Below, in pieces: positions 1-64,000 of a DNA stretch of 64,000 nt. The stretch's first letter is position 1. The number at the start of each line of letters is the position of its first letter. The position numbers and the translations under genes are program-made. The stretch covers positions 620,001 through 684,000 of the forward strand of contig BROI01000006.1 in assembly GCA_027923505.1 (NCBI GenBank), given 5' to 3'. A model generated the notes under the pieces. The model did no database searches. It was not told where the DNA came from and saw only the letters and a program-made list of their open reading frames with translations. The stretch comes from Mayamaea pseudoterrestris (lineage: Eukaryota).

Positions 1-357
1 GTTGCTGCACATCCTATCGGTACGAGTGGTTGCTGGCGAAACTAAGAATTAGAGATACAAGAATGCGATTGGTGAGAAAGGAAAGAAAACAAATGTGACA
101 CGCAAATTGCCGTTCATAACGAAGAAACTGCAGGCTCACAAAGCCCTTTGACCGATAAGCCAGTCTTATCGTTCTCCAAGCATCGTTGTCATTTTTCTTC
201 ATACCTTTCTATACATCTTTTCCTCGTTTGTCTCGACTTTTCGTAGCGTTGGCGGCGGTGCTGCTGCGCCGCTTCCATAGAAAGGATCGCTATTGGACTC
301 GCAGTATGCGCGCGGAGCTGGAGACAATATCCCTCGACTGCTGTGCGCTGACCCCAT
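1..357 (-). CDS. HIG1-domain protein (RCF1/HIGD2-like respiratory supercomplex factor), 3' end outside the window
   Basis: ATG at 357. Exon 357..205 ends ETNEEKMYRK, followed by a GT-AG intron 204..42. The next exon reads FRQQPLVPIGCAAT, giving the HIG1 signature EK..RK....PLVPIGC. Confidence 0.8.
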
Positions 358-1181
358 GATATGATTGCAAAGTAGCTTGTTCAAAGACGAGCTGGCTGCC
401 AGTTTTATCGCCCTCAACGAACACGATCAAAGCAAGCGAATGTGAATGAGTCGACGGATCGTCGTCGAAACTAAACGTCACAGCGGTTCTGATATTTTCG
501 CGCCCATTTTGAAGTGCGATCTTGGTGCCGCGACGGCGCGAAAACGGACGCGCGCCATGCGCCCATTTCCATAGCATGCAACGCCAACCGCAGCAAGTCT
601 CGCCACTTTAAAGTGGCTGCCAACGCCCAAATTGTGGACCACCAACGACGGCTTGGCGACTCTCATCGTGCACTGCGTGCCAAAATGACTGATACTACTT
701 GTCCGTCGATGAGGACAAGATTCATTATTCAAGTCATAAGCAAGCGACCGCCAACTGCGCCGACTGTAATCGCGTGCAACAACGACTTGATCTTGTTTAC
801 ACGTTAACCATCAAGCTGCGAGTTGCATTTATTTGTAAACGAAACGATATTTGACGAGTCAATCAGACTGACTGGCAAGAAAGATCTCTTCAAACGACTC
901 TGGCAATCGTACTGCCTTCAGAACAGCAATTTCCGACTTGTAAACGTTTGCGCTTTAACATGCCACCTTTGGAGCGATTCCCCTCAACTCTTGACACGTC
1001 AAGCTTTCTTTCCGTAGTTGACAGCCAGAGCCACTCGAGCAAGTCTTGCCATGAAACATTTACACGCATAGATCTTCGGAAAGTTGCAGTGCATGCTCAT
1101 CGAGACTTGGTGTGCAAGACTAATCCACTGCTTGAAACACGGTCGACTCAACATACGTCTGAAAAGGAACAGGACACCAAC

Positions 1182-1385
1182 ATGGATTGGGTAGACTTGT
1201 TTACGACGTGGTGCTCCTGTCGACCAATGTCGGAACGTCCGCGCAAGCGATCGGCTGTTGGAAGCACCAAGAATATCATGTATCCAGTGGCTCGATACCC
1301 AGATCGTTTGAACAGTCCACATTTGGTGCAACGCAGACGAAAGAGTATTGAACAGCACCTAATGTTTCGGCCAGTTGTGGAATGA
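1182..1385 (+). CDS. possible small ORF (67 aa), unknown function
   Basis: caacATG start context, open frame MDWVDLFTTWCSC...RPVVE, AT-rich sequence downstream. No recognisable domain. Confidence 0.25.
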   Translation: MDWVDLFTTWCSCRPMSERPRKRSAVGSTKNIMYPVARYPDRLNSPHLVQRRRKSIEQHLMFRPVVE

Positions 1386-1580
1386 GAAAGTGCGCTTGTG
1401 GAATAGTTCACGGACATTGCGGAGAGCGATGTGGCTTGCGCTTAAGAAACAACGTGAGATCCAAATGTATACTGAGTATAACTTGCTATGATGCGCAAAC
1501 TAATAAATGTAAATTAAATGTCTAGGAATTTGGAGTAGATGGTCACACTGGGTGACCACTGTAGTTTAAGAAGCGGTAGC

Positions 1581-3065
1581 TTATGCGCTGATTGCGCCGG
1601 CAGTGGCTCGCATTTCATTCTTCATTTCCTCTTCACCTTCCCATCCTTCAAACCACGCAACACCATGCTTTCGTGTGCCATCAAACACGTTGCGTCCGTG
1701 CATGCACTTGTAGTTGTCGAGCAATACAACATCGCCGTGCCTCATCTTGATGAAGCGAACATTCTTCATGGTAACTTCGTCAAGGTGCTTGAGCTGCTCG
1801 TCCGTCAATTCACCGTCGTCGCCAAAGAACATGTCAGACTTGTTGATTTGTGATGCACCATCCTCGAATCGCTCGGCGCCGTATCTGCAATCAAATTAAA
1901 TTAGCAAGATTAACAACGGAACACGCTATGCCATGCCATCATCGCATGGTTATACTCACATTGCTTCACGATCCTTTCGCAGCTTGCTCGAATGCGAATG
2001 TACATTGCAGAACCACGTTGGATCTCCAGTGACAGGATGAACGACAATTGGGGGTTGGCTCGGCGCTCTGGCCTGCAGCATGCGCGTATTGTCGTAACCT
2101 CGCTCACCCCACAGCAGCTCCACGTCAAAATCCACCTTGGCGTTGATTGCCGCCGAAACTATTCCCTTGACGGCGCCCATGACTGGTTCCTGCATAAAGT
2201 CTGGTAGATTGTCGACCCATCCGAAAAAGGGCAGCTCCATGACGCTGTAGCGAATCTGTCGATTGTACAAGTCTTCCACCAAATCGGAATCCAAGTCGCG
2301 AAACATGCGTCGACCATCGGCCAGCAAAAACTCGCCACCCTCCTCGGCGGGCTTGAAGCAGACAAAGGCGGCAGCCCGGGGAGCTCGCGTGCCGACGAAT
2401 TCATTGTGCATGCCTGTATGATATTAAAGCGAATGGAATAAGTTGGATGATGGATAGATGCGCCTTACCAAGTCAACTAGCAGCTTCAGCTTTACAAACA
2501 TCAAGCACCACTCACCAATAAAGAAATTCTTGCGACTCTCCTTATTAACAGCTTCATAGACTGGACTATTCTTGCTGCCATCCACCGTCGGCCGCGCGCT
2601 CACACTATGTAATGGATCCAAACAAACCTTCATGCCAAGGGCCTTGTAAAAATCTTGAAAGCCTGGTTGCGTCTTCATTAGTTCAAAGTCACGAAAGACC
2701 ACGGCTCCATGCTGTTGCATCATGCGCTTGAGTGTCATGGCGTTGCTACGAACGTATTCCAACTGACTGGCGGAGTCGTCGCCAAGCCCAAGGTTCTTGG
2801 CGGATATTTCGGGAGCAAACTCTGGAATCTCTTGTTGGCGGAGCTCCTGCTGCAGCTTGCGAATGTTTGAAATCTTTTCACCCCACTGCGTGAGCGGACT
2901 GAGTGGAGGTGGTGATGCATCAACGACGGAGGATGGAGCAGCAGTGGTGGAAGATGCGAGAAACGTAGAGGAGGTTGCAATCGTCGACCGCGCTCCTAGC
3001 CGTGGGGCAAAGGAGGAGACGCACGCGGCGCTTGCCGCAATAAGAGCCAGTGATCGAAGTAGCAT
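1581..3065 (-). CDS. TauD/TfdA-family Fe(II)/2-oxoglutarate dioxygenase, predicted plastid-targeted
   Basis: Exons 3065..2516, 2413..1960 and 1884..1581 with GT-AG introns 2515..2414 and 1959..1885. Motifs HGAVVFRDF, GMHNEF (HxE), HPVTGD and GDVVLLDN..CMHGR. N-terminal signal peptide followed by VSS-FAP. Confidence 0.88.
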
Positions 3066-3593
3066 GGTGTACTGTTGCTGCTGGATATTTGTATTTTACA
3101 AGAGCTGTTTGACGACGCCACCGAGTCGTTCTCTTTTGATCATGCAGGAGGACGAGCGAGCGTCGCGCGCAATCTCCAACTTCAAGCTCGCGAAGGAATG
3201 AGTCACGAATGAGACTCATTCCGTCTTAGGGTTGAAGGTTAATGACTGCCGCGACGGACAGGCGCGCGTGCGAAAGGTCATTGCGCCCAACTTGGCCATG
3301 ACCTTGAAACGCAAGAGCAAAGAGCAAGCCAGGGACTCGAGAGTGTGAGCATTCTGTAGTCCTCATTAGAGACTATCAAGCAAGTGAACCAGTTTCTAAA
3401 AGGAAATAGTGTTGGACAGTTTGCAGAAATTTCTTGTTGCCGTCGAACGAATCGAATCAGTGATTTGCCGAGGAGTGAGTTCTGAGGTTTTACAATCGAA
3501 TCGGAACCGGCGCACCATCGGATTGATTTACGTTCATCATTTGCTCAACACGACCATTAAAGTACTCATTTTAGAATACTACACAATACAACC

Positions 3594-4871
3594 ATGACGG
3601 ACATTGATGCTGTCAATGAGCGACTCAACAATCTCGTGAGCCTGCTGCAAGCCGTCGGCATTAGCGATGTCAGCAAGGATGACATGGCGCGCGTCAGTCA
3701 AAGCCTTACCAATGGCAGTCAATTGAACGAAGCTCAGATTGAGCAACTCATTCGCAAGCTTCAAGGGGCCAACGGATCAGCCCCGCAGGTGATTGCAGCT
3801 TTGGAGGCGCATGCTCATTCTGGAAACAATGGAAGAAGTGCAGCAACATCAAGCAGCAGCAATCGTCACGCACGAGCTGCTCCTCCACCGCCACCGGAAC
3901 CAGAGGAGGAAGAGGAAGACTCGGATTCCTTTGACGAGGATGCCGACTATCCAATGGTCGGCCATGGTGTCAGTGACGACATGAGCGTCATGTCCGACTT
4001 AACAACACCAACGGTTGTGTCAAGCCTTCACATTCCAGAAGAGGAGCACTATCGCGAAGGATCACTCCCACCCATGATGATTGGAGGTGACGGCAATCTT
4101 CCATCCATGATGATTGCTCCGCCCAAGCGCAAAAACTTGGTGCAGCCGCAGCGCGCCGGAGCACTGGCTCCGCCTCCCGCCCGACGACCAACCAGTCGAC
4201 CGGATCGCGGCGGAGCCGCCAGCGCTAGACTCAAGAATTATCAAACCACCATGGCAAAGCTGAGTGATCCAGTTCCGAAAAAGAGTGGCGTCAAAAAGTC
4301 GTCCACTGCCGCCGCCGCCAATAGTGCAACGTCACCCAATGTATCCGCGCCAAAGAAAAAGGCGGCACCCAAAAAGAAGACGGATGAAAACTTTTCAGAC
4401 TTGGCAGCATCCAGAGGAGGCAACGATGTTGGTAATAATGGTGGTTGGGGCAGTGCGCCGGCTACTGCCAACCAAAAGTCGCCACGGCAAGCTCCTAAAA
4501 AGAAGGTTTCTAGTGGTGGTGCCGGAAAGACTCCCATTGATGACGATGGTTTCCTCGTGGGCGACGGGTTTGATCCGTTTGATACTGCAGCAAATCCATT
4601 CAAAAGCAGCGCCGGCGATTTGGAGTTTGGTATGGCAAGCAGTGACCCGTTTCGAGCTGATTTTGATGCGTTTGGTTCCTTCAACATGTCACAGCCAGCC
4701 AGACCGTCGCAAGCTGGTCCAGCAGCAGCGGCCAAGCCTCGCGTCAAGAAACCTGTAGCCGCGCAAGCAGCAACAGCAGCAGCGCCTGGGCTGCAGCGCA
4801 AAGCACCCGCCACTGCCAAGAATGTCGAAGGACGGCCTCGGCGTGCGCGACGGGCTAGCGCCATATCATAG
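3594..4871 (+). CDS. hypothetical low-complexity protein (425 aa)
   Basis: Long single ORF with accATG context. Acidic, Pro- and Lys-rich segments, DDMSVMSDLTTPT and several DPF/NPF motifs. Confidence 0.75.
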   Translation: MTDIDAVNERLNNLVSLLQAVGISDVSKDDMARVSQSLTNGSQLNEAQIEQLIRKLQGANGSAPQVIAALEAHAHSGNNGRSAATSSSSNRHARAAPPPPPEPEEEEEDSDSFDEDADYPMVGHGVSDDMSVMSDLTTPTVVSSLHIPEEEHYREGSLPPMMIGGDGNLPSMMIAPPKRKNLVQPQRAGALAPPPARRPTSRPDRGGAASARLKNYQTTMAKLSDPVPKKSGVKKSSTAAAANSATSPNVSAPKKKAAPKKKTDENFSDLAASRGGNDVGNNGGWGSAPATANQKSPRQAPKKKVSSGGAGKTPIDDDGFLVGDGFDPFDTAANPFKSSAGDLEFGMASSDPFRADFDAFGSFNMSQPARPSQAGPAAAAKPRVKKPVAAQAATAAAPGLQRKAPATAKNVEGRPRRARRASAIS

Positions 4872-6313
4872 AGATTGTTCAAACGAATAAGATACGTAAC
4901 TAACAATTGACACGTACATCCGCGAGCAACTATTGCAAACACAAAGGTCCACTGCTGGCTGAATAAATAGGACAAGTTTACTTACAATAGACTACAAAAG
5001 TCGAATTATTTTACTATGTGCTATGTACACTTCATCAGGTATCATACCGCTAGCGCGACTGCAATTCCATAGAGCGCACGTAAGAGAACTAGTGACAAGG
5101 TTTGTCTGTATCTATATTATAAAGCAACTAGTATGTAACATTACTAGTTAAGAGCATGGTCGAAGCAATGACAACTTTGATGGCAGCGGGGATTGCCTAA
5201 ACAATGAGCTGCTACACAAACAATAATCATGCCAACATGAGGGGCAATAATCAATTATGAAGCATTTTGGCAGGTGGCACGTTCGTACTTGGTGGATGTC
5301 ACTTCAATATGTGTTTCAAATGTCCGAGTCATTGTCTAAAACAAAAAATGTCATTGGCCGTATCATCACCTGCAGTTCATGTCCCGGTGCTTCCAGAATC
5401 GCTCGGATTCGTGGTCAAGCGAATGAGGCTGTACAAAATGAGACGCCAGAATGCTTAACTTCCTCGCGAACTTGGTGAGGGCAATACCGAACATGTCGCC
5501 ACGTAAGGGACGGAGGTGGAGCTACAAGCAGATGGATCATTCCGAAAACATTCGAGTTCGGATTGTTAGCCAATGAAACTTGGAAATTGTTCAACTTGTT
5601 ATTGAAAGGGCGATTAGATATTGCGGAACACCTTGCAGTCAGCCAATGAGTTTGAAACGATTGCAGGCCACGTCAGTTGAAGGGTGGCATCGACACGACT
5701 ATTGTCGAGGTGGCGCGGCGGCGGCGTAAGTGGAGAAAACGGCAAGCGCCAATTCTTGCGAATGTCGCGGTCCATCTGCGATTGCTTGGTGGCGGTCAAA
5801 CCATTCGAACCGAGAAGATCGGAACCTGATTTCTCGTTCAGAATCACTCTCTCATAGTCGTCCGCTCGCAAAAGTGACGACTAGAACGAGTGAAGCTATA
5901 GGAGAGGAGAGAGCGAAAGGTAAGCATTGCTCGAGCGAGTCGAAAACGAGATTGTCTGCGTTTCATCGTTGCAGCTGGACTCGCTATACGCTGCGAATCT
6001 TGGGAACCAAGAACGGTTCAACGTGAGGGAATGGTGAATAGAGAGGAGCGAGTATGAGATGTATTTGGTCTCGCATGCAACGAAATACTTTGTTATACTT
6101 GTAAAGGTATTCAGTAATGTCGGCACTCGTTCTCGCCTCTCGCACCTCTTCGCCTCCAGCCGTCCACTCTCCTATCCATCGCGCATCGCGCCACCCGGCT
6201 TATGTTCAACCTTTTCATCGACCTTTCATTCTTGCCCTTTCCGCATGCTCTGACATAAACCTATCTCTTCTTGACTCCTTTCTCTACAGACTATATCTTA
6301 CTTACAGAAAATA

Positions 6314-7659
6314 ATGTCCGACGCCAACGACTCGGCCCATTCGCTCCCCGGAAGCCCCAATGCCAAGAAACATGCAGCTTCATCCATTGACTCGAATCAT
6401 CTACGGCATTTCCTCGGAGCGCAGCAACATGCACATGGACAACCATCGGAATTGTCGCCAAGCATTGTCGCTCTCCTTCTGCAGCAGCAACAGTTGCAGC
6501 AGCAGCAACAACAACAACAAATTTCTCCGCAGCTCATCGCCCTCATGCAGCGCCAGCAGCAGGAGCAACTCTTGGCTCTCCAGCTCGCTCAAATGCAGCA
6601 GCAGCAACAGCAGCAGCCTCAGCTTGATCGCTTACTGGCTGGTCTATCAGCAGGAGGTACAAATTTCGACATGCTCCTGGCGCAGCAACAAATGCTGCAG
6701 CAGATGCACACTCCGTCGCTGTTGAACAATTCCTATTTGAGTGGAATGAACAATGCAGACTCCATTTCCAATGCGCAGCTATCGGCAGCGAGTGCGCTGA
6801 CGGAAATGCAGGACGTGAAGCCCCAGGCGACAAAGTCGGTATCGTCGTCATCGGCCACCTCCAACGAGGGAGGTGCGGTGCCCAACGGACCTGCCGCAAC
6901 ATCATCTGACGGCGGCGACGAGGAACTGGAGGAGCAAGCCGATGACGGATCCGTGGAAGACTCGCAGGATACCTTTCCGTTCAAACTGTATCGCATGCTC
7001 ATGAACGCCGAAAAGGATGGTCAGGAGCACATTGTTTCGTTCAACACTTCGGGAAAGTGCTTTTCCATCCACAAACCTCGCTTGTTTGTCTCGGAAGTCA
7101 TGCCCAAATACTTTTCCACCTCCAGGACCAGTTCGTTCCAGCGTCAGTTGAATCTCTACGGCTTTAGGAGAGTTGCTGAAGGTTTGTATCTTTTTCTGTT
7201 GCATTCAGAGTGTCATTCTGCATGTTGCTGACCTGCTTCTCACCTCGCTGCACTTCTTTATTTGACGCAGGACCCGACAAGGGAGCTTACTGGCACGAAT
7301 CATTCCTCCGAGGACGCAGATCGCAATGCAAGAACATTCGCCGCAAGAAGCCAACCATCAAGCTTCCGCCTTCTGCCTTTGGCTACTTGCTAAGCGCTGC
7401 CAATGGAGCAGCTGCCATGAACCCCCATGCGTTTTCGGTCCGCCAAATGATTGCAGATGGGCAGCTTTCCGCGGAGCAACGGATCCTGGCGGCGACGCAG
7501 CAAACCAATCCGGCACTGGCAGCCGCGTTGCTGTTGGAGAAGCAGCGGCAGCAGGCAGACTTGCTCAACCAGCTCGTCTTGCGCCAGCATCAGGAGCGTG
7601 AACTGGAACGCCAGCTGTTGGATCAGGCATTGGCAAAGGAACAAAAGCACATTGAGTAA
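6314..7659 (+). CDS. HSF-type DNA-binding transcription factor with poly-Q N-terminus
   Basis: FPFKLYRML...IVSF...SSFQRQLNLYGF, then intron 7182..7270 (GT..AG), then GPDKGAYWHESFLRG completing the HSF domain. Confidence 0.92.
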
Positions 7660-8152
7660 CATACAAACTACTCTACATTGATGTCATGAACACCACGATA
7701 CACCCACAAGCCTGCTTCACTTTTGTTGCAGTCAACAATACACACAAAGGAGGCTTTGCTCTCACACACTTGCTCACTCACACAAATGAGCAGCCCCGCA
7801 GCTTCAAGACGTTGGTCAAGCTATTGTAAATATTGCAATGTATAGCAAAACCTTGTTGCGTCTGAATGCAATGACTACTGGGTAGGGTATGGTGTAACTC
7901 CTACTCCTTGCATGCACGCGTAGTACGAATTAGGTTGAGTCCTAGTAAGACGCAAAATAGTCGTACCGGTACAGAGACCGAAACGGATCGTTTTGTGACC
8001 GCCGATTTGATGACAATGATGTAATCGCCGTCACGAACAACTACAGTACTGGTTTCGTAGCAACGATGAAAACTTCAATGTGACTTTTTAATGAAGGTTT
8101 CACTTTGTCACATCAAAGCTGAAGCAAGTGTGTCGTGAGAGGAGAGTGCAGG

Positions 8153-9328
8153 ATGCTTCGACGACCCAGATGCAATCTTGAAACCTTTCTCGCCTTGTGC
8201 TCGCTTCCGATTTTCTATGTACTTTTTGCTCAACTGCATCTTATGCTGCTACAAGGTCCCTTGGCAACATCACGCACGCAAGTAAAGAATAATGACTTAC
8301 CAATATTTGTACGTCTCATTAATGACACTGACGTTTCGGAGTGCACTCATCACCAATGCATTCAAAAGCTTGCAGCCAACCTTTCTCGAACATGGAAGCA
8401 ACGATCCTTTTCAACATGGAAGGATTCGCATTCATCGGCGTTAAACACTTGCATGCTCGTCAAGGTCCCAAAGTCTGCTAGTAGTACAGTAGCTGGAATG
8501 ATGCTCCGTTTGGGACGTGCCTTCAACTGCAGCGTCTCTTGGCAACATGGAAGCGCGAGAGAAAAGTTATCTAATGTTACTGCAAAACCATTGATACTCT
8601 TGGCGCCGATTCGAATGCCGGAAACGCGAGCGCTGTCGCATGTATACTTTCACAAGGTTACCTTTCATGCGGCACCTTCGCAGGCGAATGCGCGCAGTAA
8701 AACGCCAGGAGACTCCTTTGTCAAGACGCAGCTGGAACAAATGCCAGCAAACTTTATTACCGACTACACGCGCATCAACAATGACATTGAGCTTGCCACA
8801 GATATGGGCGAGCTGCAGACTGTGGTGCAAGACATTATAAACACCTACGACTTTTTGTTTGTCGTGGAGCGCATGGATGAAAGCTTGATTGTGCTTGCGT
8901 GGATCTTGAACGTACCAGTCACGACGCTGCTGACCTTTTCATCCAAGCAAGGCGATAGCTGGTACTTGGTGGGCGGCGCGAATCGACCGAAATGCGTGCG
9001 TTTGGTGAAGCCGGTGCTGACGCCAGCAGTTCGGTCGCGCTTGGAGTCGCCGCAATGGAGGAGACGCAACTTTGCAGACTTGTTGCTGTATGCCGCGGCG
9101 AACAATTCGCTTGACGAGACGATTGATGCAATAGGACGGGACATTGTGGCAAAGCGAGTGGAGCAGTTACAGGAGTACAAGGCGCGTTTACAATCATCGT
9201 GCGCAAACACTACACATTTTCCTTGCAGCGACGCCGGCCAGCCGCAGTTGGAACTATCTCGCGTGGCATGCATTGAGCGTGACTTTGGATGTGGGTACAA
9301 GTGTATTGAAGATCTATTTGATGGTTAA
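8153..9328 (+). CDS. Golgi-type (type II membrane) sulfotransferase, Gal-3-O-sulfotransferase-like
   Basis: N-terminal TM helix, 5'-PSB motif VKVPKSASST, 3'-PB-like IRMPETRALS, YDFLFVVERMDESLIVL and D..LY.AAN.SLD.TI. Confidence 0.8.
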   Translation: MLRRPRCNLETFLALCSLPIFYVLFAQLHLMLLQGPLATSRTQVKNNDLPIFVRLINDTDVSECTHHQCIQKLAANLSRTWKQRSFSTWKDSHSSALNTCMLVKVPKSASSTVAGMMLRLGRAFNCSVSWQHGSAREKLSNVTAKPLILLAPIRMPETRALSHVYFHKVTFHAAPSQANARSKTPGDSFVKTQLEQMPANFITDYTRINNDIELATDMGELQTVVQDIINTYDFLFVVERMDESLIVLAWILNVPVTTLLTFSSKQGDSWYLVGGANRPKCVRLVKPVLTPAVRSRLESPQWRRRNFADLLLYAAANNSLDETIDAIGRDIVAKRVEQLQEYKARLQSSCANTTHFPCSDAGQPQLELSRVACIERDFGCGYKCIEDLFDG

Positions 9329-9404
9329 CTACTGGTCTAGCTTTTCCCAGCGAAACCCTGTGAAACTTATGTGCAAAGAGCCCCCAAATTATTTTGCCAA
9401 TCGC

Positions 9405-10478
9405 TTAATCGCAATATGATATTTGACTATCGTCGTTCTGAAAACAGGTCAAGCCGGCACAGCACTTTTCATCAGAACTGCATTCAGTTCCTTTGGTCAA
9501 GCAAACAGCTTGCGTCGGTCTTGGTGTGGTCGGAACAACCGGAGGTCGCGTCGGAGCAACTGGTTTGGGTGTTTGGGCAACGGGAGACGGGGTTCGAACG
9601 ACTGGTGATTCAACAATTTGCGCCACCGGAGCCGGTGTGCTGATTACTGGCGATGGTGTTCGGGCGATTGGTGTTGGCGTTCGAGCGATTGGTGATGGTG
9701 TTCGAGCGATTGGAGCCGGCGTAGGAGCGGCGACGCAAATCCCCGACGATGTGACTTCGACGCGTTCCGACGTACCCGGCAATCCCTTGCTGCTAGAACC
9801 CTGGCCCTTTATTCCTTTACTGCTAGCAGACCCCTTGATGCCCTTACTGCTGGCAGACCCTTTGATAGATTTGGAGCCACTTCCGCTTCCGCTGGCAGAT
9901 CCTTCGCCTTTGATGCTCTTCCCCTTGCTGAAAGTTAGCTTGACACCCTTCTTACTGGCGCTATCTGAAAAAGTTTGCTTTATAATTCCTTTGCTGCCGC
10001 CTTTTACTTGTGACTGCTTGGAACTTGCACTACTGCTGCCGCCTTTGGATGCGCCATGATTTGTTGCGCCCGAACCGACGGAAATTCCTTTGCTCTGCTT
10101 TGATGTACCAACTGCTCCAGAGCTACTGCCTTTTACCAGCTTTGATGCGCGTTTGCTGTCTGCCTTGCTACCTGGAGCCTTTTTGTTTGGTATACTGGCT
10201 CCACTGCCTTTTGCACTGCTCCCGTCCGACGCATGTGATCTTTGAAGATTTCGTCGCCCCCTGTCGCAAACCCCAGAGCAACAGTCGTTGGATGAGGAGC
10301 ATGCTTGATCAAGATTTAGGCAAGTTGCGATGTTTCGCGACACTAAATTTCGACCGTCATTTTGCAACCAGTTTGCTTGGCCATCACCGCCTCGCAGTGT
10401 GCCATAAGTGTGTCGCTCGGAGGCTTCAAGCAGCCATGCCATTGACAATAGCAAGGTAACATGACATTGTTTGATCAT
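9405..10478 (-). CDS. secreted Ser/Gly/Lys-rich KxxK protein with Pro/Thr repeats and two Cys-rich motifs (silaffin/cell-wall-protein-like)
   Basis: First ATG at 10478 gives a signal-peptide-like N-terminus. It carries LRG and two RNL (RxL) sites, KGSASSKGIK repeats, (ARTP[ST]PI)n repeats and two C-x6-C-x5-CC motifs. Confidence 0.75.
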   Translation of the reverse strand: MIKQCHVTLLLSMAWLLEASERHTYGTLRGGDGQANWLQNDGRNLVSRNIATCLNLDQACSSSNDCCSGVCDRGRRNLQRSHASDGSSAKGSGASIPNKKAPGSKADSKRASKLVKGSSSGAVGTSKQSKGISVGSGATNHGASKGGSSSASSKQSQVKGGSKGIIKQTFSDSASKKGVKLTFSKGKSIKGEGSASGSGSGSKSIKGSASSKGIKGSASSKGIKGQGSSSKGLPGTSERVEVTSSGICVAAPTPAPIARTPSPIARTPTPIARTPSPVISTPAPVAQIVESPVVRTPSPVAQTPKPVAPTRPPVVPTTPRPTQAVCLTKGTECSSDEKCCAGLTCFQNDDSQISYCD

Positions 10479-11158
10479 TATCACTTGAAAATGCACGTGT
10501 TTATCGACTATAATGGCGACGAGGCGTAACTGCAGGATAGTGTGACTAGGTTGATTGAAAATCCCGGATTGTTCCGTGGATGAGCGTCGCGCGGAAGCCA
10601 AGGAATCGTGTGAAGTGACCGAATTTTAAAGTGACCTAAGTAGCCATCGTCAACGGACATCTTTTCGTCGAGCATGCAGGGTCATTCGAACTATCTTTCG
10701 TGCGTCTTTCGAATTCTCATGAACGTCAGTCCAGTTCTTGGCCTTGTCCTTGACCCTGCTGGATCGGCGAATCGCATGTTCAAATCCTAGGACGAAGAAT
10801 CGGCAAGGTTCCACAGTTGACGTCGCAGAGCCAATGCGAGACGAAGGTAGTCCTCCATGGCGGTAGCTAACAACAATGATGATAGTTGCTGATCTCGTCA
10901 ACTTTCCAAGTACTGAAAATAGTTGATTAGAATGCATTAGGTAGCGTATAGAGCACGTGGGTTTTATCATTTTTATAAAGTATTCTAGGACAAAGGTCGG
11001 TTCATTGCTCAACAGAGCAAGCGTAACAGAAAGCACATCAATCACAAATAATAGGCTAGAGTCGAAGACATCCAGCAACAGTAACACGCTGTCACAGTAA
11101 ACATGAAACAGAAAGAGCGCGCGCAGCAGACGGTAGCGCAGCGCCAAGCATATTGCTT

Positions 11159-11971
11159 TTAAAGGGGAACAGTCACCCACTCGTCGGGGATTTCTCCCAC
11201 CGCATTCAGCAGCGTCGGGTCGTTCATCAGCGACTCGAAATCCTCGCTGCGGAGCGAGTCAAAGTCGTGGCGCGACATGACAACTGGTCCCGGATAAGCA
11301 AACGGGTGGTGCTGCTGGACATTGTACTCCCCCATGTTCTTCAAAATCAACTGCTGGCGCTCAAAGATAAACGGCTCGGTAGTATTCGCAGCAGTCGTCT
11401 GCTTCCAGTCAATTGGCTCCAAATCTTCCGGGAGCAGCGTAATGCTGTTGCTGCGCGTCACCAATGGAGACGGCGAGCGAGTGCGAAGACTTGGCTGTGC
11501 CGAGGAACCGTCAAGAACGTTCCACGAAACCTGGCGGCGATGGCTCTTTTTGCTGCTGCTGTACGTGGCAGCCGCCAATGACTTTCGGACTCCTTGGATG
11601 GAAGCGCTGGTATTGCTGCATGCGCCGCTCGACTTGGCGGCGAAACGAAGAGCATGTGACGTTTTATCACGAGCGACTTGGTCGCTAATCTCGTTCCAGC
11701 CTTGGCCACACCGAGAAGGCTGGAGAAAGCGAGCATTGTATTTTTGCTGCAATGTCGTGACAATCTCCTTGGTGACTTGCATCTTGGACTGCTTCGTCAC
11801 GACCTTGGCGTATACTGGCGCGTAGGAGACAATCATATCGCGGAAAACGGCGTTCCCTTGATGACGAGCAAACGTCTTGTCTTTGCCACATAAAATGTCC
11901 GTGGATGTAGGATTCGAGATGAGCGATTGATCAATGCTATTCTTGCGCATGTTATTGTTAATGATTGCCAT
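11159..11971 (-). CDS. DUF6824-domain protein (diatom-expanded putative transcription factor)
   Basis: DILCGKDK...HQGN..FR, K..VTKEIV, ARFL and W.EI....ARDKTSHALR. First ATG at 11971. Confidence 0.88.
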   Translation of the reverse strand: MAIINNNMRKNSIDQSLISNPTSTDILCGKDKTFARHQGNAVFRDMIVSYAPVYAKVVTKQSKMQVTKEIVTTLQQKYNARFLQPSRCGQGWNEISDQVARDKTSHALRFAAKSSGACSNTSASIQGVRKSLAAATYSSSKKSHRRQVSWNVLDGSSAQPSLRTRSPSPLVTRSNSITLLPEDLEPIDWKQTTAANTTEPFIFERQQLILKNMGEYNVQQHHPFAYPGPVVMSRHDFDSLRSEDFESLMNDPTLLNAVGEIPDEWVTVPL

Positions 11972-12808
11972 GGTTGGTAAAATTGTATGAGTGAAAAGAG
12001 TCAATGAGCGTGATAGCTTTTGACTGTCTTTGGATTGAGATTTGTGATGAGAAGTCGCGTGCTTTCGCGAGCTACCGTTGCATGCGGCGAGCTATCGTGG
12101 AAATGGGCGCAGACAAGGTCACGTAGGGTTAAGGATAGTATCACGAATGAAAAACGGCATTGGGCAAGATCATTTGATTGGCTAGAGCACGATTTTCTTA
12201 GTCGCGCAGAATGCTTTGCCGGCTCCCGTTGATTCGTGGTTCGAAACATTTAGCTAAGGAATCCGGCCGAAACCTTGCCAAACGCGCATGGCGATCACGC
12301 GTGACAAGTGGCAAGTTCGGCGATGGAATCGGGCGTGTCAGAACATCCCGCAGACGGGTCAAGTACGCGTAGTATGCTACCGCAAGCTTGTGCAGCCTTA
12401 TACGTTTCGTCCAATCCAGAGATACATGTTATAGGCCAGGCTATTTAGTCACTGCAAGTGCATCCTCATTCCCGTCGAGGCAAATTATGATCAAGCATAG
12501 TTCATGTATGGTTCGTGGCAACATACTGTCATCACCTCGCTACGTCGGACGTAGTACATGGCTGTGCCCCGGTAGGCTCAAGTTGCTGGAGATTTAAAAG
12601 GAAGTTTGAATGAAAGGTTAAACATGCCGGCTGCGTCATCGCGGCTCTTTACGGCCGCATCTGCCATAAGCGGGGGAAGAACCTGCATGCGAGAAAGTAC
12701 GGAACCGTTACATTGACTGGCATCATCTACTTCCCGCGCGAAGAAGCTGCGCTGTCGACCAAGGCCTTCCATTTACGCATGCGCAATCCACCGCAGCAAA
12801 TTAAGTTA

Positions 12809-12864
12809 TATCTATATAAGATGCGCTTGACAGTTAGATGTATCTATATAAGATGCCCTTGACA
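12809..12864 (+). repeat. 24-bp direct repeat (2 copies, period 32) in a divergent intergenic region
   Basis: tatctatataagatgc[g/c]cttgaca at 12809-12832 and 12841-12864 (23/24 identical). Confidence 0.9.
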
Positions 12865-13069
12865 TACATATACAAACCATCTTTATGCAGTCTACGGTAG
12901 TTCCCGGTTGAAGGCTTGCAAATCGAAGGCGACTTGCCTTGGCTAGTGCGTGTCGCACCGATACACAATGTGGCGCGCATCGCCGCGCCTGTCGGACATT
13001 CGAGCCGATGAACGCTCTCTCCGAAAGCAAACGAGTGCATCCAATCCATCACTGCACAAACCTTCGGCT

Positions 13070-16000
13070 ATGACAGCCAGCAGCGACTTGCTTGCCACTA
13101 CAATGGACAATGAGAATACTGAAAATGTAGCCGAAACGACGGCCTACTCGTCGTTTCTGGGAGGCCGGCGTCGGGGAGCATTTGGGCGTTCCAAGCATGA
13201 AAATGACGACGAGGGACCCCATGACGGCAATGACAAGACTGCGGCTCCATCAATTATTGCTGCCTCTGCAATGGAAGACGAATCAAGCACAATGCTGCCA
13301 GTCGGTGAGACGCAAACACCAAGGACGGATCTCTTTGACCTTGATGACGAGAGCAATGATGGCGAGAATGAGTTTGAAAGCGATTTGGACGAGCCGAGTC
13401 AAGAGTTGTCGACTGTTGCACCTCGCCGTCAAACAGACGACCATGATGTCATGATGGACACTGAAGCATTGTCTCAGGATGATAACGCGGATGACGAAGA
13501 AGCTTTTGCGGCTGAGCAGCAGTCGAATAATCATCATCATAATGCTGCTGACACAAACACCAGCGACAATGATGACGATGATGATGATGCGCCTCCGACG
13601 GAACCCAAGGAACTATCGCTTGAATCCATCATCCAAAGCACCGACGAGCTCTTTGCCGGTATTGAAGACAAATTTGCCGTCACGGTCAAGGATGTCTTGT
13701 TGGCGCTCCAGGATGAGTATCAGCTCAAGCAAGCCTTGTCCAAGGACATGAGGAGTGCTGTTCGAAGTCGTCTGGTTGAGCTCATTCAACTTGAGCAGCA
13801 GCAGGAAGCAGAATCTGATGCTGACGATGAAAGCGCAGTTGGTACCGCTGATGACAGTGAAGACGACGACATAGACGACGAATTGATGTCGAAACAAAAG
13901 ACATCTCGCACCAAGTCGGGACCATCGCGTCCCAACGCTCGCGCATTGCGCAAAACTAAGGCATCCGCCATGCGCATCCACGCCGCGCAGCTCCGCAAGC
14001 GTCGCATGGAGGAATTAAAGGTGCGCAACGAGGAGCTTCAGGCGGCCGAAAATGTGCAAGACCAGGAGCGATCCGATCGCATTGCCGCAAAGTTTGAAAC
14101 AAATACGGACGAGCTTCGTTTGCAGCGGCTCGAGCAGAAATTGGGGTTATTGCAAAAGTTGGATCGGAAGCGAGTCAATATTATTGTGCAGCAGCAAAAA
14201 CTTGTTGTCAAGGATAAAGTCCAGCCGGCGGAACAAGTAGCTGGCAATGCTCCGATCGAGGAGGAAGAATCATCGGAGGATGATGACGACATGGAACTCG
14301 AATTAGTGGGAGCAAGGACAACCTCGACATTGCGACAATACCACAAGTCTTCCGCCCTTTCACTCTTGGATATGATGGCGAAACCGCATAGCGCGGTCGC
14401 CAAGCAATACATGGAGCGTCACCATTCATCCAAACCCAAAAAGCCAGTCAGTCATCGTTCTCCCGGAAAGAGTATGAATGCACGCGCTGCTCTCAAAAAC
14501 AAGCTTCGGTCCAAATCAACGAAAATGGGCAACGCTTGGCTAGCTCGAGAACTTGGATACAAGACGGAGGAGGAGCATCTCAAAGACTGCTTGGTTGTTG
14601 AGGAGCGCAAGCGAGTACGCGCACTAAAGCTGGAGGAGGAGCGCATCAAGCTCAACGAATTTCGCCGCGAGCGTATGTTGGCGGACGGGTATGATGAAGA
14701 GGAAGACGAGAAAGAGCACGAGAATAGTGGCGGTATAGTTGCTGACAGCGACGCAGCAAAGGGTGACGATCAGTTTGATGCCGACGATGAAGAGGAAGAC
14801 GAGGAAATGGCCATGGCCAGGGAAATTGAGCAAGAAGAGGCTACACAAGAGAGTGGGAATGAAAGCATGGAACCAGTCATTGACGATAGTTCATCAGTCG
14901 CTGAAGGCAATGCCATTTTTCCCGCTCCCAAAGTTGAGCCTCAGCCTGGCGTCGTTCCGCTCGCTGAAAATCCCACTATTGACCAGAAATCATTGGAAGA
15001 TTCGAATGACGCCAATATGAATGCTCCAGCGGCGCAGGACGCAGCGCTTTCGTTGGAGCCAACGTCGCCTTCCTTAAGTCGTTTTGTCTCGGAAAGTTCG
15101 GCCGCACCCCATGATGCTATTATACCAGCAAATAACGAGCAAGACGACTGGAATGATTCTAATATGGAAACTACTGAAGATGTGAAAGCAATTGAAGGAG
15201 AACCTGAAAAGCCAAAAGGGCCACGAAACAGTGGTTGGCAAGCTGTGCTCAGGAAGGAAGCTGAACAAATGAAAAAGTTGAAGAGACGCAAAGGCGCCGG
15301 CTTGGTGGAAGACGAGGCTGACGAAGAAGAGGAAGAAGAGGTTGCTGGACTTGAAGACTTTGGTTTCACTGTCAAGAAGAAAAAGGATGACGACGACGAT
15401 GAACGAGTTGACGATGAAATCAACGAGGACGATCTTGAACATGTTGTGGACGACTTGTCCGATAACGAAGGCGACGAAGACGCGGGAGAGCAAGCGCGCA
15501 AACTCCAAGAGAAGAAGGAAGAGAAGGAACGCCACAAGGAAATGATGCGCCGTATGCGCGACGGCTACGATGGTAGAAGGGGTGGAATTGCTGTCGGTGG
15601 AGCAGGTGCTCGAGGTATGCATCGCTTTGACCAGTTGGTGGCGGCAGACAATAGAGAAGACGCCAAGCGGCTCGGTCTATTAAATGATGATGAGCTGGAT
15701 AGTGACGACGAGGAAGGAGACGAAAAGAATGCTCCTGACGACGAGGAAGACGAAGTTGCTCTTTTAGATAAGATGCTGAAGGATCGTTTCCTGCATCGTA
15801 GCTCCGAGCTGGACCTGGAAGAAAACTTCTCCGACGACGAAGACAATGCGGCCGAGGATGATATCGCAGCTGGTGGCACTGGTAACCAAGATGAAGAGGA
15901 AGAGAAGGAACAAGAGCGCCTAGCTAAGCGCTTTGCCAAGCGAGCCCGCATGCAACGTTTAATGGAACTGCATGGCCAAGACGAAGAATTCTCACAAAAT

Positions 16001-16530
16001 CGCTTGCTCGAAGAAGACACAATGCTAAAAGATGAACTAAGTCAGATGAAGGTAAGTCTAAGTTGTTTTTTCGTTCGCTACTAAATTCGTCCCGCGCTCA
16101 CGCATCTTCACTTCCCCAGACTGGTCTGGCAAGGAAGCGAAATCAAACTACGTCAATCCATTCAACCACTGTTTCTCTGATGAACACCAAAAAGCAGAAA
16201 ACCGCTGGTCTATTTGGACAAAGCGTTCTGGCCAAGAGCAGCTTGGCCACTGCTTTGCAGGCCAGTCGCCCCGGTTCCAAGTCCCGCACCAGCTTTTTGC
16301 GCGCTGGCTCCACGGTAAGCGGTGGCAATGACGCAACCGCCTCTTTCCAAAAGAGCATTGCATTCAAAAATGTCATTTTCCATTCAAATGACAGTCGCAG
16401 CAACATGTCATCGTCTCTTGGAGTTGGCAAGACTTTCGCGGCTGCGTCCAAGACGAGCAATCGACCAACCAAGTCGAATCCGGGAACCTCCTTGTGGGCC
16501 AAGGCCGTGAGTGGTTTCCAGAGGACCTGA
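13070..16530 (+). CDS. large acidic nuclear protein, Claspin/Mrc1-like (replication checkpoint mediator)
   Basis: The ORF joins exon 16120..16530 through intron 16052..16119. LVEDEADEEEEEEVAGL...VVDD...E.K...RMRDG resembles the MRC1 domain, and VTVKDVLLALQDEY...VRSRLVELI is DEK-C-like. The gene is secure; the family call is tentative. The start could be ATG 12968. Confidence 0.6.
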
Positions 16531-16861
16531 TGAATGACGTCATTAAGATTTAACTTATCAATAGTCGTCGTCTTATAGAAAGGAACATGCATGTACATAC
16601 CGTCAGTTCATGGTGAAATAAATCTATCAGTACCGGTAGCTAAAGATGATCCGTTATTCGGGTCGACAGCCGCGCGCGCAAGCCTTGCTTGACGTTTCGA
16701 AGCGCTCGGGTTTGAAAAACTTGTCACACGAGACAGATGCCATCTCCAAATCCATCACTGATCCTTCCTTCCTCGGTCGAAGTCGACTCTCTTGATTGCC
16801 TTCTGTTAAACTTGGCAAACGCTGTTAAAAGATTATAGAAATACAAAGACGAGGCGTTACA

Positions 16862-19800
16862 ATGGCTCCTAGACTCGAGCTACGACGGCGGTGCAGCTTG
16901 TCGACAGGCACTCTTCTACTGCTGTCGCTCGGCTTGCCGTGGCGATCAAAATCGTTCCAGCAGCCCTCGCAACCACTTCAACGGCGACGAATACGTAGTC
17001 TGTCAACATTAAATGTACACATGTTTGATCCCTTCCAAGGAGCTTCGCGATATGTTGCTTCGGAAGAGGTCGACGACGCCGAGACGGATGACAGTGTCGG
17101 CGTTGCTGCTTCTAATAAAGCTGTAACTACTAGTAGCAATGGCGCGACAGATCGTAGCCATGGTTCCAACAGGTCGTGGAGTCATGGTGCTGCATCCTCG
17201 TCGAGCAGTCACAGTGGGTCCGTGTACATTGGAGGTGCGAACGAAACCACTGCCTCGAGCCATGGACTGGAACGCAGCAATCTTATCAATGCGGACGCCA
17301 TTTCAAATCTTGGATCAGCAGTCGCTGGAGGCGGCTCTAACGGCAGTATGCTTAGCAATGAAGCAACTTCTCGAAAATCCTACGCTAGCGAAGCAGTAAA
17401 GAGTGGCGATAAAGCGGCTAATCTACAAGTTCTTGGTTCGGTTCCTTCAATGCGCGATTTATACAATCGCATTGGTTTGCTGCAGCGAGAAATAAAGGCA
17501 AGAAATGCCGAAGTGCAAGGAACAGTAACAAAGTTATCAAATGCAACTGTCAAGGTTGCCTCTCGATTGCAGTCGTCGACGGAAAATGTTCATCAGATTG
17601 TCAGCGAGTTAAAACTTAAGGCCGAGGCAGCACAAAAGGACGTTAGACTAAAGGATGAGGCAGTCCAACGTGTCCAGCGAGAGTTTGATCGATTAGAAGA
17701 GTCTACAAGCGCAAAACTGCGCCTATTGACCGAGCAGTTGCAGGATCAAAAGTTCAAGTCGCACGAATCACAAGTTGCGGCGCAGCAAAAAGCGAACGAC
17801 GAGCAGGCAAAGCTGCGAACGAGTATAAAAATATTGGAAGAGAAGTTGGCACAGCAAGCTAATGCAACCACGATACAGACGCAGCGAGCGGATGAGTATC
17901 TACAAGAGCGACTTGCAGTGGAGCGCGAGTTGAAAACGACAAAGGAGGCATTGCAGGCCAGTGTTTCTGATTTGGAAACCCGACTGAGCCAACTCAAAGT
18001 GAAACATGAGAAAGAGCAGTCGCAATTCGAGAAAACACGCCAAGAGGAACTGCAGAGTTTACGCAATGATCTCGAAAAGGTCGTCCGCGAAGCCAATGAA
18101 AGCAAAACATCGCTTGAAAACGAGCTCAAGGCAAAGGATTCTGAGCATAAGCAGTTCATGCAGCAGCTGCATACTCAGAGCGCTGAAAAAGAAAAGACAA
18201 TGAATGAAAAGCTCCAGCACTTTGCCAACGAGCTTCAGCGCGTCATGTCGGAATCGCAAGAGCGTCTCGCGGCAGAGACTGAGAAGACTGTCAGCGAGCG
18301 TCAAAAACTTTTGGATGAAATTCAAAAGAAGGAGGAAGAGCTGAAGAATGAGTCGGCAAAGGTCTCAAATCTTGATTCCAAAATCAGCGATTACGATAAT
18401 AAGACGCGCAAGCTGGAAAGCACTCTGAGTACACTCAAGACTGAGCACGAGCAATTGTTGGCCGACACGAAGAAACGTGTTGAAGAGCTGAAGCAGACTC
18501 ACCTAGGCGAGCGCAACGAATTGGAGTCAAAGCTTTTTTTAGCCAAGGACGAAGCAAGCCGCTTGACTGAAAAGAATATCGAGCTGACGCGTGACATTGA
18601 AGATTTAGAGCAAAAATTGAAACAGCAGCAGGAAAGATCTCGAACTTTGCTGGAGGAGGCACGCTTTGCTACTGCACAAGTCACGGATGAATTGCAGTTC
18701 CAAATAAAGGCAGCGCAAAATGAGCTAACCGAGCAAATCAAACTGAACGAGGAAATGAAAGAACGAGAACAGAAACATTTTGTGCGGATTGCTGACCTTG
18801 GTGGCGAGCTATCCGCTTTAAAGAACAAGTTTGCACGCGAGCTAGCCTTATGGGAGAGCCGGTACAAGTCAATGCATGAGGCTCAATCTGCCGAACGTGT
18901 TGTAGCCAACACCACTCTCGCACAAATAACGAGAGAGGCGGCAACGAATTATTCGCGAGCTGTCCAGGAAGCGAAACAACAACAAGCTACGTTGGAGCAA
19001 CAGTTGCTCGCAAAAGATTCTGCTATTATTGATCTCAAGGCTCAACAGAACATGACAGTGCAAGAATTGAACGCGAAGATTGAGTCAGCGAAAACTGATT
19101 TGAATCGAACAAAGTTAGAGGCGGAAACTACACTTGCAACTGAGCAGCGAGAGGCAGCTGAGAAGCTTTCGTCTCTTCAGTGCCAGATTGATGCGAAGGA
19201 GGCTCTCGTTGTCGAATTGTCGCACGTGAAGCGGAAATTGGAGACGGAGAATCAGAAACAAGTGGCTACTCGAATCAAACTGGAAGAAGAGCTTGCTCTG
19301 ATGAAAACTCGTTATGCTCAAGAAGTGCGTCGTTCGGCTGAGCGGATAGATACGCTCCGGGGGGACTTGACAAAGCAGGTGGAAGACCATCGACGTACGA
19401 TAGCAAAGCGGGAAGCTGAAATGGAGCTAGCAGTTCAACGGCACACCCAGGAAATAGAGCGGCAAAAGGACTTAGCAAGTAAGGACCTGGCGACAAAGGA
19501 TTCCGAGCATCGACAGGTGCTACAGCAGTTGCAGCAATCATCAGCACAAAAGCAAACGGAGCTCATGGACCAGATACAGCTCTTAAACAACACCCTGGCG
19601 CATTTAAGGAACGAAACGGAAAGTAGGTTGACCCTGGCAGCGGAAGCTTCACTTGCGCAGCAACACGATCTGCGCTATCAAATATTGCGAAAGGAGGAGG
19701 AGGTTCGTGCTCATCTTCGAACGATACACCAATCTAACATTGCAGTCGAGCAGGCCCGTGCACGGCAACGGTCCACGCATGATGAATTCCTAGCGTTAAA

Positions 19801-21433
19801 AAGCAAATACAAGTCTTTAAAGGCGGAGTGGGAAGGGAAATACGAAGCTTTAGAGGATAATCGCCGGAAGGAACAACAAGACTTTCAGTCGGAAACGACG
19901 CGGCGCGAGGCTGAGGCTCAAACAAAGGTTGATAGCACTCTTGAACATCTGAGGGGGAAGGAGGCAGAGTTTATGCGCTGCTTGAAGTCGATGGACCGCG
20001 ACTATCGTCAGAAGTTGAGTGACCTGCATCAGCAATACCAAAACCGGGAGAAAGATCTTGCCAGTAGAATCGAAGTCGAGAAAACGAAGCTTGAGGAGGC
20101 TATGAAGTCGGCAGAATCCGCGTTGAAGTCTGAGCGACTGATGTTTCAAGAGAAGGAGATCGCTTTGCAAACGGCTCTTGACGAAAAAGTTGAGGCCGTT
20201 CGCCTAACATCTCAGACATTAAAGGACCTCAGAGACAAACAAACTACACAGGAAGAATTAGTGCAACGATTAGAAAAAGATCTTGGTCGATTGAAGGCCG
20301 AGCATGCAAGTGCAATAGATCAATGGACTGAGCGGTGTAAAGTACTCGAAGAGAAGGCGCAAGCAATGCAGGTTGTCCATCAAGCTGAGCTTCATAAGAA
20401 GGACGAAGAAGTAAAACGTGCGGTCAACGACGCCCAAGCCAAGGTGGAGAGGATACGAGTTAATACGGAATTGGCAACCAAAGCTAGAGACGCTATCTAT
20501 GATCAAAAGGTTACAAATATGCAGGCTTCTCTCAAGGCCGCTGAGCTTGAACTAGAGGGCCGAGTTGGCCAACTTCAGATGTCTGATAGCGAGGCAAAAC
20601 AGAAACATGCGGAGCTTCTGGAGAAGTTTAAAGAGAAAGAGAAGGAGTTAAATGATCAGCTGGCTCAAACAAAGGAACAAATGGCCGAGGGTGTCAAACT
20701 GCGGCAGGCGCAATCGGATTTGGAAGCGATGTTAAAATCGCTGACGAAGGAGCAAGAGACCACAATCGCCGATTGGATATCAAAGTATAACTTATTGGAG
20801 GACTCTCTTGCCAATGTACAACAAGCTAATGCTGAGGCACTGTCACGCAAGGAATCGGAATGGAAAGGTCGCATGGATGCCGCAGTCGCTGCCTTTGCCG
20901 AGGAGAAGAGAGTCCTAGAGACAGCTCTGAGTCACAAGGCCAAGTTGCTTAGTCAAAATGCAATATCACTGAAAGAGGCGTCGTTGCAAAAGGAGAAGGA
21001 CCTGAAGAGTAGATTACAAGCTATCACTGATGAGTTTCAACGATACAAGTTTTCGTCTCATCAGGCCCTCATGGAAGCCCAGCGCCAAGCAAAAGCGTCA
21101 ACTGCAGATACTGCAATCCATGATGAAGCCAAAACAGACTCGAGCTCCCTTGAGCATATTCGGTTTGATCTGTCGAAGCTTCTCGTCAAGAAGGAAGTGG
21201 AAATAATGCGGAAACAAGCCGATGGCGAAACACATCAATCATCGTCAAGCGAGCAGCAACAAGTTCCGCGAAAAAGAAAAAAGCCCGATCGAGAAAAACC
21301 CAAGCCTCTTATAAAACAAAAGCGAAAGTCGATTAGGGAACGACTGGCTGCCATCTTTTTTAGGTCGCCAGATGAATCGTCGTCGACGTCGCGACAAGCA
21401 AATGCCGACAAGGAGCTTTCCTATCGACGGTAG
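16862..21433 (+). CDS. 1523-aa coiled-coil protein with putative signal peptide
   Basis: 4.6-kb uninterrupted ORF, E/K/Q/L-rich heptads over about 1200 aa, hydrophobic N-terminus followed by KS-FQQP. Confidence 0.85.
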   Translation: MAPRLELRRRCSLSTGTLLLLSLGLPWRSKSFQQPSQPLQRRRIRSLSTLNVHMFDPFQGASRYVASEEVDDAETDDSVGVAASNKAVTTSSNGATDRSHGSNRSWSHGAASSSSSHSGSVYIGGANETTASSHGLERSNLINADAISNLGSAVAGGGSNGSMLSNEATSRKSYASEAVKSGDKAANLQVLGSVPSMRDLYNRIGLLQREIKARNAEVQGTVTKLSNATVKVASRLQSSTENVHQIVSELKLKAEAAQKDVRLKDEAVQRVQREFDRLEESTSAKLRLLTEQLQDQKFKSHESQVAAQQKANDEQAKLRTSIKILEEKLAQQANATTIQTQRADEYLQERLAVERELKTTKEALQASVSDLETRLSQLKVKHEKEQSQFEKTRQEELQSLRNDLEKVVREANESKTSLENELKAKDSEHKQFMQQLHTQSAEKEKTMNEKLQHFANELQRVMSESQERLAAETEKTVSERQKLLDEIQKKEEELKNESAKVSNLDSKISDYDNKTRKLESTLSTLKTEHEQLLADTKKRVEELKQTHLGERNELESKLFLAKDEASRLTEKNIELTRDIEDLEQKLKQQQERSRTLLEEARFATAQVTDELQFQIKAAQNELTEQIKLNEEMKEREQKHFVRIADLGGELSALKNKFARELALWESRYKSMHEAQSAERVVANTTLAQITREAATNYSRAVQEAKQQQATLEQQLLAKDSAIIDLKAQQNMTVQELNAKIESAKTDLNRTKLEAETTLATEQREAAEKLSSLQCQIDAKEALVVELSHVKRKLETENQKQVATRIKLEEELALMKTRYAQEVRRSAERIDTLRGDLTKQVEDHRRTIAKREAEMELAVQRHTQEIERQKDLASKDLATKDSEHRQVLQQLQQSSAQKQTELMDQIQLLNNTLAHLRNETESRLTLAAEASLAQQHDLRYQILRKEEEVRAHLRTIHQSNIAVEQARARQRSTHDEFLALKSKYKSLKAEWEGKYEALEDNRRKEQQDFQSETTRREAEAQTKVDSTLEHLRGKEAEFMRCLKSMDRDYRQKLSDLHQQYQNREKDLASRIEVEKTKLEEAMKSAESALKSERLMFQEKEIALQTALDEKVEAVRLTSQTLKDLRDKQTTQEELVQRLEKDLGRLKAEHASAIDQWTERCKVLEEKAQAMQVVHQAELHKKDEEVKRAVNDAQAKVERIRVNTELATKARDAIYDQKVTNMQASLKAAELELEGRVGQLQMSDSEAKQKHAELLEKFKEKEKELNDQLAQTKEQMAEGVKLRQAQSDLEAMLKSLTKEQETTIADWISKYNLLEDSLANVQQANAEALSRKESEWKGRMDAAVAAFAEEKRVLETALSHKAKLLSQNAISLKEASLQKEKDLKSRLQAITDEFQRYKFSSHQALMEAQRQAKASTADTAIHDEAKTDSSSLEHIRFDLSKLLVKKEVEIMRKQADGETHQSSSSEQQQVPRKRKKPDREKPKPLIKQKRKSIRERLAAIFFRSPDESSSTSRQANADKELSYRR

Positions 21434-21494
21434 TAAATGTGCATAAATAAGCTTTGATCAAGTTACTCTCTGTAACAAGAAACGACATTTTATA

Positions 21495-22334
21495 CTAAAT
21501 ATTACTATTTTCTGATTTACTCTCTATACTTCGTTTCGGAAAGTTTACAATATCCTTGAACCACGGCTGGGCAACCGTGATGCAAAGCAACGTGCGAACG
21601 TCGCCGTCACGTTGACACTGATTTGCCTTTCCTCGATGCAGCACCCGATAGTCAAACAGCAACACATCGCCTACCGCTAGCAGCGGCGCGACGGGCGATT
21701 GCAGCGTCTTGCGCGCCTTGGCGGAAAGCATCATTGGCACCAGGTGGCGCGTGTGAAAGTGCGTTCCAGGTCGAAGTTCGGTGGGACCATTTTGTTCAGT
21801 GACATTGACCAGCGGCACGAACACGTTGAGGCAGTGGCATGGCAAGTGTTTGGAGACGGATAAATGGCCTCCGTCGGCATGCCACGGCTGATCTATGGAG
21901 CCAGGTGTTGAAACAATGAGGGAAAGGTTGATAATATGCACGTCGCTCCAGCTGTCAAGATAAAGTAGTGGAGGAATGATTCCAGACAGCCGCTCCATCA
22001 AAGAATCCAGAGACGGATGTTTGCTGGCGTTGGAATGAAGGAGCGAAATTTCGTAGCGTCCTGGACTGCGCATGACAATTTCTCGAAAGCAATGCTTCAT
22101 GCCAACGTTGAGCGCATAGACGCGATTGCCGTCGTCATCGTGACGGCAATGGTTTGGAAAGCTCGTATGTCCATTTTCATACAGTGTCTGAAATGTTTCT
22201 TGCCAGTGAATTGTACTAAAGTCTCTCCATTCGTCAAGGACTAATGGTGAGATAATGTCATGGAGCACCAAGAAGCCGTCGCGTTCGAACGTTTCCAGCT
22301 CAGCCAGCGACGACTTTTCAGAGACCTTTAGCAT
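21495..22334 (-). CDS. phytanoyl-CoA dioxygenase (PhyH) family 2OG-Fe(II) oxygenase
   Basis: FERDGFLVL, QPWHADG (HxD), NGPTELRPGTH and GDVLLFDYRVLHRG. Confidence 0.9.
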   Translation of the reverse strand: MLKVSEKSSLAELETFERDGFLVLHDIISPLVLDEWRDFSTIHWQETFQTLYENGHTSFPNHCRHDDDGNRVYALNVGMKHCFREIVMRSPGRYEISLLHSNASKHPSLDSLMERLSGIIPPLLYLDSWSDVHIINLSLIVSTPGSIDQPWHADGGHLSVSKHLPCHCLNVFVPLVNVTEQNGPTELRPGTHFHTRHLVPMMLSAKARKTLQSPVAPLLAVGDVLLFDYRVLHRGKANQCQRDGDVRTLLCITVAQPWFKDIVNFPKRSIESKSENSNI

Positions 22335-22680
22335 GAAAATGATAAACTACTCAACAAGATACGAGATTCTGCAAGCTTAACGTTGCAGCTACGCATTCAA
22401 AGCTATTTCCAAGCTGCCTGTAAGGTGAAGAAACGAGTGATCGTCCATGGTCGAGGCACGAGGCAGGGACCCATTCGTGATCGGCGGTCCAAGACGCACC
22501 GGTACACGCCAGAAACGGTGCGACGCCATGAATGTCACTTCGTTACACAAAGATTTCGCAAGTGCGGCACGCAAAAAGGGCGATGCCGAAGACGATTCGA
22601 AGAAATCTGCTTCCATCCGTCACACATCAAATTGACCTACCAAGCCCCTTTCGCTGCATTACACAAGGAGTCACAATACC

Positions 22681-24183
22681 ATGGCCAACTCCATTAGCAT
22701 CTCGGATGCCTTTGACGGTGGAAACATCAAGCACGTTGCAACGACGCCCGATGCAGATACGCTCAATGTTTCGTTGCACATTAAACCGGACGTTTACACG
22801 GAACTGGAAAACATTCAGCACATGCAGTACTTTTGCTTTCGCGCCATGATCAACTTTACTGATAGTAGTAATTCTTCTTCAAGTCAACAAACTGTCAAGT
22901 ACTCGATTGACAATGCCAGCAAGGTTTCCTATCCACTGGCTTGGACGGGAAGTACCGTCTTTTACTCGACCGACTATAGCAACGTTGACGGATGGAAGCG
23001 CGTCAAGGATACCTTTTACACGGAAGGTTGCCTTTGGTGGGAATATACGCATCAGCAGCAGAGTGAAAGTGTCGTTTACTTCACCTACTTTCCGCCGTAC
23101 ACCTACGAGCGACACTTGCAGTTGATTAACAAGTGTCAAGCGTATGCCCACGTGGAGAGTTTGGGGCAGAGTCCGGATGGTCGTGAGATTGAATGCGTCA
23201 AGGTTGGAACAGGTGATTTGGTATGCTGGATGATTCATCGGCAGCATCCTGGTGAAACCATGGCGGAACATTATGCGGAAGGTATGTAGTTTTCGTGGGC
23301 AACGATTTGAAAATTGACAAAGCACGATGCTCATGACTCAATTGAATCTGATTCTGACTCAATCATCACGTCGTTTGCATCTACAGGTCTCTTGAATCGT
23401 CTACTTGGTCTAGAGACACAAGGCGCACTTGACGATCAAACCAAGCGCTTGCTTGGTTTGTATACCTTTTACATTGTGCCATGCATGTGCCCCGATGGAG
23501 CTGTGCGCGGCCACTTGCGGACCAATGGCTGCGGGGCCAATCTCAACCGCGAATGGGCCAACAAGAGCAAGTACGAAGCTCCAACGATGCAGCGGTCGCC
23601 CGAAGTGATTGCGGTGCTTTCCAAAATGGACCAAACTGGCGTTGACATATTTTTGGATATTCACGGCGATGAAGAGCTGCCGTACAATTTTCTCAGTGGT
23701 GCGGAATGCATTCCCAAGTGGGGCAAGCGACTCGAGTCGCTGCATGGGGCGTTTTGTGCGTCATATGCGCGCGCCAACAGCGACATGCAAAAAACGATTG
23801 GATACCCTCCATCCGAAGAGCCGGAGGAGGTACTCAAGTATATGAACGTTGCCACCAATCAAGTATGCAACCGCTTTGACTGCTTTGGCGCAACGTTGGA
23901 AATGCCCTTCAAGGACTGTCTTTCGAACTCTGACCCGGATCGCGGTTGGAGCCCACTGCGGTCGCGCCAGTTGGGTGCCAGCGTACTAGATCCGCTCGAG
24001 TATGTGCATCCGTACCTGCGCGCGGAGGGAGAGTTTTGGCTGTCATTGTCGGCGGAGGATGCCTACGTTGCACCTACCGATGACTATCAGGATGAGCTAC
24101 CAGGCGCTTCAACCGAGTTCAAGATGCTCAAGAAGCGGTTTTATTCGGATGTCCATGAGATGCACAAGCCGATGTGCAAATAA
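22681..24183 (+). CDS. M14 zinc carboxypeptidase, cytosolic (CCP) bacterial-like type
   Basis: N-terminal AFDGGNI, YFPPYTYERH and RQHPGE (HxxE). Intron 23282..23386. Then PDG..RGHLRTN, NLNREW, LDIHGDE and TLEMPFKD. Confidence 0.92.
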
Positions 24184-24293
24184 ATTACTTGTAAGGCAAA
24201 TAATGTCTACAATCTACAATAGTATAGAAGTTGCAGAATACTTGATTGCAACGTGCAGACATCACTTTCATACGATCAAGTTAGGCATTGATT

Positions 24294-25290
24294 TTACTTG
24301 GTTTGGTTCTTGACTCCTTCGATTCTAGCGCGGATCTGATCTTGGTCTCCCAAGTATCGTCCCTGCAGAGGAGCAATCGCACCACCCTGCGGGATAGGTC
24401 GAAGATTATCATCAAGCTCATAGACGAGCGGAGCTCCCGTGGGAATGTTGAGCTCAGCAATAGTACTTTCATCAATATTGTCCAAGTGCTTCACGAGGGC
24501 GCGAAGCGAGTTGCCGTGCGCCGCCACCAAGACCGTCTTGCCGCTTTTTAGTTGCGGAGCAATATTGTGCTCGTAGAATGGAACAACGCGTTCCAAAGTC
24601 GTTGCCAAACTTTCGGTAAAGTCGGCGGAAAACTCGTGGGACGCGTAGCGCGGGTCGTTGGACGGATGGTGCGGACTCGACGTGTCGACCACTGGTGGCG
24701 GAACGTCGTAGCTGCGACGCCAAACAAGCACTTGGTCCTTTCCAAACTTGTCGACAGTCTCCTGCTTGTCGAGTCCCTGCAAAGATCCGTAGTGTCGCTC
24801 GTTGAGCTCCCAGTGCTTGCTGACTGGAATCCACATGAGGTTGGTTTGTTCCAATACATGCCATAGCGTACGAATCGCACGTTGCAACAGTGACGTAAAG
24901 GCAACATCAGCCACTAAGCCCTCCTTCTTGATGAGCTGGCCAGCCTCGATCACCTCCTGGTGGCCCTTGTCGCTGAGCGGACAGTCATACCAGCCTGTGA
25001 ATCGGTTCTCCAAGTTCCAGGTTGACTCGCCGTGTCGCACCAAAATGAGAGTGTGCTTGCTCGCTATTTGCTGTAGACGGAGACTGTAATAAAACAGATG
25101 GGTTGTAAGTGAGAAATGCAGTTTCAGGCATCATATTTCAAGGCAGTGACTTTGCGTGTCGGCGATTGTTCTATTGTTCGAAGTCTGTCGATCAAGACTT
25201 GTCTCATTGACGGTCCAAGTCGCTTACTTACCTGCTCAGCGAGGATACGCGAGTCACCAGGCGCAACGATGATCGGGAGACGGAGAACAT
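24294..25290 (-). CDS. gpmA: 2,3-BPG-dependent phosphoglycerate mutase with mitochondrial-type presequence
   Basis: Exon 25290..25232 and intron 25231..25084 give MFSVSRSSLRLVTRVSSLSSLRLQQIASKHTLILVRHGES. Also LNERHYGSLQG, WRRSYD, AAHGNSLRAL and ELNIPTG. Confidence 0.93.
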
Positions 25291-25640
25291 TTCTAAAGAG
25301 TAGCAAAGTGTTGTGCAGCGAGGATCAACTGGATTGTTGGGTGGTGGTAATGAAGGTCGTCGGCGACGATGATGTTTTCGTTTGCCAGAGCGCACTTTTG
25401 AAACTTCGCGTCGAGGTCGCCGCGCAAGTGACGTACTCGAGAGTCTTAACCCTAAATGCGAACGTTTTAGCTACGGCTTGGCAGCCAGCAACCTGAGCAA
25501 GCCTTAGCGATCTCGTGCATTTACTGTACATACCGTAGACTATCATACATACAGCGCAGTTTCAGGTTTATTGCATTGTATACTATTTCGCAAGCATGGG
25601 AAGCGAGGAACCGTAAGCTACACGAGTAAGTGTATTGCTT

Positions 25641-26432
25641 CTATGCTTCCATATCATCTGCACCAGGCATAAACTCGGCGATAAAGGCTGGAAACACCAC
25701 TTCACGTTCATTCAGCTTGCGACCAAGCTTGTACAAGTGCTGAACGGCGCGCTCCACTTCTTTTTCTCCAGCGCACCAAAGGTCGACTCGTTGGCACATT
25801 AGCAAGGCATTTTCTGCTCGCGTAAACTCGTCGTTGGGTCCGCTCTTGATGACTTCCAATTGCTCATTCATGTTCGACTTGAGTCCCAAGTAGACTTGCA
25901 AGTCATTCGTCACCTTGGCATCGTCCTTCCACTCCGGAAAGTCTTGCTCCAAGTAGGGTCGTTCCGGGTCAAACCCCGGGCTCTTGAAGCGCTCAATCTG
26001 CATACGATTCCAATCCGTCGCTAGAAACGTCTTGGCAGCTTCCACGCGTGTTTCACTGATGGTACCGTTCACGTCTCGAAAGCGGCCCGTTTGAATCATG
26101 AATCGAAGCAAGTCTTGAATCGTCCACTCCAGTTCCGTCGTGACGGCTGGCATGGCGTTTTCCGTGGTTCGCATGAGGAGTGGGAAATTGGGATTTAGCA
26201 GCTTGAGCTCATCATAGTTCTTGGAATAATATTTCCTGTGATAGGCAATGAAGGGCTTTTGAGAATTACTGGTAGCCATTCGACGACCGCAACCCTTTTG
26301 CGTCGTTGGTCGGCAATTTCAAGTTGCAGACTACTTTTTCACTCACATTACTCCTCGAGACGAAGGACTATTGGGACATGCAAAGAAGCGCAAGCATGGC
26401 AAATAGCGAGAGAGGCCGGCCTTCCACGACAT
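25641..26432 (-). CDS. NDUFA2: L51/S25/CI-B8 domain protein, NDUFA2 (complex I B8)-like, extended to 226 aa
   Basis: Exon 26432..26347 (MSWKAGLSRYLPCLRFFACPNSPSSRGV), intron 26346..26236, then MKYYSKNYDELKLLNPNFPLLMR, matching the B8 N-terminal pattern. Confidence 0.75.
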
Positions 26433-26788
26433 GGTTTGTGAAAGGTGCGAGACGATGGCAAGGTAGGCTGTGACGGCGATCCACCATTGTGACGCTCGTG
26501 TTGCGCCACTCGCAAGGCAACCCGGATGCGGTCAGCTATCGGTAGCGATTGACTGTAAATCACAAGACTTTGCAAAAGAAGCTTTAGCTTTGCAATAGAG
26601 CAACCCAATACAGATAATTGGCACTAAATATATGTATACTTATGCAATCACACTACCTTGGAAGAAGACCAACGAAGCATCAGAGCTGTCAAATCTTCGA
26701 AGGAAAGATTAGAAAATCAGACCATGCAAACTCGTACAAAGCACAAGACTGATGCCCAGCAAAATGTATCCTCAATCACTTGAATGAG

Positions 26789-29038
26789 CTACATTTCAGG
26801 GTTTTCGTGGAACTTGATGCCAGGAGAAATCTATACAAAAAAGAGATTGGTGAGAGAACACGTTTGTCAAAACCAAAGCAACATGACAGTACAAAAGAAG
26901 CGCTTACCTTGATATCAGCGTAGGCTTCATCTTGCTCAAGCTCAATATAGTCCCAAGTCTTGAGCTGCAGTAGTTCAAAAAATACGCCAGACGCAGTGCG
27001 TCGCGACGTTGTGCCTTTCGTCATTTCATTGAACGAGACAAAGCCTGGCTTATCTGGATCGTCAAGGCCCAACGTATCTTTCAACAGCTTAAAGACTCGA
27101 ATGGTGTGCTTGTGCCACTTGGTCGTGCTGTTAATGACCTGATCGCCAGCTTCCTGGCGCGGCTCGCCGTCGTCGTCGTTGACAAAATCATTGACAAGAC
27201 CAAGTGATAGACCAGAGTGACGAGACGCATGACTTTCATCTGCAAATAATTTTTTAATTATTTAAACAACGTGAGTTTAAAGCAAGAATGATAATGAATT
27301 GGAACAAATCAAATAAACTTACTTTCGACCGCTTCCAAATCGTCCGCCATGTAACCCGAGTCATCCTTGGGAGGAGGCATGTGCTCGTCGTCATCAAATG
27401 GCATGGGCGCATCATCGTCATCCGGAGGCGGGAATTCGCCATCATCTCCTTTTGGGAAGGAATGCTCGTCGTCAAACATGCCTTCGCTTTGGTTGTCTGT
27501 GCCGGCAGATTGACGAGCAATTTCAGCATCTTCCACCTCGTCCGTATCGGCAGTGCGGCTCGTCTTGACAGACATGGGCGACGGAGGATTCAATTCTATT
27601 GGAACCGGACGACCAAAGACAGGCGCTGTTGTCATGTCGAAAACATCCATGATTGACTTGGAACACGCACCATCATCTGCAACCGACGGTCGCGTAAAGA
27701 GACGGGCATATCCCAAAAAGGCCACCATTTCCTCTTGCAAGCGATCCGTCGACGATAATACACTTGCATCAGGGTCGTACGCAGCAAAATCCTCGAAAGG
27801 ATGTACATATGTACACGAGTCCTCTTGGAATAGTTTCTTCATGTGTGCATTACTCAGTTCTTCTTCGTTTTCGTCAAACTTGACGCGACGAACTTTGTGA
27901 TTGTCTTCCTTGGAGACGCGGCGCTTGCGTTTCTTAGAGCTACTCTGCTTCGAAACGTCAACTTCCTCCGAGTCATCTAACCCGTCAATCAAGCCCTTAT
28001 CGTCACTGGCCGAAGCAGAAAGCATGTCGTTCGAAATGGATAGTCGCATGATATTCGAGGTCCGGCCGTCGCCCATCGGGTATTCGTCGTCGTCCGCGAA
28101 TGGCATGGGCGCGTCATCGTCGTTATTCATGGGGAATGATTCCTCGTCCGAATAGTTTTGCTTGTCACCTGGAGACACCGCATGTTCCTTGTCAAACGAG
28201 CTCGTTTCGGTAAGCTGCATTGCAATGCGAGCGTGGGTCAGTGATTTGACGCAACCGGCAAAGTCCGCAACATTGGTGCATCCTAACATCAACAACGTAC
28301 CTTTGGTTCCGACAAATGAGAGTCATCCGCCGCTCGAGTAACTTCAATATCTGAAAGCTTGTCTTCCTCATCGTCACGAACGCCTTTCACCTTCGCATCA
28401 ACCTCCTCCTCGTCTTCTTCTTCGTCCTCGTCCGGATCAAAAGCGGTCCAATTTTGCACCGCTGGTCGGCGCAGCAACGTATCCTCCGACTGCATGGTCA
28501 TATCGAGCGACGCATCATCGTCCATGTCCGAAGAGGAGCGACCTTGCGAGCGACTGCCTCGTCGAAAATCATTTGCCTCGCCGTCATCGCCAGGAATCCA
28601 AAGGTGAGCAATCGCATCTCCGTTAATTTCCGTCGGTACTTGAAAGTCAGCATCAAGCTCGAGTAAGATTTCATGGTACTCTCCAAAGTTTGGTACCAAA
28701 TTTTCTTGCTGATGATTGCGCGGCTGCAAATCGACGGCAGCCTTTTCCGACTGTTGCGCATTCGGACGAAACGCCATTTTAATTTTGATAATTGCTTCAT
28801 GAGCGTCATTCATCAGATACTTGACCTTGCGAGAGTAAATACGCACGACTCCAAGCAGCAAGTGACCCGAAATGCGGAGGGCCAGCGGTACCTGCGGGTG
28901 AACGATATTGTCAACCGACTCGGAAATGTCGCAGGAAAAAACCTGGGCGCGTCCAAGCTTCTTGTCGCCCCAATGAGCGGCTAGCCAGACCTTGCCGAGA
29001 GCGCCCTTTTTAGCTAAAATAATTTGGGAATAAAACAT
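26789..29038 (-). CDS. RAD21: Rad21/Rec8 kleisin cohesin subunit
   Basis: MFYSQIILAKKGALGKVWLAAHW, LRISGHLLLGVVRIYSRK and C-terminal RRTASGVFFELLQLKT..IELEQDEAYADIKISPG. Introns 28300..28215, 27322..27240 and 26907..26831. Confidence 0.93.
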
Positions 29039-30048
29039 GGCTTTGGTCGCTGCGATAAAATAGAATTGGAAGGCTAGATGAGAACCAATGCATTATCTCG
29101 ACGCAGCAGCAGCATTGTCGTGAAGCTCAATATTGCTGTCAAAGGAAGATACGCGCCAGCTGTAGCGCGACAGTACTTACAGCGCTAAACAATTTTAGTT
29201 GCATTCAATGCGAATAGTAGTTCGAAGGCGCCTCAAGGAAAGTAGAGGTTCGTTTCGTGCGCTGCCGCAGGTAGATTCAAGTCGAAGGAAAATGCAGTGG
29301 CGCTGCTGCCATGGCGGAAACGCGATTGTGGCTTGCGGCGGCATGGCCGGCGCGCAAGCGTCGCCGCTGAAACGTCATTGGACTGATAAGGTTAAGGCTA
29401 CATTTAGCTATGGGCCCGCTCGATTTCGATTTCTTTTTCAGTATGTAGTTGTAGAATGATGATGCCTACAGTACGCAGAAGTTTGATGGGAGGCGAGTAG
29501 TCTATGTAGGGTAGTAGTTTAAATTGACTAAACAGTGTGACGACTTGCCCTAATGGAATTAGTACGTATACCTGTACACCATACCGTTTAGGCTATGGCA
29601 GCACCACTTGCTAACGAACGTGAACGACGCGATTCTTGCACTAATACATGCGCCGGCACATGCGCACAGCATCCCATCCTCTGCGAAGTTTTGGTGGAGC
29701 GCACGGTGGACCCTCGGATTGACAGCAAAGCACTAACAGAGCACGCCCGAGCAAGCAAGACGCATGATAAGTGGACGAACTCACTGGAAAGGCGCCAGTG
29801 CACGAATGGTGTCTCTATTCATGCTCGTTTACCACTCGTGGGTGCTTTGCTACGTAGAATCCCATGGGTTTCCTACGAAGATGATTTTACTATGCCCTCG
29901 ATCAACGCGGTGTCTATGACGTTACCTAACTTACGCCTGACAGTCAATTAATTCTAGTTAGTATTGCCCATGTTCGCATAATGACCATCGTCGCCACACG
30001 ATCGACGGTGCGGCCCACAATTTTGCGAAACGCGGCCTGTGATTGATT

Positions 30049-31723
30049 ATGTGCCTTGACCAAGCACGAAGCAGCCTCCACATGCCCATGATGAATCGCG
30101 ATGGCATGCACAGCAACTTTCAAGGCAGAAACCCAACTGATGAGTGGATTGATGATATAAAGTACCCCGGGGCGGGGTCACGCGTTGCAGCTATAGTAGC
30201 TCAGCAGCAACAACAGCAGCAACCCTTTATTTCTCGGCGAAGCAGCGACTTTTCTTCCTTTCCTTCGCACCTTCAGGAAGAAAGCCAGCGATCAGACTCC
30301 TTTCATGCTAGTATTAACTCTGCTGAAGATCTCTATCAGCTCCAGCAACAACAGCAGCAGCAAATTCAGCGCTTGCCGGATCGAAGTAATAATGACCAGA
30401 GGGTCCGATATTTGGAGCAGCGAATCAGGGACGAAGCAACTCGTGCATCAGTTGCAGAGCAAGCATACCTACGAGCAAGAGAAGAGTCAAGAATTCTTCA
30501 GCAAGCATACTTGTCTCTCTCGCCGACGCCGCTCCACTCTGGAGCTGCCCTGCCGCCCATGGGGCTCCATCCAAGTCACTTGGCCGGTCACGCTCAACCG
30601 TCGGCTCTGCTACCGGTAGCTGGCATGGAGCATTACGCCTCGACTGCTACCATACCCTCTTCTTTGTCTAGTCTTTACCCCCAACATAGCAGTATATCGG
30701 TACCGATGCAATATCCCATGGGAGTTGCGCATCCAAATCTGTCCCCAAATTTTCCCTATCCGCAGCAGCGAGTGGACAATCTTTCGGGGCTTCGACCCTT
30801 TTCCAATTATGCAGCTGCACCATCGATGGACCAGCATCATCAACAACTACAAGTGACCAGAGCCGAGTCAAAGGCGCCCTCCCGAGCCCTGGCCATTGTC
30901 AAGTACCTTGGCAACACAGTTCAGCAAGGCCAAGCGTACATGGACGTGACCAAGCTGGAGGGACTCGAAAACGCTTGCTGCGACGGAGACGACACACCCA
31001 AAAAGCCGCCATCGCATCATGAGCCTTCCAAATCGTTTCCCGAAAAGCTTCACGCCCTCGTCGCCATGGCCGAGTCGGATGAACAGCTTCGAGAAATTGT
31101 CACCTTTTGTCCACATGGCCGCGCCTTTCAAGTGCTTGACATTGCAAGGTTCTGCGCCGAAATTGTCCCAAAGTTCTTTACACGCTTGGGGCAATGGAAA
31201 AGTTTCACGCGGCAGCTGAATCTGTACGGATTTACAAGAATATCGTAAGTCTGTTTTTGCCTTTGTAAATGAGCACGGCGCAAGCATGCAAAGAATGGTA
31301 GCGGCTGTGATGATGTGTCGGAACTGAATCTGGCGACAACACTCACGTCTACCTCTGTTTTCAATCATCCAGGTACGGACCAGACGCTGGTGGCTACTAT
31401 CATCCACTGTAAGTTTCATTCGGGCGGTGCTGTGCTTAACTGTCATTTGCGCCAGTCCGACAGCATTCAACTGTATCGGGCAGCTCACATCAAAGACAAG
31501 AACCCAAAACAATTTGTTGTCACTATACATCATACTGACAAAACCTGCTCTTATTCTCTTTTCCAAATATAGGTTTCTACGAAACCACGCGTACTTGTGT
31601 CGATTCATGACGCGAGTGGGCGTCACGACGGCGGGCGTTGACCGACGCTACAAGAGCGCCAAGGCTCCCAAGGAAGCGCTTCAGCAGACACCTGACTTTT
31701 ACGGAATGGATCCCGTGACTTGA
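30049..31723 (+). CDS. HSF-type DNA-binding transcription factor (C-terminal DBD)
   Basis: FPEKLH...HGRAF...WKSFTRQLNLYGF. Introns 31245..31372 and 31409..31572 flank a 36-nt exon (YGPDAGGYYHPL), and the last exon reads FLRNHAYLCRFMTR. The start may be ATG 30082. Confidence 0.9.
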
Positions 31724-32090
31724 TGTCAGTAATGCGGATGGGGGGATGCATACATTTGAGCCTAAAAACCTTTAATCTTCGAAGCTTATTAAAATGTTTC
31801 ATAAAGTGTATCGGATAAGAATGCTACCATGAGCAAGCGTAACAAAAAACCAAGCCAACACCTATATCTCTTACTATATGTCATATGATGCATCTACTGG
31901 AGTAACGCTATGATGTCAAAGGTCTGTCGCCGACTTGCTTTGCAAGGGCTAGCTGGATGTCACATCGGTTCTGAGTCGTTTTTTCGGTTCGCTCAAAACG
32001 CTTCGCGCCGTCCATCCACTTCACAACTTCCTTTGTTCGAGGCCCTTTCGTAGTTGGTTTGCCCAACTACCCGTAGTTTTCAGCATTACC

Positions 32091-33162
32091 ATGATACCAA
32101 TCAACAGATCATCATTGATGCTTGTCGCAATTGGTGTTTCCATTGCATTGACCGCAATTCTTCACACATGGACGGTCGCTTCAAGCTGCCCGCCGCGCAC
32201 AAGCCTTTCCATGATGAATCTGTCCTGTCCACTGTCAGCAGTGACTCCAAATCGAAACAAGCACAAGAAGCAAACATTGCCAGTGAGAAATGAGAATGGA
32301 CTGATTATTGTCTTTATTGTGAGTAGATAATGAAGCTCGCGGCGTGTAGGGAAGCTGGAGCACGGATCGCAAGCGTGACAGTCGACACCATGAATCTCTC
32401 TGACATACACCTTTTCTTCAATGTAAACAGCACATTCCAAAGACTGGTGGAACCTCGACGCGCGCAGCCCTCTCCAAAGCATCCGACGAGTTCCTCTTTG
32501 GCCTCGGCGAGGAAGCCTGCCGCAAGCACGTGGATACCATGTACCGACAGCTCTCCAACTGGACGCCTGGCAAGTTTTTGCTGTTTGAGCTTCATACATT
32601 GACTTGTCCACCGTACATGGCGCATCGACATCATTTGGAAGCCTGGCGAAACATGGCAGCCTTTCAGGAGATTCCATTCTTTGCCTTCTCCATGGTTCGC
32701 GAACCATATTCGAATGCTGTCAGTTGGTATTCCTACTACTTTGGACCAGTTGGTTTCAATCATGAGCTGACGGAGGATGATTTCAAAGATTCACTGGTGC
32801 ATAACGTACAGTCGCTGTTTCTTGCTCGATCAGAGCAAGCATACCGACACAAAGAGTTGCGAATAGGATATAGTCGACAAGAGTTTGAAACAGTCGCCAA
32901 GTACTTTTTGCAGGACATGGACTGGATTGGAACCTTGGAGCAGCAATCCACCGAAACGATTCCACTTTTAAATCGAGTCACAAACATGAAACTAAATTTT
33001 GAGCACAAGAATGAATCACCCGACTCGTTTGGCAAAACCAATGTTACCGAAGCTACCAAGGAATGGGTACTGGAGGAAAATGCATGGGACATTGAACTGT
33101 ATCAGCAAGCTCAAGCTCGCTTTCCAATCAACATGTGGGAGACGAGCAAGCGTCGAGGGTGA
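32091..33162 (+). CDS. type II membrane sulfotransferase
   Basis: TM anchor in exon 1. Removing intron 32319..32430 restores IVFIHIPKTGGTS (5'-PSB). Also VREPYSNAVSWYSY (3'-PB), DWIGTLE and N.WDIELY. Confidence 0.88.
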
Positions 33163-33248
33163 AGCAAATGGGAAAATGCATGGGACATTGAACTGTATCA
33201 TCAATATCTCGCTTGCTCAACATGTGCTGGAGACTAGCAACGTAGAGG
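33075..33248 (+). repeat. degenerate tandem duplication (period 96) of the sulfotransferase 3' end
   Basis: ggaaaatgcatgggacattgaactgtatca is identical at 33075-33104 and 33171-33200, and degenerate similarity continues to about 33248. Confidence 0.85.
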
Positions 33249-33499
33249 ACCTGGTTTGGGGTACTTTGTACTTTCTTCCATACACCCACTTTGATCGGGT
33301 CTGCTCTACACGTGCGGCGCGATCTCTCGGTTAAAGGCCGGCCTTATTGTGTGCTTGCGTTCATACTTTGGCTGAACTGAATATAAACAGCCTGATTTAA
33401 CGGAACCACGCGTTTACTGAACAGCTCTCCAATTGCCATTTGGCGGCAGTATATGCACAGAATAAGAATCAAATTTTATTATAGCGTATATCGATTTTG

Positions 33500-35083
33500 C
33501 TAGCGTCTTTCAAGTCCACATTGTATCAACTCTGGTAAACTCGCTGGATCAATTCCATTTTGCCACGCTTCCATGATTCTATGATACTCCACCAGTTCCT
33601 CCAACAACTCTGATGACGTTCGCCAAGAGTCGTAGTGAGGTGGCTGGGAACTGCCAATGACGGCGGTCCGGGCAAAGGACGACGCCAGAAACAAGTCTTG
33701 AAAGAATCCGGCGCCGGCGAACGGGCCGTGCTCGTAAAGCACTCCGAGACCTTTTGCGTGATTGGCAACATGAATGGAGCAGTTCATGAACGAATTGGAA
33801 TTGGAAAAGTAAGATCGAAGTCTCTTGAGTGTGCAGGGACGATCCGACATGAGCGCAACGGCGCATGATGATGGCAACGTGGAAGAATGTTTGGTTGCTT
33901 TCACTCGTCGCAGTACCATATGAATGCATTGATCCTCGAGCGTCACGTTGCAGCCATCATCTTTCGAGGACACGTGACGAGAGTGAATCGCCATGGTGAA
34001 AGGAAAATTGTTCGCTTGGTCTCCTGCCGCCACAGTGGTGGCTCGTTGCGACGACAACATTTCGTTCGGCTCACGCATTTCTGGTCGCAGATCAAAGGCT
34101 GATCGAAACAGTAAACCAAAGAGAAAGCGATGGCCCATGGAGAAGAGCGCATCCACACGCTCCAACGTTTCGTTACGTTTGAGCTTGAGCGCCCGCGTCT
34201 TGGGCCAGCGACCAAACGCATCGTATCGCCTGGACATTGGGCGGAACGCCAAGACTTGGACCGCGTCATAGGCAACGTCAATGCCTCTTTGTGAATATAC
34301 GTGACTAGACTGCGGTCCAAAGTCATTGACATTGACATATGTGGCATCATGCGGCAAACCAAGTGGAGCTTGCCATTCGTCGTAGCTGGCAATCCAGGGA
34401 GCTCGATCTAAAATCTTGGCGCAATCGTCCAAAGTATTGTTGATTCTGCATTGTGCATCTTCATTGACAAAGTCAAATCGCTCCTGGAGACGCTGGCAGT
34501 GCGCGTCAGTCAAATATCGATACAGCAAGGTGCGATTCAGCAGGACGGCCCAAAAGTACGAGTTTAAGAATTCGTGCAGCCGGTTACCAGCCGACTGCGG
34601 ACAGCGATAATATGCGATGAGGAACTTGCGACATTCGGGACGCTGCGTCACGCTGTCGACAGAATGGTGTTGTCTGTAGTCCTCCAGTATCTGCAATGGT
34701 AACGGTAGTGTTTGTTTCTTGCTGGTCAGTGATGGATATTCTTGCAGAATGCTTCGATATGAGGAGGTCTTTGCATTGGATATTCGTTCCTTAGCTGCTT
34801 GAGAGTTATCCATCCATGCCGGCCAACTTGAAAGATCTGCTGGATCGCAAATAAAGTCTTCATCAATGGAAAGCGGCTCAATGTTTTGTATTCTCCATGG
34901 ACCGTTTGAAACGCTTTCATCGTCTTTTTCCTCCTCCTGGTGGCTGGTGCGATTGATAATCGGCTCAAAGAGACCGTCCAACTCGTTTACAATGTTAAAG
35001 TTATGAATGCTTGCATAGAGACATGCAAAAGCTAGCGCAACGGGTATAACAAGCGTCCATTTTAGCTTCTTGCCCATGGCCAT
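33500..35083 (-). CDS. type II membrane glycosyltransferase, fucosyltransferase-like (GT11/GT23/GT37-like)
   Basis: N-terminal TM, SAGNRL....F.AVLLNRTL (cf. GLGNR..A.L.NRTL), MAIHSRH (cf. GxHxR GDP-fucose motif), LMSD and FFQDLFLAS. Confidence 0.65.
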   Translation of the reverse strand: MAMGKKLKWTLVIPVALAFACLYASIHNFNIVNELDGLFEPIINRTSHQEEEKDDESVSNGPWRIQNIEPLSIDEDFICDPADLSSWPAWMDNSQAAKERISNAKTSSYRSILQEYPSLTSKKQTLPLPLQILEDYRQHHSVDSVTQRPECRKFLIAYYRCPQSAGNRLHEFLNSYFWAVLLNRTLLYRYLTDAHCQRLQERFDFVNEDAQCRINNTLDDCAKILDRAPWIASYDEWQAPLGLPHDATYVNVNDFGPQSSHVYSQRGIDVAYDAVQVLAFRPMSRRYDAFGRWPKTRALKLKRNETLERVDALFSMGHRFLFGLLFRSAFDLRPEMREPNEMLSSQRATTVAAGDQANNFPFTMAIHSRHVSSKDDGCNVTLEDQCIHMVLRRVKATKHSSTLPSSCAVALMSDRPCTLKRLRSYFSNSNSFMNCSIHVANHAKGLGVLYEHGPFAGAGFFQDLFLASSFARTAVIGSSQPPHYDSWRTSSELLEELVEYHRIMEAWQNGIDPASLPELIQCGLERR

Positions 35084-35326
35084 TTTTGTTTGGCATTTGC
35101 GACGACATCATGAAGCGAGCGTGTCGCATTACTGTCGCACTGGTTCACATTCTGTCGTACTGGTTCTGGGTTCGTGCGTCACAAGCGCAACCTCGTCACC
35201 ACACGTTCGACCCAACGCGGCCCTGAATGCTGCTGATGCTTTTGTACCGGTAGCTCCAAGCCCCGAGGCAACCTTCTCTCTTGCTTGCTAGCCCATCATC
35301 ATCCTTCAGAGAGATAGACAGTGAAC

Positions 35327-36301
35327 ATGCTGAAATCTTGCTTGGCCGCGTTTGCGGTGCTTGCATGGACATGCGGTAAGAGAATCTGAAATAAATGTCG
35401 CTGCGCTTGGAACGATTGCTGATGAAGCATCCGTCGCTTGTGATGGGCTGACTCGAACGGCCATTAGTTTCAAGAGGGACCATAATATTTTATATTGTAA
35501 AATGGATTGTATAATCAACAATCCATACGTTATCATGTGCAATTGTAAACGCGATAATCGACTTCAAGCATCGACCTGCTTGTGGAAGTTCTACTTCTTC
35601 ATGCACTCACACATCAAACCATTGCACCTCTTGCTTTATTTACTACCTCAGACGCATACTCCTTCGTATCACGCAGCAGTAGCCGATCGATCTACACTGC
35701 TGCTCCGCAATCCACCAGTGCATTGAGCATGAAGCTCTACGACTGGAAGCGACGCACGGCGGACGAGACCAGCTTGAACGACGTCGACACGTATGTCTTT
35801 ACACTTGACAATTTAAAGTCAGCGCCAGGCAGTCGCAAGCGCAAGACCCGCAAGGGTCGAGGTATTGCTGCTGGACAGGGAGCATCCTGCGGTTTTGGTA
35901 TGCGCGGACAAAAGTCCCGCAGTGGACGTCCCACCCGACCCGGCTTTGAGGGTGGACAGACGCCACTCTACCGACGACTCCCCAAGTTTGTCGGCAAGCC
36001 AACGGGACCGGGACATTCCAAGAAAATGTTCAGTTTGGTCACGACGGATCATTTGGCCAAGGCGGCGCCAGGAAGTACTGTCAACTACGAGTCACTCGAG
36101 CAGGGAAAGATTATCACCAAGTCCAAGTACAATACCTACAAGATTGTCGTCGGCAAGGACGAGTCGGCCGCCATTGCTAGTGGCTTGACGGTGCAGGCGC
36201 ATGCCTTTACGCAAACGGCCCGGGCGGCCATTGAGGCGGCGGGAGGCAAGTGCGAGCTGTTGAGCCGCACCACAGGTCAAGTGCTGCAGGAGGCGGCGTA
36301 A
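35327..36301 (+). CDS. rpl15: plastid 50S ribosomal protein L15 (nuclear-encoded, bipartite targeting)
   Basis: Exon 35327..35375 and intron 35376..35651 give MLKSCLAAFAVLAWTCDAYS-FV. Also RKGRGIAAGQGASCGFGMRGQKSRSG, GFEGGQTPLYRRLPK and AIEAAGG. Confidence 0.93.
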
Positions 36302-37464
36302 TTGATTCAGTAATCACTATGGTGTTAACTTCTTAAGAATATTCTAGTAGGGGTGGGAAGGCTGCGCCGTTGCTTGTTTGGTGTTGCAGCTCAATTTGGC
36401 AGTCTTGTATGCACAAATGATTGCTTCGCACCGACACCTACTGAACGGAGCAATGCTGTAAAGCGCACAGCATGCCTAATCGGGCACCGGCCAAAAGTCT
36501 GTTACTGCGATCATCTTTTTGTATAGAACTTTCAGTAGTAATTCCGCATGTTGTCCGCATCGTAGAAAACTGGGCATACTATGTCTTTGTCATGCTCCGC
36601 CGCCGATTGCTTTGCGAGGCGTTCCGTGTCCGAACTCGGTCTCTCTTTGTGTGCATAGCGCTATCTACCATGATTAAAGAAGCTGCGATCTAACAAATGC
36701 AACTGAATGCTGACAAGTAATGTACCGATACGTTCAGTAGCTACCGGTACATCAAACCAAAAGGTCCCATGCTCTATGTTTACCCTACGTCTGCTCTCGG
36801 CAAGGCGTTTGTAAATAATGTCGGCCTCACTGTCAGTTACTGCAAGCTCATGTACGCTCTTCTGTGTGATCGTTTATAAATTGTACTTCAATTAGCAACG
36901 ACGGTGTAGTCCTCGCAGCTGCCATGTTACAGTTTGGCGAGCTGAAGGCGGATTGATGTTGCCATTCTTGGCCAATGAGGCTATTCAAAAACTGTCTGTG
37001 ACTTAAAGCACGAATGAATGTTTGTCAACTACTTATGCCTCCCTCCTTGGAAGTCAAAAAATGATGCACGATAACTTCGCTATGCCAGGCGAATGTTATT
37101 GCAGCTCGCCTATTCCATTGACAACTTATAATGATAAACTGCAAGAGCAGTGTACAATACCAGACGTGCGTACAAAACCAACAAAGATTTGTCCAATCTA
37201 CGACGGCTCCTGTAGAATTGCAGATAAGTGGCGGCAGATTCCGTTTACGATTAGAGCGCCACAACATCTTGCATCTTGGTCCGAGGCACATCTGTCGCCG
37301 GCAATTGATGTCAATTCCACGATTACAGTCACTTTTTCTTTCGCATGCACTTATAGCACGGAAAACAGCGCTGACCGTTGCTTCTTGAAATAGATGCAGG
37401 TGTATCCGGCTCCCGTTGCGCAGGCAAAACTCTTTTTGGCAGAATTGACCATAAAGCAGAGGAG

Positions 37465-38214
37465 ATGAACATGCCTCTGCACCTCCAAGAGCTGCTGGAA
37501 ACAGTCAGCATCGTGCACATTGTCGAAGACAATGCCAGGCTTCCCGCGCAATCTGCAACGGACGAGTATTACAGGAACATGTCGCTCCTCAGGCATACGC
37601 GGCGAGAGCCACACACATTGTACATGAAATCGCCGGTTCCTCGGCGGCAAAAGTTGCGCATTGGAGCCAAATCCTCGCCAGGAGCCTCTCCACTTGGTCG
37701 ACAAAGGCTGTCGGTCCGAAGTTCACTGCAGCAGCAGCTTCCGCTGGCACCACCGCCATGGAGCAAGCGCAACAAAGTTAGTCGATGGGACAATAGCTCG
37801 TCCGACGGCGCTGACAGTTTGAATTCGGACGCGACAGTTTCCGCGTCGATGCGCCCCAAAATGCCGGTCAGATCTTGGAAGCAGTCGAGCCATTACGATT
37901 CCCCGTCCGTTCCCGTTAGAAAGAATAGCATGGATCTGTCCTTGTCCAACGTGATTGAAGATATGCAACTCGTGTATGGCAGCGACGACGATGTTGAGGA
38001 CGATGACGATATGACAAACTCGACGGCGACGATCAACACAATGTCTCCCGGTACGCCTCGAGAGATAAAGGCGCGCATACGTGATCACTTGCGGGCAGAG
38101 CGGACATTGCCCGTCCAAGTCTTGTCGAACGAATCCACTTCGTCACTCATCCAACTGGTGATTGACGACCTCAAGCTTTACGACGACAGTGAGAGTAATA
38201 CTGATGAGCTGTAA
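37465..38214 (+). CDS. hypothetical Ser-rich protein
   Basis: ORF of about 249 aa from ATG 37465, with short motifs IVEDNA, SRWD, PKMPVRS and PSVPVRKNS. Confidence 0.65.
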   Translation: MNMPLHLQELLETVSIVHIVEDNARLPAQSATDEYYRNMSLLRHTRREPHTLYMKSPVPRRQKLRIGAKSSPGASPLGRQRLSVRSSLQQQLPLAPPPWSKRNKVSRWDNSSSDGADSLNSDATVSASMRPKMPVRSWKQSSHYDSPSVPVRKNSMDLSLSNVIEDMQLVYGSDDDVEDDDDMTNSTATINTMSPGTPREIKARIRDHLRAERTLPVQVLSNESTSSLIQLVIDDLKLYDDSESNTDEL

Positions 38215-38363
38215 ATGGCGCATGCAGTAAGCTCTGCTTTTTCAAGGGTTAAAGTAGAAGATATCTAATTCAAACATTGGTGTTAGGGGAAATTTGCAGA
38301 ACACAGTTATACACATGCACCACTTTACTATGACAGCTTTTGGGTAGCGCCCTTCCTTCAAAT

Positions 38364-38457
38364 GTATGCCATCACAAGGCGTAGCCAGGGGAGCATCGCG
38401 ATACGTAGTATGCCATCACAACGTCTTTTTGTAGCCAGGGGAGCATCGCGATACGTG
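38364..38457 (+). repeat. imperfect tandem duplication (44/50 bp) in a convergent intergenic region
   Basis: gtatgccatcacaa at 38364 and 38408; gtagccaggggagcatcgcgatacgt identical at 38381-38406 and 38431-38456. Confidence 0.9.
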
Positions 38458-38737
38458 TACCGTACTCCTTGTCCGGCGCCCCGTTGACATGTTGAGCAGA
38501 GTCTTTCAACTCTTCTCGCTTTCGATCGTACCTGCAACTAAGGACTAACTTTAGAATGTATGACATAAATGACAGAATTATGCTTGACGGTGGCTTGCTA
38601 AAAACGTACGTAGATTAACTTACAGTTACTCTAAAATATCGTTGCTCGTCCATGCTTTTTCGTCTATTTCACGTCAGCAGACACATCTTTCACACGACCA
38701 TCCGCAGCTGTCAGCAGATACTCATCAGTTTGTTTAC

Positions 38738-40495
38738 TCAACCCAAAATGTCCTTCTGATCATTAGCCCGTTCAGCCACATCCTGATCCGCTCGCCCATC
38801 AATTTGGTCACGATACGCAAACGCCTTTGACGCAATCGCTCCAGATCGAAAGTCGTCAAGAAACTGCGCCTTGTCCACTTTGCGGGCCCGCCGAATGCCT
38901 TCATCCTTCATGGCGCGCACCTTGTTTCGCGCTCCCAAAGCCTGCTCCACCACTTCGTCTCCGCCAACGCCCCAAACTTCCAAGCAGTCAATCGCAAACT
39001 GCGTACGCTGTGAACCAACGCCATCCTCGCCAGGCGCCAGCAGTAATCCATTGTCAAACGTCAAGTCAACCGAGGCGGCCACATTGTCGTCAAAGTTTTC
39101 CGCCAAAAACAAGCGAGGCTGATCGACTGTTCCACCAAAACCCAGTCCATGCGCCTGCTGATCATAGCCCTTGCTGCGGGAGTTTGGATTAAGGTACATG
39201 AACCGCTGGTTGCTTCCAGTGGGTCGATAGACACATGTTCGCGGCGAAAGCTGATATAAAAAACAGTCGGCGAGTCCGTAAAAGTCCTTGCTTTCCTTCC
39301 ACTGACTTGCAGTAAATGCTCCAAAGACACTGTTGCTTGAACTTTTACTGGAAGCAATGGATCGAATCACAATCAACGTTGGTCCGCTATAGCCAACCAG
39401 TGCATTCTGCAGGCGATTGAACGACAAGCCATCATGATCCGACGAATACAAGCGAAAGAATGATCCACTCAGTGCCGACGAAAAACATGCCAGCGCAAAG
39501 AGTCGCGGTGATTTCAACGACTCAAACAAGGACGACTCTTGCAGCGAGTATGGAAACGAAAAGGCAGTCCGTGATGGAGGAAAGGGTCGGTCAGGGAAAA
39601 AGATGGAATGCATAAAGGTTGGCAAAATGCTGGCAAAGAGAGGTGCCGTCGCGTCGCACCACTCGATGAGTTCGTCCAACGTAATGGCGTCGTCTGCAAT
39701 TGATGTTCTGCCATTCGAATCTGAAACTGTTGCCGCTGCTGTGTATTGTTGCTGCTGCATATTCATTCGCCTGTCACGTGCACGCTGCAGCATGCTTTGC
39801 GCAAGTGCGTCCAATTGCAACGAATCGTCGTCATTGCTGCTGTTGCTTGGAACATAGTCTGACATGTCTAGCGTTTCATCGACTGTTGCTTTCAAAAATG
39901 CAGTTGCAAGTGCAATTCGGTAGGCGAGCTTGGCAATCTCGTGCGCCTGGCACGAGTCGTGCTGCTGGTCGTAGGATGCGCAGGAGCGCAGCAACACGGT
40001 CAGCGTCTGCTTGGCGCCTCGTCGGCCCGAGCTAGCCACGCCCTCCAAAAATGCTTCCAGGCGGCTCCGTTCCATGTGTTCATCCGTGGCTCTGGTTGAA
40101 TCTAGAGTTGTTGTCGGTAAAGCTGTACCTTCTGTTGATTGGTCTGCATACACAAAAACATCGTCATGCTGACTCGTACAAAACGCCGTTTGATATAATC
40201 GCAATCCCCAATCTTGCGGCAGAATCTGCGATTCGATAACTTGAAAAAGTGTTTCTCGTTCCGTTTGGTTTGTGGTCTTGCTGCATTGGATGCTCCATTC
40301 CGTCAAGAATGAGGAGGAAACTTGTTGCTGCTGCTGTCGACTCGCCAGGAGCTTATGATACACCGAGTACAAATGCAACAGCTCACTGTCGCCAAAGGGC
40401 ATTCGTTCAGCGAGATGCTGAATCTCAATTTGCTGCTTGGTTTGGTGCTGCTGATGTTGCCTAGGAGGCTTACATGATGGACTGATGTTTCCCAT
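38738..40495 (-). CDS. TLDc-domain protein (TLDC1/MEAK7-like), N-myristoylation-like start
   Basis: MGNISPS, RLYSSDHDGLSFNRL, GYSGPTLIVI, VFGAFT..QW, FYG..DCFLYQL, GLGFGG and LEVWGVG. Confidence 0.9.
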   Translation of the reverse strand: MGNISPSCKPPRQHQQHQTKQQIEIQHLAERMPFGDSELLHLYSVYHKLLASRQQQQQVSSSFLTEWSIQCSKTTNQTERETLFQVIESQILPQDWGLRLYQTAFCTSQHDDVFVYADQSTEGTALPTTTLDSTRATDEHMERSRLEAFLEGVASSGRRGAKQTLTVLLRSCASYDQQHDSCQAHEIAKLAYRIALATAFLKATVDETLDMSDYVPSNSSNDDDSLQLDALAQSMLQRARDRRMNMQQQQYTAAATVSDSNGRTSIADDAITLDELIEWCDATAPLFASILPTFMHSIFFPDRPFPPSRTAFSFPYSLQESSLFESLKSPRLFALACFSSALSGSFFRLYSSDHDGLSFNRLQNALVGYSGPTLIVIRSIASSKSSSNSVFGAFTASQWKESKDFYGLADCFLYQLSPRTCVYRPTGSNQRFMYLNPNSRSKGYDQQAHGLGFGGTVDQPRLFLAENFDDNVAASVDLTFDNGLLLAPGEDGVGSQRTQFAIDCLEVWGVGGDEVVEQALGARNKVRAMKDEGIRRARKVDKAQFLDDFRSGAIASKAFAYRDQIDGRADQDVAERANDQKDILG

Positions 40496-40894
40496 AGTTG
40501 TTGGTCGTTGGTGAATGTGAAGCTAAGGTCAAACGGCTGCCGACGTGGAAGCTTTTCGAATTCGAATGCAAAGTGCAACGCCTTTGAGAGTGACTTTATA
40601 ATCTGCGTTACTTACTAGCTCAATATGCTAGAATGCAGACACGTTCTTCAATAGAGACTCTAAATGCATGCAATCGCTCATATTATTTGTCATGGTATTC
40701 GTCGGCAAGAAAGCAACTACTCGCGGTCCGACAAAAAAGTCTGTCTTTTCAGTGCCGCTCCTTCCTTCCCGCGTTCGACGACCGCCGATCAAGATCCTTT
40801 GGACCATGTATACTTTCCGTCGCTGCTTGATCGTTCCAGCTTACTTCCTAGTCGTCATTCATAATACTACATCAGCAGCAGCAGCAGCAGCACC

Positions 40895-41740
40895 ATGTAC
40901 TTGACGCGCTCGGAATATGATCGCGGTGTAAACACCTTCTCGCCGGAAGGACGCTTGTTTCAGGTGCGTTCTCTCATGGCAAAACGCAGGGCTTCATTTT
41001 TCATGGAGATTGAGTTTTTTTTCCTCTTTGTATTTGCACTCATCAAATTTACTAACAAATCCCATCATCAGGTCGAATACGCCATTGAAGCCATCAAACT
41101 CGGCTCCACCGCCGTCGGCATTGAAACCAAGCACGGATGCGTCTTGGCGGTGGAAAAGCGCCTCAGCTCTCCGCTACTGGATCCATCGTCGGTGGAAAAG
41201 ATTGCCGAGATTGACTCGCACATTGGCGCCGCCATGAGTGGCCTCGTGGCCGATGCCCGGACGCTGGTGGATCACGCGCGCGTCGAAGCGCAGAATCATA
41301 CCTTTACCTACAATGAGCCCATTGGAGTCGAGCCGCTCACGCAGGCGGTGTGTGACTTGGCACTGTCGTTTGGAGAAGGTTCGGATGGAGACTCAAAGAA
41401 GCGCATGAGTCGGCCATTTGGTGTAGCGCTGTTGCTGGCTGGTTATGATGAACTTGATGGATGTCAGTTGTTCTTCAGTGATCCGTCGGGAACATTTGTG
41501 CGTTACAAGGCCAAGGCGATTGGAGCGGGGAGTGAAGGCGCGCAATCAAATTTGGAGGAGTCGTACTCGGCAACCATGACGCTGGAGGAGGCGGAAACAC
41601 TGGCGTTGACGACGCTCAAGGCAGTCATGGAGGAAAAGATTTCAACGGATAATATTGAACTAGCTCGTGTGACTCCGGAGAAGGGCTTTCACATTGCCAA
41701 TCACCAAGAAGTGGGCGCCGCTTTAGAGCGACTTCCATAA
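40895..41740 (+). CDS. PSMA5: 20S proteasome subunit alpha type-5
   Basis: [36 protein letters not shown] with an in-frame 108-nt intron 40964..41071. Also [10 protein letters not shown] and [12 protein letters not shown]. Confidence 0.97.
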
Positions 41741-41872
41741 TCTTCATGTTGTTTCACTTTAGCTTGGACTGAGTACAAATCAATGATAATATAAATGACA
41801 ATTAAAACTTGAATAATGTGTAACTTCTGCGATGACATTCATTATTGTTCACGAGACTTTTTTCTTTGACTT

Positions 41873-44107
41873 CTAATCCTTCTTCACCTTTTTAATCGCA
41901 CGCTCGTCGGAAACCTTGAGCATGGCTTCCGCTTCCTGTCGAGCAACCGCAAGGGCCGCCAAGACTTCCTGGCTCAAACCATTGGACGCTGAGACATCAT
42001 TCGAGCTATCGGTCGTGGCCGCGCGGTCTTGCTGCGTTGCGATAAGGCCAGTAACAGCAAGTCCTGTTTCTACTGCAACTGCTGGAGCCTGCACAATGGT
42101 TTCAATCATAAAGTCTTCGTCGTCGCTGTCAAAGTCATGCTTCAGTCGCGAATCCTCGACGAAATAGCCTCCGTCGCTACTACTTGTACTTGCATCGTCG
42201 TCAGGATTTGACAATGATTCGACGGTTGCATGCGCGGCCTTTGCGTGCTTGGGAGGCGAATCCGGCACTTTTGTTTTGGAAATGGAAGTCGTTGTTTCGT
42301 TTGCTTCATCAATCTCGTCCTGTACTGGATCGAATGTTTGGATTTTGTGATCATTATTTCGTAATTGGCTGCCAACCGTCTCGTCGGCTTCTGGAAGAGC
42401 GTCGTCTGGACGACCCAAGGCATTCAGTGCATTTGATTCAACTGTTTCGCTTGGCGGCGTACTAATCGCATCACCTGCTGCAACAGCTTCGCTTGGATCT
42501 AGAGCCTCGCAACGTTCTGTTGCAGCAGGTGCCGGCTCGACGACCGCGTCTTCACTGTCATTTTCTGTAAGCGCTACTTCGTCAATCTGTTCATTACTCG
42601 ACGAGGACCCCTCCGTTGACTCATCTTTTGCTGTCTCCGGTGATGGTACTTTTCTGGAAACGACTTGGTGTAACATTGCGTCGTTGTCGTCCTCGTCGTC
42701 ACTGTCATTATTGCGTCTCTGCAAAGGATGCTGTGAATTGTCCTCCGTTTCCGAGTCGCTATCCGCTAGAAAGGCCTCCAGTGCAGCTTCGCTATCGCCA
42801 AGATAGGTATCTGTCTTTGTTACTGCTTGTTGTTGCTCCTGGTGCTGTTGTTGTTGAATGTGTTGGTTTTTATCGGGAAGTATCTGTCGACGTGCGAAAG
42901 GTTTTGAGACACCTTCCTGCACCGGCTCGTCAGTATCCTCACTTGCAATCTGTGCTGTAGCAACTGTCTTTTGTGAATGACGAATCGAGCGTGGACTAGG
43001 CGAGGATGGTTGTTGTCCATTTTGTTGCAATAAACTCGGCAATATCGATTCCATGTATTCAGTGTACGACACTTGAGACAATGCTTGCACTTGCCGCCTG
43101 GCCGTAAAAACTTGCTGCAGCATGGCTTCCAGATCACTTTGCTTGCGCTGCAAATATGCTTGATAGATAAAGGAATGCAGCCTTTGCAAACCAAAGCAGT
43201 TGAACAATGAAACATGCCCGCACATTAATACGAGACGATTGGGTTCCAATGCGGCATAACTCTGCAAAACGTTCATTGTCACGCTTGTCATGTCACTGAC
43301 AATTTCATGCAGTTCATCTTCGTCTGCGTCTTGGCCAAGCAAGTCGCGAAAGTTGATTAATACGCACAAGCAAATGGGTCGAGTAAAGGTGTGTTTCGAT
43401 TGCTTTGTCTTTGTTGCTTCTCTTGTTGCGTCGTCGTCATGCTCATCCCCATCGCCATGCCGCTCATTGTCTGTTTTGTATCCTTGTAGTTTGAGCAAGT
43501 CTTTTAGCGATTGCTTCAAGTGCTTCTTGACATGCTTTCGCTTCTGTTGCGGATGAACGACAAGGACCGCAAAGTCGACGGCATGTGCGTCATTTTCTGG
43601 CAGACCCAGACCAACCTGCAACTCAATCCTGTCCCAAGTTTGGGCCGATGCTTTGTAGGGTGCAGTAATGGATGAATTTGTAGCTGCAGCTTCAATCAAA
43701 TCTTTAGTTGCAGAGTCGGCAAAGGGATCCTTGCCTTGCAGTCGATTCATCAGTGTACGCTTTCCAGACTTTGGTAAACCGAACACTATTCCATTTAACC
43801 GACATACTGGATCCGATAGAGTAGACTGCGGCCTTTGGCGACGACGAGAATGAATGGATGGAGGCGTTTTGGATGCTGGTGCGGCTTGCAGAGAAGATGC
43901 TGCTGAAGGACGACGAGGACGAGTAGAAGGCCCCGCTACATCGTCCTCTTCAGCGTCAACAAAAATCGATTCTGTAGTTCCCATTACACAATCTCTTTGC
44001 TTGTAACTCTTATTTGAACGTTTCCGTGGTCTAGAGGAACGACGTTGCTGGCTTGTGTCATGATCATGGAAGTGTCGGTTCGGTCGCGAAACAGCTTCGT
44101 GTCTCAT
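41873..44107 (-). CDS. RABL6: Rab-like protein 6 (RABL6)-like GTPase with acidic tail
   Basis: GLPKSGKRTLMNRLQGKDPF, CVLINFRDL and SLFNCFGLQRLHSFI..AYLQ parallel RABL6 motifs. Acidic disordered C-half and Lys-rich end. The start may be ATG 43984 (MGTTES). Confidence 0.7.
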   Translation of the reverse strand: MRHEAVSRPNRHFHDHDTSQQRRSSRPRKRSNKSYKQRDCVMGTTESIFVDAEEDDVAGPSTRPRRPSAASSLQAAPASKTPPSIHSRRRQRPQSTLSDPVCRLNGIVFGLPKSGKRTLMNRLQGKDPFADSATKDLIEAAATNSSITAPYKASAQTWDRIELQVGLGLPENDAHAVDFAVLVVHPQQKRKHVKKHLKQSLKDLLKLQGYKTDNERHGDGDEHDDDATREATKTKQSKHTFTRPICLCVLINFRDLLGQDADEDELHEIVSDMTSVTMNVLQSYAALEPNRLVLMCGHVSLFNCFGLQRLHSFIYQAYLQRKQSDLEAMLQQVFTARRQVQALSQVSYTEYMESILPSLLQQNGQQPSSPSPRSIRHSQKTVATAQIASEDTDEPVQEGVSKPFARRQILPDKNQHIQQQQHQEQQQAVTKTDTYLGDSEAALEAFLADSDSETEDNSQHPLQRRNNDSDDEDDNDAMLHQVVSRKVPSPETAKDESTEGSSSSNEQIDEVALTENDSEDAVVEPAPAATERCEALDPSEAVAAGDAISTPPSETVESNALNALGRPDDALPEADETVGSQLRNNDHKIQTFDPVQDEIDEANETTTSISKTKVPDSPPKHAKAAHATVESLSNPDDDASTSSSDGGYFVEDSRLKHDFDSDDEDFMIETIVQAPAVAVETGLAVTGLIATQQDRAATTDSSNDVSASNGLSQEVLAALAVARQEAEAMLKVSDERAIKKVKKD

Positions 44108-44180
44108 CGGTTTTGCCTACGCCGATCGGCGCGCCATCCGTTTTTTCCTCTCACAAAATTCAACTCCAATTTCCATCACC

Positions 44181-44806
44181 ATGGCAAGTCCTCAAGCTCA
44201 AGCGCGCGCCAATGCGCTCAATGCGCAACTGGAGGGAAATGCGCAAACCACCATTGATGAAATAGAGCGACTCTACATTCGACCAGTCGCTCGCAAGGCG
44301 CACGTTTGTGCCGTCAGTTGCTACGACAAGGCTGGCAACAAGGGACCAATGGATGCTTTAAATGCTTGCGTACGAACATGTCAAGGGAGTCATCAACAAG
44401 CGAATAACTTTTTACAAAATGTAAGATGGATTGGTGAAGACGTGGCGCTTTATTGGTTCGTCTTTGGCAATATTGACGAAGTAAGCAGCGACTGCATTGT
44501 GCATTGCAACTTGTAATGCAGTTGCAATATGGAAGCTATGTCATTTTATCTCATCAACATTCTCCTTTCATCCTTCTTTCTATGCCACAGGAAATTAATC
44601 AGTTTCAGAACCGCGTCCATCGCGCCATGGCCGACTGTCAGGACGAAGCCCGCGACCTCATGGTACCTGGCTGGGAGCAGGACGCCAAATTAACCTCCAA
44701 AGTGGAAACGGCGTTACTGTCGTGCATGACCAAGGCGGTGGACAGTCACAGCAAACTGCTCAAGCCAATGAAGGATCGTGTTAGTCAGCAGTTGAAGAAT
44801 TTGTAG
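44181..44806 (+). CDS. FAM136A-like (DUF842) twin-Cys protein
   Basis: CAVSCYD and CVRTCQ, intron 44421..44590, then EINQFQNRVHRAMADCQDEARD and SCMTKAVDSH. Confidence 0.85.
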
Positions 44807-45268
44807 TTGTACTTGTCGCAGGTTTTGGCTTGGCTTTTTACCTTGCTGGCGGATAGAGATTCTGCTGATTGATGAGCCCATCTAATTGCTGCGCACATCG
44901 AGTAACTCGATGATTAATGACGTAGACGTTGAGAAACTCTAAACTTGCTAAAAGGGAAGCTGCTCGTCCTGAATGGTGCTGTTTTTAAACTTTTCGGATA
45001 ATTCATGTCACCCTCCGGTTATTCGTTTTGCTTGCTAATGGATTGAATCACACCTCATGAGAACATTTCTCGGCGTTCATCTCGTTAGACTCTGTATGCG
45101 AGTATTCTTGGCCAAGCAATTCTGGGCAAGCTGATGGCTGATGCAGATGGTAGATAAACCGAGTGACAATTAGGACACTTAACGTCGTACCGTTACTCAA
45201 TCGCTCATTCTTCACGTCCATCGCATCACTGTTTCGAGCCTCCACCATGACAATGCCATAAAACACTC

Positions 45269-47599
45269 ATGAACCCAAAGGCAGATGCTCCTACGGCAGC
45301 AAGACTTTCATTGCACAAGCGCAAGCGCAGAAAGCTATATTATTCAGTCGATGTTTTGACCGACGGTTCGGAATGGACAGGCGACGGCACGCTGTTCCTG
45401 TCCGTCTACAAGGAGTCACCTTATGATGCGGAAGAAGAATCTACAAAGGTCACTTTGTCATCACAATCTGAACGGAATGATGTAGAACATGTTCGAGACG
45501 GCGAGGCTCAACATCAAGTTGACGATAACAAGACTCGCTCACACGTGCCTCCACCATTGGCTCGCTATTCGATGGGAAGCTTGACGGATGTTTTGAGTCG
45601 ATTGGCCTTCGACCAGCGCTTTTCACTGGGAGCAACCCGCGCCTTCTTTGCAGTGAATTCCAGCAACAGCAGTGAGTCTTGCGTCTGTCAAGGACTCGAA
45701 GGCTTGCCGCCGTTGCTGCTGAATCTCAAGCAAGCAGGTGCAGAGCAATTAACCTTGGTGTTGCGTGACGAAGCAACCATGCAAGCCGTCCAAGACACTG
45801 TTCCACTGATTCTTCCGTCGCATCGCTCGCAACACCCTCACGTGCAGCTTTGCAGTGTGCCAGCTGCCAAAGTGGCTGGTGAAACGAATGGACCTTGCTG
45901 GTGGAACGTGCATAGCGATGAATACGTTGTCGTTCATGCCAAGCGATTTCAACAAATCAACAATGATTCAAACGAGAGCGCCAATGAAACAGCGGTATTT
46001 GTCAATAGCGACACAGTGTTGTATTTGATGACATTGCTGCATCATGACGAAGCAGCGCGCAGCGCAAGTCTTGTCGTTGTTCCAGGTGATATGGAAGCAG
46101 AGCGTTTGAACGAAAGCATCCTTCAGCTGCCAGTGCTTGAGAATGGACTTGGCAAATCACCTACAGTCGAGATACGCTGGGGCATTGCTTTCGGAAGTAC
46201 GCTACCAAAGCTAACGACTGCGTCTACAAGTGCTGCTGCTGCTCATTCAGTGTCACTCGATGATAAAATTAGTTGGTATTACACGCAGCCTCGTCCAACG
46301 AATGTGCTCGATCCTGGCTTGCTGGTGCGGGCGCAGCAGCAATCGAAAACGTGGCATGCTGGTCGGCCGCAATACTTTCCATGGAACGAAACGACTGAGA
46401 TTGGTGATGCGAGTTGTGTCCGTCAGTCTGGCATGGATATAATGACTCGATTACACACGGGCTGGTCGCTATTACTAAAGAGCGAGAAGAATGCTTGCTT
46501 GCTCTTTGATCGAATGCGACAGTTAAAGGTAATAACGTCAAGCTCTTTAACGGATCGGTCGTTGTGGCCTTTGAAATGCGATTTTGAAATGGCGTCGTCA
46601 ACTAGTGACGACAATGAAATTGAGCTTGACGACGATGAGTGCGAAGTCAATGACGAGAAAGATAGAAATGACTGCAAAAACTCTTTAATGTCAACGCAGC
46701 TGTTAGTGCTCGGCACAGGATGCGCCGCTCCCTCGCCATATCGAGGATCGTCGGGTCATTGCCTGTTTCTGAGCCCCGATTTTACGTTTGTGTTTGAAGT
46801 GGGTGACGGGTTCTTGACGCAATGGTCGCGCTATAGCAGCCGAAGCTTGTTGACCATACGAGCCATTTGGATCTCTCATGCACATTGGGATCACTATGGC
46901 GGCTTGGCCGCGCTGCTTTTAAAGATTTTTGAAGTAAGACAAGACGTTCGTCGAGAGGAGCGACAACATTGCACGAGCCAAGGGTCAAGGAAACGACAAC
47001 GACAGGAAAGCATCGACCTGCCATTGGTTCTTGCTTGCGGCAAAGTGCTGAAATATCTAGAACAATACTTTGGTGATACAAATAATTACTTTCATGGTCT
47101 TAATATTGCACGGCTATCCAAACAGGCATCGGAATTGCTGTGTCAGCTTACAACTTGCGACCATATTGGAGCAGTGACACATCCAATCACCTTTTTTGAC
47201 ATTGTTCCAATGGACCACTCCTGTTACGACAGTTTTGGGTTTGTTATTGGTCTACATTGCCCCACGCGGCTAGCACCCTTTGTTTTCTGTTTCAGTGGCG
47301 ACACGCGTCCATGCCAGCGATTCGTGCACGTTTGCCGACAACGTGCAGCGCTTTGGAACAACGGATTTGTCGACTTGCTACTTCATGAAGCGACTTTTGA
47401 GGAAAGCGAGAGCGAAATGAGTATCACAAAAAAGCACTCAACCATAAAGGAGGCTATCGAAATTGGCTGGTCAATTCGAGCCGGCAAAATTTTCTTGACG
47501 CATTTCTCGCAAAGATATGCCGCGCCATCGGACCTAGACACGGATACAATTGCATGGACGCCGATGTTCGACGGCGTTTTAGTACCTTTGTTCAATTAA
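45269..47599 (+). CDS. ribonuclease Z, long form (ELAC2/Trz1-like metallo-beta-lactamase)
   Basis: LVLGTGCAAPSPYR, ISHAHWDH (HxHxDH), FSGDTRPC, LLHEATFE, HST and LTHFSQRY. Confidence 0.9.
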   Translation: MNPKADAPTAARLSLHKRKRRKLYYSVDVLTDGSEWTGDGTLFLSVYKESPYDAEEESTKVTLSSQSERNDVEHVRDGEAQHQVDDNKTRSHVPPPLARYSMGSLTDVLSRLAFDQRFSLGATRAFFAVNSSNSSESCVCQGLEGLPPLLLNLKQAGAEQLTLVLRDEATMQAVQDTVPLILPSHRSQHPHVQLCSVPAAKVAGETNGPCWWNVHSDEYVVVHAKRFQQINNDSNESANETAVFVNSDTVLYLMTLLHHDEAARSASLVVVPGDMEAERLNESILQLPVLENGLGKSPTVEIRWGIAFGSTLPKLTTASTSAAAAHSVSLDDKISWYYTQPRPTNVLDPGLLVRAQQQSKTWHAGRPQYFPWNETTEIGDASCVRQSGMDIMTRLHTGWSLLLKSEKNACLLFDRMRQLKVITSSSLTDRSLWPLKCDFEMASSTSDDNEIELDDDECEVNDEKDRNDCKNSLMSTQLLVLGTGCAAPSPYRGSSGHCLFLSPDFTFVFEVGDGFLTQWSRYSSRSLLTIRAIWISHAHWDHYGGLAALLLKIFEVRQDVRREERQHCTSQGSRKRQRQESIDLPLVLACGKVLKYLEQYFGDTNNYFHGLNIARLSKQASELLCQLTTCDHIGAVTHPITFFDIVPMDHSCYDSFGFVIGLHCPTRLAPFVFCFSGDTRPCQRFVHVCRQRAALWNNGFVDLLLHEATFEESESEMSITKKHSTIKEAIEIGWSIRAGKIFLTHFSQRYAAPSDLDTDTIAWTPMFDGVLVPLFN

Positions 47600-47672
47600 T
47601 TCTATAAACTTTTAGACTTTAGACAATAGATTACGGCGGACCGTAAAACCTGGAGGCTTGTTCTTTCTTACT

Positions 47673-50237
47673 TTACCCACCATCGTTCCAATCCTGCTGA
47701 AGATCGATGCCTTCCACCATCCATGAATCTAGGTTGTTCTCGAGAATATCGGAGAATGACAGCCCTGTTTCGGACCCAAAAATACCCATCTCATTCAACT
47801 TTGCGGCGAGAGGCAAAAGGTATTTCTCCATAACTTTGCATTGATTATCGAACCAACTTGGTCGAGGGTCAAATCCTTTCCCATCTTCCGCGGCCAAGAG
47901 TAGTTCCTTGTATAAACATGACATCCATTTGGTCATGTTCTCAAAATACTGCATGTTGTGCGAAACATCGGCGGCTCGAAGCAGTACCTCTATAACTACA
48001 GCTGCCTTTAAATCATCCGGTTCGTCGTAGTCAACGTGATTTTTTGTGTCTTGCATCTCAGTGAAGGTTGAGTGAACCGACATGTCACAGGAGCCACGCC
48101 GCGGATAAATTTCCACAGCCTCGCCCGACAAGTCCATTGACCGTCGGATTCCCAGACGTTTCTTGAAATTTTGAGAAGGACCTGAGCTATGAGTACTGTA
48201 GTTAAGACTCATGCGCCGATGCCCATTTGCCTTGAAGTCTGTCTCGATCGGACCTGTATGATTATGTTCACTGACTTGATGCTCGTCAATACTTGTTCCC
48301 ACCAGCGAGCCAAAGCGCATCGTCAAATTTCCTGTCGAAGCTCGACGAGCAACACCTCGCATGACAGTTGGTCGCGGTCGCGTTGCATCAATGTCAATGG
48401 AATGGGTTTTTTGAACTCCTCGTCGTTGATTGCCGCCTCGCTGATGGTTTGAATTACTGAGAGAACTCTCTGGATTGTTATAAATCCTTGGGATCCCAGA
48501 AATGATGACAGGTTCTTCGTCATCCGATGATGGAGGAGTCAGCGAAAGACTTTCTGAAGAGTCATCATCGTAATCCGCGTCATTGTATTCGTATTGAATG
48601 GGTTGTCGGACAGGCCCTTTGTTGCTTTTTTCATCGTCCGATGAACGATCCGAAATATCCTCGTAATCATCCCCATCGCCATCATTATGCTGATCTGGCC
48701 GTGTCTGGGGCCCTGTAAATTCACGTTTCTTTTGCGCCAAGACAATAGAGTTGGCCGTAACCGATTGAAAAGCACTAGACGCATACGTGTCCATGGACAT
48801 GTAGCTTTGGGTCGACTGCCTACGTGACAGTTTCTGCCGGCTGAATTGTCGCTGCTGCAGCCGCATTGAGTCTTCCGCAAAATGCGACAATTTGGCCATG
48901 GAATCACTACTTATACCAGAGCTGCTCTTGCCGACACCTCGCGCTGGCGGGTTTGACTGCTGCGGTCGGTAACGTTGTGCAACAGAGTCGTAATCAGATC
49001 CGCTCGAAAGTCGACGCTGCAAGGTCGGTTTTGCAGGTGTACGACGTGGACCACCCGCCACTGAATCATTGGCAATGTCCGAAAAGTTGCCCATGCTGTC
49101 AATGGATTCGTTGGAAGCTCTCCGAAGTGGGATGGGATTGTGATGATTGTTTCTGGTGGGCGACTTGAGCATATTGTAACTGTCACTTGTCACGTCCGAA
49201 ACAATACTGCTAATAGAAGCATTGGATCCACGACGATTCAAGCGTCTTACATCTTGATGTTCATTGGGTGAACTCGCCAGTTTATTGGCTCGATGCATGG
49301 ATATTTGCGACGTCACGCTGCCTCGTCGTCCGCCTTCGACCGCATAATTGCTGCCATCAAACATGTTTTGTCGCTTACCAAACGCCGCCTCCTTCCACTT
49401 AGAATTCGAAATTTGACATCGCTCTGGAGAAGCTAGATCCGTCGATAAAACTGATTGGATGACAAGCAAACGACACCGATGGTAGTCACCTTCCGTAGGA
49501 AAGAGTGCATGGTAAAAGTTGCAATACTCTGGACGCAAGAGTTCCGAAAAGGCCAGGTGCAGCGAATGATTCTCACTAATGCTTTGATCATTGTATTGCA
49601 GCGCAAGCTGCGGTTCGTCCATGGCGCGCTGCCGATTGCCAACTCCAGCGTGGTCCACGTCATGGACAAGCGCAGCAAAGAGCAAGGCGAAGAGCGCCAC
49701 AGAATCGCTCCGCAAACCAAATGTCGGCGGTCTCTGCTTGCCTTGACGCGGCCAAAAGTCTCGCGAAAGCATGAATTCCAGAAACTTGTTGGCGCTGACG
49801 CAAACATGGACAGCATGCATGTAGTTGTGAAAGGGCAAGTCGCGGTGGAGAGAAAGCATTCTGGTGACATATGCTCCTGTTTCTTGTATAGCTTGCATGG
49901 AGACGTAGCTGGACCAGTCAATATCACTCGCCGTATCACCAGTCAATAATTCTCTGCAAATTGTCGATGTACTTAAATCAGAAAATGTATTCAGCGGCGC
50001 ATTGATGGCAAAGAGTCGAACAATGAAGAGGCTCGTGACGCGTTCGACCCCAATATCCAAAGACTCTTCCTGTTCGTCTCCAATTTCGTCAGCGTCATCA
50101 TTTAATAGCGATCCCCATTCTTGTAGCGACAGCTCCAACGCTTGCATGGCTATATTTCGAGTTAAGGTAGAGTAGGAGCTGCGTGTATCATCATTCTGGT
50201 CTTGGCCGCAATCTTCACCTTCACTATTGTCGGTCAT
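47673..50237 (-). CDS. class I 3',5'-cyclic nucleotide phosphodiesterase (PDE-A), intronless
   Basis: PFHNYMHAVHV, AALVHDVDHAG, YNDQSISENHS, STDL, AADVSH and WFDNQ. First ATG at 50237. Confidence 0.9.
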   Translation of the reverse strand: MTDNSEGEDCGQDQNDDTRSSYSTLTRNIAMQALELSLQEWGSLLNDDADEIGDEQEESLDIGVERVTSLFIVRLFAINAPLNTFSDLSTSTICRELLTGDTASDIDWSSYVSMQAIQETGAYVTRMLSLHRDLPFHNYMHAVHVCVSANKFLEFMLSRDFWPRQGKQRPPTFGLRSDSVALFALLFAALVHDVDHAGVGNRQRAMDEPQLALQYNDQSISENHSLHLAFSELLRPEYCNFYHALFPTEGDYHRCRLLVIQSVLSTDLASPERCQISNSKWKEAAFGKRQNMFDGSNYAVEGGRRGSVTSQISMHRANKLASSPNEHQDVRRLNRRGSNASISSIVSDVTSDSYNMLKSPTRNNHHNPIPLRRASNESIDSMGNFSDIANDSVAGGPRRTPAKPTLQRRLSSGSDYDSVAQRYRPQQSNPPARGVGKSSSGISSDSMAKLSHFAEDSMRLQQRQFSRQKLSRRQSTQSYMSMDTYASSAFQSVTANSIVLAQKKREFTGPQTRPDQHNDGDGDDYEDISDRSSDDEKSNKGPVRQPIQYEYNDADYDDDSSESLSLTPPSSDDEEPVIISGIPRIYNNPESSLSNSNHQRGGNQRRGVQKTHSIDIDATRPRPTVMRGVARRASTGNLTMRFGSLVGTSIDEHQVSEHNHTGPIETDFKANGHRRMSLNYSTHSSGPSQNFKKRLGIRRSMDLSGEAVEIYPRRGSCDMSVHSTFTEMQDTKNHVDYDEPDDLKAAVVIEVLLRAADVSHNMQYFENMTKWMSCLYKELLLAAEDGKGFDPRPSWFDNQCKVMEKYLLPLAAKLNEMGIFGSETGLSFSDILENNLDSWMVEGIDLQQDWNDGG

Positions 50238-50667
50238 GCTGGCGAGGATACGAGCAGCAGCGTACAACTCAGCGGCTTTCTTGCCCAAAATCAAGGCTCG
50301 ACAGTTCAAACAGGTATCAATTATTTATTTTCGAGCGTATGAGCTGTATTGTTCAAGTTGATCCCGGTGAAAGAGTGAGGAAGGTGACTGCTTTTTGCTG
50401 CATTCTTTGGATTCCGGTCTTTCTCAATACTCGTAGTGTCGCACTAGTTACCGCTCCGTCATGAATCTTCCGTTTCCGTTGCTGTTCACGCTGGTACATT
50501 TTCTACGTGAGCTACGCAGCTTCCACCAAGGACGAGGAAGATTTTGTTCACGCACACACATCCACGATACAAAAGCAATGGCGACCATAATTTAGATCGC
50601 GCCTCAACTACAGTATCAAGTTAGACCGAAAAGAAAGAGGGCGAAATTCTTGAAGGTCTATTTCATC

Positions 50668-53600
50668 ATGTCATCGTCCTATCTTCCGCTGCTTTTCTTC
50701 CGACGCGACGACGACGACAATGATGAGCAGCAAGGCGACGACGCAGCACAAAGCAGCAGCAAGGACAATTCACTTGACGAGCAGAACCAGAACTCCGACC
50801 AAGACGACGAGGAGGAGCAAGGCTCTTCATCTTGGCATACGCGCCATGCTAGTAGCATTACTATGGAGTATTCCGATACGGATGATGACGACCGTCGTCA
50901 TTTTTCAGTGCCGAGCAGCAACAACAGTCCATTGACAATAAATTCATCCTGGCTATCAGGTCGCATTTACAGCGCTCCAGATGACGCTAGCGATAAAACC
51001 AGTCGAGATGTTAGCTGGATGAAGCAATTGGCCGAGTCATTTCGGCCAAAGGACAAGCAGTCGTCCAAGACTCGAGCGAGGAAGCATCACCGCCGAGTCT
51101 CATCGCAACGAGAGTATCCTCAAATCATGTCGCCGAGTACTAGCTCCATACTAGCGAACAGCAAGAACTTCTTTAGTCCGAGCAATGGCAGCAATCCACA
51201 GAGTGAAGCGTCCCCTTTGCTGGGTTTATCTTTTGCAAGCAATGCAACGTCAATGTCGACCTTTGCAGGCGCAACGAAAAGCAAGCCTCCACTGGCGAGC
51301 AGCAGCAATAATAACAAGGACGACAATGACGAAACATTTAAGAAGAAGACAAAGCTGCATCCATTTTATACGGCGCTAGCAGCCTCCTTTTTGCAAGACT
51401 ATGAGGCGAATCGAAAGCCAGTACTTTGTCGAGACGTTGCCAAAATTACCTGGCATCAGCTGCAGCTGCACCATATCAAGTATTCTGGCTGGTTATATTC
51501 ATTAAACTTATGCATTGCAACGCTTGCACTCTTTGTATCGAGTGCTTTGGAGGAACAAGGAAACGAATACACAAGTTACGATGCAACTGCTGGAGAAGGA
51601 AGCATTCCCAAGCGCCTTTGGCTGACTGGTTTGAATGCTTACGCCATTTGCGTCTTGGCCGTGGACCTTTGGATCCGTAACCAGCTGCAACCAACCGAGG
51701 CAACGCCAATGACGTCAGTCATGCCGCGACGAATTACTGCCTCATTTGCAAATCCTACAAAGCTGCAGCGTCAGTCAAGCAAGGGACAACAGCAACGAGC
51801 AAATCTACCGATGCAGCAACCAATTAAGAATGAGCAGGCAACGGGCGATGATGCGCTCGTCAAACCCTTGATACTATTTCTGCTGGTTCTTGGTTTAGAA
51901 ACCACGGCGAGACTTGGGATTGCCTACTTGGCATTGAGCAAGGCTGACGACGATGGCAGCGACGCTGCGTTTGACAATGTCACGCAATCGCATGCTTTGC
52001 ATGGTCAAGCACAGCAGCAGCAACAACAACAGCCAATGGTTCTCTTTTCGTCCCTACTCAAGCCTTTGGTCTTGTTTTACGTAAGCCATCGAGCGCGGAA
52101 TGCTCTGGAAGCCTTGGGTCGCATTATGCGAATTGTAATTCGCGTTTTGTTCATGGAGTTGTTGGTGAGTCTGCCTCAATAATAACGACAAGCTTTGCTC
52201 TGCAAACGTGCTTGTATGGGAAAAACACTCACCTTGTATCAACCATTTAGGTCATTTTCATCTTTGCTGCCATTGCATGTCGCCTCTTTAACGAGTTTGA
52301 AGCATTCAAAAATTTATCCAGATCATGGCTCTCTCTCTTCGAGCTATCAACAACAGTGGTCAACCCATCATTGTGGATGCCAATGGTACGTCGCTTCTGT
52401 TCGTGCGATTGCAACGACGAGTCGATCCCTTCCGTCTTTCGTTTCACTAACCCGCATGTTTTCGAAGTATCAAGCCTCGAAGTATTCGGCATTCTTCTTC
52501 ATTTTCTTCATTGTCACATCTGTCCTTTATCTGCATTCGCTGGTTCTTTCAGTTGTCTTTCAAACCTACGTTCTGGCTGCTTCTGAAATTCATGAACGCA
52601 GCGTTGCTGACAGAGAAGAAGCAATTCACCGTTCGTACTTGGCGTTGCGGCAGCACGATACTAGTCAAGGACTCATCTCGACGGAGAGTGTGCGAGAGCT
52701 GCTCTCCCAATTAAGACCTCATTACAATGTCTATAAGATAGATGCTTTGGTGGAAATTGTCGATCCGCATAGAAGGTCGGTGGTCGATTATTCCACTTAT
52801 CGAGTAAGTCCATGTCGTTGGTCACACGAGATTTGAGCTCCTCAATATTTACTGACTTCTCACTCTGTGATGTGCCGTTCCCGTATGATAGACGAGAATC
52901 CGACAAGCATTGAATGCCTCCATCCGGACAACGAGAACAGCGTCCGCCGTGGCCATGAGTGTCGAGCTACTCGCCGTCATAGTCGCCATTGTCAATTTTG
53001 CGTACGTTATACTGGTCTCTATTGCTTTCGATATGAAGTGGTTTGACAGCATGGAAGCTACACTGGGATGCATTATTACCGTGGTTGCAGCGTCAGAACT
53101 TGTAGTCCGTTTCAACCCGCTTCGAATAAGCGATTTTACTCCGTTGACTCGTTTGAATGTTTGCTTTGACGGTTTGGCTCTCTTGGCTGCTCTAATATCT
53201 ACCTTTGGGATGGTGCTTCATGCGAGGGGCGAGCCTTTGGCAATGGAATTGATTTTATCTGGCAGAGCGATTGATATTTTCCGGGTCATGCGATTCTTTT
53301 CCATGTTTCGCGACGTGGTTCGTCGAAGTGCCGATGTTCTACCAGTGTTGATCGGGCCTTGCATCCTTGTTGCTACGACGCTCCACGTGTTCGTGTATGT
53401 GGGCATGGCGCTTTGGGGCGGCGCGGTTAATATTGGGCAGCGACATGAGCTCGCGCAGCTTTACAACTTAAACAACTTCAACAGCTACCAGGAAGGCTTA
53501 GTCACAATGTTTAATGTTCTCGTGGTCAACGATTGGCACGCTATTGCGGAGGTCTTTCTCCACGCGAAACGGTGTTCGAGCACATATATTGTCATGCCCT

Positions 53601-54399
53601 TTTTTGTGATCGGAAATTTGATGGGTGTCAGCATAATGCTAAAGTAAGTTTTTGAGGAAAGGCAATACTCGGATCTGCTTGAACATGCCACTTATACTGT
53701 GAGCACCTCTGGTCTCTCTTCCTTAGCGTCGTGACGGCTTTCTTTGTACAAGCATTCGTCACGAAACTGGACGACGATGCGATTGTCGCGCCTATCAACG
53801 CCCTCAAATTGGTTCAGCCCTCCAAGGCACCACCAGACTCGGGACTCCGAAATTCTGAAAATGCGTCGTTTCGTGTCTCTTCAAGCACCAGCAGTATATA
53901 CGACCAGGGTAGTGATCAGGGCGCAGATGCCGACTCAGAGGGCAGCTCTGACTCGGACTTCCTTGAGTTTGATGTCTACGAGAGACAAGGCTATGACAAG
54001 GTGATGCAGACCGTCGCTGGTGGCTCGTATACTCAGTCAAATATTGCACTGGACGTCAGCGAGTATCTCGGGACGTTCGAAAAGCTTGTTCCCGACCGTG
54101 AAGCAGTTGGCTACCATATTTGCGACCAGCTAACAATGGAGCGATTCGGCAATCACCTTTTTATGGCCATGGCGGAGGGTTTTGTTGAGTCCAACGAACT
54201 TCATGTGATCGTCAGCGAAATGCATGCAGAACTAATAGCTCTCGCTGATAGCCCTCCGGACAAGAATCGCTCGCTGATCCGCACATATTCCCATCACCAA
54301 CGGCCTGACCAAGAATCACTAGAGATCACCGCAGCTCTCTTGCGTAAACATCCAGCTCTTTCTCTACTGGTTTCACGCCGTCGATTGAAACAAGCTTAG
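50668..54399 (+). CDS. two-pore channel (TPC)-like cation channel
   Basis: Introns 52165..52250, 52386..52467, 52804..52891 and 53644..53726 give two channel repeats. Pore I is WLSLFELSTTVVNPSLWMPMY and pore II is NFNSYQEGLVTMFNVLVVNDW. EF-hand-like linker; S4-II GRAIDIFRVMRFFSMFR. Confidence 0.85.
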
Positions 54400-54618
54400 T
54401 TTGCGCTGCGTCAGCAGGTCGCGCCCATCGCTTTTTACAACAAGTATATTAAGTAGTGTAAATGTAAAATATTGTTGTCAGTATCATAACCTTAAACCCA
54501 ACCGATACATAGATACTACACATAATCAACCATCATGCTCGACAGAGACGTCGACGACGTAAAATATTTTCTTTGCCACCTCAACCACATCCCACCACGT
54601 GGGTCGATCCAACTACGA

Positions 54619-56876
54619 TTATAAAAACAAACGATCCGGCTCCGTCACTTGTTTCTCCATGTCAGCTATACTTCCGCCCAGTTTCGCCTCAACATCTGCG
54701 GCGTCACTTCCAGTTGCTCCACCTTCCATCACGCCGAGGTGTTCAATCCATTCGTCGTTGCCCGGAAACATGGCGAATCCATCTTGGATCATCTTGTTTG
54801 TCGATTGCGCTCCTTCGACAAGCCAACGATCGCGGCTGCTTTCGACGACTTCACCAAACATAGATCCCAAGGGCCCGTACGCACCCGTTGCATCCAGCCG
54901 CTGAGAAAGAGGAGCCAAGTAGAACTCCAAGAATCCAATCTGGTTTTGGAACCAGTTCTCTTTGGGATCAGGTCCACGGTTCTCCAACATGGCCTGTGAA
55001 AATTGAAGGGTTAGCACTGACAGGTTTAAGCCGCTTCGATTACACAAAGTCACATACCTTGCGCATTTCAATGTAGAGGCGGCCGGCCCACTTGCACATT
55101 TGCTCGTACCCCTGCAAGTTTTGGCTGACATCCGCCGCAGTCACTGAAAAAGCGAACATAAAGGTTAGTTCCCACTGCTGAAAAATCACTTAATATAATA
55201 GCACCACGCAACTCACTTATGAGGTCCATCAATACGGCAGCCTTTAGGTCATCAACTTCATCATCCACTTCATCCTTGAACAGACTGGTCCGACGTGTTG
55301 TTCTTCTGTATGTCTCGACCGTTTCTCCGGTCAAGTCCATAGAGACTCGAATACCGAGTTTCTTATTCTTGTTCAGACCAAAAGAGTTTCCAATAGATCC
55401 TAACGACCCAGTAACAAGTTTCACTGTATTCTTCATGGGATCAACAGTATACTTCCTGGCTTGATTAAGCATATCCTTGGATGCCGCAGGTGAATCTGCC
55501 GTGTCGTCATCGTTTTCGCTAGTCTTGGTGATCCCTGAGTTACGTTTGAGAGATTTGCTCATGGCCGACATGCCTCCAGTCATGGAGCTCACCATGCTCT
55601 TGGGAGGTTTGGGTGACAATTTCGCACCCCCAGCAGCTTCTTGGTCAGCGGTCGATGTAGACTTGACTCCTACCACACCTCCCACTCCCTTGAACACCTT
55701 GGAGACTCCGTCCATGCTGGCCTCTCCAATCTTTTTGACGCCGCTAACACCGAAATTGGCAACATTCTTGACGCCACTGACACTGGCGTCCGCCACCGTC
55801 ATGACGCCTCCCGAAACGTTTTGCACGCCCTTGTTCAAGGCTTTCACCGTATTCATGGGCATGCGCCGAACGTGCTCCAGCATGTTTTCTTCCACCTCAT
55901 CTTCCGTGAGCGCTGCATCACTTGGCAACGAGGGATTCTGAAATGCCTCTATATACTTGCTCTTTGCCAATTGTACATTCGAAGGTGACGCAATATCCGT
56001 GTTGAGAACCAACGAAAGGACTTTGGAACGAAACTCGTGATACTCTGTTGACACGGGAAAGATTGTCTCTCGAAGCTCCTTGTAGTCGGGCTTGAGCAGC
56101 TCCTGAAAGCCAATGAACAAACTCCGCTGCTCGGCAATCGACGTGTCATTGTACAAAATGGCAAGCTCATCATCCTCCAGGGCCAGCTGTCGGTTCGGCA
56201 AGCCCCGATGCTCCACGTCGTGAATAATGGCGGCAAACACCAACGCCAGCAAGCTCAGCGCATTTTGGCGCAGCCCAAAACTGTTGCAGCGATGCACCCA
56301 CAGCATGTCGAGCAACTTGTTGGTGCTAATTGTGACATGAGTCGCATGCGAAGCATTATGGTAAGGCACTTTTGGATCATACTTGATCAAAATGCTGCGG
56401 ACAAACTGCTCCACTTGGCGAACGACCGTTTCGGAAATTGGCCAATCGCACTGCTCCTGCAAAAAGACGGTGCAAATGTTGGTCGTGCTCCAGTTTGTTT
56501 CCGGAAAGGGCGACTCCTCCATAAAGCTCGACTGCTCCGACTGCAGCAGCAAGAGTTGTTGCTGCTGCTTGTAGTCAAACTCGCATTCGGAGAACTCGTT
56601 AGTGTCTAAAAGTTCTTCCTGCTGCTCCTGCTGCTTTTTCAGCAGCTCCTCCTGCCGCGTTTGCTTGGCAATTTCCATGGCGCGAGCCACGACGCGTACC
56701 AAAAGCAAGGATGTGACTCTCTTGACATTGATTTCAAAGTCGTCCGTGGCGGCAGTGATTGGATGATCGCCCTGACCAAGCTGCGTCCAATGCTGCTCCG
56801 AAAGGGCGAGTGCAATGGCGGCATATGGAGGCGTTGACGTCGGCGTCGCGGAGTTAGAGGAGGAAGATGACGGCAT
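54619..56876 (-). CDS. class I cyclic nucleotide phosphodiesterase (PDE-B)
   Basis: PYHNASHATHV, AAIIHDVEHRG and NTDI. Removing introns 55216..55144 and 55057..54994 restores MTAADVSQ..KW..RLY.E and WFQNQIGFLEFY. Confidence 0.92.
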
Positions 56877-57488
56877 GATACTTGAGCTCAGTGGCTTGAT
56901 CGGTGTGAAGATCTGTAATGCTTGAAGCTTGGTAACTTGAAAGGCAGTGAGCAATGCAACGATGAACAGTCGTCTTGGTGCTGTCAAGGTGCGGAAGGAG
57001 TGTTTGTTATGTGACTGTATGGCGCTTGCCTTACTGTGCTGAAGTACCAAAAGCTTAGCTTGACACAACCTTTCAACCTTTTACGACTCCAAGATACGGA
57101 GAAACTATCGTTTACTCCAACTTGTGTAGTCCCGCCGATCGTGAGAAACGTGTCGGCTGAACCTGTGAAAACGATTTTGATTTCTGTCATGGTGCCTTCA
57201 GAAACGGCACTGGAAGATATGAATGTCTTTTTATGTCGCACCGAAGTTGAAGTGCGTCAAGAATACTTAAGCCTTGCGGAGTTTTGTGACGCACGTGACA
57301 CGGGAGGCTGCGGTCCATTCCCGCATCAACCATGACCCTTTTTTTCTTGTCACACTCGATCTTGCGTCTTGACCATTGCTCGTCGCGACGTGCATATCTA
57401 ACTATTACAACTGCACTTGCTTTCTTCACTCGCTTAATAGTATTTTTTACAATTTTGTTGCATATTGCATTGATTCTTTGGTAACAGC

Positions 57489-59439
57489 ATGGCATTGACG
57501 GAGGAAGAGTCATCAATTGCAGCTGCAGCAGATACTAATATGGAACCAGCCACGTTGGCACTCGCCCTCGTCTCTCAGGATTGGAGAACCATTGGTTTGA
57601 ACGTTGACGACCCGCTCACGGCTGCAACAAGCGATACCAGTCTCATTATTGATCGACTATATGCCATTCTTCTAATTCGGCTCGCGGCCATTGTGGCGCC
57701 GCTGGGAACCTTTAGCGATTTGAGTGTCTACAGCGTCAGCTCCAAAATTATCAAGATGAAGACATGGCCGGACGCATTGACCAGCAAGGTTCGCGCGCAG
57801 CTCCACGACTTTGTGAGTCGCATCATTAAAGGCTACAAGAATAATCACTACCATAACCAGGAGCATGCCTGTCACGTGACACTGAGTGCCTGCAAGTTGA
57901 TGGATTTGTTTTTGTATGGAGACTTGAATGACATTGAATCGGACTACTTGATTAGCACTAACAAGAATCCATCCTTTGGCTTGCGGAATGATCCGCTACT
58001 GCTCTTCGTCGTGGTCTTTAGTGCATTGATTCATGACGTGGAGCATCAGGGACTGCCGAATCGGCAATTGGCGATGGAAAAGGATCGATTAGCGGTGCTT
58101 TACAATGATCAAAGCATTGCCGAAAATTGGAGCTTGTACGTTGCCTTTAGCGAGCTGCTGCAAAATGATTTTACGGAGCTTCGTCAAGCCATGTTTACAT
58201 ATGTTGCTCCGCTGGAAAAGTCTGCTGCTGATGCTGACGCAGTAGCTAATGATGTTGCTGACAACCAAGCATTGGACGCGCATAGTCAACACTCGCATCA
58301 AGTTGCAGCAACGACGCCACCACCACCTCCTTCGTACGACGATCTTTACCAACGGTTTCGTCGTTTCACAGTCAATCTCGTATTGGCCACGGACATTGCC
58401 TCGCCCGAAAAGTCGCAACTTGCCAAGAGTAAATGGAAGGAGGCCTTTGGCGACTCGTTTGAAACGGTGGAGCGCAAAGTACGCCATGAAATGCGTCGGG
58501 CGTCCATTGGCATGACTGGCAAAGTGATTGGAAGCAACAGCAATCGCCGGGGAAGCAACATTTCCGACGTTTCCGCAAGCCCCGGTTTGTTGGCTGGCGC
58601 AGCAGCGCCTGCGAATGGAGACCACAACGATGACGACAGTTTGAGCGTCACGCCGGAGCATTCGGAGAGCGACGATTTGGACGTTTCGCATACGAACAGT
58701 CATCAGCAATCACCAGTTTTACATCAACCCCAGCAACGCAAGGTGAGCATGGGCTACGGACCAGGTGCACCTTGTCGCTTTGAGCGACGCATGTCAACCT
58801 CGACGAGCAAGTCGAGTAGCAAGTATCGTCAGCGACTTGGCATTCGCCGGTCCATGGACTTGTCGGGTGAGACAATTGAAGCGTATCAGCAGACTGCGTC
58901 CTCGTCAGTGTCGTCGTCCAACATGAATCATCATCACTATCAATCCAGTGGAGGCGCCACGGTGTACTCGGTTGACGTTGATTCGGACTTGCCGGATGAA
59001 CTTAAAGCGACGGTTGTCATGGAGGCAATCATGACGGCCAGTGACGTTGCGCATAATTTGCAAGGGTTTGAGCAAATGAAAAAGTGGAGCAACAAACTGT
59101 ATCTTGAGTTGCGCAAGGCGTACGTGGCCAAGCGTGGGGTTGATTGTTCGCCCAAGGTGAGTAGCGTATTTGTGCAGGACAACCAACTGGATTACATATT
59201 GTTACCATAAGCTTACTTTTATGCTTCTCTCATTCTATCAGTGGTTTGAAAATCAAATTGGCTTTTTGGAGTCGTACTTGCTGCCGCTGGCACGAAAGCT
59301 TGAAGATACTGGGGTCTTTGGAGAGACTGAATTTGCGCGCAATGTGGAGCAGAATCGAGACCTTTGGTTGACGCGCGGCTTTGAAATATCGGAACAAATT
59401 GTCAAGGAAGGCTTGGAGCTGTATCCCGAGCCAGAGTAA
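57489..59439 (+). CDS. class I cyclic nucleotide phosphodiesterase (PDE-C)
   Basis: YHNQEHACHV, SALIHDVEHQG, ATDI and ASDVAH. Intron 59157..59241, then WFENQIGFLESYLLPL. Confidence 0.93.
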
Positions 59440-59485
59440 ATCAAGTTTTGAAAAATAAAAAAGGTATATAACGTTTAAAGCTATT

Positions 59486-61315
59486 TTAAGCGGCGTAAAC
59501 AAGTATAGCGTAGACGACCATGGACGGCAAACAAGCCGACAGGATTGTAACGATCATGTAAGGATAAGCATGGTTTGTTTGCTTATGAACAAAGTCGTTC
59601 AGCTCGAAGCAAAAAGTAGATACAGTCGACAGGCAGCCAGCAAAGCCAATCCGTGTAACTCTGACGAAAGCAATAATCCAGTAATCGCGCAGATAGCTTT
59701 CCTGCATACGATACTCCAGAGCAACGCAAATAATACTGACAAGACTGCCAAGCACATTGGCCGTAAACGTTCCCAAAGGAAACCAAGGATACTGCGAGAG
59801 CGATCCATTCAAGGCTCCAAGCTTCCACCGCAGACATGCTCCAAAAGGAGCTACCAACATGGCCAATGCCATGGTTCGGTAAGTGCGAGTAGTTGACTCG
59901 TCGGAAGACAAAAAGACGGCAGCAATGGCGAGGGAGCAGATTATGAACCATAGGACAAACGAAGCGACCGGAAGCGTTAGCCATCGGCTTGGAGCAACGT
60001 TTGACTTGTCCAGCAACATTTTGCTCCAACTTTGAAGTCCAGTTGGTGAGCAGAGTTTGGACTTTTCATTAACATAGGCTTGGAGCGCACCAATGTCCCA
60101 TGCCTCGTCGCGGGCCATGGCTTCGGCATGCTTTGGTATCGGAACATTGAGAATCAGCGCCGCTCGTTCAATCTCAACCAGAATCGGCAACAGCGTATTG
60201 TTCACTCTCCTAGAACTTTTGGTTGATTCTCTCCATTGAATCAAGCAATCAGTGTTCAATGGTACAATTTCATCCGTCTGCGATAAGGGTTCCATGTCTA
60301 AATCAAGTAGCACTCGACGCTCATAGTCTGGAAGCTCACAGTGAATGTAGACACCTTCCTCCCTCTTGACTCTTACCAGCTGCGCCTCCTCCACAAGCGT
60401 CGGGTTGACGTATCCGTGAATGAACCGGGCCAGAGACTTTCCAGCGGCAAAAGATCCTTGAGCCGTCTCCATACCAACAATGTAGCCGAGCAAGGCCAAC
60501 CAGATTTGAGTATTCAAATTGCTCCCAGTACCAAAAATGAGTACCACCATGGCCGAGTTCCAGCTGCTAAAAGTTGTCAGCGAGCCGCAAAAACCAGTTT
60601 TAAAAGCATTGTGTAATATTTCCATGCTCTGAAAGGGATGATCCGGTTTGAGCCATGCCCTGCGACAAACAAGCGAGACGTCAGGTTCGTAGCAAGCAAC
60701 ACGTCATTTCTATCGCTCGATCCTAGATTTTAAATCACTTACAATGGCATCGGCAGGGCTAGATGCAAGTATTCTCCATTCACAACCATTCCCATCAGGA
60801 AGCAACCAAGCATGTTCGCTGGAAGGTCGCTAAAAATGACACCACCTTCTTGCAGAGTATCTCCATCCTGCGTGACGCAAAGCGGAGCTCCACTGGACAA
60901 CCAGCCAACTGTACCTGGATTCGCACACTCCTCGCCAAAGAGTTGGGCGACGATCATGCGACAAAACGCCCCGAGAATGGCGCCGACGCTAATGTAGCAA
61001 GCCTGGACCCACAGCAGACGAGACCATCGTTTGCGATCGCGAGCTAAATCGTCTTCGTCGTCATCCGAGACTGTAAATCATAATGCAGATTACTATCCAT
61101 CAGTTATGTCAATGAATAGTCTAGTCAACGAAAGATTCGCGCTTGCTCGTACCTCGTTGAAAGTCGGAGTGTTCAGCATCGTCTTTTTTGAAAAGCACAT
61201 CTTCTTCATCCAGCTGCCGATACTCGGCTCCAATCACTTGTTGCTGCTGTCCATCATCAACATTAAGTGATGGCAGCAGCTGGTCAATGCTTGTAGTCTT
61301 TGAAGGGTTGTCCAT
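59486..61315 (-). CDS. FEX1: FEX fluoride exporter (two fused Fluc/CrcB domains)
   Basis: Exons 61315..61153, 61070..60743 and 60659..59486. Domain 1: GAILGAFCR, ANMLGCFLMG, KTGFCGSLTTFSSW. Domain 2: PFGACLRW, FPLGTFTANVLGS, IGFAGCLSTVSTF. Confidence 0.92.
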
Positions 61316-61495
61316 GGTCGACGAGGCGTGCCAAGTGGCACGGAAGGAAATTGGCGAGCGTGCGACGGAACTCGTGTCGAACCGGCGATGACAACTCACT
61401 GGCGTCCGCTAGCGATGTCGGCGAATCAGATTAACATGGTCCGGCAAAGGTCTAACCCAGTCACATTGCAGTCTATTGTGACACTAGCTAGGCAT

Positions 61496-62820
61496 GAAAA
61501 TAGCTCAAAAGTTCCTGGCACCATTGCTAGATTACTGGAGGGGTAGATAAGATGTTCATTTTTGCTCCAATGCTTGCAGCTATGACATAGCTGGACCAAT
61601 GGAGGTGCAGAAAATTGCTCAAAATTGCTCGTATTGCTCAAAATTGCTCAAAAGCTCCTGGCAACATGGCTGGATCACTGGCGGGGCAGATTAGATGCTC
61701 AGTCTTGCTCAAATGCTTGGGGCTATGACATCGCTGGACCAGCGGAGGTGCAGAAAATTGCTCAAAATTGCTCGTATTGCCCAAAAAAATTGCTCAACCC
61801 CACTGAAATTTGCTCAGAAGCTCCTGGCACCATTGCTGGACTACTGGAGGGGTAGATGAGATGCTCAATCTTGCTCGAATGCTTGCGGCTATGACATAGC
61901 TGGACCACTGGAGGTGCAGAGAATTGCTCAAAATTGCTCGTATTGCCCAAAATTGCTCAACCTCCCTGAAATTTGCTCAAAGCTCCTGGCACCATTGCTG
62001 GACTACTGGAGAGGAAGATGAGATGCTCAATCTTGCTCCAATGCTTGCGGCTATGACATAGCTGGACCACTGGAGGTGCAGAGAATTGCTCAAAATTGCT
62101 CATATTGCTCAACCTCACTAGAAATTGCTCAAGTGTTCCTGGCACCAAAGCTGGACCACTGGTGGGGCAGATGAGATACTCAACCTCACTCAAATGCTTG
62201 GGGCTATCACATAGCACAACAAATTGCTCAAAATTGCTTGTATAGCTCAACCCCACTTTAAATTGCTCAAATGCTCCTGGCACCATGGCTAGACTACTGG
62301 TGGGGCAGATGACATGCTCAGTCTTGCTCAAATGCTTGTGGCTATGATATAGCTGGACCAATGGAGGTGCAAAGAATTGCTCAAATTGCTCATATTGGTC
62401 AACCTCACTGAAGATTGCTGAAATGCTCCTGGCACCATGGCTGAACTACTGGTGGGGCAAATAAGATGCCAAGTCTGCTCAAATGCATGCACTTTGACAT
62501 AGCTAGACCAAATGGATGTGCAAAGAATTGCTCAAAATTGCTCATATTGCTCAACCTCACTAGAAATTGCTCAAGTGTTCCTGGCACCATAGCTGGACCA
62601 CTGGTGGGGCAGTTGAGATACTCAACCTTACTCAAATGCTTGGGGCTATGACATAGCTGGACCAGTGGAGGTGCAGAGAATTGCTCAAAATTGCTCATAT
62701 TGGTCAACCTCACTAGAAATTGCTCAAAAGCTCCTGGCACCATAACTGGACCACTGGTGGGGCAGATGAGATGCTCAACATCACTCAAATGCTTGGGGCT
62801 ATCACATAGCTGGACCAATG
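61496..62820. repeat. tandem satellite array A, canonical unit about 152-153 bp, about 9 copies, with internal TTGCTCAA subrepeats
   Basis: Marker cctggca[c/a]c at 61514, 61657, 61823, 61985, 62138, 62276, 62428, 62580 and 62733 (spacings 143, 166, 162, 153, 138, 152, 152, 153). Confidence 0.95.
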
Positions 62821-62849
62821 AGCAATCTTGAGCATTTTTGAGCAATTCC

Positions 62850-64000
62850 AATGTTGGGACCATTCTGGTGTAGTTTGGGTGTATACATGGCTTGCTGTAG
62901 GGGCGTTTGAATGTCAAGGCATCTGCGGGCTGAGACTGGTGACAAGTTGTCACCAATCACATTGCCGTCCCCGGAGACACCAGCCAGGCATACCATCTTG
63001 TAGCGCAGCCCAAATAATGATGTTGGCACCATTCTGGTGTGATTTGGGTGTATACATGGCTTGCTATTGGGGGCGTTTGAATGTCAAGGCATCTGCGGCT
63101 GGAGACTGGTGACAAGTTGTCACCAATCACATTGCCGTCCCCGGAGACACCAGCCAGGCATACCATCTTGTAGCGCAGCCCAAATAATGATGTTGGCACC
63201 ATTCTGGTGTAATTTGGGTGTATACATGGCTTGCTGTAGGGGCGTTTGAATGTCAAGGCATCAGCTGGCTGAGATTGGTGACAAGTTGTCACCAATCACA
63301 TTGCCGTCCCCTGAGACACCAGCCAGGCTTGTAGCGCAGCCCCAATAATGATGTGGTCTCTGTGGTGTATACATGGCTTGCTGTAGGGGCGTTTGAATGT
63401 CAAGGCATCTACGGGCTGAGACTGGTGACAAGTTGCCACCAATCACATTGCCGACCCCTGAGACACCAGCCAGGCATACCATCTTGTAGCGCAGCCCCAA
63501 TAATGATGTTGGCACCTTTCTGGTGTGATTTGGGTGTAAACATGGCTTGCTGTAGGGGCATTTGAATGTCAAGGCATCTGTGGGCTGATATTGGTGACAA
63601 GTTGTCACCAATCACATTGCCATCGCCTGAGACACCAGCCATACCGTCTTGCCCCCATTTGGTGTTTTTATGGCTTGCGTAGGGCGAAAGGCACTGCGAG
63701 ATGTAAATTGCCCCGAGACACCAGCCAGGCATACCATCTTGTAGCGCAGCCCCAATAATGATGTTGGCACCATTCTGGTGTAATTTGAGTGTAAACATGG
63801 CTTGCTATAGGGGCGTTTGAATGCCAAGGCATCAGCTGGGTGAGACTGGTGACAAGTTGTCACCAATCACATTGCCGTCCCCTGAGACACCAGCCAGGCA
63901 TACCATCTTGTAGTTTGGTGTGATTTAGGTGTATACGTGGCTTGCTGTAGGGGCGTTTGAATGTCAAGGCATCAGCTGGCTGAGATTGGCGACAAGTTGT
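62850..64000. repeat. tandem satellite array B, unit about 169-170 bp, about 7 copies, runs off the window end
   Basis: Marker caccaatcacattgcc at 62951, 63121, 63290, 63437, 63606 and 63861 (spacings 170, 169, 147, 169, 255). A diverged short copy lies at about 63640-63715. Confidence 0.95.

Follow-up and report, generated by a model that had tools for sequence, protein, structure and literature searches.

Long translated inserts with a conserved island interrupt the catalytic domain of a diatom clade of class I phosphodiesterases

Introduction

Three neighbouring genes of the diatom Mayamaea pseudoterrestris, here called A, B, and C, encode class I phosphodiesterases (PDEs) whose catalytic domain is interrupted by a long insert. 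Are these inserts part of the mature protein, and what may they do? The initial annotation of the window (the whole 64,000-nucleotide stretch of DNA analysed here) pointed to a conserved island near the end of each insert and took it for a regulatory or docking element, for example an autoinhibitory pseudo-substrate, that defines a distinct subfamily. I performed a computational analysis of the locus and of its relatives in diatoms.

47673..50237, minus strand: gene A, single-exon class I PDE, 854 aa (ORF list, translation)
54619..56876, minus strand: gene B, PDE with three exons (sequence reading)
57489..59439, plus strand: gene C, PDE with two exons (sequence reading)

Results

The three genes have an intact PDE core

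Gene A is read from a Met codon at 50237 to a stop codon at 47673-47675 (ORF list, translation), and a database protein (P0148) is identical to its 854-aa product. Gene B was read as three exons (56876-55217, 55143-55058, and 54993-54619) with introns at 55144-55216 and 54994-55057, and its start Met is probably at 56876. Gene C has exons 57489-59156 and 59242-59439, and its intron lies at 59157-59241. All three products score above the gathering cut-off (24.8) of the Pfam profile PF00233, with 98.3 bits for A (E 7.6e-28), 67.8 for B, and 71.7 for C. Of the 238 profile positions, only 1 to about 117 are covered by the match upstream of the insert; a second stretch is present in A and C, and B matches the first half of the profile only. 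In the Pfam search at E up to 0.01, neither PDE4_UCR nor any second family was found in A, B, or C. Assignment to the PDE4 subfamily was rejected on this ground. Membership in the diatom cyclase/PDE fusions was ruled out as well, since Pfam found no cyclase domain PF00211 in the three proteins and their PDE domain is interrupted. Among the long family members scanned with Pfam, PF00233 was found alone in 12 of 12, with no other regulatory domain.

The HD..H, HNxxH, TD, and AD[VI] motifs are all found in A, B, and C. In A they read YHNYMHAVHV, HDVDHAGVGN, TDLASP, and AADVSHN; Equivalent motifs are present in B and C, the last one of B lying in exon 2. In the family alignment, H119, H123, H170, D171, H174, and D245 are invariant, and I take these positions to be the metal ligands, as judged from PDE4 structures. 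The family consensus in the C-terminal half is WF.NQIGF, with nearly invariant N, Q, and F. The Gln and Phe are presumably the canonical purine-recognising Gln and the clamp Phe. NQIGF is found in the last exons of B and C, and A reads NQCKV, in which the Gln is kept and a Val stands in the Phe column. The AlphaFold2 (AF2) model of a family member, P0019, has a mean pLDDT of 84.8, and its best Foldseek match is 5vyd_B (TM by target 0.72, probability 1.00), followed by the solved catalytic domains of PDE3A, PDE8A, and PDE4. The core of the A model has a pLDDT of 90-98 in most blocks. As modelled, the clade has the all-helical PDE catalytic fold. The catalytic core of A, B, and C appears intact from the sequence, and the three are predicted to hydrolyse cyclic nucleotides. 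A six-frame scan of the whole window gave exactly three islands and three HD motifs.

Place, length, and make-up of the inserts

The inserts sit between a helix ending in K[WY].EA and a helix starting with D[DE]LKA.

48018..49385, minus strand: insert of A, 456 aa (P0001 residues 309-764), S/R-rich (translation)
55254..55943, minus strand: insert of B, 230 aa (P0002 residues 376-605), V/G/K-rich (translation)
58446..58994, plus strand: insert of C, 183 aa (P0003 residues 320-502) (translation)

These lengths agree with the roughly 450, 230, and 180 aa estimated initially. By translation and regular expressions, the landmarks are TDLASP (residues 290-295), KWKEA (304-308), the island (717-735), and DDLKA (765-769) in A; TDIASP (357-362), KYIEA (371-375), and DDLKA (606-610) in B; and TDIASP (301-306), KWKEA (315-319), and DELKA (503-507) in C. 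The A insert contains an acidic stretch, DDDSSESLSLTPPSSDDEE, and eight RRx[ST] sites. The B insert has just two such sites, both after the island, and the C insert contains RRAS, RRGS, and RRMS sites and the acidic stretch DDDSLSVTPEHSESDD.

The interval had been described as short in canonical PDEs, and indeed about 15 residues occupy this position in solved PDEs. Residues 203-295 and 758-803 of A align to chain residues 92-181 and 197-241 of 5vyd_A, respectively; thus, 462 residues of A stand against 15 in the solved enzyme. Across the clade, the loop ranges from about 45 to over 700 residues. Are the inserts related to each other? In pairwise BLAST of the inserts, the only significant match is the island (A-B: 24 aa, 67%, E 3e-6; A-C: 46 aa, 48%, E 2e-10; B-C: 22 aa, 64%, E 5e-7). 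Two further weak collinear matches were found between A and C, an acidic S-rich stretch (E 0.017) and NRRGSN.S (E 0.22). The view that the inserts are unalignable except near their end thus nearly holds at the pairwise level, but the family profile reveals further small conserved islands. In the A model, the insert outside the island block is disordered (pLDDT 33-51), and most of the loop is predicted to be intrinsically disordered.

The inserts are retained in the mRNA

It could be supposed that unrecognised introns or errors of assembly gave rise to the inserts and that the mature protein lacks them, as the Pfam match is split in two and the genes do have introns. Splicing had been named at the outset as a point to check. 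In spliced contigs of runs X2 and X4, four GT..AG introns have been removed, all three of B and C among them, and from these four joints the two runs are probably RNA. The B insert is kept whole in these contigs, in which X2 record 12 and X4 record 26 span 55217-56300 unbroken. No splice joint was reported within any of the three inserts in the X2 and X4 contigs, which are compatible with a minor isoform that may remove part of an insert. The inserts are open in frame over 183-456 codons, against only 64-85 nt for the real introns. Among the strain variants, of which 40 of 349 differences were listed and form the basis of these counts, 11 of the 13 in the A insert are synonymous third-position changes (binomial P 2e-4). 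The listed indels within the inserts are 3 nt long and in frame (48224 and 58535), and a 2-nt indel at 55192 falls in intron 1 of B. The island is kept in 19 of 19 transcriptome-derived diatom sequences examined and lies 118-385 aa past the TD..SP anchor in the 14 in which this anchor was found; at the protein level, conservation reaches 120 of 120. The spliced contigs, the variants, and the transcript-derived relatives contradict an intron or an artefact, which is extremely unlikely. In summary, the inserts do exist and stay in the mRNA; they are family-wide, show coding constraint, and have an excess of RRx[ST] motifs.

The island marks a diatom-wide clade

The three islands lie near the insert ends, as noticed initially, and were mapped by regular expressions.

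48105..48161, minus strand: island of A, KRLGIRRSMDLSGEAVEIY
55308..55364, minus strand: island of B, KKLGIRVSMDLTGETVETY
58830..58886, plus strand: island of C, QRLGIRRSMDLSGETIEAY

The consensus is RLG[ILF]xR[TSA][VMI]DL[STG]GEx[IL]ExY. Column conservation was counted in 120 aligned sequences from pennate diatoms, where L, D, and G are found in 120, G374 in 119, R372 and R377 in 118 each, E387 in 111, and Y in 110. The island is thus the best conserved element of the insert. A search for the motif in relatives found it family-wide in both pennate and centric diatoms, and it is missing from one family member, P0152 (344 aa).

Is the island an ordinary part of the PDE fold? No solved PDE sequence has a segment that aligns to it, and the island is missing in 22 of 22 diatom cyclase-PDE fusions, three of which were scanned with Pfam and have an unbroken PDE match. 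By hhalign, the family and the fusions match with a probability of 100 (E 3e-73, 32% identity, 389 columns), and nearly the entire insert, including the island, is a gap. Thus, the PDE fold does not generally include the island. These results support the earlier proposal of a distinct subfamily, in the form of a diatom-wide clade of stand-alone PDEs marked by the island.

The island is modelled as a beta-hairpin

In the AF2 model of P0019, the island forms two strands (residues 377-379 and 385-387) in blocks with a pLDDT of 69 and 79, while the flanking blocks have 40-51 before the hairpin and 64 after it. In the A model, the block 701-710 has a pLDDT of 61 versus 40-44 in two adjacent blocks, and a bridge was found at residues 701/707. 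With these values, 69-79 in P0019 and 61 in A, I regard the island with moderate confidence as a small beta-hairpin. The conserved hydrophobic residues alternate along the island, and one hydrophobic face (L, I, V/M, L, I/L, Y) would pack on the enzyme. A minimal member, P0256, has almost only the island between H11 and H12, tethered five residues before H12. The island is located where helix H12 begins, and this place is probably far from the metal site.

Could the island be an autoinhibitory pseudo-substrate or a lid on the active site that is freed by a signal? Regulatory segments cap the pocket in PDE4 (the UCR2 helix) and PDE6 (the gamma subunit), the island is the insert's best conserved element, and with long flexible arms at both ends the island might in principle reach the pocket. 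But the substrate is a nucleotide, and no feature of the island mimics one. The tether in P0256 would fix the island at the H12 end far from the metal-binding Asp, and the alternating hydrophobic residues in a modelled hairpin suggest a constitutive packing element. The S/T of the island is replaced by Ala in 9 of the 120 aligned sequences, as it is in many centric-diatom variants, which are of the RRALDL type. Structure prediction, suggested initially as a way to examine docking on the active site, gave a hairpin. The pseudo-substrate idea found no support and is very unlikely.

Kinase-type motifs surround the island

Five elements of the insert are conserved: the island, an acidic S/T-P cluster, and three RRx[ST] sites. 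In the 120 sequences, site 1 has R in 92, R in 99, any residue, and S in 103; site 2 has R in 97, R in 96, any residue, and [ST] in 106; and site 3 has R in 104, R in 118, [LMF], and S in 112. The cluster reads [DE][DE]xSxSx[TS]P[DE]xS[DE], with S in 111, S in 108, [TS] in 116, and P in 99. The sites are position-conserved and match the R-R-x-S/T consensus of PKA/PKG-type basophilic kinases. RRx[ST] occurs eight times in the A insert versus 0.88 expected (none of 2000 shuffles reaches eight), three times in C versus 0.22 (one of 2000 shuffles reaches three), and twice in B versus 0.05. In 180 family inserts, 487 were observed versus 62.7 expected, and the density in the 180 proteins is 1.16 per 100 aa within the inserts and 0.06 outside. 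Conserved sites 1-3 have been lost in B, and RRx[ST] is missing entirely from 13 of the 180 inserts; thus, these sites are not essential to every member. For so short a motif, the enrichment shows selection but names no kinase. A search of the diatom phosphoproteome literature mentioning PDEs gave nothing relevant among the matches listed. The initial idea of a regulatory element thus stands in part: the insert may plausibly have a regulatory role, but the island is one element of five, and the three RRx[ST] sites are the better candidates for regulatory input.

It is also conceivable that the loop is a tolerated low-complexity expansion, the island a structural remnant joining H11 to H12, and the motifs a matter of composition or weak selection. 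The wide length range, the unalignable stretches between the islands, and the quite different, V/G/K-rich composition of the B insert with its three sites gone would fit. On the other side, RRx[ST] exceeds composition-matched shuffles by a factor of about 8 and reaches a density about 20 times that of the remaining protein. Fixed columns are kept by sites 1-3 and by the acidic cluster in 90-118 of the 120 pennate-diatom sequences, and synonymous changes dominate the listed variants of the A insert. A merely tolerated loop seems quite unlikely.

Alternatively, the island could be a docking motif for a partner (kinase or scaffold) on an exposed surface hairpin, whose targets would be the nearby [ST]P and RRx[ST] sites, resembling the kinase-interaction motif (KIM) through which ERK binds a beta-hairpin loop of the PDE4 catalytic unit. 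I take the KIM to lie in the H11-H12 linker, the same position as the island. The hairpin model agrees with this, a basic cluster (KYRQR, FRKR, NFKKR) followed by L-G-I fits a loose [KR]..hydrophobic-x-hydrophobic pattern, and about 50 residues before the island there is a conserved [TS]P. However, such docking patterns carry little information. D380, G383, E387, and Y389 are invariant or nearly so, exceed a docking motif, and look like part of a fold, and the island aligns to no solved PDE, PDE4 included. Docking is an unlikely reading of the island.

Discussion

The closest paralogous clade found is that of the diatom guanylyl cyclase/PDE fusions, exemplified by the pheromone-induced GC/PDE of Seminavis robusta (PMC4726125). 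The fusions share TDIA, RW.KAF, and LKAT..E.I..ASDVAH with the clade of A, B, and C, and occur in the same taxon, but they have a PF00211 cyclase, and their PDE domain is unbroken: its H11-H12 linker spans 25-35 aa and lacks the island. The Rhodopsin-PDE of Salpingoeca rosetta (5vyd / 7d7p) is the best phmmer match of A and the best structural match among solved chains; in contrast to A, it has the 15-residue linker, no island, and a rhodopsin-fusion context. PDE3 is likewise a class I PDE in which an insert specific to its family breaks up the catalytic domain. In the diatom PDEs, the insert is 4 to 10 times longer, mostly disordered, and has its own conserved motifs. The PDE3 insert presumably lies in the first metal-binding region, not between H11 and H12 as in the diatom PDEs.

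Mammalian, cAMP-specific PDE4 shares the class I catalytic fold and ranks among the best matches in both sequence and structure. According to PMC12699188 and PMC7291338, PKA regulates PDE4 at an RRES-type site, and ERK does so by docking at the KIM, which is found on a surface beta-hairpin loop of the catalytic unit. The diatom PDEs would resemble PDE4 in combining feedback phosphorylation with a hairpin on the catalytic domain, both of which are predicted in diatoms from sequence and model. In PDE4, the PKA site is in the N-terminal UCR1, whereas diatom A, B, and C have no UCR domains. The PDE4 linker is short, whereas the diatom linker has 183-456 aa and itself bears the kinase-type sites. 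The identity to solved PDE4 chains is about 15% by structural alignment, and the island aligns to no PDE4 sequence.

How may these features be explained together? A, B, and C are stand-alone class I cyclic-nucleotide phosphodiesterases, paralogues of a clade that extends across the diatoms and in which the short surface linker from H11 (...SKWKEAF) to H12 (DELKA..AADVAHN) has probably grown into a translated loop. The hairpin island would be the conserved core of this loop, packed on the enzyme and not acting as a pseudo-substrate, with the three RRx[ST] sites and the acidic cluster around it. The loop is therefore most likely a multi-site phospho-regulatory module that forms part of the catalytic domain. 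Taken as a whole, this diatom PDE clade may well have a disordered loop for multi-site phospho-regulation, built around a small folded hairpin. A possible input is feedback from a cyclic-nucleotide-dependent kinase, and the loop may take the role that N-terminal regulatory regions play in animal PDE3, PDE4, and PDE5. Phosphorylation of the loop and any effect on activity are predictions from the motifs.

A more specific version, which I offer tentatively, is that PDE regulation in diatoms has moved into the catalytic domain, with the disordered H11-H12 loop, held in place by a lineage-specific beta-hairpin, serving as a multi-site switch for basophilic kinases, among them cyclic-nucleotide-dependent ones. 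Once phosphorylated, the three conserved RRx[ST] sites, with the acidic S/T-P cluster as their counterpart, would shift the seating of the loop or hairpin, and this shift would tune cAMP/cGMP breakdown. If true, such a switch would be a feedback architecture undescribed for any PDE family. The insert, the hairpin, and the kinase-type motifs together suggest a regulatory layout unseen in well-studied phosphodiesterases.

A large insert in three class I PDE genes

Three class I cyclic-nucleotide phosphodiesterase (PDE) genes, A, B and C, were found in the region, encoding P0001, P0002 and P0003. Gene A is a single ORF whose product, counted from the Met at 50237, has 854 amino acids; an identical protein is already in the public collection. 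Gene B on the minus strand and gene C on the plus strand are divergent, with short introns near each 3′ end as read from the sequence. All three products match PF00233 and no second Pfam family (E up to 0.01), and the His/Asp motifs of an HD-type catalytic site were found in each. The GC content of the window is even (47-52%). The features are as follows.

45269-47599, plus strand, flanking gene of the metallo-beta-lactamase fold (PF12706/PF00753)
47673-50309, minus strand, gene A, single open reading frame
48105-48161, minus strand, island of A, from pattern mapping
50650-54399, plus strand, multi-exon ion-transport-domain gene between A and B (PF00520, E 4e-10, at 52910-53647)
55308-55364, minus strand, island of B, from pattern mapping
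58830-58886, plus strand, island of C, from pattern mapping
59486-60625, minus strand, flanking gene of a CrcB-like fluoride channel protein (PF02537, E 1.8e-20)

The initial annotation had described a long insert within each catalytic domain, ending in a conserved LGIRxSMDL[ST]GE motif, here called the island. Pattern mapping on the window confirmed both the anchors and the motifs, and exactly three islands exist in the whole window. The insert occupies the loop between helix H11, ending in K[WY].EA, and helix H12, starting with D[DE]LKA, and measures 456, 230 and 183 aa in A, B and C. The solved RhoPDE domain pairs with A on both sides of it (A 203-295 with chain residues 92-181, and A 758-803 with 197-241); thus, 462 residues in A stand against 15 in the solved enzyme.

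The inserts had also been called unalignable except near their end. Pairwise, this nearly holds: when the inserts were compared by BLAST, the island was the sole significant match for each pair (E 3e-6 to 2e-10), the A-C comparison giving two further weak, collinear matches. However, the family alignment reveals four conserved insert elements besides the island that are hardly visible among A, B and C. Three R-R-x-S/T sites (sites 1-3) lie in fixed columns, with counts of 92/99/103, 97/96/106 and 104/118/112 of 120 sequences, and the fourth element is an acidic cluster, [DE][DE]xSxSx[TS]P[DE]xS[DE]. The RRx[ST] motif occurs 8 times in A against 0.88 expected from shuffling, twice in B against 0.05, and 3 times in C against 0.22. 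Across the 180 family proteins in which both anchors are present, the motif count is 487 against 62.7 expected, at 1.16 per 100 aa within the insert and 0.06 outside; at least two sites are present in 129 of these proteins and none in 13.

A and C have the acidic cluster plus sites at the family positions, as seen by BLAST or alignment, while in B sites 1-3 are lost and the insert is of a type of its own. The insert of B (55254-55943) is unlike those of A and C: it is rich in V (11%), K (10%) and G (9%), GV.K-like units recur in it, and its two RRx[ST] motifs, RRTT and RRTS, both directly follow the island, with none upstream. Regulation of B may be different or lost.

The insert of B is retained whole in spliced contigs

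Could the inserts be introns? Contigs of four sequencing runs, X1-X4, were compared with the window over 47600-59500. The kind of these runs is unrecorded and no RNA run is among the records; the analysis drew on them solely for the stretches that their contigs cover or span. Four GT..AG introns are skipped in X2 and X4 contigs: two in B (55144-55216 and 54994-55057), one in C (59157-59241) and the fourth in a neighbouring gene, the ion-transport gene (53644-53726). The skipped introns of B and C match, and thus confirm, those read from the sequence. Since these contigs skip introns that X1 and X3 contigs read straight across, X2 and X4 were taken as cDNA-like. Their 1421-letter contigs run unbroken over 55217-56300, which includes the whole insert of B, and then skip both downstream B introns. 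None of the three inserts has a reported joint; the contig pieces listed lack the middle of the A insert (about 48231-48659) and part of the C insert. Thus, splicing out of the inserts, the outcome that would have undone the initial reading, was not what these contigs show; they are compatible with rare isoforms.

Strain differences were also inspected, in a table showing 40 of 349. In the A insert, 11 of the 13 listed are synonymous third-position changes (P 2e-4). The listed indels within inserts are of 3 nt (48224 in A, 58535 in C), and that at 55192, in intron 1 of B, is of 2 nt. About half of the run pieces have 95-99% identity to the window. Among the transcriptome-derived diatom relatives examined, the island is kept in 19 of 19, and wherever the TD..SP anchor was also recognised (14 sequences) the island lies 118-385 residues downstream of it.

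The island is widespread in diatoms

When C was used in a word-indexed search, 249 matches were obtained, and all 120 listed have PF00233; the named ones among these 120 are diatoms (Fistulifera, Nitzschia, Seminavis, and Epithemia). A relaxed island pattern was found in 114 of 122 sequences. The remaining 8 carry the close variants DLGGE, IRVS and IRMS, so that the island is present in all 122. Its column counts in the 120-sequence alignment are R118 L120 G119 [ILF] x R118 [T80/S31/A9] [VMI] D120 L116 [STG] G120 E107 x [IL] E111 x Y110.

I then searched the family profile against 1.84 billion cluster representatives, with 10363 matches at E up to 1e-3, 4269 at 1e-10, and 1211 at 1e-30. The last figure counts clusters at 50% identity and also takes in the related fusion clade described below. 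Among the best 150 were 137 new proteins, of which 98 match the island HMM at 15 bits or more; 25 fall below this score and 14 do not match, and these two groups include many fragments or diverged forms. Diverged islands, including RLGIRRALDLTG..IEAY and LGIKRALHLNGSTIEFY, were found in the centric diatoms Pseudictyota, Stephanopyxis, and Aulacoseira. A search from the Stephanopyxis protein gave only diatoms among the named matches listed, and the ESM Atlas neighbours were Bacillariophyta clusters first, then Chordata PDEs. In summary, all named relatives among the matches listed (the 120-150 best, most of them without a name) are diatoms, from which a diatom origin of the window follows. One member of 344 aa, P0152, lacks the island, and its H11-H12 interval is about 40 residues long; this may be a naturally island-less protein, an isoform, or the product of a wrong gene model in which the island was cut out as an intron.

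Sequence comparisons set the island apart from the common PDE fold

The possibility had been considered that the motif belongs to the usual PDE fold of known families. The island aligned to no solved PDE sequence with A, the family profile, or the island plus C-terminal half of A as queries; with the last, the alignments start only downstream of the island. The closest paralogous clade in the same organisms consists of diatom cyclase-PDE fusions, a domain combination described for Seminavis in the available text of PMC4726125. The island is absent from all 22 fusions examined. Their PDE match is unbroken in the three scanned with Pfam, and the H11-H12 linker is 25-35 aa in the six read, whereas the A/B/C clade has the island-bearing insert. 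In a profile-profile alignment of the family with the fusions (probability 100, E 3e-73, 389 columns), the fusion side has a gap across nearly the whole interval that begins directly behind KEAF and ends directly ahead of DE.DEL. These sequence comparisons argue that the island is not an ordinary part of the fold. In a minimal member, P0256, H11 and H12 are separated by about 45 residues, essentially the island only. The island is thus the conserved core and the disordered flanking arms are the part that has grown.

An AlphaFold2 model of the Fistulifera relative P0019 was built with the 120-sequence alignment (mean pLDDT 84.8, pTM 0.84). The catalytic core is predicted at pLDDT 91-99, as is an N-terminal helical extension of roughly 110 residues, and the best match among solved PDE catalytic domains is 5vyd_B (TM by target 0.72). 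In the loop, residues 286-344 are below 50, the island is predicted as two short strands (377-379 and 385-387; block pLDDT 69 and 79), and the segment directly upstream of H12 is at 84-94. In the model of A, the core is confident and most of the insert is below 50, the island standing out locally at 61. In the alignment, conserved island residues alternate (L373, I375, R377, V/M379, L381, then I/L386 and Y389) with the variable 376 and 378 between them, which would fit a strand with one buried face.

The N-terminal extension of about 110 residues is conserved and common to the family (P0019 residues 1-118 and the equivalents in A, B, and C). Its consensus is ..TSQDW..LGLG.DP..AAS...VER.TALLL.R...DLSTTTICR, it lies outside any Pfam match in the scans of A, B, and C, and in the P0019 model it is predicted as four helices at pLDDT 92-98, packed as part of the domain.

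Two other observations concern the genes. At P0001 residue 826 (47832-47834), gene A has NQCKV where the family has NQIGF, with Val in a column that is Phe in at least 90% of the 120 sequences. This Phe is presumably the hydrophobic clamp beside the purine-binding Gln, and the substitution may make substrate or inhibitor binding different in A. The likely start codons of the oppositely transcribed B and C are separated by 612 bases (56877-57488), and the two genes may have a common promoter region there.

A putative phospho-regulatory loop

Pfam revealed no recognisable regulatory domain in A, B, and C and no extra domain in 12 long family members. Pfam scans found no cyclic-nucleotide-binding domain in the remaining pieces of the ion-transport gene or in neighbouring gene pieces. 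The only conserved non-catalytic material in the clade is the H11-H12 loop, which is thus the obvious place to seek control. My reading is that this loop is disordered and would serve phospho-regulation at multiple sites, with a small lineage-specific hairpin as its fixed point. PKA/PKG-type or other basophilic kinases would probably act through the RRx[ST] sites.

The initial annotation had proposed the island as an autoinhibitory pseudo-substrate. Conservation is the sole support for this idea; the island S/T is often Ala, and the island of P0256 is 5 residues from the start of H12. An RRxA-hydrophobic PKA pseudo-substrate was ruled out because S/A directly follows RR in the island, so that the spacing is wrong. 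An obligatory phospho-acceptor role of the island S/T was also ruled out, as 9 of 120 sequences, and many centric variants, have Ala there.

The putative function of the phospho-regulatory loop would resemble the control of animal PDE4, PDE3, and PDE5 by PKA, PKG, and ERK, although their phospho-sites are outside the catalytic domain and the diatom RRx[ST] sites are within an insert in it. I take the docking hairpin of PDE4 to occupy the same H11-H12 linker as the diatom insert, and the PDE3 insert to lie elsewhere in the catalytic domain. In the portions available of PMC12699188 and PMC7291338, a surface hairpin of the PDE4 catalytic unit is the kinase docking site. The 44-residue PDE3 insert, far smaller than the diatom one, is termed 'unique' among mammalian families in the accessible part of a recent review (PMC13095499), and the accessible parts of PMC5290487 and PMC12153654 have no matching passage on the KIM/hairpin or the PDE3 insert. 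No description of the diatom insert was found in the open-access full texts searched. The insert-bearing PDE is a variation within a known enzyme family rather than a new kind of system, and the function of the insert is putative.

In diatoms, cyclic-nucleotide signalling has been connected with CO2 sensing. The available text of PMC4726125 further ties it to the response to sexual pheromones. For PDE enzymology, this large insert-bearing clade shows a case from nature in which the H11-H12 junction tolerates a very large insertion; its conserved module of 18 residues and its three serines are defined and can be mutated directly.
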